In this document: piece after piece, positions 1 to 64,000 of the stretch
How the letters are laid out: each line of letters begins with the position of its first letter
Numbering within the stretch: position 1 is the first letter of the stretch
DNA from: Yuukianura sp. NJ FZ-2021
Taxonomy: Eukaryota
Assembly: GCA_046563655.1 (NCBI GenBank)
Contig: CM102287.1
Coordinates: 6,324,001-6,388,000 of the forward strand
Reading direction: 5' to 3'
DNA length: 64,000 nucleotides
The notes under the pieces: generated by a model
What the model was told of the DNA's origin: nothing
Database searches by the model: none
Seen by the model: only the letters and a program-made list of their open reading frames with translations
Program-made: the position numbers and the translations under genes

Positions 1-944
1 CGGTTCTCACTACCGGAGTTTCGGACTTCCCTAACGGTCCGTCGGCTTTGGGAATTTCTGACTTCTCTCACCGCTCGTCGATTTTCGTTACCTGAGTTTC
101 GGGCTTCGCGAACGGTTCGTCGGCTGTCAGTAGCTTCTCGTTCTCGTCGCAAATTTCGAACTTCGTTTGCGGGTTCTCGGATTTCCCTTACCATCCGACG
201 TTCTGTCAATGTGTCTTTCCTTGCTTCTTGTGTTTCACGAACTGCGCGACGTTCATTTCCAAGGTTTCGTGTTTCTCGTCGGTCGTTGCTGCCCACGTCC
301 CTGACTTGCCGCACCGTTCGACGTTCCTCGCCACCTAGCTGTCTGACTGCTCGCCGCTCGCTGTTGGAGTCTCGAATGCTTCGTTCAACGCTGTTTCGCT
401 CCTCGGATGTTCTGACGAGCCGCCTGCTCTCAGCTTCCTCACGATTTTCTCGTACAGTCCTTCGAGCGCTGTTTTCTCTCTCACGGCTTTCTCTAACAGC
501 TCTTTGGTTTTGCTCTTCCCGAACTAAGCGTCGATTTTCAGCGTCTCGCGTAAGCTCGCGACGGTTTTCAAGGCGAACGGAACGCCTGCTGGGGCTGATT
601 TCTCTTTCACGACTTTCTCGTACTACCCGCCTGTTGTCTTCTCGTTCTCGACTGTCACGGATTTCCCGGGTTTCTCTTACAAGTCTGCGGTCTTGACTCT
701 CAGCTCGGGAAGTATCAGTGACATGTCTCCGACTATCGGCTGAAGGTAAAGTTCGCCGTTCTGTCGTTCGGTCAAAGTCTCTGGCTTCTGAAATTCGCGC
801 TGATTTGCCAGTTTCAGTGATTCTTTCAGTAGGAGCCTGGAATCGGTGAGAAGAAACGATCGACTCAGACCTGACGAAGTTGCTGTAGCTTGTGTTTGCA
901 AAGACGACAAGAGCTATGGAAAGTAGAAGTGACGCTGTCTTCAT
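1..944 (-). CDS. Secreted Arg/Glu-rich repetitive protein, 5' part (runs off the left edge of the window)
   Basis: Manual translation from ATG at 944: MKTASLLLSIALVVFANTSYS (signal peptide-like), then an open frame to position 1 with recurring RRxVRE(x)R units. TATAAAA on the minus strand at about 1091-1097. Absent from the ORF track because no stop lies in the window. Confidence 0.8.
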   Translation of the reverse strand, partial: MKTASLLLSIALVVFANTSYSNFVRSESIVSSHRFQAPTERITETGKSARISEARDFDRTTERRTLPSADSRRHVTDTSRAESQDRRLVRETREIRDSREREDNRRVVRESREREISPSRRSVRLENRRELTRDAENRRLVREEQNQRAVRESRERENSARRTVRENREEAESRRLVRTSEERNSVERSIRDSNSERRAVRQLGGEERRTVRQVRDVGSNDRRETRNLGNERRAVRETQEARKDTLTERRMVREIREPANEVRNLRREREATDSRRTVREARNSGNENRRAVREVRNSQSRRTVREVRNSGSEN

Positions 945-1762
945 CGCCACGTTCAGCGGTTCTGTTTTCAGAAAAGTTTTGAATTAAGGGTACTCTACTG
1001 GCTGCTGGAATTTCGAATGTTTCGGTGAGGAGAAAGTCGAGAAATGGAGTCGAGAAATTGAAGTGATTCTGGAGCCAAAGGGCGACGTTCTTTTATACTA
1101 AAAATTTTTCCAGAAAAATCGTTCCACACGCTCAGTTTCTAATTCTGGACTAAATTATCTTTAAATTAAATCCGAATTTAAATTGGACTTCGGTGACGAC
1201 GTGGACTCAGAGAAGACTTCAAGAAATTTTGAAATTGAAGTTAAGTCAAGCAATATGAACTAAATTGGAAACGGGAGAAGCGATCCGTTTTATCACTAGT
1301 GTCCAGGCCCCTGTGTGATTTACGTTCTACACAAAATCCCTAATTCTATTACGTGTTTTAAAACGCCTCCTCGTAAATAACTTCCAAGAAAGTTCTCATT
1401 CACTTTAGAAAATTGATTTAAAAAAAATTGAATGAAAAACGAAAAACTGCGCCGCAGTTTCTCCAGCTTTCGAAAGTGTCAATGGATCCCTTCACAAAAA
1501 ATATCCGAAGTTTATTCCTGGAGAAGATCGACTACGAGCGAAATTTGTACAGGACCCGACTACAAGTTTAGTGTCAAATGACGTCACTAGAATATTTTAC
1601 ACTACATTTGACTCTTGTTATGATAAGGACTAAATAAATGACTCAAGATTCAGGTTGGAATTAAAATGCTGGTGCACGACGATATGCAGGCTAACTACAG
1701 TGCATAAAAGATGCCCGATTCGCTTCTGGAATGTTTAGGAAGACAGGCAGTGTCGAAGAGTT

Positions 1763-4368
1763 CTAAGCTGCTGCCTTGCTTGGTGCAGGAGCTTTGGTGT
1801 CCTTCTCCAGTTGCTTTCCAAGGTACTCCCAATTGTGAACCATGAACTTCTGAACACAGATTAGAGCTTCGTACTTGACACTTGAATTTTCGTGTGTAAG
1901 CAGTGCCATTACAACTTGCTTGCCTCCCAGCTGCTCAATGACGCTAAATACAACAAAGAATTCAACGTTAACAATGTCATGCGCAAAAAAAAATGAAATA
2001 TTCCAATTTTTGTGGGTATGACTTACTTTTTACCACGCACGGAGTAGTGGTGCACAAATTCTCCAATGTCGTAACAAGCGACGCTGAGTACCTGTGGATC
2101 CTTGCTCGTCTGGAGCAGATTGATGAGAATCTTGAGTAGTTCATAGTTCTTATCACAAAGTCGTGCAGCATTCTCGCGCCAAAATTTCGTAGACCTGTGG
2201 ACTGGTGACCACTCCAAGCGTCCCGACTTAATCTCAGAAGAATATTCGTCGAACGAACTCAGATCGTGTACGGACTCGTTGAGCTTCTCTGCAACGTACT
2301 TGATGTCTGCCTCAATATCCTCGTCCTCAAATTTCCGTTGGGCCAGCAGGTCAAGGTGCTTTAGAACGCGCGCTTGGACCATTGCGATGCAATTTTCCTT
2401 ACAAATCTGAGCTTCCTCTGGCTTCTCAATCAAATTTCGAAGAACAGCTACCACAATGCGAATTACTTTCTCTTTCACGTTATCGCTGAGGATGTCAGCC
2501 AGTATCGGAATGAGATTGTACCTTGGTTGAAGTAATTAAAAAACATAAATTAGCAAATTGACCAGGATAGCCGTACTCTTTTAGCATAATAAATGATATG
2601 TGTCATACTTGTTCATCTTATTCGCCAAGGTAGGGTTGAAAGTGAGAACCCAGAAGCAGAACGTAAGCTGGTACTGAATTTGGAAGTTGTGTCTTCCGGA
2701 GAGGACATGCACCAGAGCCGAGATACCATCGACAGCCACAAAGGCAAACCTGTACTCATCAATTCGTAACAGCATCTGGAGGCAGCGCCCAACAGACTGA
2801 ATGTACTCGTTCTCCTGCATGTAAGAATAGTTAGACTGAATTTTCTGAAATACTGAACTGATGAAATGGACGAGGACGAACTTACAGGCATTCTCAATTG
2901 ATCATTCAACCACGATAGGTAATAATTAAGTTCTGTGCCTTCCATCAAGTCGGTGCTACTCCAGCAAGCCATTTTAGCCAACAGTCGAGAAACCATGTTA
3001 GTGATGAATCCATCAGGCTTGGTCAGCATATTCAGAAATGGAGCAAATGGAGATTCTTTTCGCTTTCGCGCATATTCCTTGAAAATTTCAACCCGAGTCC
3101 GATCTTCCTGAAACACCAACGACGAAAGACGTTAGAATTTGTTATGACCAGTTTAGTAGTAAAAGATAACCAAATACAACTTGATTCCTACCGTAATCAT
3201 ATCGTCAATCAGGACCAAGACATAATATATTGTCTGATCTTTGGAGATGTGCCCCATGAGGTTCAAGAACGTTTTCGCACATTGTTGACCTTGCTCTTGA
3301 AGTAGCTGTTCCCTGGCTGCGCCTGAAGAAGAGTCAAATGCGACGACGAAGTTGTAGTCTTCTTGAGAAATCATCTGGCTACTGCAAAGACACATTACCA
3401 GCGTCAGTATACCGTCAGTTGGTCAACTTGCATACTAACGTAAAATACTGTGAATAACCTTACTGAAGGTAGGGTTGCCAGGTGACACGTTGCGCCCGGA
3501 CATCATTGGCTCTCTGCTGAAGAAGGCTCGTCGCAGCCATAAGATCTGAATCAAAAATGGAATAAACCTTTAGTTGTAATTGCTTTACAATCATAAAGCA
3601 AACTGAATTAGTATACGATGAGATATTTATCACAGACTTTTCCACTCAATAATAATAATATCCTTCCAAATTGCCGCTTATCTACCGCAAACTCGCGAAG
3701 GGTTCTATGGGAGAGATAGGAAATTGCACTTTCACCCAGAGTATCAGATGTGGGCATCCCAGTTCTCCCTATCTCATACATGGGGGCACAATTTAGTTAA
3801 AGTTAGGTTAGGTTAAGTTAGGGTAGTGACCGCCCAAAACTAATTACAGATTCGTAATCAGCGTAAAAAACTGAGTTAATTGAGATTTTGATCTCAATTA
3901 AACGAGCTTCGCGAGTTTTCGGTAGGAGTTCCCAAATTGCTTCTGTTACGCCTCAATTTGCGAAATGTCGAACCTCGGACAAAAGATTAGATAAAACGTG
4001 GCATAGTACGTCATGTGGATAGCGTGCATTAGGTAGGAGTAGAAGTAATTGAATTTCTTTGTGGAGGTCATCGTAATCTAACCCACGAAAAGACCCAGCG
4101 TACTAAATTGACGTCGCTTAGCGGCTTCGCATATCCCCAAAAGGATAAGAAATCGCATTTTAACTTTGTTGTCATCATCGTTCCGAAAACTAACAAATCA
4201 AACTCCTAATGAATTGCGATTTATAAAAGCATCTACGTCGTAAATTTTAAAAGGTACTTCTATCGTTCTACTTACTAATTAAAAAAAACTAAACGTTTTA
4301 CCTCCCTTCTCCAATTCATCAGGAATGCTGACTGCAAACTTGGCTTGATCTCCAGCTCCATTTGCCAT
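1763..4368 (-). CDS. VhaSFD: V-type proton ATPase subunit H, multi-exon
   Basis: Exons spell [81 protein letters not shown] and [16 protein letters not shown] introns; first exon 4368-4302 (phase 1); stop TAG at 1763. Confidence 0.95.
3682..3925. repeat. Nested inverted repeats in intron 1 of V-ATPase H
   Basis: ctaccgcaaactcgcgaag (3682-3700) and cttcgcgagttttcggtag (3907-3925) are 18/19 complementary. Internal perfect hairpin taattgagat-tttg-atctcaatta (3877-3900). Confidence 0.75.
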
Positions 4369-5192
4369 TTTGCGTCGATTACTACAAATAAATTACGTTA
4401 AAGTGAATTAGTTGACCTTAGTTGACCTCCAATGTCAGCAGTAACTTTATACAGCTGTTTGTCGCTTTTTGATTGGAATGGTTTTATCCAGATTTGTTTG
4501 TTGTATTTTTTTTTGTCAAAAATTTTACACACCCATGTTTTTGAAATTGGCGGTGATGTTTCCCCCAATCACGCGAGGGGATTATCTCTGAAAGGGAGTT
4601 TTTGAGAGCGTCTTTGCGCTTCTTATGGCTATGACGCCGCTGATATGAATTCTTAGTAATCGCTTTCGCTTCCAGAAGTTCCAGTTCATTTCCAGCGATT
4701 TGACCCGTTTCAACACCAACTTCGTTTTTAGCATTCAACAGAAAAATACGACGAAATATTTGACAAATTGAAAGCATGATACATTGCGTCTCCTCAATTA
4801 CAAAATTTTGAAACTCCTTCTTCACCCCTTGTTTCCAACCCTCTCTTATTATTTCCTGTCCTATTTTAATTTTCTTGCAAAATGTAAAAACTTGATTGGT
4901 TGTTGATTATCCAATCAACAACCTATATTTGCAATTTCAAGTTGGCAAGAAAATTATGGATTATGGTGTTTCGTTTCGCCGATACGGTACTCTTTCGTTT
5001 GCCGTGTCGGCGTAGATTTCATTAATCGATGAATGTTATCTTTTATCTGAACATCAAAAGTGATATCAAAGTGTGACTAATCACATAAAACACTTAAGAG
5101 AGGCTAGATGTTGGTAAATCACTTTGCTATCACAGTTCATTTTTGCAAGGTTTCTGTCATCCGACACAAGTTAAGCTTTAAGTTAACCAGAA

Positions 5193-5726
5193 ATGAGCAA
5201 TAGTCAGTTATTCGCCATGTTGTGTCTCACTTTTGCAACGATTTCAACCCAAATCCTTCCGTCTTCTAGTGCTTCGGAGCCTGCGCCGTATTACGGAGAC
5301 CCGTGTAACCCATCGGACGCTGGAAGCGACGAATCTACCTGCAAAAACAGCGACACAGCGTTAATTTGCTCTTCTATCACAAGTACCTGCGATTGTCCTA
5401 CTGGCGTATCACTGCCTGGGGCAACCTGTGAAGGCCGCACAATCAATACACAGTGGATGGAAATGTACTCAGTTGGCTACTGCTACGCAACATTAAATTC
5501 AGCGTGCAACAGCGCCTTGACTGGCAGTGGCCAAGTTTCATGTGCTCCGGGGTTACTGTGTATCCAAGTTGTCGGTGAACCTACTGGAAATGGTGTCTGT
5601 ATGAACCAGTCAGTAGGTGCTGATGCTACAAACGACTTTTGCAAAAATGGAAGTGCAAGTGGAACCAGCGTTTTTGGAATTCTTGCGTTCTTTGGAGCTA
5701 TGGTCATAATTTTATTTGCACAGTAA
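5193..5726 (+). CDS. Small Cys-rich secreted, possibly GPI-anchored protein of unknown family
   Basis: Single-exon 177-aa ORF with N-terminal signal peptide, Cys-rich core and C-terminal small residues followed by a hydrophobic tail. AATAAA follows at about 5777. Confidence 0.8.
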   Translation: MSNSQLFAMLCLTFATISTQILPSSSASEPAPYYGDPCNPSDAGSDESTCKNSDTALICSSITSTCDCPTGVSLPGATCEGRTINTQWMEMYSVGYCYATLNSACNSALTGSGQVSCAPGLLCIQVVGEPTGNGVCMNQSVGADATNDFCKNGSASGTSVFGILAFFGAMVIILFAQ

Positions 5727-6223
5727 ACGTTGTCATTCGCAATTTAAATTAACTACTACTCCGCATTCCTTTGTTTAATAAAGTTCCACGTGGAGATGTG
5801 AAGTTTTAGCTTCAGTTGAACCTGTTCGAATGGGCAAGGTCACCCAGTTTTCTTCTTTTCAGTAAATATTTATTACTTCAACTCTGAAGCGTATTTGTTG
5901 TACATCCTATTCCGTAAATTTTGTACTAGTTTTGTAGCTTGTATGTTATTTAATTGTGCACTTTGTCGTCAACGTTGACGAGACGCGAGCAGCATGCTGT
6001 CCCAATCATCATATCATCGTTACCCGTACAATGAGTGAACAAAATTTCAAAACATTGCCTGGTGTAAATAAAATTTAACACAAAATAATTTTTAGTAAGT
6101 CGCTGCAACCTTCCCTGACAAAGTACTTTTTGTTCATTTTATTTAATACTTGGGGTTGAGACAGGATTATAATATGTAACTACGAATTATTTTTAAGATT
6201 TGAACTTCCCGCTTTGTTAAATG

Positions 6224-6493
6224 TTAAAATCCTCCTCCGAACGGGATTCCTTGTCCATTTTGTAGATTGTTGGTGTTAGTGTTGATGATGTTAATTGGTT
6301 GCTGAAATCCACCGTTTCTGCGATTTTCGATCCGTTGATGTATTCTGTCCAACAATCCCATCAAGAGTAACGTTCGGCCGGATCGTACGTCGCCTGCGTC
6401 CAGCCCTTGCGCATCGTCAGACTTTGAATCTGCAGCACTAAAAGTTATGACAGCAACAACCACCAGCAACAATACAACGACCCAACGCCCCAT
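6224..6493 (-). CDS. Small secreted protein (89 aa), unknown function
   Basis: Strong signal peptide MGRWVVVLLLVVVAVITFSA; ATG directly follows an AG acceptor (5'UTR intron); TATA-like element at about 6651-6657. Confidence 0.7.
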   Translation of the reverse strand: MGRWVVVLLLVVVAVITFSAADSKSDDAQGLDAGDVRSGRTLLLMGLLDRIHQRIENRRNGGFQQPINIINTNTNNLQNGQGIPFGGGF

Positions 6494-8399
6494 CTAATAT
6501 TTTTAAAAAAATATTTATTATAGGCAAAATTTTAAGTAGATAACTTTTAGAAATTCTCTAGTACCTTTGAGTGCACAAATTTTGAAAAATTTCAACGAGT
6601 CCCTTTCAAATCTAACCTCCAGCGAGCTCAAATTTCAAATGGCCTTTGTAATATATACCAAAAACAGCGACTTGCCAAGAGTCATTAGGAGGCTAATTAA
6701 TTGTTTGTTAATTATTAGTTAATTAGTACATCCACAATCGTAGTTATTGTGAAATTGAGAATATGACACTGTCACTGCTACCTCATAATGGGTTTTCAAA
6801 AGGTTTAGGGTTTCAATATACTTTTGAAAATTTGAGACAAATCACATTTTTAAGTTTCAATTGGTTTTTGAAAATTGGCAAGTATTAAATTCTAGAGTCT
6901 TAAATAGCCTTTTGAAAATTTGAGAAGGATCAAAGAGAGTTTCAATAGATTTTGCAAAATCCTACGACAATTGAACGGGCTAATGGCGAATCCCCATTGA
7001 ATTTCAATGCATGCGCAGTGAAATTCAATTTTTAGGTTAAAAAAAATTCTTAACTTAAATTAAATTTCTTTTTAGTTCTTCCAGTCAAGGTTAATCGTGT
7101 TCTATACTTATAGTATTACTAGTGTTATTTTGATCAGAACAGAACCAATCATTTGCGTTTATGTTACACTTCCTGGAGTGTCAATGTCAAATGTCATATT
7201 GGTTTAGATCTTTTGTTCAAAACTGTCAATATATTAGTAAGCAGTAACATTAGTGGTTTCAAATTATGTTAAAACTAACGTCAGTTAGACAACTTTATTG
7301 CCATCCTATCAAATTTTGTGGGAAGTGGAACTAAGCTTTTGTATCAAATACTGGAAGCGAAACTTTATCATCTGCGCTGAATTTTTTTTTCTGCTGTAGC
7401 AGTTGCGGATTAACCACAATTTAAGCAGCATCAATCATCACACATAATTCTTATTCTTGACACATTGTATACTTTAACCTTTGACTGTAACTCATACTAA
7501 CTGTTTGCATTAGTATAGCTGCCAATGATGTTCTGAATGTTTTAACTGAACTTTATTTAGTTCTGAAGGCGTTACATCTCAAAATACTTGCCCTTCTGCC
7601 CGTCTATTAAATGGATCTTATTTTACTAAATGTCGTGGTACAGCGTTGGTTGAGCTGTCGTGTTTTTGCAAAGGTGTGTGCAAATTAGTAGTACCTAATT
7701 AAGCACTATGCCACTTCTGTGTTCAAGTGGTACTGCGGGGGATTTGGAGCTTGGGGATCACTGCTAGGGATTTGGGATGCTGCAAAATGCAATCAACCTA
7801 AACCAACCCCAATCGTTCTCTAAGCCAGCAAGTCCATGCCCATACACAACCAGTACTTACTAAATCTACAAGAATAAAAAATAGTAGGACCTGTTTGTTT
7901 GCGTCTTTTGTGCAAAGCTTATGACATACGAAGGGGAGTAACAAGAACTCAGTCATCGTAGTGTATATCACTATTTAGCTAGAATTTTTACAGATTATTC
8001 ATCGAAATCTTTCAGCTTGTGTTGTGCTTGTGATCTGCACTACTCTTGTTGCGAAAAAAAAAGTAGAGTGGTCAGAGGGCAGTTCATCTCTGAGCACTGA
8101 AAGACTCTCTAGTAACAAATTATCGCTGCTGCGGTACAAGGTTTTAGTCGCTTTTTATTTTTCTTAGAATTTGTTTATCTTTTATTCAGCGTTGCTCAAG
8201 TTAAGTTCTAAGTTACTACAGTTAGATAGAAACTACATCTGAAGAAGTCGCGCTTGCGAAGCATAGCTGGATTTCCGTGCTTTTGGTGCGCTTTTCAGTA
8301 GCATTTCCTGAGAAAAGTGAAAAAAGTGAATATAGGGTGGGAAAATGTGATCGTTTTCGTCATTTGAAAACTAAAGAAACGGTGAACTCTCAATTAGAG

Positions 8400-11300
8400 A
8401 TGGAACTATTTGGAAGAACAAACTTATTGCGGTTGAGGTTTGTTAGTGTTGTGTTCCTAATCTTGCTAAACCTTGAAGATGCAACTGTCGTGGGAAGAAT
8501 TTCTATCAATGCACTGCCACCATTTCGCGTAAAAAACAATGGTCCGATATTTTTACCGCTTCAAAGTGCAACACAAAATGAAACTGTGGAGACTGAAGAA
8601 GAGCTTTTTATGATTTGTCCCTCTAAGCCAGAGATTACACTGTTAAATTATAGTCGTAATGGAGTTACGCCCGATGAAACCGGGAGAACTGACTTAAGCG
8701 ATGAATCTGACCCCCATGGAGATGAAATAGTGTGGATGGCACCGTTCGCCGCCACGATGCACATTCAGTGTAGGTCATCATCACCTATCCAATGGATCTT
8801 TGAAGGACCACTGGTAAGTCAAGGACCTTGACTCAAGGTCAAGTGAAATGTTATTCACTTCAATAGTTCTCGTTTTCGTTTTCCAGGAACCTGAAGTCAT
8901 GTCAATTGATACATTTCGTGATTCACCCTCTGATTGGTCAGAGCCGGATCGAACCGAAGCGTCCAAATGTTTTCGGATTGTTATGAAACTGATTTCTGGA
9001 AAAAGATCTACAGGCAGATATAGATGTGAAAAAATTAGAAATGACGACCTCGTGGCTGGCGCTGACACCGACGCTGAATTCAAAAACTCTTCCGTATCCT
9101 CGCTCTATCTTTATGGAGAAGGTGAGAAAATAGAATTGCATTAAAACCTTGATTAGAAAATGTATTTTCGGAAATTGAAATTGAAAACTTATGTGCATAT
9201 TTATGTGAACAGCAAATGGTCCACCGCTACTCCTGTACACTGCAAAGGAATTCAGCGTCTTTCAGCAAGCAGATTCTCCAACGGTTGTACTTCCGTGTCA
9301 AGTTGTCAATCCGACTCAGACTCCCACTCTGTACAAAGGAAATTCACAGGTTAGTTAGTAATCACTAGTATTCAAGCATTCGCAAGCACAGGCAAAACAA
9401 TTCTTTCTTGCTTGTCAGTTCCAAACCCATAAGTGCGGATTTTTTTCTCATAATTTTAAAAAATGTTCTCATTCCTGCTAAAAGTTCTAAATTCATTTAA
9501 TTTTTTGTGTAGATCGTCCCTGTGGACGATGATGCCGTGTCGTATGATCCAAAACTTGGATTTACGCTGAATTTGCAAAAAATGCAGAACCCATTTGACC
9601 AGTACAAATGTCGAGCTCCAGGGGGAGGAGCTGTGCACATCGAAGTTCATCCTTTACCTGGTAAGTAACTTAAGTTTAGAAAGTTTTGCGGTTAGGTTCA
9701 CGTAATCTAACTTCGCGTTAATTTTTAGAAGCGATTAAGACAAAAAATTTCTTGTTCTCGGAATTACAGATTTCCGAGTATCTCCAGCGACCACTCGTTT
9801 GGCTGTAGTAGAAGGAAATTCGATTACTTTGACCTGTGAAGCCACTTTTCCAATTCGCTTTGAAGGGTTACAAAATGATGCAAAATTGACCCAGGACGAC
9901 ACTGCTTCACACTACAAGTACAAAATAAGCTATGCGTTTCAATTTCCTGGAATTCAAGTCGCCAGTATCTCCTGCGTTGACGAAAGTCATAACTCAACTC
10001 TACATAGTTGGAGTACCACCGTTATCAGTAAAGTTAAAATTTCTTAGAAAAATTCACATCGAAAGTTCAAATTTTAACTTTTTTTCACTTTCAGCACCCG
10101 AAAATGAATTGAGTAGTGGTATCAGCTACAACGCCACCATCAAACGATTCTACTGTGTGTCCAAAACATCTTATACCCCAACAATCATCTTCGCTGGATG
10201 CAACAACCTGATGCAGTGTGGACTAACCCAGAAGTGCTTGTCATGGAATGCTCCTTATAAAGTAACTTAAAATTATTTGTAAGATTCAAAAACGCTTCGG
10301 GGATGGTTCAGGTAATTGAAATGGTGCTGGTTTTGGTTTCGGTGATTTTAGTTTAAAACGCTGATCCCGTTTCAGTTGCCACACGGAGGCAATACTTGTG
10401 TATCCAAAAATAGACTTAGACCAGGAACATTGAATCGCTGCAGTGACCAGGAGAAGAGGAATTTAAATATCAGCGGTGAGACAGGTTGCAGCTACGTGTC
10501 CAATTTTAACAATTCTTCCGGATTTGTGGAGTGCTCTCTACATGACAATGGAGAAACAGTCCGGCATTATTATTTTAACGGAATCAAATCTCGCGCTGAT
10601 TTTGGTAAGCACTTGAATCAAAAGATGTCAAATTCACAAACAGATTCAACTTACGAGTTTTTAATTTTGCAGTGGTTTCTGACTGGCACACAGCTCCCGT
10701 CGACGAATTGATCGGCATCAAGCCACTGCAACAAAATAGGACGTTTTATACTAAAGAAGAAATTGACGTTGAATGTGTAGTTTCCAAATTCCTGTTTGCT
10801 TATGGACAAATTTTTGAATTTAAAATGCAAAACGGATTATACATTGCTGCTCACGGTAAGTAATTGTACGAATAATGTAATGTTGAGGAAATCATTGACA
10901 ATTTCCAATGGTAATGTGTAAAATTGCTTTTTACCATTTGCAGAAATCTCGACCGATGTACGAGATGCTGAAAATGGAACCGTGATAGTAAAAACGTCCA
11001 AACTGAAGCTTGACGATGATCGCATTACTGATATTGTTTGTCGCGCTCCATACTGGAATCAAACAGGCGACATGATAAACATCTTTCCTATTAGTGTTAA
11101 AGGTAAGAAAAAAAAAATTTTTTTTAAGACGTTGCAAAAAAATTTTATGTATTCCTTTTACGTTTTTGATTTTAGCGAGTGTGCCACCCTCAGTTCTTCC
11201 TCTCCAAAAATCCAATATGGCTGTAGAAGCTGGATCCAATATTTCTGTGCCATGCGAAGCTACAGGGTTGCCACCACCAGGGGTCGCATGGTACCGAGAT

Positions 11301-13228
11301 CTACGTCTGAAGGTTAAAAATGTTTATACTATCTTTTAATGTCATGTCGTTTTGAATTTGAATCTAACTTCTTGTTTTTACAGAGAAAAGAAGATGAGCG
11401 GATGACCCCAATTGGGAGCAGTGCAACGCTGCAAATCGATCCCGTGAATCCTGATGCTGCCGGTGAATATTATTGTAAAGCTACCAACGTCGCTGGCTCA
11501 GAAATTGTAAAGTTGAATCTCGATGTTTTCCGTAAGCCAACACTCAAATGGTACAAGTTCTTTTTTAGACGACGGCCGAATGTGAAATAAACGTTCTGTT
11601 TTCAGAAAGCAAAGTAGCAGTGTACACTCTTTCAATACTTGGGGTCATTGTGTCTGCCGTGTTCCTTGTCATTTTGACCGTGATTTGGCGGAAATTGCGC
11701 AAAAATCAAGCAATTGTTCGTCGTTTGACGGAAAAGGAGGAGAAGCAATTTCTTCTTGGGGACTTGGAGGCTCTTCGGAGTATCCCTGACGGTTATATTC
11801 GAGCAGAATTTTTACCCTACGACAAAAAATATGAAATTAAAGAAGAAAACTTGAAAATTGGTAATTAGAAAACAATTAACGATTGTGCCAACCTGTTGAA
11901 TAACCCAGTAATTCTGTTTGTCCAGGCGAAGAAGTTATAGACTCCGGAGCCTATGGGGTTGTTCTCAAAGCCACCCTCTGTGACAATGATAGAAGCCAAG
12001 AAGTTGCTGTTAAAACTAGCAAAAATTCAGACATTAATCATTACAAAGCATTACTTACGGAACTGAAAACGATGGGCTACATAGGTCGGCATGAACATAT
12101 CATCCAGTTCCACGGAGCTGTCACCAGAAACATTAGAGACAGTAAGCGTCTTGTCCTACATACAAAATAGTAACTTGTTACAAGTTATCGTAGGTTAGTT
12201 AGCTTAAGTTTAGGCGAACCTTCAACGTTGAATTGTTATCATGTCCTTGCAGGAGAAGTGTATATTGTGATGGAGTATTGTCGCTTGGGAAGTTTAGAAA
12301 AGTTCCTGCGGGCCAATCGAGCTTCATTCCTGAATCAAATTGTGGATGAAAAGATTGATTTCACTATTAGTTTCAAGTAAGAATTTTTTATCAAGTATTT
12401 TAGTACTTACCGTAGTAATTAGGATAGTGAAATTAGAATTACATATGCAATTCGTATGTAACAGCCCCCAGCTAGCATACCAACCTGTCCAGTACGCAAT
12501 TACGACAGCCGATTTGATTTCATGGGCTTATCAAATAGCCGATGGCATGGAGTACTTGGCCAACAAAAACGTATTTCACGGCGACCTGGCTACCAGAAAT
12601 CTTCTACTGAACGAGGAGCGAACCGTGAAGATCATCGACTTTGGATTGTCCAAACGTGTGTACAACGGATCCAACTATGTCAGTCATTCACTGGTAGGTC
12701 AAGCGCTATCACTAAACACTAAACAACGATAAAAACAAGTAACATGCTAAATTTTTTATGAATTCAACGCAGATGCCCCTGCCATGGCAAAACTCCTCTC
12801 CGGAAACGCTACAAGATAACGTCTTTTCGACGCAGGCCGACGTCTGGTCCATGGGAGTGACACTGTGGGAACTGTTTTCCCTTGGCAGTGTCCCTTACAC
12901 AGAAATAGCTTACAACAAGGACTTCCGTAACAGGCTTCTGGGAGGACTAAGGCTGGAGAAACCCCAATTTGCCAATAAAAACATTTACAACGTCATGCTC
13001 AAATGCTGGAAGAATACGCCGGCGGAACGAATCTCATTCACGGAATTGAAACGATTTTTCTATCGAATTCTCCATAACTGGACAGAGGAACCTTCACAAG
13101 ACAGTGAAATTGACGTCAGAATTCCGTTGAGAATCAATACACCTCCACAAGTCGGAAATCACTATGTTGTGAATCCATTCAATCCACAGCAGCAACAACG
13201 AGCGGCACATTACACAACCATGGTGTAA
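8400..13228 (+). CDS. PDGF/VEGF receptor-related (PVR-like) receptor tyrosine kinase, multi-exon
   Basis: Signal peptide, several Ig-like exons (SVPCEATGLPPPGVAWY..DAAGEYYCKATN), TM helix near 11620-11690, juxtamembrane LPYDKKYEI, kinase motifs IDSGAYG, VAVK, HGDLATRN, DFG, DVWSMGVTLWELFSLGSVPY. HGD in place of HRD is typical of PVR. Confidence 0.88.
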
Positions 13229-13425
13229 ACTTAACATTTCCTAAATACCTTCGAATGATACGTTTGCCAATTAATTTAAAAAAAGACTCATCCTTATCGT
13301 TGAACACTTATTTTGTTATAAAATTAAATGTTGATCTTCACATACCTTTTGTACCATTTTTCGTTTTTTAAAACGGTTTATTTCTGGAGGATAAGAAAAG
13401 AGCAACTCAACATACAGTATAAATC

Positions 13426-14364
13426 CTACTGAATCTTCTTCGTAGATTTATGACCAAGTTTTGGAGCAACATATCCATTCCTACAAAAAAAAATGGGTTT
13501 ATGTAATGCATATATTCTAGTTGAGGTTGAGTTTGTTGATTTTTATGCAACTTACTTGAACCGGCGACGGACGATCTTTAGGTACTTCATACGGCCGGTA
13601 CCGGTGGTTTTACGTCGCTGAGCCTTCGTTGACCAGTTATCTGTAATTTCAAAACACGTTTTACTTGATTGACCTTTTGAAACCTGGAGGATACTAAATT
13701 GCTAAACTCTTGTTGAATCAAGGACTGTACGAATTCCGAAATGCAACCCAATATGTTGTAATTTGGAATTTGCGAAGATTTCAGAATTTAATCTTACTTT
13801 GGCAACAGGCTACCAGATTAGCTGCTCATGGAACGAGACAGTAAATCGCGATCTGTGCCCTACATTTTTGTGCATTAAGTAAGGTTAAGGGTTCACTGTG
13901 GAGCGAAAAATAAGGGCACAATGAACAATTAATATTAAAAGTAAGTAAGCTAGGCCCCCCTTTGATTGTTTGGAATTTGGATTAGTTTTCTGACATTGGT
14001 GATCACCGTCTAAAACTTGGGAATGAACTTCATCGCCGATGTCAATGAATTACCTAGCATAACACCCCAATTTTCCACCGAAATTACATACAATTTCAAA
14101 TGAATTAACTCCCTTTGACTTACAGTGCCTGAGACATTTCTTTGGGTATCCACACTGGGCACACTGGCTCTTCTGGATGTGATATGATGACCTTCCACAT
14201 CGCCGGCAGAGCGTATGAGTTTTATTATGTCGTTTTCCAAAACTCGATGTTCCCTTCGTCTGAAATCATCAGAGATTTGATTTATGAATACAAAGAATGG
14301 CAAAACACTTCCCAATAATAATTTTACATATCAATTAGAAATACTAATCAATTGACCTTACCAT
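13426..14364 (-). CDS. RpL37: 60S ribosomal protein L37 (eL37), 4 exons
   Basis: Exons 14364-14362 (ATG), 14259-14124, 13640-13556 and 13480-13426 give [62 protein letters not shown]. Not in the ORF track. Pyrimidine tract upstream at about 14444-14480. Confidence 0.97.
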
Positions 14365-14927
14365 TTTGACAATTAATCGTCGACCTCTCCACTTGGCTTA
14401 TGATTTTCACCTTTGCTTATCCAAGATGACTGTGTGCCGCATGGAAGAAGGAGTGGGAGAGGGTGGGCAACAGAGAGAGCAGCGAGCGGCCTCTGAGAAT
14501 CATACAAATTCTCACAGAAAAACGGCAGCGTTGCAACACAGTTTAGCGTTACGCTCGTACATTGCGACGTTGCCATTTGACATTAAAATTCAAAGGGAAC
14601 GCTATTTGACCATCCTTATGAGCACGAAATTACAATTCTACTTAAATTACTAAATTATAATCGATTAATTCATATTTTAACGCAAATAGTTTATAAATTA
14701 TCTGTAATAAAAGGTAGTTGAATTGTCAGTTATTGCAAAATATGAAGATATGGTCAGTTTATTCTCAATTTTAGTTTCAAACAAAAAATTGTTGTCATTT
14801 TCATTTGAATGCAAAATCCAAGTTAAAATCGTAAAAATGTAACAAAAATGAGCAGAAAATTAACATAGACGAAGTGACAGATTGATTAACTTAAAAAAAA
14901 TTAAAAACACTTAAACTAATGAATAGT

Positions 14928-17721
14928 TTACATAATTTGCTCAGTCACTTTGGAGTAAGTAGTGAAAGCACTGTGCGGATAGCTGCAAAAGTTAACAATA
15001 GCTGGTTGGTAGTATGCATCTTTTTCACAGGACGGATAGTAGATGACATGCGTGGATCCTCGAATCGCGCCTGGTAAGTTTGCGTAGTAGTTTGCATCTT
15101 TTTTGACTGTGGCTTGTGCTTTTGCTGAAGTTGCTGCAACTGCTGCCGCAGCATTTTGTCTGCCAAAGTTGAGCCAAGGCAGTGGAAACCATGACGGCCA
15201 GTTAGTAGATGCAAACGCAGGAGGACTAGAGCCAAGGGAACTGGGTGCAATAGTTGCGTATTGCGTCGGCGTTGGGCTACAATTGGCTGGACAGGCTTGG
15301 ACACTTGGGTTAACTGTGGACAGATTATAAAAATTAAAATTTGAATTTTCTTTATACATAATATTTATAAAATCATGTACCGTTGGACTGCGTCGTATAA
15401 GTTGTCACAGTATTGGTAGTGACTGGAATCGATCCTGGCTGAGGAGCTGGTGCTACTCCTGGATAACCATTTGAAAACGTAACCTGCTCAAATCCAATGT
15501 TGTTTTGAAGTGGTTGGACCTGGAACGCTGGCTGTGACTGTGACTGTGACATCTCTACAGAATTACAATTTGTGTTAAATCATTTGACAAAAAGAAACGG
15601 AAACTGAAGATTTTAAATTTTTTATGCAAAAATATACCTGTGTTAGAATTTGAAACGGACTGAACTTCCGTTGTCGCAAAGTTAGTCATCGCTCCATGGG
15701 CTGCAGAGGTCACTGACGGTGTAGTAGGACGGTGTAGTGGATGGGTAGGTGTAGGTACCAGTTCCTGTTCTGGAGCTAGCAGGATTTGTGGTTTTGCTTG
15801 GTTATGAACAGCATCCATGGAAATGGAATCTTGGAACGTGATTGGCGTATGCTGAGCAACAATTTCAGGAACTGCTGGTTGAGTATTGTCCACCGTTATG
15901 GTGTTGCTGGCTGCTGCGAATGTAGTTTGTGCTTGAACAGGCTCCTGAAGTCCATCGACCGAAATAGTATGAGTTTGGTGTGAGCTTGTGGCTGATGAGT
16001 TTTCAGTGACAATCGGTTTGGTTTGATCCGCTTCGGCGTTAGTAGTTGAAGTCGTCAAAGTATGAACTACCGTAGGCATGGGAAAGGCAATATTCTGTTC
16101 AGTGTCGAGGGCTGTCGTATCGGCTTGGACAACCGACAGTGGAACAGGATTGACTTCCGGTGCCGCAAGAATTTCTGTTGCCGACGTTTCTGTATTGACA
16201 GTTGATTCGGGAATTGTTTCGGAAAGAATTGAATTTGCCGCTTTAATTTCTGCAGCGTCCAATGAAACGGCTTGGTTTAGCTCCAGTGCTGGTGATGAAT
16301 TTTCCAAAACATCATTCTTCTGGGAAGAATCCATAGATGAATGTGTCATGGAAGAGGAAGCAGTTTGTACCTGGGACTGTTGGGTTGAATGATGAATTTC
16401 AGAGGTGGAGGAAGATGTTGACGCTGCTTGAGATTCTGAGGATACCTCTGGAACCACTCCAGAAGCCGCTGCATTATTCTTTGCTGTAGCTGCGCTAAAC
16501 GTTGAAGTCGAAATGTCTTGAGATGTGAATGGTGGTACCTCTGGGGTCAACGCGCTTTTCGCTGCTGTTGTCTGTGTATTAGAATTTGATGCAAAAACGG
16601 TTTGAAATACAATTGGATTGGTAAGTGATGGATTTTCGACGACGGTATGCTTGTTGGACGTAACGGTGGAAGCCATAGATTCGGACGCAGATTGATGTAC
16701 TTGCGCCTGTGGTGGACTGGTATGGTGGTAACTATAACTGGAGGAAGAGGCTGATTCTGTATGAGTTCCGAGTCCATTCGGAAACATTCCGGAAGCTCCT
16801 GCTTTATTTCCTACTGAAGCTGCGTTGACTGCTGAAGTCGAAGTGCTTTGAAATACGAGTGGTTCCAAAATGGCTCCAATATCTGCAGCGTCTACAGAAA
16901 TGTCTGCAGTTTGGAGTGACGCTACTGGCAGAGGAATTTTGGAATCAGCGGATTGGACTTGTTGTGTTACCGTTGAAACAGTAGCAGCTTTCTGGGTAGA
17001 ATGGCTTACAACAGTTTCGGTATTAATCACTGCTGACTCTGCAAAAAAAAATCCTTTTTATACACTACCAGTACCAATGTAGTTTTGTTAACTATTAACT
17101 AAACGTTTACTTACTGTGCAATGCAGTAGCCTGGCTGGAAGCTTCCTGTCCAACTCCACCCGCGGCCGCGGCGGCATCAAGATATGACACGGATGACAGT
17201 TTCTGTGGAATTCCAGCGGAGAGTAGTCCCGATGCAATTGTTTGAGCCATGCCGTTCATATTAGTCGCCAGATTCCAGTTACTAGCCGAAAGATGTCCTT
17301 GCATACCAGTAGCGGGAATGCTCGGAATTTGCTCGGACGTGATTGGTCCAACAATCCTTCCGCATCGGGGTGCATTACATTGAATCGGAAAGCAAATTTC
17401 ATCGAAACGTACCAATTGACGCTTGTGTGGATGATGCATTACTCCGTCAGTCGTAAATGGGAAGATGATTGGAATTGGTGACCCCGGTTCAACGTTTTTC
17501 ATCGTTCCAGTGGCATCTATGACGTAGAAAATCTGGTGCGTCTCTTTTGAATCTGGAAATAGCGTTCCCCGGCAGCCTGTTCGGATTTTCTGAACCGTCT
17601 GACTTTCGTAGGTATAAGTAACTGGAATTCGTGGATACTCGCCAGAGTCTTCGGATATTCCAAATGGCAACAGGAACCAAAACGTTAAAATCAACTGGAG
17701 AATAATGTGAGACGCCATCAT
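14928..17721 (-). CDS. Secreted Ser/Thr/Ala-rich mucin-like protein with Cys-containing N- and C-terminal regions, about 4 exons
   Basis: Signal peptide MMASHIILQLILTFWFLLPFGIS. ORFs 17107-17856, 15555-17030 and 14928-15359 plus a small exon near 15555-15380 can be joined through GT-AG introns. Long low-complexity S/T/A middle. Confidence 0.75.
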
Positions 17722-18340
17722 TGGATGGGCTTTGTCAAGTAACGCTATGTCGGACTTTTCTTGCTTGTTTCTGCAGTGCCAACCAAGGAGAGAATGAAAC
17801 CAGAGACAGCTTTTCTGGATTTTTGAACTTCCAAGTTCAAGTTTAAAATGAGCCAAAAATAGTCAAAAACCGTTGTTTTAAAATCGGATTAGGTTTTTCT
17901 AGAAAGAAGACAAAGGAAACAGAACTTTAAACCTTTCCAAGTAACAAATCCTGAAAAAAAATCAATTTCCCCAAGCAAAAACTAACTGTCATACCTGAGT
18001 TCTAAAAATATGGAAGCAATGACCTGTGTTGCTTTTGTCTTTTTCATCGAAGCAACAACAACGAAGCAACAATACGTTTTAATAAAAATTTTGAAATTTA
18101 TGTTCGAAACGTTCGCGTTTAGAAAAAGGTTAACACGCTCAAATAACATAGTAAAAGCTTAAAAACAAAAAACTTGTTGCGTTTGTAAACCTTTGTGTTT
18201 TCGATGTCGCAATTTACATTTTTGTCTTTATTCATGAAGAGGTTCAAGTGCGAGATACATAATTAAAAAATTTAATTTCCATAATTCTTATGACATGGAT
18301 TTTATGATCGTCATGAGTTGCATGACGAACTTCTGCCTAG

Positions 18341-19161
18341 TCAGTATCCTCCACAGTCTCCACGTCCATTAAGGCAGCACTGGAGAGATGAGCAGTTGGC
18401 TGGACAATGCATGCCAGGGTCACACGAAAACGAGTAGCCAGTACACCGCCACAGTGGTTTGTAGACGCACTTGCAAGCATATCCTTCTGGTGGGGCATGG
18501 GAGATCATGCAGCCACCGGAATGGTAGTCGCAGTCACAGTGTGGGTTGGCTATACAATAATAAAAATCAATCAGAATAATCTTAGTTGATTAATTATTCT
18601 CATTGAAGAATTAGTTCTTGACCAAAATAGCAAAAACTTAATCCTTAAACATTGTGTGACACAAAGATTATGACATTACCACGCCCTTCAACTGGAGTAT
18701 GGACAGCAATTTTGGAGACGAGTGACAATCCCTTGGGTTCAAACTTGATACGATTATTGCGCAGGACTCTTTCGAAAACTTGAACTTTCGATTGCTCGAT
18801 CAAAACGTATGCAGTTTCTCCTTGGGCAACAGGCTGAATGAATAGAGGAGGATGATTTTCCTGTAAAATCAAAATTTGGTTCAAAAATGAATTTTTCACG
18901 CAATTTCCGTTTCAAGTATTCTGATTTCCAAAATCCATTCAAAATAACAGCGTTCAATGTTAAATAAATTACGTAGGCATCGTTTCCTTTGATCAAAATT
19001 TCGACATCCTTCGCCTGCTTCGGTCTGACTTTGTAAAAGTAGAAGCGTCCACTTTGCTCATTCTTTCCAGTCTTTGGTGCGGCTGGAGTCGGAGTTGGAG
19101 GAACAGCGGATGCTGCGGCCACGCCCAACAATAAAACTGCCAGCAATGCAAAGGCGTTCAT
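18341..19161 (-). CDS. Secreted protein: carboxypeptidase-propeptide-like region plus 12-Cys C-terminal domain, 3 exons
   Basis: Exons 19161-18973, 18860-18680 and 18549-18341 join in frame (phases 0 and 1). The last exon encodes NPHCDCDYHSGGCMISHAPPEGYACKCVYKPLWRCTGYSFSCDPGMHCPANCSSLQCCLNGRGDCGGY*. TATAAAT upstream at about 19290. Confidence 0.85.
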
Positions 19162-20140
19162 TTTGAATTGCTCTGCAGCAAAAGATTCCCGTTTTTCACA
19201 AAGTTACTTTACCAGAAATTAGTTTTGAAATATTTTCGAGACCAGAAAATTTTTTGAAAGCACAAAATCCCAGTCAAAAGTTAGTCATATTTATAGGTTT
19301 GATGATTGCAACATGTGCATGTAGATTTTCGCAAAGAAGGAAAAGCATAGCGGAACACTTGATTAAAGATTTTGCAAATTCAACTGCAAGCCAAAGATCA
19401 GGACAACTCCTGAATCGACAAATCCTATTTTATCTAAATCTTAAACCATTTTATAGCTGTGGTTTTCAAATGAAAATGCTGAAGTTTACAAAATAGAATG
19501 TTAAACGAGTACATAGATTAGCAATAAGGAGTAACACACGTCTTCATTTCAATAAAGTGTTAACGCCATACAAATTCTTTTCGAGTTTTTCCAAATTAGC
19601 AGAATTTAATCTACAGGAACTTTTCCTGAGTGGCGTTTTGGTTTTTCATCTACATTTTGAATGGTAACAAATTTTTTTTTATTGCAATTTCAGTAACTCA
19701 TTCAAACCAGCAAGTTATAACTACTGGACGCACGTTTTTCAATCAGCACTTATTCAATATTCTCTGGAGTATGAATTTCGTTTAAAAAAAATACATTGCG
19801 GACGAATGCAGCAGAACCAGAATCTAGAGTTAAATTATATTTTGTCGCAACTCTAATTATTAAGTTCATTCACCCTCAAACTTCAAAAAAAAAATTTAAT
19901 ACTTGCCTATTTCGTAAATTGAGACTTCATCCTGATTATATCTGATCAGCCTGAACATTGCGATTCAGTCAGAAACTAACTGTAAATGTAAAATCGAAAA
20001 TAATTGCGAAAGTGTAATTTTTACTTTTATAACAATTACGAAGCTTCTAATAGTAAATACGTTCACACCAATGTTTACACGGCGTTTTTAGAAATGTAAT
20101 TTTGGATTTGCGAATCTCTTGTTGGTTTATCAAGTAGAAG

Positions 20141-22327
20141 TTACAAGTCCTGCAGATCACAGTAGAAGTGTGGTAGTCGCAAACCGTGTGAATATCGCAT
20201 GGCTTCTTCCACAGTTAGCTTGATCCAGGGGCAACGCCGAGCAGACAGGAAACGAAGTTTTGGAAGAATCGGCAGTTTTGGTCCCCTACGGTTCCGGAAT
20301 ATTTTGAAGGAGGTTCTTCTAACAGAGAGTTCTTTCAATGCGTTAACACTGAGCTGCAAGCGTTTCAGAAAAATTTTAGGTTCAGTTACATGTAACTGTA
20401 ACCTACATTCAAAAATTAGTCACGACAGATCACATGATCACTGTAAACTCACCAGTGTTTCATCCATATACAGAGCCTCGAGCGATCGAATCTTAATGAT
20501 GCACTTCAGAAAAACATCGTCACCAACGCTCATTCGAGACAAGTTCAACATCACAAGATCTGTTTTAACAAAATCCAAATGTTATAAAAGTTAAATCAAG
20601 CAAACTTATTAGTACAAATGTTCAAACGCAGAAACTTTTTTTATGGTTGGCTTACGTGTTAGAGCTTTTAGGGTTAGGCTTTTTCCAGCAGTAACAAACT
20701 GTTCTTGCGGTTGAAAATCTGAATCCGTAAATGCGGAATCCGTAATTTCCAGTTTCTCCAATGTGTTCAGTTGCATCATCGATGCAATAAAGTTATTCCT
20801 CATCACAAAATTCGACTGTGCTTGATTCCGTCCTAGGTCCATTATAACAAAAGTTTTTAGATTTTCTAAACATTGTTGCGAAAACAAGTTGAGCAGGATA
20901 TGAACATCAGTGTAACGGAAAACAAGCGTAGTAAGACGAAAAGTTTCAGATTTGAGCAGAGGTATCCACTGGATACAACTTCGTTTCTGCGTATCCTGAA
21001 GTCGTAAATCTTTCAATCCGCTCAATTTGGCCAACGGGTGACCTCCATCTGAATCTTGTGTAGCAAAACCAACGAAATGAACGTCTTCAAAATGAAGTTG
21101 CCAGAGTTTGTTGAAATCAGCGATAGTTCCAATACAACCCACATGGATTGTCATGTTGAAAAAATGGAGTGACTCTAGCGTTTCCGCTTGCTTTTTCAAA
21201 AATCCATCGAGTCCATTGTACGATTCCAGTTTGAAATTACCCAATCGAAGTGACTGAAGTTTGACCTTTGATAATTCCACGACCAACTTTCCACCAAGTT
21301 CACATTTTCCTACAATTGAAATGCTGCGCAGTGTGTTTCTGTTTCTGGTGATAACTGGAACGATGGAATCAATTGGAAAATCACCAAATGATGAGCGCAG
21401 GTCAAGTGACACAAGTTGTCTCATGTTGCCCATCCAAAAGTTGATGGTGGAAGTATTCAAGATGGATTTAGCACGTCGAGTATCGATGACTGTGAAATCT
21501 AAAATAAAGGTTGAATAGCATTATAAAACCAAGCAATGGAAAAAGAAGTAAAGATGAATTTACGTTTGATTTGACTCAGACGCCTTTGAAATGCTGGGAA
21601 GAAGGAGCGCCAATTTATGATTTCCGGTCCAGCTTCAAAAATTGCTGGACATGAGATGATTTTTAGCTGGTCTAAATGGTGGCAGAATGGAATTAGTTCA
21701 ATGAAGCGTCCCATTCCGCAGTAACAGTCAGTAAGTTCCAGGGATTTCAAGGACTTCAAACATATCTGAGTAGTGAATTTCTGGAAGAGATCTTCTTGTC
21801 CCAGCAAATCCTGTTCCAAGTTGACCTGCGTAAACTTGACATGGTTCCAGGGAAAATCACTTTCAAGGAGGACTCGAATCGGATTGGGACGAGGTTCAGC
21901 AGGTTTGATGGATTTGTATCTCGGATGTTTTCCTGCCACATGAAAAACCCTGCTGTTTGTCACTTTCGGGTAGTTTTGAACCACTTCGCAGAATTGCTTT
22001 GATACACGACGGTATCTCATCAGATCACGCTCGCTGAGGAGAAAACAAGTCGAAATGTTATAAGTAAACTTATGTTATGTTGAAAATATTAATACATTTT
22101 TTAAGGCAAATTAATAGCAAATTTTTTAAGGCGATGGCTAACCTAATATATGTTTTGACAAGATCAATGATGATCCTTGTATCGACGGAGTTTGTTGGGC
22201 TGACGAATGACGCTACTGAAGCAGTCTTACTTTGATCAGTTCTGGTTTCGACGCATTGCGGCGATTCGAGTATTTTCCTGTAATTTTCAGAGGTTGAACG
22301 ATCCAAACTTTGTGATCGCCAATCCAT
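20141..22327 (-). CDS. F-box/leucine-rich repeat protein, multi-exon
   Basis: F-box-like segment (IIIDLVKTYI..ERDLMRYRRVSKQFCEVV), repeated LxxLxL motifs (LKSLELTDC, LVSLDLRS, LEKLEITDS) and C-terminal LPKLRFLSARRCPWI. Confidence 0.75.
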
Positions 22328-22786
22328 AGTAAATCTGACGCTGGAACAAAGTTGAAAGTGTTTCACGAAACTAAACAAACTATGTGCTGTGAAATATTTC
22401 AAACGTACAGTAGAGTGACTTTTTAGAACTTGCTCATCGCAGCTCTGCTGCGCTGCTTGCTGCTGTTTCTACTCTTGTTGTAGTGCATCGCATTTGCAAT
22501 TATTCGAGTATTCGCAACAAACAAGGTTTGAATAGGTTCACTCATACTTATGGCAACAGCTTTTTAAAAAAAAAATTGCCCAAAGTGATTCAAAACTGAC
22601 CTTTTCAGATAGCACATTAGCTCTGAAATTCAGTTTATTGGTGTTACTTAATTTATGGCATAAGATGAACTGCATGGATTTTTGTCATTTCTGAATAATT
22701 CAAAATACGTAATCATTAACCACTCTCAATTACAATTAACATATTAATGTTAAATTCAGAAAAATCTCGCTCAGTACTGAAGTGAG

Positions 22787-23919
22787 TTAGCAGAATGTCC
22801 AGCATTCCAAGTTTTTAATAATAAAATCAGACTCTGGAATTAGCGGTGGATTTCCATACGTGAGGCAACTGTCGGTTCGACCTTTGTTCAAATCGCTGTC
22901 AAACCAAAGTCCAGCTCCCCCGCTAAGCAAACCAAAATTCAATTAGTTTCTTTTTGGTGTTTTGCATAATAAAATGAAATCACTGTATTTTCTTACAGTC
23001 CAGATCCAAATGCCAAAAAGTCTTCTTGTGCCTGAACAAAATAGAAATTGTCTCCGTGCCATTTATAGATGTGGAATTCTGGAAAGCAGGTGAACAGGAA
23101 GCATTCACCTGGAAATGAACTCGCATTTAATCTTAAGTCAAACCTTAGTTAATTACTACTGAAGTAAGGTATGGGTAATGGTTACTTAACATATGGATCG
23201 GCTGGATTTAGTAGTTGCTGCAAAAACTTACTTGTTCCAAAGTATTTTTCCGAGATTCGTAAGGTTGTGGACGATAGGGCACCAAATACCCGCCCATTCA
23301 GGTCTTCAATGATGAGGAGGACAGGCGAATCGCATTTATGTAACTTCCGGTACAAATTGTGAAGAGAATACCCGTCTCGGGATGAACAGAATTGAAGTCG
23401 CCAGGGACAGCCAATGGCTCTAGCTGGAAGTTGTTCACCGACATGCTGAATGTCTGCCAACTTAATGATCGACGACTCACCCAATAGCTCTTGCAAAATT
23501 ATTTCTGTGGGTGGTGCCTCTGAGGCCTTCCTATTCTGACCTTTGACCTGCAAAAACATTTCCATAAAATGAAACTCAAAAAAGTATTTTGAAACTGTCA
23601 CCTCACCTTCTTGTGTCTCAGTTTCTGAAGAAATGGGAAGCAAGTCACGAGTGTACGACGGCTACGACATTGATGATGCGGAGATTCGTTTTCCATATTA
23701 CTACTGCTTTTTGACGTCACTGATGGCGTCAAGCTCAGCCTCACATAATTCTTGGCTTCAATTGCAAACTAAAATTCAAAATTGAAACAAAATGAAAATT
23801 TCTTCTGTTTTTAAAAACCAGCATTTTGAAAATCTTACTTTTGCACTTTTGATTGTGTAAACTGAATTTGGTGAAGGATCAAGTTCGTATGAAACGCAGT
23901 CACAGTTGTAGTCCTTCAT
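22787..23919 (-). CDS. TLDc-domain protein (OXR1/NCOA7-like), short TLDc-only form
   Basis: LPARAIGCPWRLQFCSSRDGYSLHNLYRKL, VFGALSS, YFGT/GECFLF, WHGDNFYF, GLWFDSDLNKGRTDSCLTYGNPPL, FIIKNLECWTFC*. The 5' exons (from ATG 23919) join in phase 0 but are less certain. Confidence 0.88.
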
Positions 23920-25876
23920 CCTTCAGAAATCCCCAGAAGAAGCGATCCGCAGAGATTCACGTGAACTGCTTCAAGCCCTGGTTAAAAATGGAGTAATTTT
24001 CTGAAGACATTTCGGCTAACAACACAAAGCTAAATCTCAAGCAACGACGTCTAGTGCTAAAGTCCATAGTAATTAAGCCACTTGTAGACCTGCGTGTTTA
24101 GCTTCAGTTTTAGTCAGGTTTAAACTAATTTGAGTAGCATAATTCAGAACGTCAGAAAATAGTGGATTTTGGGTTGGCAAAAATCAAAATTTCCAAAAAT
24201 CCGGTTTCATAGTTGTATTCAAGGTTGTGTGATGTATTAAGGATCAAATGAAGTTAAACTTTACTTTAGGTCGTAACATAATTAATTAACTATTATCAAA
24301 AAATACATGACGCGACGTTACAACTTACAACTAGACTAACATTATTCTGAAGTCATTTTCAGTTGCAAATATATAGTAATTGGAGTTAAAATTAACGCAA
24401 ACGTCAGATTATCTTACCTTCGTTATACAATAATTAGCAAAATGAAGTGCATAATTTCGCCAGTGTGAAATCGTTCCATTATATTCGCGTGACACGGATA
24501 ATTTTTTAGCTTTCTGCATTTGGATTCTGCAGCGGTTTCAATGGAAAAACTTAAAATGTAATTACGTTACCTTAACCTGTACCTTCACCAATTGATGGGG
24601 CATCCATTATAGCTGCCAATGAAATACGAATTCAAGGGGTTTGCTAAATGCTCAATTAGGTTGACTAAACCCTAGGTTAACGAAGAGGTTAAATTTATTT
24701 AGCATTTTAGTTTTCTTACGTGTTGTGGACCAAAAATAGTTTTTTTCTGTTCTGTTCTTTCAATTTACTAAATTGTACAAGTTATTTGCAGAGTATATAC
24801 TAAAGTTTTCAACCTTGATTATTGTTTTAACTGAAAGAACAATGGAAATGTTTCTGGCATGATCACTGCTAGAAAGAACAACAAACCAAAAGTTCTAGAA
24901 AAAAGCATAAAGAAATATTAAGAAGCATTTGTTTTACAAAAGCTCTGCTCACCTTCAAAAAGTGGTATTAAATTGTAATTAACCGATTCTCACTAATTGC
25001 TATTTGATTTGTTCTCAAATTTTGAAGCATTACGGCATCGCCCGGCTTCCGGACTCTACATATTGGGAAGCAAGGTAGCGTTTTGCCTGATTTGAACTTA
25101 TTTTCTTTTATAGTGGCTCAAGGTTATGGTTTTTGCAGGATTGTTGCCAATTCAAAATGGAATTGCTGTCTGTTTGAGCACTAGAGCATAGAAAACTGGT
25201 AATAATTTTCCTGTCTCAATGACCTTTAAAGTAATGATTTATAGCAATGAATATTAAAGTCTTCTTGACCCTGAAACGGCAAAAAGAAAAGTTATTGCCG
25301 TCCTACAGCACCTTAAATAAATTCAAATCAGATTCAAAGCCAACATGCCAAAATTTAATTGCAAATGACTGCACAAAAATTAATTTTAGCTTTTTCAACA
25401 TTGTTTTGCGGTAAGAAATGGAATTTCTCGATAAGTGATTTGCCGATTTGTGCAAATCGAGGAAGTGGCGAATGAGCAGTTTGGTAAAAATCCGTTCCTA
25501 AACGGAAGTCCAGCATCTAAAGAAGTGTTTGCTACTTATAATTGTAGTGATTTTTTATATGACTTAATCAATGTAAACATGATGAGAAACAAGGTAACAA
25601 GGAAAAATTACTTCCCAAAGACACACCTCCAAGGAAGCCCCTCACTCAGTATTCCTTTTGCAATTTTGAAGATGACGAAGCAAACAAAAGTTTAGGAAAA
25701 ATGGACATGAAGAGCAAGTAGGAAGTGGAAATCCATGAAGTGTTGGCCACTCAGGGTAAGCCAGGGGTCACACTTTAGCATTGTGTGAAGCTTTTTATCA
25801 TAACGTTTTTTGGTAATGTAAATCTCAATTACAATTGATTTTTAACTTCACTAGGAAGAATCTGAGTCTGGTGAGG

Positions 25877-25915
25877 TATAAAAGCACTGATTTCCAGCAG
25901 TCATCTTCATCAGTT
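25877..25915 (+). promoter_or_regulatory. TATA box and arthropod initiator of the AAP-repeat cuticle gene
   Basis: TATAAAA at 25877-25883 and TCAGTT at 25910-25915; same arrangement at 31301 in copy 2. Confidence 0.75.
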
Positions 25916-25982
25916 ACTCAAGCATTTTTCAGCTTTAGTACTAAATTTCATCAAATCCAAAAAAAAACTCCAAAACTCCAAA

Positions 25983-26499
25983 ATGAACACTGTAAGCGAA
26001 CTGAAAAGAAAAACATTCCGTTTTTGAAACTTTTCAAAATTTTGACAAATTTTTTGAACTGTTCCAGGGACTCATTGTCTTGGCTCTTGCTGCTTTCGTT
26101 GCCTCAGGAAATGCTGGCAACTTGGGATTGGTCCGAACTGTAGGAGTTGCCCCAGTTGCACCGGTTGTCGCCGCTGCTCCAGTAGCCTACAGCCATGTAA
26201 GGAGCCTCCGGTTTCCAAATTTTCAAAAACTAATCTTCAAAACTGAATTTCGAAAAAATTGTGTTTCGATTTAGGTGTACAGCCACGCTCCAGCTCCAGC
26301 TGCCGTCATTAAGACCCACACCTATGCAGCACCAGCAGTTTACGCTGCTCCAGCCGTTGTAGCAGCTCCAGCCATCGTCCGAGCTGCTCCAGCCGTCGTA
26401 GCAGCTCCAGCCATTGTCCGAGCTGCTCCAGCCGTTTTGGCCCCAGCTCCAATCGTAAAAGCCGCTCCAGCGCTCGCCGCCCATCCAGTTTTGATCTAA
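25983..26499 (+). CDS. AAP(A/V)-repeat low-complexity cuticular protein, copy 1 (120 aa)
   Basis: Exons 25983-25991, 26068-26196 and 26275-26499; signal peptide MNTGLIVLALAAFVASGNA; tandem AAPAV/AAPAIVR motifs typical of arthropod cuticle proteins. Confidence 0.88.
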
Positions 26500-26863
26500 A
26501 AATGTCAATCGTGTCTTCGAATCGCCTACACACTAAAATGATGTAAACGTTAGTTGGAAATGTCAATCAATTGGCAATAATTGGCAAACTTCGACAACAA
26601 ATTGTATCAAAATATCTGTGATTTCTCCTACCAATGTTTGTATTTAATTTCAACATTGAATTTTTTAATATAAAGAAATTCCTATGTAATCCTAATCACA
26701 GTCTTTCCCTGCTGAATATTATCACTGATTTGATTGCTTTGCGACGGTTCCTCTACTCGGTGATCCAGAAGTTCGTATAAGAATTGTTTTAGCTTATTCA
26801 GTGAATGAGATTGGTTTCTAACAGTTTCATTGGTTTTTAACAGGTATTGGTATTAGTTTCACC

Positions 26864-29800
26864 TTAAGTTTTTACAGCTCGTCGAATGTGTTCCGAATCG
26901 GGTATGAGTCCTGTCCAAAGCTCTGCGGCCCAAAGCGCTTGTTCAATTACAATATCTCGTCCAGTTACAACAGCTATTGCGGGACTCAGTTCTTCGTCTT
27001 CGGAGGCCATGTTCCCATACGCCAGTTTCACAAGTACTGCGCCATATTGGATTCGGAAGATTTTGTTCACAAATGCATTAGTACACATTCCGGAGTATCC
27101 TGGAGTGGTATCCACGATGACAGCAACTGGACAGTCTGCATTTGGTAGTGACTCTTCCTGCTTGTAAATTTTTAGGACCGTGCCAGTGTCTTCTTCCACG
27201 ATACTTGATTTCAAAAGTTCCTGCAACCGGGACTCCGTTCTGTTGTAAAGGTAGATTTGTTTGAAGCCAAATGTGTTGAGGGCGAAAAGTGCTGCTCTGG
27301 CAGTTCCTCCTGCTCCAATCAACATGGCACTTGAACTCGCGCATTCCTTTATATACAAAACTCGCTCCAAGCATTTCTGAATTCCTAGCCAATCGGTGTT
27401 ATCTCCGTGCAGTTTTCCATTCGGCTGGACAACAATGGTGTTTACTGCTCCAATGGCTTGAACTACTTGGGACACCGAATCCAGGAGAGGAATGATTGTC
27501 TGCTTGTGGGGTATTGTCACTGACCCACCGCCAAAATCAGGATCCCTGATGACCTTCCGGATTTCGTCCAAGTCATCTGTGTCTTTAATGGAATATTTGA
27601 AGGGAAGTCGGAAGTAGTCGAAATTCGTGTTGTGAATCAAGGGAGAGAGGCTGAAAAAAATAATTCGCTTAAATGTTTTGTTCGACACTTCATATTTAAA
27701 TCGTTAGAGATCGGTACCCATCGTAAACATTAACTTACGTGTAAGAAATGTTGTGGCCAAAAATGAAAAATTTCTTTGGAGTTATAATGTTCTGTTCGGT
27801 GAGTGCAGACAAGATTTCCTGACAAGTGAGTTGCGCTAGGTTCGAATTCTTGTCCATTTTGCGCAGTTCTTCATGTGTCACGGGCGTGAAAAAACGATTT
27901 TTGACTCGAGTAATCCTTCCTTCGACTCCAAAATTGAATGCGATTAATGGCAACTTTTCGGCACTTCTGGAATAGTATTCATCTGTGAACTTCTGGACGC
28001 TTAGGTTATGTTCTTCCGAAATTCCAGCTGACACCAACTGGAAAAACATGTTGAAATAAAAATTTACACTATGCTGTCTGGATTGGTGGAATTTAGGAGT
28101 ATAAAAATTAATATTGAACAATTACCTTAATTATATCTCCAATCGCTGCTGCTTTTTCTACCTTCGCTTGAATTTCACTTCCGCTCCATTCTATAGGCTG
28201 TAGGATGCTGTGATAGGACGCTATAATTCGAGACTTTTTGGAAGCTGCTTGTTTGACCTTGCTCAGTATGCTTGAGTTTAAGGAAATTTCAAGGTCAATG
28301 AATTCACAACCAAGTTTGACAGCATATTCCAAAATTTCAACCAACTTTGATTCTGTGACCTTCGACGGTAGCTGCCCGCCTTCTGCTGCTGACCTCACTG
28401 TAAATATGATTGGATGCTCCCCGATGACTTTCCGAATCCGGGTGACTTGCCTTGCCAAGTATTTTTTGAAACTTCTAAATCCAAAATCCGGTTCGGAATT
28501 CCACGCAACATCAACTCGTAACTCAACTGCTGCAGTACCGCTGATCCATTTTGGGAAGAACGTGAAGAATTGGAGTGACATCTTCCAGAAGCAGTGTTAG
28601 AAAGAACGAGCGGAACTCTAAACTGGGCATAACGTTCTGGAACAGCTTACCGTTGGCGTAGTTGACAATATGGAAGATAGAATTTACTGCCAAGGTTTGC
28701 GCTAGACCTGTACCATCTGCCTCGAATAAGTATGTGTAGTTTGACAACTTCTCCAGATCATGTAAAGACTCATTCATGGTTAGATCACTGATGATATGAA
28801 TCACAATTCCTTTAGCTTCTATCCATTCCGTAAGAAATGGCTTTCCGGAAGTTGCCATCCAGTGTTTCGACAGCGTAATGACTTTTCGCTTTTTCATGTC
28901 TTCTGATACCTCTGATATTTCTTCCAAGAAAGTCCAGTTCATAGCGTCTGCCAATTGGTTTGCTAGAGCGTTAACGTAAGGACCAATCAAAATGATCGAC
29001 GCTTCGTTGAGTTTTGCGGTAGGTGACTCACTGTGGCTTCTGTCCACGACTAGCGAATTTTGGGAGTTTGAATCAATTTCGATTTTTAGTTGCTTGAAAA
29101 TTTCGGATTTTGGAACGGGTGTTGCTTTGTTTCCAAATGGAAGCCCGAGTTGTGCCAGAAGTGTGGCCCTGATTTGATCGCTGGAGTTCTTCTTATCCAA
29201 TTGCATGATCCTAATCACATCTTCCGGAGTACAAGGTTGAAAAGATCCGAAGGCACCGACAATTCCCTCGGCTTCTAAAATGGACGTAGGCAAATTCGCT
29301 TTCCTTAAAACATTTTTCAGTCTGTCCACAATTTCTGGACATGCGCCAATCAAAGACGTTGCAATTTCCTGTTCTATCACCATTCCAACTGAAACTGCCT
29401 CACCGTGGAGTAGGTATGGATAATAGTGTTTTTCCAAAGCATGGCCCACGGTGTGACCAAAGTTCAGAAATTGACGCTGTGCCAAGTCTTCTCTGTCGTT
29501 GGTCGTAACGATAGCCTTGAATTTGATGGATTCAAACAAAAGTTGTAAAAGATTCAAATAAGTTGCAGAATCTTCAAAGTTGCGGTTCAGGAAAAGATGG
29601 CTGACTTTCTCAATGTTGGATTCCAGAAACTCGAAATCTTCTAAACTAGAAATTGCGCAAGTTTTGATAACTTCTGCCATTCCATTGAACAGTTCTCGTG
29701 GTGGTAGAGTTGTTAAATATGCGAGGTCAATGTAAATCCTGACTGGTTCATAAGTGGTTCCAATAAGATTCTTTCCAGCCGGAGTATCAATTCCATTTTT

Positions 29801-30691
29801 ACCACCAATTGAACTATCTGCCATGGCAAGTAACGTTGTAGGAAGTTGGATCAGCGGTACTCCTCGGAGGTACGTGGATGCAATGAATCCAACGAGGTCA
29901 CCTACTACACCGCCGCCCATTGCGATGAGACAAGTATCGCGGTTGAATGACTGTCCAATCAGAAAATCTTCGATTTTTGCAACCATTTCCCGACTTTTGC
30001 TGCTTTCTCCAGAAGGAATCACGTATTGAAGGATTTGTTTCTCGAATTGTTGGTCCCCTGTGATTGAATTAATAATTTTTACATAAATTGTAATAAAAAT
30101 CGTTCATTTGCGTACATTTGTAGTGATAGAAGCTGATGCAGAAGAAATGTTTATATTTAACAGTAAGCACATTTTAATTTCAGGAGTTCAACCTAAACGA
30201 GTGATTGAAGAAACTAAAATTACACGAAACATTCAGTGCAGCGAAAAAGTTTCAGATAATTTGTATGGCGTTAAATCTGCACTTGAATTTAAACGAATTG
30301 GGATTTGACTTTCACCGAGGTGAGGAGGTGACCCTAAACTTCAATCACCTTATTTTTAACTTTTTTCAATGCAATATGTCGTACTGCAATAATAGTTTCA
30401 CTAATTTTGAATTTTAAAATTGTTAGTTCGCCATCCGTTCTTTTTTTGTTAGGGAACATCGTCGGAAAATGTGTATTTACCTCTTTGTTGCAGGTTTTTA
30501 AAAGTTGCGAGGAAGCTCGGAAGATGCAATTTTGCCACATGCTCATCAGTGATAATTACAATGACTCGTACTTTTGGAACAGCATTCTTCAGTATGTCTT
30601 CTACTATAAATTCAGAGAAATCTCGTCCAATGTAAATGCTTTCCTTGCCGAAGATCTCGACTTGGAGCGGTTTCGTCCCACAAATATCCAT
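26864..30691 (-). CDS. ARO1: AROM-derived multifunctional enzyme, copy 1: DHQ synthase + degenerate shikimate kinase + type I DHQ dehydratase + shikimate dehydrogenase, no EPSP synthase (about 1075 aa; one +1 frameshift near 28546)
   Basis: Exons 30691-30481, 30057-28126, 28037-27739 and 27650-26864. [60 protein letters not shown]. DHQase I: AVELRVD, FTVRSAAEGG, IIASYH, GDIIKLV. SDH: LSPLIHN, SVTIPHK, GAVNT, GDNTD, GAGGTARA, NRT. Confidence 0.92.
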
Positions 30692-31133
30692 TGCCAATCG
30701 TTCGGATTCGGAAACCTACAAGGTACGTGCCTGTGAAACCACAATTAATTCCCGCAACAAGAGACTCCGCTTCTGTAAACAAATCAAAACAAAAGTTAAA
30801 CCACAATAATTATTAATGTGTCAGTTGTCAACAAAATTTCACAAATTTTTCAGTATACACACCGTCCCGACTTTAAGTTAATAAGATTTTTAACAGTAAA
30901 CAAATTAGTTACCAAATTGCGCTGCTGCGTCAAGAGACGAAGGAACTAAATTGAAAATCAAAAACCAGTTGGAAGTTATATTAGTCAATATGTTGAAGAA
31001 CGCATGAAATGAACCTCTCAGGTTGATGATAAAGATATTTAGTTTTACCCCAAAATATGAACCACAGAAAATAACAGAAAACTTAAAAATTTTAAGTGAA
31101 AATCACCCACCTTTTAATGCGAAGCTTACAATT

Positions 31134-31233
31134 NNNNNNNNNNNNNNNNNNNNNNNNNNNNNNNNNNNNNNNNNNNNNNNNNNNNNNNNNNNNNNNNNNN
31201 NNNNNNNNNNNNNNNNNNNNNNNNNNNNNNNNN
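31134..31233. other. Assembly gap (100 N)
   Basis: Run of exactly 100 N, the usual placeholder for a gap of unknown size. Confidence 0.99.
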
Positions 31234-31407
31234 GTAATGTATTACATCTCAATTACAATTGATTTTTAACTTCACTAGGAAGAATCTGAGTCTGGTGAGG
31301 TATAAAAGCACTGATTTCCAGCAGTCATCTTCATCAGTTACTCAAGCATTCTTTCAGCTTTAGTACTAAATTTCATCAAATCCAAAAAAAAACTCCAAAA
31401 CTCCAAA

Positions 31408-31885
31408 ATGAACACTGTAAGCGAACTGAAAAGAAAAACATTCCGTTTTTGAAACTTTTCAAAATTTTGACAATTTTTTTGAACTGTTCCAGGGACTCAT
31501 TGTCTTGGCTCTTGCTGCTTTCGTTGCCTCAGGAAATGCTGGCAACTTGGGATTGGTCCGAACTGTAGGAGTTGCCCCAGTTGCACCGGTTGTCGCCGCT
31601 GCTCCAGTAGCCTACAGCCATGTAAGGAGCCTCCGGTTTCCAAATTTTCAAAAACTAATCTTCAAAACTGAATTTCGAAAAAATTGTGTTTCGATTTAGG
31701 TGTACAGCCACGCTCCAGCTCCAGCTGCCGTCATTAAGACCCACACCTATGCCGCACCAGCAGTCTACGCTGCTCCAGCCGTCGTAGCAGCTCCAGCCAT
31801 CGTCCGAGCTGCTCCAGCCGTTTTGGCCCCAGCTCCAATCGTAAAAGCAGCTCCAGCACTCGCTGCCCATCCAGTTCTGATCTAA
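31408..31885 (+). CDS. AAP(A/V)-repeat cuticular protein, copy 2 (107 aa)
   Basis: Same three-exon structure as 25983-26499, lacking one 39-nt (13-aa) repeat unit. Confidence 0.85.
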
Positions 31886-32203
31886 AAATGTCAATCGTGT
31901 CCTACAATCGCCTACACACCAAAATGATGTAAACGTTAATTGGAAACGTCAATCAATTGGCAATAATTGGCAAATTTCGACGCAAATTGTATCAAAATAT
32001 CTGTGATTTCTCCTACCAATGTTTGTATTTAATTTCAACATTGAATTTTAATATAAAGAAATTCCTATGTAATCCTAATCACAGTCTTTCCCTGCTGAAT
32101 ATTATCACTGATCTTGATTGCTTTGCGACGGTTCCTCTACTCGGTGATTCCAGAAGGTGTCGTATAAGAATTGTTTTAGCTTAATTCAGTGAATGAGATT
32201 GGT

Positions 32204-32890
32204 TTCATTGATACTACAGTTCTTCCAGCATCGCAGCATGACGTTGAAAATATTTGTATCGTCGTATTGCGGCTTTTCCAACTGTTGGTCTTCTAATAAC
32301 AGCATTTATAGTAGAGAGGTATTTATGTACTGTGACACAGGACTGCTCGAAACTAAAACTTAAGCTTCTAGCTTGACTTTTTCCCATCCTCATGCAATTC
32401 CTAGTTTTTGAAAGACTGGAGAATGGAATAATCGTAATTCCAAGACCTTTCTAAAGATTTGGACTACAGTAGAGATAAGCTTCTGTAGTAGTACTTGCAT
32501 TTGAGCGTTCGTTGCGACTTTTGTAATTCTAGTTTTTCTACATCTAATAGGCGTGGGATTGCAAGTTTATGGAACTTGCATTAACCTTCCATAAGCTTGA
32601 CCTTCCATAAGCTGACCTTCCATAAACTTGCAATCCTTGGATGTCTAATCCTTTAATTTTCGGATAGTACAAGGGTGCTGGTGCTACCAATGTGGATGCA
32701 GCATCTCAATTCCAAAATCCGTAAAGTGTTTTTTAAAACCCTTTAAACACAGAACTAATTCTGGAAATAACGGCCATACAAAACAAATCTTGGCAAACAA
32801 CAAGAAAAAATGCTGACAATCCTATAAGATTGAACCTCTACCTATAGGTGGAACAAAAGACGAGGCTTCATTGCTGGTTACATTAATTAC
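32204..32890. mobile_element. About 0.68-kb segment present only in copy 2, possible non-autonomous element
   Basis: No counterpart near 26810-26840 in copy 1. ttcattg occurs near both ends. Internal perfect 19-bp inverted repeat (32556-32574 / 32618-32636) with three accttccataa units. No ORF. Confidence 0.4.
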
Positions 32891-32914
32891 GCAGGTATTG
32901 GTATTAGTTTCACC

Positions 32915-36734
<3,820 letters not shown>

Positions 36735-37798
36735 TGCCAATCGTTCGGATTCGGAAACCTACAAGGTACGTGCCTGTGAAACCACAATTAATTCCCGCAA
36801 CAAGAGACTCGCTTCTGTAAACAAATAAAAACAAAAGTTAAACCACAATAATTATTAATGGGTCAGTTGTCAACATTTCACAAATTTTTCAGTATACACA
36901 CCGACCCGACTTTAAGTTGATAAGATTTTTAACAGTAAACAAATTAGTTACCAAATTGCGCTGCTGCGTCAAGAGACGAAGGAACTAAATTGAAAATCAA
37001 AAACCAGTTGGAGTTATATTAGTCAATATGTTAAGAACGCATGAATGAACCTCTCAGGTTGATGATAAAGATATTTAGTTTTACCCCAAAATATGAACCA
37101 CAGAAAATAACAGAAAACTTAAAAATTTTAAGTGAAAATCACCCACCTTTTAATGCGAAGCTTACAATTTAAATTAAAGAAAAATCGGTTTAATCAAATC
37201 AAGTCAGCTGAAATAGACTGCCTCTCTTCTGTACTGACGTAACGATAGTATAATTCTAACTGCAGACTTCGATTTGTTATCATCTCATTCAGCGTCCTTA
37301 TAATTCTGGATTATGCTTTAAATGCTAAGAAGCTTTTACGAGTTTATGTTGTGAGACAAGGGGATTTTGGAAGCGTTTCTTATTTGGAATGCTTTTTAAA
37401 AGCTTGGACACAAATTGTCTAAAAACCAGTCACTTTGAACAAAAGACATTAACGTTATCCGACGCAGCGAGTTCAATCTTATTTTAGGACAAAATTCTGA
37501 AACAAGAATAGAACAAAATTTTGAACAGAACAGAAATGCTTCTTTAAACTAAGGAATTGTAATACAGGGCAATGTCCAGCATCAATGGCATAAGTCTTAA
37601 GTCCAAATCCGATATGCGCCAAATTTGACCCTTCCTGGAAAAACATTCTGGTCATCATTGGCGTCACTTTCTTCGGGAAGCCACTTCTCAGAATTTGCGA
37701 TTCCGTTTTTAGATTTTTTCAAAGGATTTTCCTAGTAAATCAAAGTCCACGGGGAAAAAATATGATGAAGGCAGCTTTATTGCTAAAAAAGCGGCTTC

Positions 37799-38040
37799 TG
37801 TACAAAGGTCCAAGGCTGATGTGTACAGAAGCGAGGCCAAGGGAGCGCCAAAATGACGCAATCTGTACAGAAACCAGGAAACTCTGCACAAAATTTCATC
37901 TGCTCTCATCCCCTCTTCACGTGAATTGATTCATTAAAAAAATCTCAAAGAACTCGTTTCTGTACATGGTTGCATTATTTTGATCACCAACTCAAAGTCT
38001 GTACAGATGACCTCTTATGGACTTTGGTCTTGTACAGAAA
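37799..38040. promoter_or_regulatory. Cluster of six TGTACA palindromes in the divergent AROM-like/DAHP synthase intergenic region
   Basis: TGTACA at 37799, 37822, 37864, 37961, 38000 and 38031, mostly within (C)TGTACAGA(A). Regulatory function is an inference. Confidence 0.4.
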
Positions 38041-38789
38041 TGATGCAACTTCTGGACATTACCAAACTGCGCAGTTGATTTTAAGAGGAAGCAGGGCCGT
38101 CAATTCTTTTTAATTGTTAGGTTAAAATTACGAATTTGAAATTCAAATTGAAGTCAAAACAATAAAAAAACAACAAAAAAAAAGCCAAATCCAGTCATAA
38201 ATAAATGCATCTTTCAAATGACACATACGATCATTATTCCTTGATTCCAAAAGAATTAATAATTTCTTTTGAACTTCAAATTTTTATATTTGAAATTGAA
38301 ATTTTGATGGAAGTGACGTGAGAAGTACATTGCCATTCTTCTAATATATTAATGAGAAAAAAGTCTCGATTTCATTTGATATGTTTGCAATTTCCCCAAG
38401 AATTCTCGATTGTTGTTTTTTAGCAATACATATTAAATTAATTATTGAAATAATATAAAACAGTACTGTTATTTTGGAGCAATAGCGATGAAGCATTTGT
38501 GTTTTTAAGTTGTGTTATGTTTGCTTGTGATGTGATTTGCTCCATTCACTTGTGTTAGCGAGAAGATTTGTTGACGCCAAGTTCTGTTTTTCCTTGCAGT
38601 GGCCAATTTTGGGATAAATAGCCGCAAGGAACTCAAGTTTACCAACAGTCGTATTTTCACTCACAAAAGAAAACACTAAAAAAGGAAAAGGAAGCCAATT
38701 TTCAAAAACCAAACCTAAAATACTATTTTCATTTGAGAACTTTTGCTCAAGTAATTTTTCAAAAGCAATTTGAATCAGAATTTGGAAAG

Positions 38790-40635
38790 ATGGCAAGTCT
38801 TCCAAAACAAACTTGGAGAAACTTTCCAATTGCTCAGCAGCCAATGTGGCCCTGCCGAATCGAACTTCAGAATGCATCAGAATCTAGTAAGCTCAAAAAA
38901 TTTTGATTTCCAAACACTGCCTTTTTTTAAACAAACTTAACTTACAATTTTTATTTGTTTTCAGTCCGAAATCTTCCACCGCTCGTGAGTCCAATGGAAG
39001 TGCTGAGACTCCGGAAGCAACTGGCAAGCATTGCAAAAGATGGGACAGGATTCGTATTACAGGGAGGAGACTGCGCTGAACGTAAGTGTACTCTAAATAC
39101 AAATTTTGAAACTCAGCATTATTTCATGTGTTGAGGCTTTGACTAATGTCGTGAAACTAAATTTTAACTGCATTGTTCATAAAAGCCATCGATCCATTTC
39201 AGGTTTTTCTGACTGTCGTCCAGAAATGATTGAAACCAAAATCCGAGTCCTTTTGCAAATGGCTGGCGTTCTCAAGCATGCCACAGGAGAGCAATGCGTC
39301 GTAATTGCAAGAATTGCAGGGCAGTATGGCAAACCAAGGTCATCAGACCCAAAAACCGAAGGTAAAATTCCTAATTCAATTACTAACGATAAGTTACGCA
39401 CAAAAGTCACACTAAAATTGAACATGTTTATAAAACAATTATTGAAGTTTGTTTAAGTCCAGTTTAAAAAATTGTCTGTTCATGTTCTGCTAGATCCAAA
39501 AAAAATCTTTCGCGGAGACAACATTCACGGTTTTGACGTGAGCGATCGCCGCCAAAATCCACAGCGGCTCATCCAAGGCTACTTCCATTCCAGTGCAACG
39601 CTGAACTACATTCGAACGCTCCTCAAAGATGGGTTCGAAGACATTCCAGACTTTCCGCCATCTTGGGACATGCAATTCCTCAAGGACAATCACAAAGTTG
39701 CTTCCACAGACATCCAAACAGACATGCTCAGACAAGTCACGGACAACGCCCACAACTTTCGCTTGATCAAACAAAGCGAAGATGAAAAAGCTATGATCCA
39801 TATTTCACATGAAGCACTTTTGCTTGACTATGAAGATGCAATGACACGAGAAGTCGATGGCAAATTCTACAATTTGAGCGCTCCGTTCATTTGGATCGGA
39901 GATAGAACTCGACAGTTAGATCATGCGCACATTGAATACATCAGCCACATTGAGAATCCAGTTGGCATCAAAGTAGGCTTTATTATTAGTACACAACTTT
40001 CTTAAAATAAATTTCGAATTGAGTTTCAAATTTCAAAATTTTTCAAAGGTTGGACCAACCATGGAAGCCGAAGAGCTTCTCATGCTTCTGAAACTCATTT
40101 GGCCAAATCCAGAAAGAACTCCTGGAAAAGTGACGCTTATCACACGCTACGGTGCTTCCAAGGTACGAAATTTCAAAAATGAAATTTTTGGAAAATCGAC
40201 GCTTCAATTACTAATTTGACTGCAAATTTGTAGGTTGAAAAGCTTCTTCCCCGTCACATTGAAGCTGTTCAGTCAGCAGGGTACAAAGTCGTATGGTCAT
40301 GTGACCCATGTCACGGAAACACCCGTGTTTCGGCTGAAAGTGGCTTAAAAACCCGAGACTTTATGGACATCTACACCGAGATCCGGAAGTGTCTTGAAAT
40401 TCACAATGCCTATGGTAGTCGCCTGGGTGGGATCCACATTGAATGTACTGGCGAAGACGTCACGGAGTGTATTGGCGGTTGCGAAAATTTAACAGAATCG
40501 GATCTGCCACTTCGTTTTGAGTCCTACTGTGACCCGAGGCTGAACTATGTCCAGTCTATGGAACTTTCGTTGCTACTGGCATCCATTCTGTCTCAAGACA
40601 AAGTCCCGAAAATCCACGCCTTTTTGCAGGAATAG
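38790..40635 (+). CDS. Class II 3-deoxy-D-arabino-heptulosonate 7-phosphate (DAHP) synthase, 6 exons, 455 aa
   Basis: Exons 38790-38886, 38965-39081, 39203-39361, 39494-39972, 40049-40162 and 40234-40635 give an uninterrupted frame with WR..PIAQQP, LPPLV, QGGDCAE, RIAGQYGKPRS, FRGDN, SHEALLLDYE, WIGDRTRQLDHAH, NPVGIKVGP, LITRYGA, CDPCHGNT, GGIHIECTG and CDPRLN. Confidence 0.96.
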
Positions 40636-40845
40636 ACAATGTTAGGCGTAGTTAGTAACAATGGAGTTTGGCGCAGAATTGAAATTCTATTTTATTTTTC
40701 ATATTTCGTAATATAGTTTTTACCATAAAATGTAATATATTTAGAAATTCGGATAAGTTTTTAATTTAAGTCAACACGGTTGACTTGTACATATTAAAAT
40801 AAAAATGGTTCAAAAACATTTCGCAAACTTCAATTTCCTGGATGT

Positions 40846-41502
40846 TCATCGTTTTCCAAGTTTTAAAATCGAAATAGCTTGTCCAATTTTAAGTCCTTTT
40901 CCTAAAGCTCCTGTTAAACCTGGCCCAGGCTTACCCTTTCTATCTGCCCCACCAATTCCAGCAAGTCCAGCCATACCATTTTTCTTTGAATTTTTTTGGT
41001 TTTCACTTTCACTGGAGCCTGATTCTTCAGAGTGAGATTTCCTGTGTTTCTTTTTGGTTTTAGATTTTCTGGAAGAATGTGATCCCGATTTTCCGCCTTT
41101 GCGTTTAGCTTCTTCTGACGTTTCTCCTGATTCCTCTTCCCGATTTTTGGCGTTCGCTTCTTTTGATTTGGGTTTACCATTTTTGCCTTGAGGTTCCCCT
41201 GACTCTGGATCTTCTTCCGAAGAAACTTGCGGGGCTTTGCCCCACTCATCGGGTGGATCCGTTAATGCATCTGGAGACTTTGCCCGAGACCCTCTACTGC
41301 CGTCGCCACCAGAAATTGTCTCCGAAGATCCACTTTTGTCACTATTTGGTTTATCGGTATTACTGTGAATTCCGTGGGCGTGGTCAAAAATACTTCGGGT
41401 TTCTGAGCGCTGAGTAGGTTCGGCAAGTTGCGGTCGTCCTACCATTTTCTGACCATGAACAGCCAAAAGGATGAACAAAACCAAGTCAAATCTGAATTCC
41501 AT
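40846..41502 (-). CDS. Secreted low-complexity protein with C-terminal cationic Gly/Leu/Lys-rich segment ending GKR
   Basis: Single 218-aa ORF; signal peptide MEFRFDLVLFILLAVHG; S/E/K-rich disordered middle; hydrophobic-cationic tail. Confidence 0.75.
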   Translation of the reverse strand: MEFRFDLVLFILLAVHGQKMVGRPQLAEPTQRSETRSIFDHAHGIHSNTDKPNSDKSGSSETISGGDGSRGSRAKSPDALTDPPDEWGKAPQVSSEEDPESGEPQGKNGKPKSKEANAKNREEESGETSEEAKRKGGKSGSHSSRKSKTKKKHRKSHSEESGSSESENQKNSKKNGMAGLAGIGGADRKGKPGPGLTGALGKGLKIGQAISILKLGKR

Positions 41503-42060
41503 TTTGAGTTATACTAAAGAACTGAGTATTGCAATACAAGAATGGTCGATGAATTGAAAAGAGAAATAAAGTTCATTGTTTGACGAATTAGTCGTTAACA
41601 TCAAGGGCAACATGGTACGCATACGCCAATGGATAAGGTCATGATTCTGTTTTTCTCTACAATACCCAAGGTCATCCTTCAATAATAAGATATCCATTGA
41701 AGAAAAGCAGAACGTAAAATTAATCGCGTGCAAAGAACACATTTTCAGAAATCATTACCTAATTTGTCCAGGTTCCCACGCCGTTGCCATGGAAACGCCG
41801 AAACCCGAGAATCAATTTGTTTCGAAATCGACTAAACAATACACTCGTCTCTTCTTCATGCCCACTGGATCTTTTTTTTTTCAAACCGCAACTCCGCATT
41901 TTTTTGATCGCTCCATTTCGTCTTACATCCACGGACGCTCTTCACGAATTTTCTGAACCAATTTCATAAGTAAACAATTTCAAGGTAAGCAATACATATT
42001 GAATTGCGTCATCAAACAGACAATGCCTAACTTGTTCAAATTCTGTCAAAGACAATTACA

Positions 42061-43053
42061 ATGGGTACCTTATGGGGACGGATTTATGACCTGCGGGCTC
42101 CTTACAACGTCCGTGCTGGAGAAATCGCTTGTCTGCGTGTTGTTCGTGCCTTCACTACTGAGTCTTGGCAGAGAGATACTATCACTGATTGTGCTCCGCG
42201 TGCTGGGGCAACACGGCCACGGTGCCCTACACCGACGCTCTTCCGCCGCATCTATGACCGTGGAGAATTTCCAATCATGTTGGATCAAAACAAGAACGGA
42301 AAAAGCATCTTGTGGAAGGTATCACGCAAATCTAAAACAAAATCAATGCATTTGTTAATCGTTGAATTTTTGTGCTTCACTGGTGTGTGACTTGACATTA
42401 TTTAGGTTTCACCCGAGAAGTTGGACTATTGCCATTACCTTCCACTGTTCTTCGAAGGACTTCGGGAAATTGAGCATCCTTATGCCTTTTTTGCCCGGCA
42501 AGGAATTCATGACATGCTGGTTCATGGATGCGACAAGGTGCTTCCGGTGGTGCCACAGTTGATTCGTCCAATTCGCGGTGATCTAAAACATAACAAAATT
42601 ATATTTATATTTTATGTAAAAAGTTAAATCCTAACATCATTTGCTCTATTTGTCTTACTGGATTTACAGAAGCACTGAATACGCGTTGTCCACCGATCCT
42701 CACTGCAACGCTCCATGCTTTGCAGCAGCTAATCGTCTGTGCTCCGTATGTTGGTGAGGCTCTCGTCCCATACTTCCGACAAATCCTTCCTGTACTCAAC
42801 ATCTTTCGAAACAAAAATGGTACAAAATTATTATCAAGTCAATCACTAAAATGCTCAAACATTTTTGTACTCACGTGAATCTTTTCTTCTAGAAAATCTG
42901 GGCGACACCATTGAGTACGGCCAGTATCGTCGAGACAACATTGGAGACTTGATCCAGGAGACGCTGGAATTGATGGAGCGATATGGTGGTGAAGACGCCT
43001 TCATCAACATCAAGTACATGATTCCAACATATGAATCCGTCGTCCTCAACTAA
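42061..43053 (+). CDS. PACRG: Parkin co-regulated gene protein homolog (axonemal), 4 coding exons
   Basis: [85 protein letters not shown]. Confidence 0.95.
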
Positions 43054-43462
43054 AACACAACAACCTACAAAAACAATCAATTTTCAATCACATAAAACAA
43101 CAAATTAATATTCTAAACATTGTCACAAGAATTCTACAATGCATTGTCAATAAATCAATGTAGGATAAATCCAAATTAGAAGTTCGAATTCTTAGCGAGA
43201 GTTTTTGTTCCGCCTTAGGATGGACGGCAATGAATCTTTAATGATCATCTAGAATTCTAAACCTGCAAACTACTGGATTTCTTAATGTATAACATCTTGA
43301 ATAAATTCATAATAAGTAGTATGGCCTTTTTTGTAAAGGTTAAAGGAGAAATATAAACTCTTTAAAGGAAAAAATATTAAATATGAAATACTATTAACAG
43401 AAGTCAATGGCTTCTTTTCTTCAGTCCACATAAAGTCATGTCAGCTCTCAATTTGAGGAAGC

Positions 43463-46400
43463 TCAGTCCACCCATAACGCAGGATCAAAGAAAATTCTAC
43501 CGGAAGCAGAATTTTCTGGGCTTGTTTCTGGAGTCACGACATTAGAATCGTAGGCTTCATGATTAATGACCTCCATGTCCATGTATTCCTAGCCACAACA
43601 CAGTTTCGGTAATAATTTAATCCATAAATCAAATTGAACTCCAAGTTCTTACTTGTTTCGCAGCTCTGGCTGCAATATGGAGGATTCTTTCCATTTCAAC
43701 TGCCAGATCATTAAACGACGGACGAGCAGTTGGCTCATGGTACCAGCAACACAACATGTTTAGATACCTAGAACGCAGCGAAAGTAATCAAAAATAAATT
43801 TATGAATTTGTTGTTCATTTTGGCTCCTGGTTTTAACTTCCTTACAGTTCGTGAGGACAATGGGCAGGTTTATCCATCCGATGCCCAGCTTTTAGGAATT
43901 CTAGAATTTTGTTCACATCCGGCATTGATGGATATGGTGTTCCGCCCAACGTTACAATCTCCCAAAGTACTACACCGTACGACCAACTGTCCAAAACAAA
44001 ACTAGTTAGCTGCGCCGGTTTAAATTACTAGATGCAGTTCAGTAGTAGTTTTTAGAACTTACACGTCGGACTGGGTAGTGTAAATTCTGTGAAACAGGGT
44101 TTCTGGAGCCATCCATTTCACCGGAACACGGCCATCGCTGGTCTTCCTGTAATAGTCATTTGTAAAGGTACTTCGAGTCATCCCAAAATCTGCTATCTTC
44201 ATCAACTTCCCTGCCCCATTCCCGGTGACTAGGATATTGCGAGCAGCCAGATCTCGATGGACGTACTAAAACAGAAACAGGAAAGGTTTAGCTTAGCACT
44301 GGTTTTTACTAAAAAGGGAAAAAGACGTATATTAATAGGATTGTTCACCTTTCGCTGAACCAAGTACTCCATTCCACGAGCGATTTGGAAGGCAAACGAC
44401 ATGAGATCTTTGAAGGTAAGAATTTCTTGGCCCTCCGGTAGCGGAGCGATTTCTTGAGGAGACGGAGCTCCGTTGTAATAGTAGTTGTGACGATTGAAAC
44501 GAAGGTAATCACGAAGATTTCCTTTTTCGCAGAATTCCATAATTACCAACAAGTCTCCATTTTGAGTACAACAGCCGAGAAGATTGATGATGTTGGTATT
44601 TTGGCCAAGGACTTTCATTGTCTCCATTTCCGAGATTAAGTCGATTAGCTCCGCATCGGAGTGAGTCTCTGCGAAGTTTAATTTAAATGTGAAAATGTGA
44701 TCTAGCCAATGAAACATCAAACTGGCAAAATCCCAGAAAAACATTTTCCACCTACGTTTCAAGGATTTCACTGCGACGGTCGTAGTTCCTCGTCCAGGGA
44801 TAATCTCTTCAGCTTTTCCCAAAAGCACTTCTCCAAAAGCTCCTTCCCCAAGTTTATCTCCAAGTGTAAGCTGACTTCGAGGAAACTCCCAGGACCAGTC
44901 CACTGGAAAATCATACTCCTGGCTACCGATCTTAGATTTGATTGTCTTGATGTTCACTTCCGGGATTGACTAAAAACACAAATCAGAGATTAGTTCAACT
45001 TTGTTTGATTATTCAGATTCGAGATGTTGCGTATTCCGACGACTTACGATGGATCCCTCGTCATTCACTGGATGTCGTTCAATGATAACTTGTTTGGTCC
45101 ATCCAAGCGGCTGGTTTTTGGCTTCCAGTTTCCTTAGCCTGTCATTCAAACAAATTAAATTAAAAACCAGTGCTTGATTTTTTTTTCCAATAAAAAAGCT
45201 TGTCTTCAGGTGATGGCGAGGAGATAGGAAGTTAAGAAAATAAAAAATGAAAGAGGCAAAGAACGGGATGTTTAATCTCTCTTCCCCATCTTTCTTCGAC
45301 TACATCATCCAAGTTTATTTATAAATCGAGTCAGTTTGGATGGAAAACGAAAGATTTATTTATTAAAAACAGGAAAGAAGTTCTTATAGTCTCATAACGG
45401 ATAGAAGAACCCATCCATTCTTGTCTGCCATCCTCAAGTCCAACACAAATACACTCGCTTAGCTGTCCTTCTTTAGAAAACCAGCAAAACGTGGGTGTTT
45501 AAAAATAAGCACGTTAAACCAGTGTGAGAGGACTATGAGCTTCCGTTTCGGAGAAATAGGTGTTCTGGCGATGCGCAACGGAAACTGGGGTTCAACGAAA
45601 ACCTGTTTCCAGTCAACTGAAGCTTAGAAGATCATTAAAAATTTCACTTACCGTTCTTGTTTCTTGCTGTAAACACAAATTGCAAAGCATACAACGAGTA
45701 GCATGAAAATGATGCTGGCAGCGGCCACAAATGCAATCTGGTACCGATGGATGTCATCATGCTTGGATGGTGATTTTACAATTCCATCTTGTGGAACTTC
45801 TGAAAAAGAAAATTGGATCGGTCAGTTAGGAGCAAAGATTTATACCAAATTGCGAAAAATTCCTTAGGCTTGCCTTCAACGACAGAAACATAGGCGCTTG
45901 TAAATGATCTCCCGACATTATTTCCGACGATGCAACTATACCATCCTTCGTCAGAGAAAGTAACATTGTCCAGTACGAGGAGATTAACGTCGTCCAAGAG
46001 ATCCTTGTCTTCAGTCCGTGACTGAGGAGAGGTAAAAAATAAAACAAATTAGAACCATTATGACACGAGGAGACACACTTCATGCAATGCATTATTCGCA
46101 CGGAAATTGGAGATTAATTCTGTGATTATTCCGGGAAGCATATCCTAAACATGTTACTGTTAATTAGGTTTTCAGTGTTTAGGTTCATATTTTTAAGAAT
46201 TAACTGACAGTTCAGTTTGCGAGGTGAGTCTGGAATGAGTGAAGCGGAGTTGGGTTTTAGGTACTAAATTCTGAAAATAAAATGCGCAGAATTAGAATTA
46301 ATTGGTAATTTTTGTTTAGTTTTTAAGAATGAGAATAGCTGCAGATCTTTTCTAAAAAATTAAATTCAAAACGCCCGTGGCTTCTACCTGAATAACTTTT

Positions 46401-48463
46401 GTAAGATTCGGATCTTCGTTATTGTGTTTCACCCATTGCAGACCAAACTCTGGGTCACTCAATATTTCCACCCTAAGCTCCGCCCGATCACCTACTACGA
46501 CTGTAATATTTTTCGGAGCAATTGTGAATATTGGCCTCGAATGCAACCGTTCTAAACGTCAACGAAACAATCATTTTAAATTGGCTACTGTTCTCGTCAT
46601 GAATCCACGCAACTTACAAGTTAGGACTTTAAACATGCAAAATTACACGATGAAGATATCAGTAAAAAAAACATAAACCTATGAAAGCTTTAGAGCAATA
46701 ACATGACACGCCTGCTGAATATGGATGACACGATGATGGTAGTGAAAGATGATGCCGATTCCTTTTACAGGTTGTTGCTATTTTGGTAAAATCACATCTC
46801 CCACCAAGTTAGCCGGGACATTGTAAGGTTAAGTGGAGACGCACCTTTTCTTCGACGATTCTCCCTTCTAAATCCATTCGTTCTATTTCTTTAAGTGTCT
46901 TGTAAGTGTCAGTTTTAAAAAAAGATACATCGGTCAAAGCAGCATGGTCAGATTTGAATGAGCAGTCGATTATTAACTGCGCTCCTTCCTCTATGGTTCG
47001 ATTCTTCAAATCAGCTTGTATTATAGGAGTTGCCCCGTATCGATCTATAATAAAAAAGCCCATGCAAACAAACAAAAAAATTTACAAACGAATCGCCACT
47101 TGAATCAATTGTACTGGCACTGGAACATCCAACCCTTCAGCTTGTTCCGCGATAGAATCAGTAGAATTGATTGACAGCCCGAACCAACAGAAAAACCCGT
47201 CACCAGCAACGTAAAGAAGTAACTACATCGGTTCACAAACTGGAATTCAAAGAGTAGCAAGCATTTATGAGAAAAAAAAAACAGAAGCATAGATGACACG
47301 ACTCAAAGCAATATGACACTGGAAATTCAGTACTCAATGTACGCAGTAGCCAAGTTAGAACTTCTAACTCAGTTAGAAGTCAAGGAAAATAGCTGTGGTT
47401 AGACTTTGCAATTAACTACACATTAACTAAATACCTGTTAAATTAAACCAAAACCCAAGATAGGTAAAGCTTTGTAGCGTGTTATTTACCTTAGGTTTTC
47501 CTAAATAATTAGGCTAAAAAGCAAGCGAGTATGAGATTTGTGAGTAAATGTTTCTTACCGGGAACTTCGACTCTAATTTGATACGAAATTGGTTCGATGT
47601 TTGGGTCATCGCTTGTAGCCTTACAGGTGTAAACTCCTCCGACATTTATTCCAGCATCGTCGATTTGGAGGGAGTTTTTGGTGAACTCGACTTGATAACT
47701 TGTTTTGTTAAAGATCAAATCATTTTTAAACCAAGTAATCTTCGGTTTTGGGTTTCCTGAAAAGAAAAAAAAACAGTAGGGAATACATTTTTCAGATTCA
47801 AAACAGACCAAATTAAATTGTATGATGAAAGAAAGCAATCCAGGAAACGTGTTGTGTTGTAAAAATTAATCAAATGTGCTCGGCAAAATGACTAACTTGA
47901 AATTTGATCCGGCTTAAGTTTATACATGTAAATTCAATAAAAACCACTTTGGCTGTTTAAAAAAAAGGACAGATACCACACAGTTATTCGGACAACATAT
48001 AGAAATAGAACCTACTAAAAGATCAAATACAATTTTTACAACTGACCTTTGACATGACAAAATAGCGTCACAGTTGATCCCGCTGGGCGAACGAGATAGT
48101 GTGTCATCTTCTTCTTCTCAGCATGACTGAAGTCAAAACAAATATAGGGCTCACTGAGGTTGATTTTTGCAGCAATGTCTTTATTCACACAAGATACTAG
48201 AGCATCTTGAGCAGCCTGATCGATCTCTTCTTCTTCATCGTACATATCCACCGTACTGCTCAAATATTCATCTTCTTCTTCCGTTGATCGAGTTTCTGAT
48301 ACGTCATGTAATGCAACTTCCGGCTTGAGAACACCAGCCTTGGCACTCCACAATGCACTTGCGGCTAATATGAACAGCAACTAAAAAACAAGACATGATT
48401 TTTAATAATAAGAATAAGATAAGATGTAAGAGTACTTACGAAACTGAATTCCATTGCGTTCAT
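43463..48463 (-). CDS. FGFR: Fibroblast growth factor receptor (acid box, 2 Ig domains, TM, tyrosine kinase)
   Basis: Signal peptide, acidic box, [35 protein letters not shown] near 45670-45740, [77 protein letters not shown]; stop at 43463. Confidence 0.95.
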
Positions 48464-49386
48464 TACGCTGTGAAGATGTTGGTAAACCAGTTACGTAGAC
48501 ATGATTACAAGGCAAACGATGAAGTCGAACTGGTCCGGTCCCACTTGAGAAATTGGGAAATAAGTCGGATGCTGAGATATGATGATGGCTGGCTGAAGAA
48601 GAGATGAAGGAAGATGAAGTGAAGATGTAAGAAACCAGCAGACGCTACGCTACTCTCTCCCTCCTCTTCTTGCTCTTTAAGTTTTAACCCTTTCTCTAGT
48701 GCGTTTGCGTGCCTTCCTTGCCTCCTTTCCTTCTCTAGTAAATAAACATGGAGGGAGGGAATAGGCGAGGAAGAACTTTTTCGAAAAAAACAATTTTCAA
48801 TTTTCAATTTCAATTTCAAAAAATTATAAGATGAGTCGAACAGAACGTGTAAAAAGTACTACACCAAATGCGCTTTTCTATTCGTACACTTCACTGTTCA
48901 CGATATGTAAGTTAGTAGTAAGTTTTAATTTTTAATTTCTAAAACTGAAAAATTTAAAACACAACACAATGACAACAACCTAAGCGTGCTGCTGCTGAGC
49001 TCCTACCTAACCCCTATTTTTCCCTAATCCGCTCTCCACTCTGTCAAGTTAGATCTTCATTTCGGGATAGAAATGAGAGGAAATTGTACATTTTAAGTTG
49101 AAATTTGTTTGTCAGAAATTCAAAGAATGAATGGAAAATTGAAAATGTAAGGGGAGCTTCTGCCTTTTTTCTAAATTGGTACATTTTACAGAAATGAAAG
49201 GTCGCGTCTCATAGAAATCCCGGTTGTCCAAGCCATGAAGTAATTTACCGGATACTACCCGGATCTCTTGCTCCTCTCCGTTTCCGTTTCCGTTGAATTT
49301 AAACACCACCAGGAGCTCTTCTTTGAGTAACTTCAGTGGAAATGGATGCAACAGAGATCATCTCTTGTAGTGAATTTACAAAGTGT

Positions 49387-50889
49387 TTAGCAGATGAACA
49401 TCCACCGGCTCAGCATCCCGAGAAATGCTCCCGAAAGAATTGAAAGTTTGAATTCTGTTGAAAGGCTATTGTCACTTCAAAATTTTCATTTCACTCTTAA
49501 AAAAACGCACGTGAAAAACTTACGTCTGACAGAGTCGGCATCGGATGACTTTGCATTTCTGATTGTTAGTTGATTGTTTTTGGTCGTAAATTGATATGTT
49601 GCTTGGAATCCAGTAGCATCGTATCGATCATTGGAGCGAAATGTTACGCGAAAGAATTTCCTATCTGATTTTATTTTTAATTCTTTCAAAGTCCCGCATT
49701 TCCGGTCATATTTCCTGTCTTCATTTCGATAATTGGAAAATTCAACGTAGTCCGAATGTGTGTCCTCGTCACATCTATTGCAGAAAGTTAACAATCATGA
49801 CATTTCAGTTAAAATATTCTGAAAACTGCTTTCCCAGATTTTTCTAAACTGTTTTTCCAAATTTTTTCTGAATACGTTTACTGGCAAACCATTTTCTGAA
49901 AGTTCAACAAACTCACGGTTCTATTCCATCGATGTGGAAGTACGTAAAGTACAGCTCTACATGTTGATTTTCATATCCATAGAAGAAGTAGTTGCATTCA
50001 GTATCTCTTGGATAGAATCCTGGATAATTCGGACTCGTAAATGTGCCGTTACTAGTTTGACTACTGTTAAATACAAATTTGCAACTGTCATCCGGTGCTT
50101 GGACGCCCGTCCGAATTCCAAAATCTGCACGCCAAAACCAAATCTAGAAATGGAAAATGCTGGATTCTTTTTTCTAACAAACCGAATACCAGTAACGAAG
50201 AAATACAGAGCATTGAATCCCCAGTTGTATCTCGACGAGTGCGGGGCATTGAGCTCCAAGGTCATTTTGTTTCCATTTGACATCACGGCCAGAGGGATTG
50301 AAATCCCACAAAAATCATCGACGCGTGCCAACTTTCTTTGGGCGTAAACAAAAACCGAAAGCAAGTCAGCTCCACCGCATCTGAAGTTATAAACAAAGAT
50401 GACCCCATTTTTCAAATTACACTGGTGTAAAAAATTTATAATGCATTTTCCAACTCTGTAGTGTTGGGATAAGAAGTGACCTCTAGGTTGACCTCATGCC
50501 TGAAGCTTACTCTGTGGAGTTCTTGTCAGGGTGGTAGAGATTGAAATCTGTGAAAACAATTTGGACTCGTTCTCGAGGACTTCCGACGAAGTCGTATCTG
50601 CAGTGCGTCTTTGGTGGATAGGGCTGAGGGTAGTGCGGCGACTGAATTGTTCCATTTCTCCCTTGTTCACTGTTGATAACTGGCGTACACGGTGGAACTA
50701 AAAACACATTTCATCACGCAAAATTAGTTTTATGCATCACAGGATACTATTTTCATCAAATATTTTAACTTTAAAGTGTTTGATTTGCACAATTAGTTTT
50801 TAAATCTCACCGTTTGCCAAAAACGCACCACCGAAAACTGGTGTAGCAGCGCAGCTCAAAATTATTATCCTTGTTAGAAAATTCCACAT
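49387..50889 (-). CDS. Two-CUB-domain extracellular protein (SOL-1-like), hydrophobic C-terminus
   Basis: Signal peptide MWNFLTRIIILSCAATPVFG; NGTIQSPHYPQPYP..CRYDF, NGTFTSPNYPGFYPRDTECNY, SDYVEFSN, FRVTFRSNDRYDATGFQATYQF; last exon FKLSILSGAFLGMLSRWMFIC*. Confidence 0.88.
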
Positions 50890-51862
50890 TTGAAGGAATT
50901 TGCACAAAGTTTATCCAATTACTGAAAGTAATTAAAATTGCACTAAAACTACCCGTTCATTTTCCTTTCAAAAGAAGCTAATCAATATGCGACGCCACGT
51001 TTATCGTCAAGCTTCTTCTTTTTACTTTTTAACTTTTTAATCTTTTGTCTGCAATTCGTCGTTGTTTTTGTTTTTAACTTTCCGCTGAACTGTAAACATT
51101 TGACTTTTTTAAAAAGTAGGGTCCGTGCAGCCTCTGAATCTTCTAGATTATCGATCCAGAAGTCTCCTAGATTCTATAGTAAAAGATCTTCTTGACTTTG
51201 CTCATGTCATAATAGGGGAGAACTCATTTTCAAAATGTTTGTTCAAAGTTAATTCTGTTGGACACGCCAATATTCCAAGGTACTTAAAAAGTTAAACCAA
51301 GTTCATACCATTACCATGAATTACGGCATGGAGACTTCCTTGGTACTGAAAGTATTGAAAGCATCGGCATTAATTGCTTCAACAGTCCGGCATTCCGTTC
51401 TTTGGACTTTTGGATTTTTTGCTGATTTTGTTGAATTGGCAGTTTTTTGGTGTAAAGAATCTATGAAGAACAATAATAAAAACCAGTTCTGGTCTTGAAC
51501 TTAAGTTGCATGAAATTGTAAATTGGTTTTGTTTTTATTGTATAGCTTTTTTCCTTAGGTTTTAACGGAAGTGACGCTCAGAGAATCTTAATGGACTTGT
51601 TAAATTGACAGAGAGGTAAATGGGTACGAGAGAAAAAAAGATGTACAATTTAGAGGTAACTGTCATTTATTAATTCCTTTGAGGTCATGCGCCTGCTAGA
51701 ACGGGGTCAAAACAAAGGTTTATTCAGTACATGGCTACATCCGGCGTAAGAATTAAATTGTAAACGTAAAGGCTTAAAAGTGTTACTTAAGAACGTAAGG
51801 AGTTACGCAACTTTGACTCAACTAAAAAGAAGTTTACTAAATGTGTCTGTTTTTAGGCAGAA

Positions 51863-54172
51863 CTAATTGCCGTCTTTCTTTGAGTCTGAAGTGGCAACTT
51901 GGACAGATCCTTGTGTCGGTGTCAAATGTTGTGATTGACCGGCAGGAGACTGTCCTTGACCCGGGGTCAACTGTAGTGGCTGTTGCTGCTGTTGTTGCTG
52001 CTGTGCAAATTGGACTTGTGGTCCCCCCAAGGGGAATCCATTCGGTCCAACACCACCGATATAATCATAAGGAAGCGACCCTAGAGCACCGTTGTTGCCT
52101 TGGACATTTACAAACTGCGGATTCACTCTGCCTTGGACAATCCCTTGAGCCGTGACCCCTTGACCTTGAATGTACTGTGGTTGTTGCCCTTGGAGTGAAA
52201 ATTGTGGCCCTCCTTGGTATGGAACGCTACCGGAGAATTGACCCTGCCCGGGTAGAATGTAGGGACCGCGGATTTGGGGTCCTCCGAATTGAGGCTGTGG
52301 ATAATACTGTTGCTGGAGGGGATAACTTTGATACTGGGGTTGTTGACCTTGAAAAGCAAATTGATTCAGTTGAGGCTGCGGTTGCTGCAAATAGGGAGTT
52401 TGTGGTCGAAGGGGTTGTTGGATTTGTTGTAACTCCTGTTCGTTGTATGGTGACACTCCGAGTCCCGGACGACCTTGACCTTGAATCACTTGTGGCCCGA
52501 GAACCTGCGGGTTGTACTGACCTGCAATCCGGTCTCCTGTTGGAGTCTTTAGTGTTGGAGTTTTCTCATCAGCAGCTTCCTTGCTAGCGTCATTTCCTTG
52601 ATATCGGTCTACGAAACCATCCTGTTGGAAATTAGACACAAATTTAAAAAAAAATACAACTTTGAAAAAAAATGTGAACAAACATTTTTAGTTAACCTGA
52701 TCATTATCTTCACTAAATCCATCCAGTTCCGGGTTTGGAATGTATTCTTGGCGGGATCCTCCGGTTCCACGGTTAAACGCTTGTGGACCACCGACTGTGA
52801 CAGGTGAAGTTGTAAACCGATTCGGTTGTTGTCCTTCAAATTGTTGCCCGCCAGAGGTTGAAGGTCCTGGGTATGGCCCCGGGCGGTATCCTGGACGCAG
52901 GTACTGAAGATCCTGCGGACTTTGTCCATTGTAGGCAATTGGCTGCTGCTGCGACTGTGGACCAACTCCTCTGTAGTAACTTCCTGGTGGGACACTCACA
53001 AATCCATCGTCATCTTGACCCTGAAGTTGATTTATTTGACCTTGGTTTGAATACTGTCCTACCGACGGAGTCAAGCCACCAAACTGCGGAGATGAAACGT
53101 ATTGCGCAGGATACTGCCGTCCCACGTAGTGAGTTGGACCAAACCCTCCTCCTACAGGGTACTGTTGCTGTCCACCGATGTAGTACGGTGGTTGGGCACC
53201 TCCAGGACCCTGAAAGTACTGCGCTTGCGGTCCACCAAATTGTCCTTGGCCTCTTGTGTCCACAAATTGTCCACCTTGGACAAGCTGAGTTTTCGGGTTG
53301 TACGGTTGGGATCCTCGGAATGGCTGACCTTGACCTGCATAAGGGGATCCAACTATTCCACCCCCTGATGGTCCCCCAAGTTGACCTTGTCTTTTTGTAA
53401 GTTCGGAAGTTTCTCCATCGTCCTTATTCTGACCAAGCGGAGTGTTGAATGAATTGAATGCTGGTTCTTCTTCGCCAGAAGTTTCGCTAGAAGCCCCACC
53501 TGAACTGTTTTCGGCACTCGTAGACTTCTCTTCGGAAGCCCGATTTTCACGGGGTTTTGGCCGAACCGAAAGTGTTTCAGTTTCGGTAGCTGAAGTACCC
53601 GGTTCTGCATTCCCCGATGGCGGAATCTTTTTACCAGTTGAGTATTCGGCCGTTTTCAGTTGGCCATTGGCGTCAATAAATCCGTACTTTCCTGTGACGC
53701 TTCCATCTTTTGACCTTGTTTCAACCCTGTCAAGAGACAGCATATCTTAACTATTGCTTTAAATTAAAAAAAAAGTTGGGTTTGGAAAAAAAGGTACAGA
53801 ATTTTATAGAAACTTCCATCAAATCATTGGGATTCAAAGAGATTTTAAACAGGTTAGGTTAGTCTTTGCAAGATTATGAAAAAGCATTAAAAATTACTTG
53901 AAAGAACCATCATCTGCCTCAAATCCAACAGTGTATGTTCCATCGTCATTCAATTTGTTAATTTCTTTTACGATTTTGGCTTGAGAGTTCGGTAGTTGCT
54001 GGTTTAGTGTTGCAGCACTTGAAAGCCAAATCATGACTCCAAAAATCTAAAAATTGAAATTTAACATGAGTATTACGAGCATATTTTGGGAATTTTTTTT
54101 GAATGGAGTTTAAACTTTTTGTAAAAGTAAAAAAGCAGTTTTTCTTACCAAGAGAGGGATTAGTCCCTGCAT
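51863..54172 (-). CDS. Cuticular protein with Rebers-Riddiford chitin-binding domain and long G/Q/P/Y-rich tail
   Basis: Signal peptide, then KIVKEINKLNDDGTYTVGFEADDGSF/RVETRSKDGSVTGKYGFIDANGQLKTAEYS, followed by ORFs 52688-53743 and 51863-52681. Confidence 0.88.
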
Positions 54173-55697
54173 TTTAAAATACTAAAAACCTAAAGAAAAA
54201 TTTAATTCAACTCCACAAGGTAAACAGAACTATTAATTTTTTTTTGTTTCTAAAACTGGCACAAAGTGTCCTTTTTCCGTCGTGACTTTGAAACGACAAC
54301 TAAGGAGCTCCTTCACTTGAGGTGACGATTAAGTAAATAAAAGTTGAGATTTCCATTTTCCATTCTTCGCAAAACCCAAAACTAGCGTCATTTTCTTGGT
54401 GTACTGAAATTTTTAGGGCAGCCGCAAATGATTGTTTCCCCAAAAAGCCTAAAGTATGAAGTACTTTTCGCGACTTTTTTTTTTGCGCGCAAAGGTGAGA
54501 TAACATGGATCCAAGAAGGTGCCTATTACGAACGGACACGCAAGGCTGGCTGCCATCTTTAAGGAAAATGTCAAACAGAACGCCTATGTTAGACGTCCAC
54601 TTATCTTCTGCAAAGATCATCAAACACTTTTGTCTCTTTAGGTTTACCAAGAAAATTAAGAATTGACTTTCTCAAGTTTCTAAAATTCAAGATCTCATCT
54701 AATGGTTATTGCTCAATTAAAATTAACAATTAAACCTTCCATATTCAAATAGTCTTTTTGCCACTGGCAATGGAAAGCGTAACACAATGACCATTGACCT
54801 TCCAATTTAAAATAGAAAACTTGGCAAATTTTGTATAATTCAAATAAAAAGAGGCTTTCATCGCTTTTCATTGCCAAAATGTCAAAGTTTCTTGAAAAGA
54901 AAACAAAAAATTTCAAAAAAGTAGAACAAAACTTCTTTTTTTTTTTGTAGTAAATACTAACAATAAGCTAAAAAATTTTCAATTGATTGTTTGTTTTTTC
55001 TCGCATTGGCCTTCATAAGTAATCAACAAAAACTGACGTATGTAGTCGTACCTCGTACACAATCTACTCCGTTACGCTTAATTTAACGTGGTCTTGACCT
55101 GACATAAGTCTTACTTTAGTATATGTAGAATTGAGGAATTTCAATTGACTTGTTCGCATCCTGTAAAAAAGAAATTGCGGTAAGCAACGCAAAACAGTAG
55201 TAGCGTTTTGACTAATAAGATCTCTGACGTAACTCAATTGCAAAACACAACAGTTTATGCTAAACGTAAGGTGGATGTGATGTGACACATGAGATGCTGC
55301 GGGATCAGATTGATAGAAACGGAAAGTAAGAAATAAGTTGCGTGAATACATTTCAAAGAAAATGAAAATTTCGCAGAGATATGGTTTATGCGTGCAGTAA
55401 ACCGCAGAGCAGAGTGCAAATATTGTGCAATTTCAGGATGACTTCGATTTCCGCTTCCTGTGAATGTAAGTAACGGATACGGAACAATGCGCGCCTGTCA
55501 CATTTAGCAGAAACAAGGCATTCAAGTGTCCATTTTCTGTTCTTATTGTGGCTTCAAAAGTTCAATAGTTCAGTAATAGCAATATACAATTTGTATAAGT
55601 AACGAAAACCAGAGATTGGCAATTTGAAATTTTCAGGAAAATTGTTTGCAAATGAGAGGTCGAAGGTTAGAAGAAAAGAATGACAAAGTTGAGGATT

Positions 55698-56376
55698 TTA
55701 TGCCTTCAATTGAAGCGCATAAGCCACAAATTCTGTGGTGCTTTTTGGTCCTTTGTATTCTTGTTCCAATTTTCCATTTCGAAAGATGTAGATTGCAGGA
55801 ACCTTTTTGATTCCGTATTTTGATGCGGTCTAAACCAATTTTTAGAAATTAAAAACTGTCAGATCTAGGAATGAAATTTTGATCCAAATTTCAAATTTTT
55901 GACATACTGCTGGGAACAGGCCAAATTCAATAGCGGCCAACTGAACAGAGCTTCCAAGTGTAGCCAATTCCTTTCCAGCTTGCGCGAAGTGTGGCTTGAC
56001 CTTGGCACAGTGTGGGCAAGCTAGAAAACAAAAAATCTCATAAAACTTCAAAAAATTTTGCATCAAAAGTTTTTTAAAATATTTTTTACTTCTCGAGTAG
56101 AAAAACAGGATGAGCGCCTTTTGCTTTCGAATGAAAGCCTCTGCGTCTTCATCTGTCAACTTCTTAATGAACTCGTGTCCACGAAGCACACTCCACTCGG
56201 CACTGTAATTGTACTGTACGGCAGCACGTACCTAAGTAAATAGTATGTCATAGTTATTAACTGAGGTCAAATGTTATTCTGTTGACTAAAAGTACAACAA
56301 AGAAAGCAATTCGTATGAATTTTTAGCCACAGTGGCAACTTACCACAGTAAATCCAATGAAGCTCAAAATCGTCAT
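55698..56376 (-). CDS. Single-domain thioredoxin/PDI-like protein (CPHC)
   Basis: Four exons: MTILSFIGFTV/VRAA..LILFFYSR/TCPHCAKVKPHFAQAGKEL..LAAIEFGLFPA/TASKYGIKKVPAIYIFRNGK..EYKGPKS..LKA*. Confidence 0.8.
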
Positions 56377-56856
56377 CTTAATTTGAATTCGCACAAATGC
56401 AGGACAGCAAAGAAGTAGAATAATTTAGATGCACCTTAAAATTTCTAAGCTTGACACAAAAATGTACGATTTCCAAAATTAGCCGAGCGAGCGAGCTGGT
56501 CGTTTCTAGTGAATTCTGATTGATGAGAATTATCATCGTTGTTAGGGAAAGTTTGTTTGCTTGGAGCGTGTTAAGACAACGCTTTAGTGGTAACCTTAGT
56601 GACACAATTTTCAAAGTTTTTGAGTAAAAAAAAATTGCAAAATTGAAACTGAAAGTTGCGTTTGCTGCCATGCCAAAAGGACACAAAACTGGAGCGAGAG
56701 ATTTATTTTCATCATTCGGTTTTTTCGCCATTTTTTTCGTTTCGTTTCCGCAAATCCTGTAGGTACGCTCGCACTACTGTCAACGAAAAGCCGAAAAAGT
56801 TGTAATTTTGGGAAGAATCATCTCTTTGCGCAATCATCACTGGAAAGCTAAAAGAA

Positions 56857-57233
56857 ATGGTAATCATTTACACTGGAATACTTAACAATTAAAAATGAAA
56901 CAAAATAGTATATATTTTGAATAATACATTTCTCCTCATTTTTAATTGCAGACTGAAGAAAAACTGGAAACTCTTGAGAAAGGGGAACACCATGGACCCT
57001 TGTACCAACAAACGCCTCTACTTTACGAAGAAACGGGCACTGTGACCTCACGCCTCTTCATCGTCGCAATTTCATTGATGGTTACCCCGCTTCTGCTTCC
57101 AATGATTCGTATCGTAGCGGAATACTCATATCAGTTGATGTACTACGTAGGAGGAGTCGCTGCATTTGGATTCTTTTTTGTCCAGTTCCTGGACTGCGTA
57201 CTGTTTTTCATCCATTATGCGCTCGGGCACTAA
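56857..57233 (+). CDS. Small predicted two-TM protein (94 aa), unknown function
   Basis: ATG|gtaatc at 56857-56859 splices to ttgcag|act at 56952; two hydrophobic stretches; AATAAA overlaps the stop. Confidence 0.5.
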
Positions 57234-57590
57234 ATAAAGATCTACAAATGCAATAAATATGGACATTTGATTTTCTTGGCACATTCAAATCTTTTATTCC
57301 CACTATGTCAACCTAACATAAACTTCCATTAAAAGTTCAAGTTGTAAAACTGTTATAAAGTTACTGACGTTGATTCGCTCAACTTTCATTTACAAAACTA
57401 CAAATACTTTGTGAATCGTAACTACTAACGTATCTAAAAGAGTTGCATCAGGGTCGGATTGCAATAAAAAACTTATTTTGTTCTTCTCGATGTAGACATG
57501 AATTCAAAAAAAACTATTCAATCTCAGAATGTAGAATCTAAATTCTAAAACAGATTTAGAATCTTAGAAGAGTCGAAATAAGTCGTAATT

Positions 57591-60500
57591 TTAAGATCGA
57601 ATGTTGAGATTTGAGAGGAAAGCATCAATTTGTCCAGTTGCTGGAGAATTCATGGCTTCCTGTGCATCAGCATGAAGACCTGGAAGGCTAGCGGCAGACG
57701 GTTGATAAGCAAACTGATTTCGGAATAGAGGGCTTTGGTACGGGAATGGTTGAGTTGCAGGTTGTTGTTGAAGATGCTGATTGTAATACTGGAGTTGCGG
57801 TTGGCCAAAACTTTGCAACTGAAATTGTTGAGGTTGCTGCTGCTGCTGCTTCGGTTCAACAAATCCGCGCAGGCGCTGTGTCAGAGTAAACTGCTGCTCG
57901 TCTTGTTTCTGCGGTGCCTGGACCAGGACTGATGTGTATCGGCCTGTAGATGGATCAAAAACCAGTTCTGTTTTGTATTGTCCAAAGTCATTCACCTGAC
58001 TAGGCTGTTCTTCCTGAATGGAATTTGTTGGAAGAATTGGCTGAGGTAGAACTGGTCTTGCTGGTTGGTAAGCTGGATGTTGCGCAGGCGCAGTTGGAGT
58101 GGGTTGTTCTTGCAGAATGTTGGCAGCATTTCCGCTGCCGAAGTACTGGCGATGTGGAAATCGGTGGACAGACCCTGAGTGATACCGAGGAACTTGTGGG
58201 AATGGAGGCAGCGTCGGTGGCTGGAATTGTGGTGGATGTTCTTGTAACTGTTGCTGTTGCGCGAAATGTTGCTGTTGTAGTTGCTGAGAAAATGGTTGCA
58301 ACGGTTGCTGCTGTTGCGGAATAAATTGTGGCCTCTGGATTCGCTGTAGTTCTTGTTCAAAATCGAAAGCTTTGTTTGCCCCTCTCTGTTCCAGTATTGG
58401 TCCAGCCGTTGGAAACTGTGGAATTGTCGGTTGTGGTTGCTGAAATACTGGTCGTGGTTGCTGAAATGCTGACTGGACTGAACGACCTTGAAGTTGCAGT
58501 AGTGATGGAAAAGTTGACGGTGGGGAAGGCGTTGTTCCAGGAGTTGCTCGTTGCGTCACTTTCACTTGCGGTGGTCGAAATGTCGTAGGTTGTGCAAATT
58601 CTGGCCTATGCCTAGGAGATCCTGCTTGAAATCGTTCTCTGCAAAGTGAAAAGATGAAAATATTTTAGAAGTTCTTCTAAATTCCAATTTTTGTTTTTCT
58701 CTTTTCAAAATTCAATTTTTACCTGTGAGTAAGTCGAAATGCGGGTGGAATGGCCTCTTCAGTGCCCGCCTGTTCCAAACTTTGCTGTACATCTTGTGTA
58801 ATAACTGGTCTTCTGGGTCTGCTAATAGGAGCTCTGCGTGGTGGCTTTTCCGGTTCTTCTAGAGCGTCATCTTTGTCAGGGTCATTAGGGTCACAGGGGT
58901 TACCAGAAACATAGGCAAATTCCCTTTGCACTCCATCTGGGTCAACATACCTAGGGAGACAATAGAATTCCAATTTGCATTTCATTTTAATTGTCCATTA
59001 CGTAAGTTGGAATAATTTTGGTGGTCGGAATGATTATCCCTCCCATGTTTTACAATATTCGGATCAAAAGTAGGTCAAAGGCTTCGCCTATGGGCTTATG
59101 ATTCACAAAAACACTGCTGGTCTAATTAATCTTTTAGTCTATATTTTGGTACAGAATTGATGATGCTTTTCTAGAGTGTTACAAAGTTTGCGTTTTACTT
59201 ACTACTGCGAAGGCATGTCTGTAATTATCAATGGAAATGGAGGTGACCAAACAGAATTCAATGTTCAATGGGACGCAATTCCCAAAATTGGCCAAGTAGT
59301 TTCAATAATTGTAACAAAAATTATTTCAAAGTGATTGAGAATGTCATAAAAAAAATGACATCGTCTGTCACATCCGTAGGTTACTACACCATTGGGAACT
59401 TTTAAACTTTTCAGGCATTCAGTTCTCGCGTTGCAGTAACAAAAAAGAAGAATGCATTACGTTAAAACACAAAAAGCATTCTGAATTCTAAAAAGTTCAT
59501 TTTCTGACTCAAAGAAAATCAAAATTTTTACCCATATTTTCCTCGAACGACACAGTCGGTTCCGCGAGTTTCTTCTTTGAAAGACCCATCTTCACCTACA
59601 AGCATTTCAAAACGTTAGATTAGCTTCACTTTCCTCTAAGGTCAACTTTTGCAGAGGTCAATCCCAACTTTAGTCAGCCCATTACCTTCATATCCAAAAG
59701 TGAATGACCCATCTTCGTTTATTCTGCTGAAGTTACGCGTAGTTCCAATTGGTTGTTTCTTATTTTCTTCATCCACAGCTCCACGGTCTTTCAAATTGAC
59801 ATTGGCAAGGAGTGCTGAACGAGTGCTTGACGGAGTGGCCTTGCGATACATGGGAACCACTCGAACTGGCTCAATCACTTGTGGCTGGTCTTCAAAAATG
59901 GGCTACAATTCACAATTAGAGCAACATTAGGCAATAAAAATATGATATATAATTAATATACTACATACGCACGTAGATACACGCTCAATTTTTCATTATG
60001 CTATAAACCATTAAACACCTTCGCAGCATTAATCAACTTCTATTCTTCCCAATCACGCAACGCAAGGTCAGCGTGGGCATAAACAAAGCATTGATCTTCC
60101 CGTCAGCAATTATTGGCCCAGCATTGTTGTTGCTTAGTCTGTGGACTCATTGGCACAAACAATGCCAAACGTAAATTACTCTCTGAAAACGAGAATTTCA
60201 CACCTTGATGGTCACTTCTATTACAACCGAGGAGACCAAGAATTCACTTTCACTAGCGTGTGAAAATCTGTCTGAATGTTGATGATGAATATGGCTTTGT
60301 TGGTTTTTTATAAATCACTCACAAACTGGGTCGTAACAAAAGCATTATGTGAATTTTTAACTCTAGGAAATGAATAATTTCTGACTCAAATGCGTAGAAA
60401 TTATTTTTGTACAGAAACTTTTATGCAACTGGGAAATAAATCCTGAAGCGATCTCATCATTTCTTGGGCTCAGCACAAGTCCAAATAGACTCTGGGCTAT

Positions 60501-61326
60501 CAATCATTCTGCCTCTTTAAAGTCAGCAAGGCGTCCCTATATTATCTCAGTCAGTAATACTTTGCTGATGAAATATGGATTTCGCATAATGCATAAAAGA
60601 GGATGCAATTTTGCCAAAATGACTTTTGACCCCTGAGAGACCATAAATTGAAATGCGGTGGTCCTTTGAAGGAATTTTTAATTTCAAAATTCAAATTATA
60701 TCTTGCAATTTTTGTTTGCTCTTTTGATCTTACCTGCTGTAGCAACTCCCGAGCATCTTGAAAACTGTAGCTGTAGATATTCCCAGCGTCAAGTGAATTT
60801 GGAGAAGGAGAGGGTGTTTGTGGTTGTAATTGTGACGGAATCTGTGGTTTGTTGACACGGATTCGACGCAGACGCGGTACTGATGGCACCGTAACTGCAT
60901 TTCCGTTTGAATCAACGATATTTGGGCGTCGAATGCGATACTTCCGCAACACTTTTCTGGGAATATTGCTATCTTCCTTTTCTCCGGTATCTTCAAGTTG
61001 TGGTTTTCCCAACGTCAGTCCACTCACAAGAAAGAGTACTAAAATTCTCTGAAAAGAAAATGTTTCTGTATTAGATTTCAAACTTTTCATGGAAATACTT
61101 CCGAATCGGTTGAATATTTTGCTGAATAGAGGGGCAGAATTGGAAATTTTTATTTTTTAGTTCCTTGTTGGATGCTGAAGTTTTGTCTAGCTTTAAGTTG
61201 AGGATTTTGGTTTACGATTAGAATTTGGTTTAGTAAAAAGAATTAATTCTAGTAATTAACTAACGTATACTTTTTAAATTTATTCAAATTGAAACAAACT
61301 GAGGGCAATACCACAAAAATCCGCAT
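57591..61326 (-). CDS. Cuticular protein with Cys-containing Rebers-Riddiford domain and Q/P-rich tail
   Basis: MRIFV/RILVLFLVSGLTLG signal; RNFSRINEDGSFTFGYEG/EDGSFKEETRGTDCVVRGKYG/YVDPDGVQREFAYVSGNPCDP across exons near 59750-58880; Q/P-rich last exon ending at 57591. Confidence 0.88.
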
Positions 61327-64000
61327 GTTGAAACGTATTCGCTGGAGTCAAAATTTTCTGAAACTGCTTCAAAAAATTTTGGAACTGAATAACACTGTTT
61401 AATTACTTTGAGTAATAATTAATATTCAAGATTATTTGGATCACAGATGACACAGGTCAAAACTTCTGACGTAAACTAATTATGACTGCGTTAAAATTGA
61501 CACCAAATTTTAAGTTCGCAATATCTAATGCGTCACTGCTCTTCCTGAAGGACCCTTGTCAAATGAACTGTGAATTTGTGGGACTGTTATGTTTTTAAGT
61601 GCACCCAGAACCTTAAAGTGTATCAAACCTAGGACTCTAGGGACTTGGATTAGACTCGAGATGGACAGAAGGTGCACCAGTGACCATTCCTCACTTCATC
61701 AGTTTCCACCAACCTACACTACTAGTAGTTACATGAACTAATTTCTTAAAGCAGAGCAGCATAATGTAGATCTACAAAATAGTACGAATGAACTTATTAT
61801 TCCCAATTGCCCCGTAATTCAGCATTAGTCCAACTAATTCATTTTTATGCAACAAACATTAAGTTATGTTATACTCCGTAAGTTATAGCTCTAATGCGAA
61901 AACGTAGCTCAGAGGGAAGGCACGCCGCGTCATTTTTGTCGAAATAAAAATTCAGGAATTTCTGACTTTGCAATGAAAGTGAAACTTCCATTGTTTTCAA
62001 TGAGTGGGGCGAATTTAATGGACACTGATGCCGCTGTTTCAATTTCTTGTTTTATTGTTGTTTACGTTCTTAAAATTTTCATAACATTTTCAAAATCATC
62101 CCTTTTTATTGTAATTCATCATCCAAAAAGCATCTTCTTCACTGCATTTTCGCTTTAAAAAGACAAAGACACACAAGACGAACAAAAAATATGTATATGC
62201 CGAGTTGTAGTGCAGGCATTTAGAACTAGAAGTAACCAAATTAACCATAATAGCTAATATATAAACTTTCGAATTTTTGGAGCTAAAGTAAATACGAAAG
62301 GTTTGAACCCAACCGAATTTTGAAAATCCAGGTTGATATATTCCACGGTGTGTGGCAAATCTTCCGCTTACAATTTATCGTAACTCACCCGATACCTAAC
62401 GTAATGAAAATTGTAAGTTCCAACGTTCTGTGTCCCGTTTGTTGATTATTGGCTGTATTGTAACATCTTATAGGTCATGCCGGCAATGTTTTGACCCTTG
62501 GTGCCACACCTCTCTCGAATCTGATTTCAAAACAATGATTTAGCGTTTGCCACTTGAATTCAAGTGTATGTCGCAAAAAAAAATCAGATTCGATTATTTT
62601 TGCAAACTGCAAGTAGCAACTAATAAGAACAAGACGTCCAAACTGCGTTAAGGTAAATAATGGTACGCAGAGCTTCACTGCGTTCATTTCTAATTCAAAA
62701 CAACATTTCCAAATAAGCCAAGCCAAGAGGGCAGCGATGTCCTAGAATCGCTGGACGCTGCAGCGCTTTTCTACCAAAGCTACTTGAACCACACTATTGC
62801 TTAAGTTCTTTGACTAAACTCGGTGAAGGACAGTTGTATAACAATGGCAGAGACCAGCATTCAAAATGGTACAGTTTTTTGTTCATTGTACTACAAATCC
62901 AAATTGTTTAAAAATAGCAGTTCTTTCTTATTGTTATTTTGGGTGATTTCAAATTGGAGGCCAAAAGTTGAATCGGAATTGATTCTGCATGATTCAGCTA
63001 TTAAAGATGAGCTTCCCTAGAAATAAAAACAAGCAATGCTCAGTCTTGACGTTGACACGTTTCTAATTTGTTTTCAAGTACAGTTGCTCACTTCTAATTG
63101 GCAAAAAGTGATCTTGTTTTGGAATGCAGTACATGATCATGCTATTGATTTTGGTTCAAAGATCAAGTGGAATCGTGATGTTCAAGTAACCGATTTAGAA
63201 CTGATAGGCATGACTTCACTTTTCGAACCTGACTGACAGTTGAACAGATTTTGTGGTTACGTAAAAGCCACAACTTGACCCCGACCTTCCTCGTTGGTAG
63301 TCAATCATAAATATTGCTTTTTTAGGCACGCCTTTGCGTAAATTAGAATTTGATCTGAAAATCTAAATTAGAAATTCAAAACAAGAAATTAAATCTTTTC
63401 GAAATTTTTTGAACTTCTCACGTTCTTACATAATTCTTGATTATAAAATTCAAAATTCATGGATTAAACAACTTGGTTATAATTAGAACAAGTCCTGAAT
63501 AGGAACAATGACACAGAAGCTGTGACAAAGAAAGAAATAGTGTGACACAGGCAATAGTTTGCAATTTTGCAAATATTGACAACGCCTAGTCTGAACATGC
63601 CTACACACGCCTACGCCGCAAGTCATTCTGACTTGTACGTGTCACCAGAAGTGTCTCTGTTTACATGACGCTCAAGTGGCATGTTCATATATTACTCAAC
63701 TGGAACGCAAACGCGAAGGAAGTTTTGGCAAACAAAACTGTTAAATACGAACATTCCTTTGTATTCAAACATCAACGTCCAACGGATGAATAATTTCTAT
63801 TGCTTTAAATGAACTGAATTAACAATACATGATGAAGTTTCAATTTCAAACTCATGAAACATTTTCATTTATGGTTTTGTTTGTTCAAAATCTTTGAATT
63901 TCATAAACAAAAGCAACCACTCCTCAGACTTCAGCAGAATTCAAAAATGACCTACACGTATCATCGCCTAACGTTTAATATCACTGTGCAAAATTGCAAC

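Follow-up and report, generated by a model that had tools for sequence, protein, structure and literature searches.

A predicted AROM-derived protein in a Yuukianura genome lacks EPSP synthase and carries a shikimate-kinase remnant

According to the account in PMC3018139, the shikimate pathway is held to be absent from animals; this belief underlies the dietary essentiality of aromatic compounds as well as the presumption that glyphosate is safe for animals. In a 64,000-nt stretch of contig CM102287.1 of Yuukianura sp. NJ FZ-2021 (assembly GCA_046563655.1; hereafter the window), four consecutive steps of that pathway appear to be encoded by domesticated, intron-bearing genes of an animal. The locus raises the question of what became of the missing part of its multienzyme protein, and of what the remaining part would serve. 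The genes and assembly features are as follows (positions are those of the window):

26864..30691, reverse strand: AROM-derived gene, copy 1, with three GT-AG introns, identified by Pfam
30691-30481, 30057-28126, 28037-27739 and 27650-26864, reverse strand: the exons of copy 1
32915..36734, reverse strand: AROM-derived gene, copy 2, 97.4% identical to copy 1; one base is inserted near 35640 and another near 34806
28545..28547, reverse strand: 1-bp insertion in copy 1 that breaks the start of the dehydroquinase domain; copy 2 is in frame there
31134..31233, no strand: 100-N scaffold gap, at the edges of which the duplicated block exactly stops and resumes
36735..38789, no strand: head-to-head spacer of 2056 bp between start codons
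38790..40635, forward strand: gene for an intact class II DAHP synthase of 455 aa, interrupted by five GT-AG introns (motifs; Pfam match in two exons, E 6e-47)

By their domains and residues, the DAHP synthase and the AROM-derived gene place steps 1–4 of the shikimate pathway side by side, and the spacer between them is a possible shared promoter. The DAHP synthase matches PF01474 across its chain, has the conserved class II motifs in an open frame and is identical to protein P0246 at 288 of 436 residues; in a tree it is not nested among the fungal enzymes. The two genes contain eight GT-AG introns, and their neighbours in the window include the animal genes for V-ATPase H and an FGFR-type kinase. 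Fungal DNA joined into the assembly as a contaminant, which would suit both the scaffold gap within the locus and the fungal origin of the best named matches, is scarcely credible. The window contains a single run of N, and on either side the locus runs on without a gap into animal genes. It shares only 37–50% identity with any named fungus, its GC content (0.43–0.45) is near that of a host exon (0.465), the DAHP synthase falls outside the fungal ones, and the region is covered by contigs from public runs of two studies.

The product of copy 1 is 1075 aa long once one extra base is read through; across its 1075 codons the spliced model has no in-frame stop, and every splice site is canonical. 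Copy 1 contains one frameshift and copy 2 contains two, all of them single extra bases. Copy 2 is probably the other haplotype, the two haplotypes having been joined end to end at the scaffold gap. The initial annotation had taken the presence of the deletion in both copies as proof that it is no sequencing error. The sharing is real, but it is weak proof because the borders of the duplicated block coincide with the 100-N gap; better support comes from a relative, P0121 (43% identical), which has the same domain layout including the remnant, and from a contig in public DNA data that runs across the junction between the first domain and the remnant (run X2, record 11, 34448–35638; X2 may derive from the source sample). 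In run X5, from the second study, the junction is split between records 22 and 23, which overlap by 30 bases. The comparison with public-run contigs covered positions 31300–41000, that is, copy 2 and the DAHP synthase side; the contigs of the four runs compared had no splice joints. Contig depths over the AROM-derived gene and the DAHP synthase gene were 33.6 and 44.9 in X2, and 5.5 and 3.7–5.4 in X5; they look single-copy, contig depth not being a copy number.

The frameshifts could be genuine, in which case the gene would be a decaying pseudogene and its protein would no longer be made in this species. Neither assembled copy has a clean open reading frame, pN/pS between the copies is 1.3 in the dehydroquinase domain (6.5 vs 1.5 changes; small counts), and the public contigs also hold partial, divergent paralogous pieces. 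We consider such decay improbable, however: each of the three breaks is one extra base, at a site where the frame of the other copy is intact, and the contigs of four of four public runs lack the one extra base that appears among the indels listed, near 34806 (entered at 34808). The uninterrupted 1075 codons, the canonical splice sites and a pN/pS of 0.35 over the whole protein also speak against it; the ratio is 0.19 in the first domain and 0.12 in shikimate dehydrogenase. The protein is laid out as follows, from its N terminus:

29087..30691, reverse strand: 3-dehydroquinate synthase (DHQS) domain, aa 1–394, one intron (Pfam E 4e-43 and 1e-30)
29003..29086, reverse strand: linker of 28 aa, poorly conserved, at the site of the ~450-aa EPSP synthase (EPSPS) of AROM
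28610..29002, reverse strand: shikimate-kinase remnant, aa 423–553; predicted five-strand core present, Walker A, shikimate-binding subdomain and LID gone
28964..28984, reverse strand: lost Walker A loop, with GPYVNAL (three residues shorter, no Lys) where GMRGAGKTTL would stand; its Pro is Ser in copy 2
27790..28609, reverse strand: type I dehydroquinase (DHQase) domain (Pfam E 8e-28 and 6e-12; alignment)
26864..27770, reverse strand: shikimate dehydrogenase (SDH) domain, one intron (Pfam E 1e-20; alignment)

The order is thus DHQS, a 28-aa linker, a 130-aa kinase remnant, type I DHQase and SDH, with DKKN at aa 358, the end of DHQS (FKQL) at aa 394, a 27-residue stretch that opens the remnant at aa 423 (29002) and SFFLTL at aa 554 (28609). 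Judged from the sequence, the EPSP synthase of about 450 aa is cut out whole, as the initial annotation had proposed. Between the DKK motif and the Walker A site lie 71 aa; in 105 full AROMs the median spacing is 520 aa (498–572). Pfam matched DHQ_synthase, DHQS_C, DHquinase_I, Shikimate_dh_N, Shikimate_DH and SDH_C in both copies, the DHQS, DHQase and SDH families that had been anticipated, and neither EPSP_synthase nor SKI in either copy. A profile of AROM EPSPS had no match in the six frames of the whole window (best E 1.5), and HHalign gave the remnant a probability of 0.34% against EPSPS. The linker left at the site differs between the copies by ten nonsynonymous and one synonymous change, and in comparison with P0121 it is outscored or equalled by 327 of 1000 shuffles.

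The shikimate kinase, by alignment, is a dead, predicted non-catalytic remnant. The Walker A loop is gone, as first noted, and the shikimate-binding Asp/Arg, the GGG motif and the LID Arg are all deleted or replaced. The initial annotation had recognised one strand and the helix after it; both are there, but the kinase core extends further than claimed, with all 130 residues aligning to that of AROM (HHalign 93.1% local and 94.1% global; E 3e-7 and 2e-8). A median kinase domain has 190 residues, and three internal deletions separate the two, of 3 residues (Walker A), about 31 (shikimate-binding subdomain) and about 22 (LID). The HMM score of the remnant was 8.0 bits, compared with 4.0 for the best of 1000 shuffles (815 scored). 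Against P0121 it has 47 identities and a score of 171, where the shuffle maximum is 26. Identity to P0121 is 36% in the remnant and 52% in DHQS, a ratio of 0.70 compared with a median of 0.63 for intact kinases (150 AROM pairs), which suggests that the remnant is kept under constraint and, relative to DHQS, is conserved as strongly as working kinases. The conserved residues include some in the strands and the last helix. Between the copies the remnant differs by three nonsynonymous and no synonymous changes (small counts). The earlier proposal of a structural spacer fits this conservation with P0121, a feature that the linker does not share.

The predicted structure of the remnant has low confidence (pLDDT 47). 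A structure comparison (VIA) gave a best Z of 6.1, with r.m.s.d. of 3.6–4.6 Å over 94–106 aa, and its matches were hCINAP, dephospho-CoA kinase and a designed P-loop protein. A model made from 20 aligned rows is not independent evidence, because kinase-bearing rows were among them. Foldseek returned nothing at E 0.001; its best rows were unrelated folds, and the C. albicans structure 7tbv appeared only at rank 26 (E 0.49). An ESM Atlas search with the remnant gave no usable match.

Conservation equal to that of active kinases relative to DHQS, strands and last helix included, would also be expected of a pseudokinase whose surface docks a separate EPSPS–kinase protein, forming an AROM-like complex in trans, or which senses a ligand. 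We regard this as unlikely: every known ligand-binding part is deleted, and packing by itself suffices to explain the conservation. Docking also seems unnecessary because, as PMC9074039 reports for C. albicans Aro1, the active sites lie more than 40 Å apart without tunnels and the domains are relatively autonomous. In another relative of the same clade, P0127, a 49-aa segment joins DHQS to DHQase without any remnant, so the remnant is dispensable at this junction in some relatives.

The three remaining enzymes are predicted to be intact by their residues, and the alignments upheld the earlier statement that their catalytic residues are kept; the roles given below to active-site positions are those that we take to apply in the window protein. 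The best PDB matches of the DHQS domain are the DHQS domains of fungal AROM. Aligned to 1dqs, it has the metal ligands Glu, His and His and the substrate Lys, Asn and Arg residues at invariant columns, with Asp in place of one conserved Glu. DHQase retains the Schiff-base Lys (aa 714, whose codon ends exon 2), the catalytic His, the Glu/Arg/Arg set and the C-terminal Arg and Gln; in both copies the AAPGQ lid loop keeps its Gln but has otherwise been replaced and has gained 3 aa. SDH retains the catalytic Lys and Asp, the Thr, Asn, Tyr and Gln residues and the GAGG and NRT cofactor motifs. Its first substrate Ser is replaced by Thr, and its C terminus is altered and shortened.

Such an SDH, and the clustering of steps 1–4 alone at the locus, would also suit a short pathway that ends at 3-dehydroshikimate or shikimate and feeds protocatechuate, gallate or quinate with no real flux to chorismate. 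The products would serve defence, antioxidant protection or cuticle tanning. Plant SDHs make gallate from dehydroshikimate, as described in PMC4892741 and PMC3057006, and DHQS–DHQase paralogs of Mucorales show that modules for the early steps can persist by themselves. The initial annotation had inferred selection for an end product at or before shikimate, which we do not regard as supported. We give the short pathway a small but real chance; it is compatible with a pathway split between genes if part of the flux branches off.

By sequence, the gene is fungus-derived. The fungal clade (SH-aLRT 99) includes the DHQS domain and leaves out Pythium, and the best DHQase BLAST match among the stored proteins was from Neoconidiobolus (35%); the SDH tree gave no supported sister for the window protein. 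Fungal pentafunctional AROM/Aro1 (PDB 6hqv and 7u5s; DHQS 1dqs and 6c5c) provides the best sequence and PDB matches and has the same order of DHQS, kinase, type I DHQase and SDH, with the catalytic residues of the three retained domains in common. Unlike it, the window protein has no EPSPS, has a kinase reduced to a 130-aa core and is encoded in an animal genome. A link to Sanchytrium and Amoeboradix, seen in one DHQS tree, was lost in a later tree, and P0122 was rejected as a relative because it is a repetitive unrelated protein. A metagenome search yielded one weak locus, L001, at 31% identity.

EPSPS has been lost from AROM in fungi as well, in Chytriomyces, Mucorales and Neofusicoccum, and the trimmed layout may already have been present in the fungal donor before transfer. 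This history, which is compatible with our preferred explanation, has in our view a modest chance at best. In its favour, P0121 and P0127 could themselves be fungal, and grouping the Mucorales paralogs with P0121, P0127 and the window protein in one clade is not rejected by an AU test (p 0.137), but unconstrained trees keep these groups apart and give the Mucorales proteins a clade of their own. The Mucorales paralogs (Rhizopus RCH99109.1, P0131; also P0130, P0135, P0138, P0139 and P0142) likewise have no EPSPS and no working kinase, with 120–185 aa between DHQS and DHQase; unlike the window protein, they have no SDH. Their middle segment was rejected as the same dead kinase, since its probability was 0.3% to kinase and 0.06% to the window remnant. 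In Mucorales such a second DHQS–DHQase gene stands beside a full AROM (nine named proteins among 120 listed matches). The EPSPS-less AROM of Chytriomyces hyalinus and C. confervae (KAI8845215.1 and TPX77798.1; P0028, a cluster of five) has the same four-domain order and is cut at nearly the same place (spacing 82 vs 71 aa), but its kinase is intact (Pfam SKI E 8e-34). It nests among chytrid AROMs (100/100), indicating an origin separate from that of the window protein. No named fungus among 240 listed matches has the exact layout of the window protein. For C. hyalinus, a DHQS–EPSPS protein is also listed (P0137).

We suggest, as the probable though far from assured explanation, that an acquired AROM was trimmed to its early steps and forms half of a complete, split and mosaic shikimate pathway, with the kinase core as a scaffold. 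A fungal-type AROM would have been acquired horizontally and then cut down to the three activities that act early. Together with the neighbouring DAHP synthase, these would convert PEP and erythrose-4-phosphate to shikimate (steps 1–4), if the enzymes are as active as their residues imply. Shikimate would be handed to a separate EPSPS–shikimate kinase fusion and then to chorismate synthase, both encoded elsewhere, to give chorismate. EPSPS and kinase in the window protein would have become redundant because the two proposed AROM-derived genes complement each other; EPSPS would have been removed whole, and the kinase would have shed its three catalytic parts and retained its β-sheet core and last helix, most likely for packing on DHQase and for spacing DHQase from DHQS. 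Several observations count against this explanation: the frameshifts in each assembled copy, the DHQase pN/pS, the altered DHQase lid loop and shorter SDH C terminus, the absence of the remnant from P0127, the low pLDDT of the remnant model and its unrelated best Foldseek rows.

If EPSPS–kinase and chorismate synthase exist in the genome, an animal would have a complete shikimate pathway. The broader proposition, for which we see the chances as evenly balanced, is that a soil animal rebuilt the whole pathway from at least three unrelated microbial donors. Fungi would have supplied an AROM for steps 2–4 and the chorismate synthase, an oomycete-type AROM would cover steps 5–6, the chorismate mutase would be bacterial, and the DAHP synthase would be of unplaced origin. 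The two AROM-derived genes would have undergone reciprocal domain loss, the kinase core would act as scaffold or dock, and the animal would make its own chorismate-derived aromatics and possess a glyphosate target. The initial conclusion that the enzyme lacks the glyphosate target holds for this polypeptide, which has no EPSPS, but probably not for the animal. The locus may also offer a clean case of multienzyme trimming, in which one domain was removed whole and the next reduced to a conserved non-catalytic core.

There is a precedent for such a split in C. albicans, where, according to PMC9074039, an inactive DHQase is kept in the Aro1 chain and its step is done by a separate gene, Dqd1. In that protein point substitutions kill the domain, whereas the window protein shows a domain deletion and the loss of kinase subdomains. 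Other animals for which horizontally acquired genes of the pathway have been reported are Nematostella vectensis (shikimate-pathway genes; summary in PMC3018139) and, with chorismate mutase, plant-parasitic nematodes and hemipterans (PMC4943190). In these sources the genes are scattered, may belong to a symbiont or amount to chorismate mutase only; the window locus differs in having four consecutive steps in two intron-bearing, head-to-head genes. A literature search of titles and abstract openings found no springtail or arthropod AROM or shikimate pathway among the matches listed, and subscription papers and bioRxiv supplements could differ. Nor did shikimate, chorismate or dehydroquinate turn up in the searched parts of the supplements to the genome papers of Folsomia candida and Orchesella cincta. 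Last, the quinate repressors QutR and Qa-1S are AROM-derived proteins that have a degenerate kinase-like domain and no DHQS and act as regulators. The window protein likewise has a degenerate kinase domain, but it includes DHQS, and its other domains keep their catalytic residues.

When one extra base near 28546 is skipped, spliced copy 1 of the AROM-derived gene has a 1075-aa frame with zero internal stops. The features that carry the argument are as follows.
30691-30481, 30057-28126, 28037-27739 and 27650-26864, minus strand: exons of AROM-derived gene copy 1, with three GT-AG introns
29002-28610, minus strand: shikimate-kinase remnant, aa 423-553, placed by profile alignment to AROM kinases
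38790-40635, plus strand: class II DAHP synthase, intact, 455 aa, five GT-AG introns
As predicted in the initial annotation, a Pfam scan of the spliced protein matched DHQ synthase (DHQS), type I DHQase and shikimate dehydrogenase (SDH); neither EPSP synthase (EPSPS) nor shikimate kinase was matched in this protein. An EPSPS domain is present in 119 of the 120 best long homologs, the named ones of which are fungal. In the window protein 71 aa separate the DKK motif of DHQS from the Walker A position; the figure in 105 full AROMs is 498-572 aa, indicating that ~450 aa are gone. An EPSPS profile made from 40 of 109 AROM rows had no match in six frames of the whole window (best E 1.5). Spacing, Pfam and profile search thus bear out the annotated deletion of EPSPS. 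The second intron starts right behind the codon for the DHQase catalytic lysine (28126-28128).

A profile built from 56 AROM kinases matched the remnant from end to end (probability 93.1% local, 94.1% global; with EPSPS, 0.34%), and a kinase HMM gave the copy 1 remnant 8.0 bits, compared with 4.0 for the best shuffle (1000 shuffles, 815 scored). Three cuts account for its shrinkage to 130 aa from a median of 190 aa. The first removed three Walker A residues, the lysine among them; the second shortened the shikimate-binding subdomain by ~31 residues, and its Asp, Arg and GGG positions are either missing or substituted; the third took ~22 LID residues, arginines included. The loss of the P-loop had been noticed at the outset and is confirmed, together with the two further cuts; because catalytic residues are missing, kinase activity is very unlikely. 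A model of the remnant built with kinase rows excluded (pLDDT 47) runs strand-helix-strand, strand, helix, strand, helix, strand, long helix. Its best structural neighbours were mostly NMP-type kinases, with Z only 6.1, and Foldseek returned no significant match to this model; a kinase fold is therefore consistent but unproven. Judged from its domains, the window protein falls outside the definitions of both pentafunctional AROM and shikimate kinase and is predicted to work like the early half of AROM.

Among 1.84 billion representatives, the remnant region had two matches, of which one, the Logan protein P0121, is credible (E 2.5e-22). P0121 has the short linker, the Walker A loss and the remnant length (130 versus 132 aa) in common with the window protein, and so supports this layout independently of the two window copies. 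The two remnants share 47 identities, and their alignment score of 171 exceeds those of shuffles, which averaged -33 and peaked at 26; linker similarity is at chance level by shuffle comparison. In the comparison with P0121, the ratio of remnant identity to DHQS identity is 0.70; for working kinases the corresponding ratio has a median of 0.63 over 150 AROM pairs. Together, this likeness and this ratio indicate that the dead kinase core is old and under constraint.

The DHQS domain keeps the metal and substrate residues of fungal structures; a Glu-to-Asp change affects one position. Alignments place the Schiff-base Lys, His, Glu and Arg in DHQase, where the lid loop is rewritten, and Lys, Asp, Thr, Asn, Tyr, Gln and both cofactor motifs in SDH, where the first Ser is Thr and the C-terminal stretch is shorter; we take these DHQase and SDH residues to have their assigned catalytic and cofactor roles. 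The claim that all three domains kept their catalytic residues stands at the level of alignment, with the lid loop, Ser and C terminus altered. Head-to-head with copy 2, start codons 2056 bp apart, lies the DAHP synthase, and the presence of this intact gene beside DHQS-DHQase-SDH indicates that shikimate pathway steps 1-4 are encoded at one locus.

We suggest that the AROM-derived gene provides the early half (DHQS, DHQase, SDH) of a complete shikimate pathway split over complementary genes. Its enzymes would be expressed and active, shikimate would be handed over to separate downstream enzymes, and the dead kinase core would be kept for packing. A packing role fits Candida albicans Aro1 (PMC9074039), whose kinase, DHQase and SDH domains behave as a single unit both in crystals and in their movements, with a kinase-DHQase linker of six residues. 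In the same enzyme a dead AROM domain is covered by another gene, which sets a precedent. P0127, of the same clade as the window protein, lacks the remnant, which counts against a strict need for a packing core. On balance we consider the complete split pathway with a packing core probable. Use of the locus for a dedicated phenolic branch, in line with the initial annotation's inference of an end product at or before shikimate, is unlikely, and a docking or sensing role for the conserved remnant more unlikely still. The remodelled domain by itself is of moderate interest; as one part of a whole shikimate pathway in an animal, its interest would be high. Within their scope, our literature searches turned up no earlier account of this gene or of the shikimate pathway in springtails, and neither did the supplements of two springtail genome papers; the animal cases in the literature covered were shikimate-pathway genes of Nematostella, possibly from a symbiont (PMC3018139), and chorismate mutase alone (PMC4943190).

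The initial annotation had held that a feature shared by both copies is no sequencing error. The sharing is real, but as proof it is weak, because the repeated block (25813-31133 and 31234-37169) halts and resumes exactly at the edges of the 100-N scaffold gap. Two haplotypes were probably joined here, where a contig ends; a true tandem duplication is less probable. A contig of public run X2, possibly from the same source sample, bridges the DHQS-remnant junction (34448-35638) with one gap. Each of three frameshifts is one extra base, with the other copy in frame at every site, and the extra base near 34806 is absent from contigs of all four runs. Between copies, pN/pS is 0.35 overall (DHQS 0.19, SDH 0.12, linker 2.2, DHQase 1.3), and the remnants differ by 3 nonsynonymous and 0 synonymous changes. 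The DHQase and remnant values, both from few changes, do not favour the split-pathway reading; that the locus is a decaying pseudogene nevertheless seems improbable.

Other differences were seen in this region. About 670 bases of SDH exon are identical in both copies (26841-27514 and 32892-33565) and DHQS synonymous sites differ by 9%, which may reflect mosaic polishing or gene conversion. A ~650-base insertion 3' of copy 2 (32207-32891) is absent at copy 1, with both forms in public contigs. All four runs also contain a variant SDH 3' end (32839-33312) that diverges by ~10%; in X1 and X2 its depth is close to that of the window form. Three runs have loose contig ends at 34019 and at 34940, a sign of additional partial paralogs. 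Record 22 of run X5, a 1655-base contig ~91% identical to remnant-DHQase-SDH start (33462-35103), joins back on itself at depth 294 versus ~5 nearby; it may be a partial copy, tandem or circular, present at high copy number in a related organism.

The surrounding DNA is animal: it is rich in introns, carries FGFR-type kinase, TLDc and F-box genes, and has a V-ATPase H exon closer to mammalian-type (E 1e-66) than yeast-type chains (3e-14). Fungal contamination, to which the fungal affinity of DHQS might point, is thus extremely improbable. Low-complexity ORFs, Arg/Glu-rich and Gln/Gly/Pro-rich, at 1-983, 51866-53746 and 57594-58664 (all minus strand) probably encode cuticle or secreted structural proteins.

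In a DHQS tree of 82 rows picked from 247, the window protein falls among the fungal sequences (SH-aLRT 99); Pythium, prokaryotes and the DHQS of the bdelloid Rotaria all branch outside that clade. A DHQS+DHQase tree (39 rows) joins the window protein to P0121 (100/96) and P0127 (100/99); no fungal group is supported as sister of the three. The DAHP synthase (48 rows) groups with homologs P0246, P0253 and P0269 outside the fungal class II clade; P0246, 66% identical, may come from a related animal. The two neighbours therefore probably had different donors, tentatively, given long branches. EPSPS was lost from AROM several times in fungi (Chytriomyces, with its kinase intact; Mucorales; Neofusicoccum, a DHQS-kinase protein). 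Nine named Mucorales proteins (P0130, P0131, P0135, P0138, P0139, P0141, P0142, P0143, P0146) have DHQS and DHQase but no SDH; their middle segment was considered as a similar dead kinase and rejected, as it resembles neither kinase nor window remnant. Common ancestry with window-type proteins was not rejected (AU test, p 0.137). Domain loss appears likelier after transfer into the animal than in the donor.

In Mucorales this second gene (DHQS, eroded middle segment, DHQase) is conserved alongside the full AROM; it may supply dehydroshikimate for making phenolic acids, and the literature searched held no report of it. For Chytriomyces hyalinus the protein set contains an EPSPS-less four-domain AROM (P0028 cluster, 5 members) and a DHQS-EPSPS protein (P0137, 11 members), possibly a split AROM in a chytrid. 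In the bdelloid rotifer Rotaria socialis, a stand-alone DHQS (P0194) lies outside the fungal clade, suggesting a separate acquisition.
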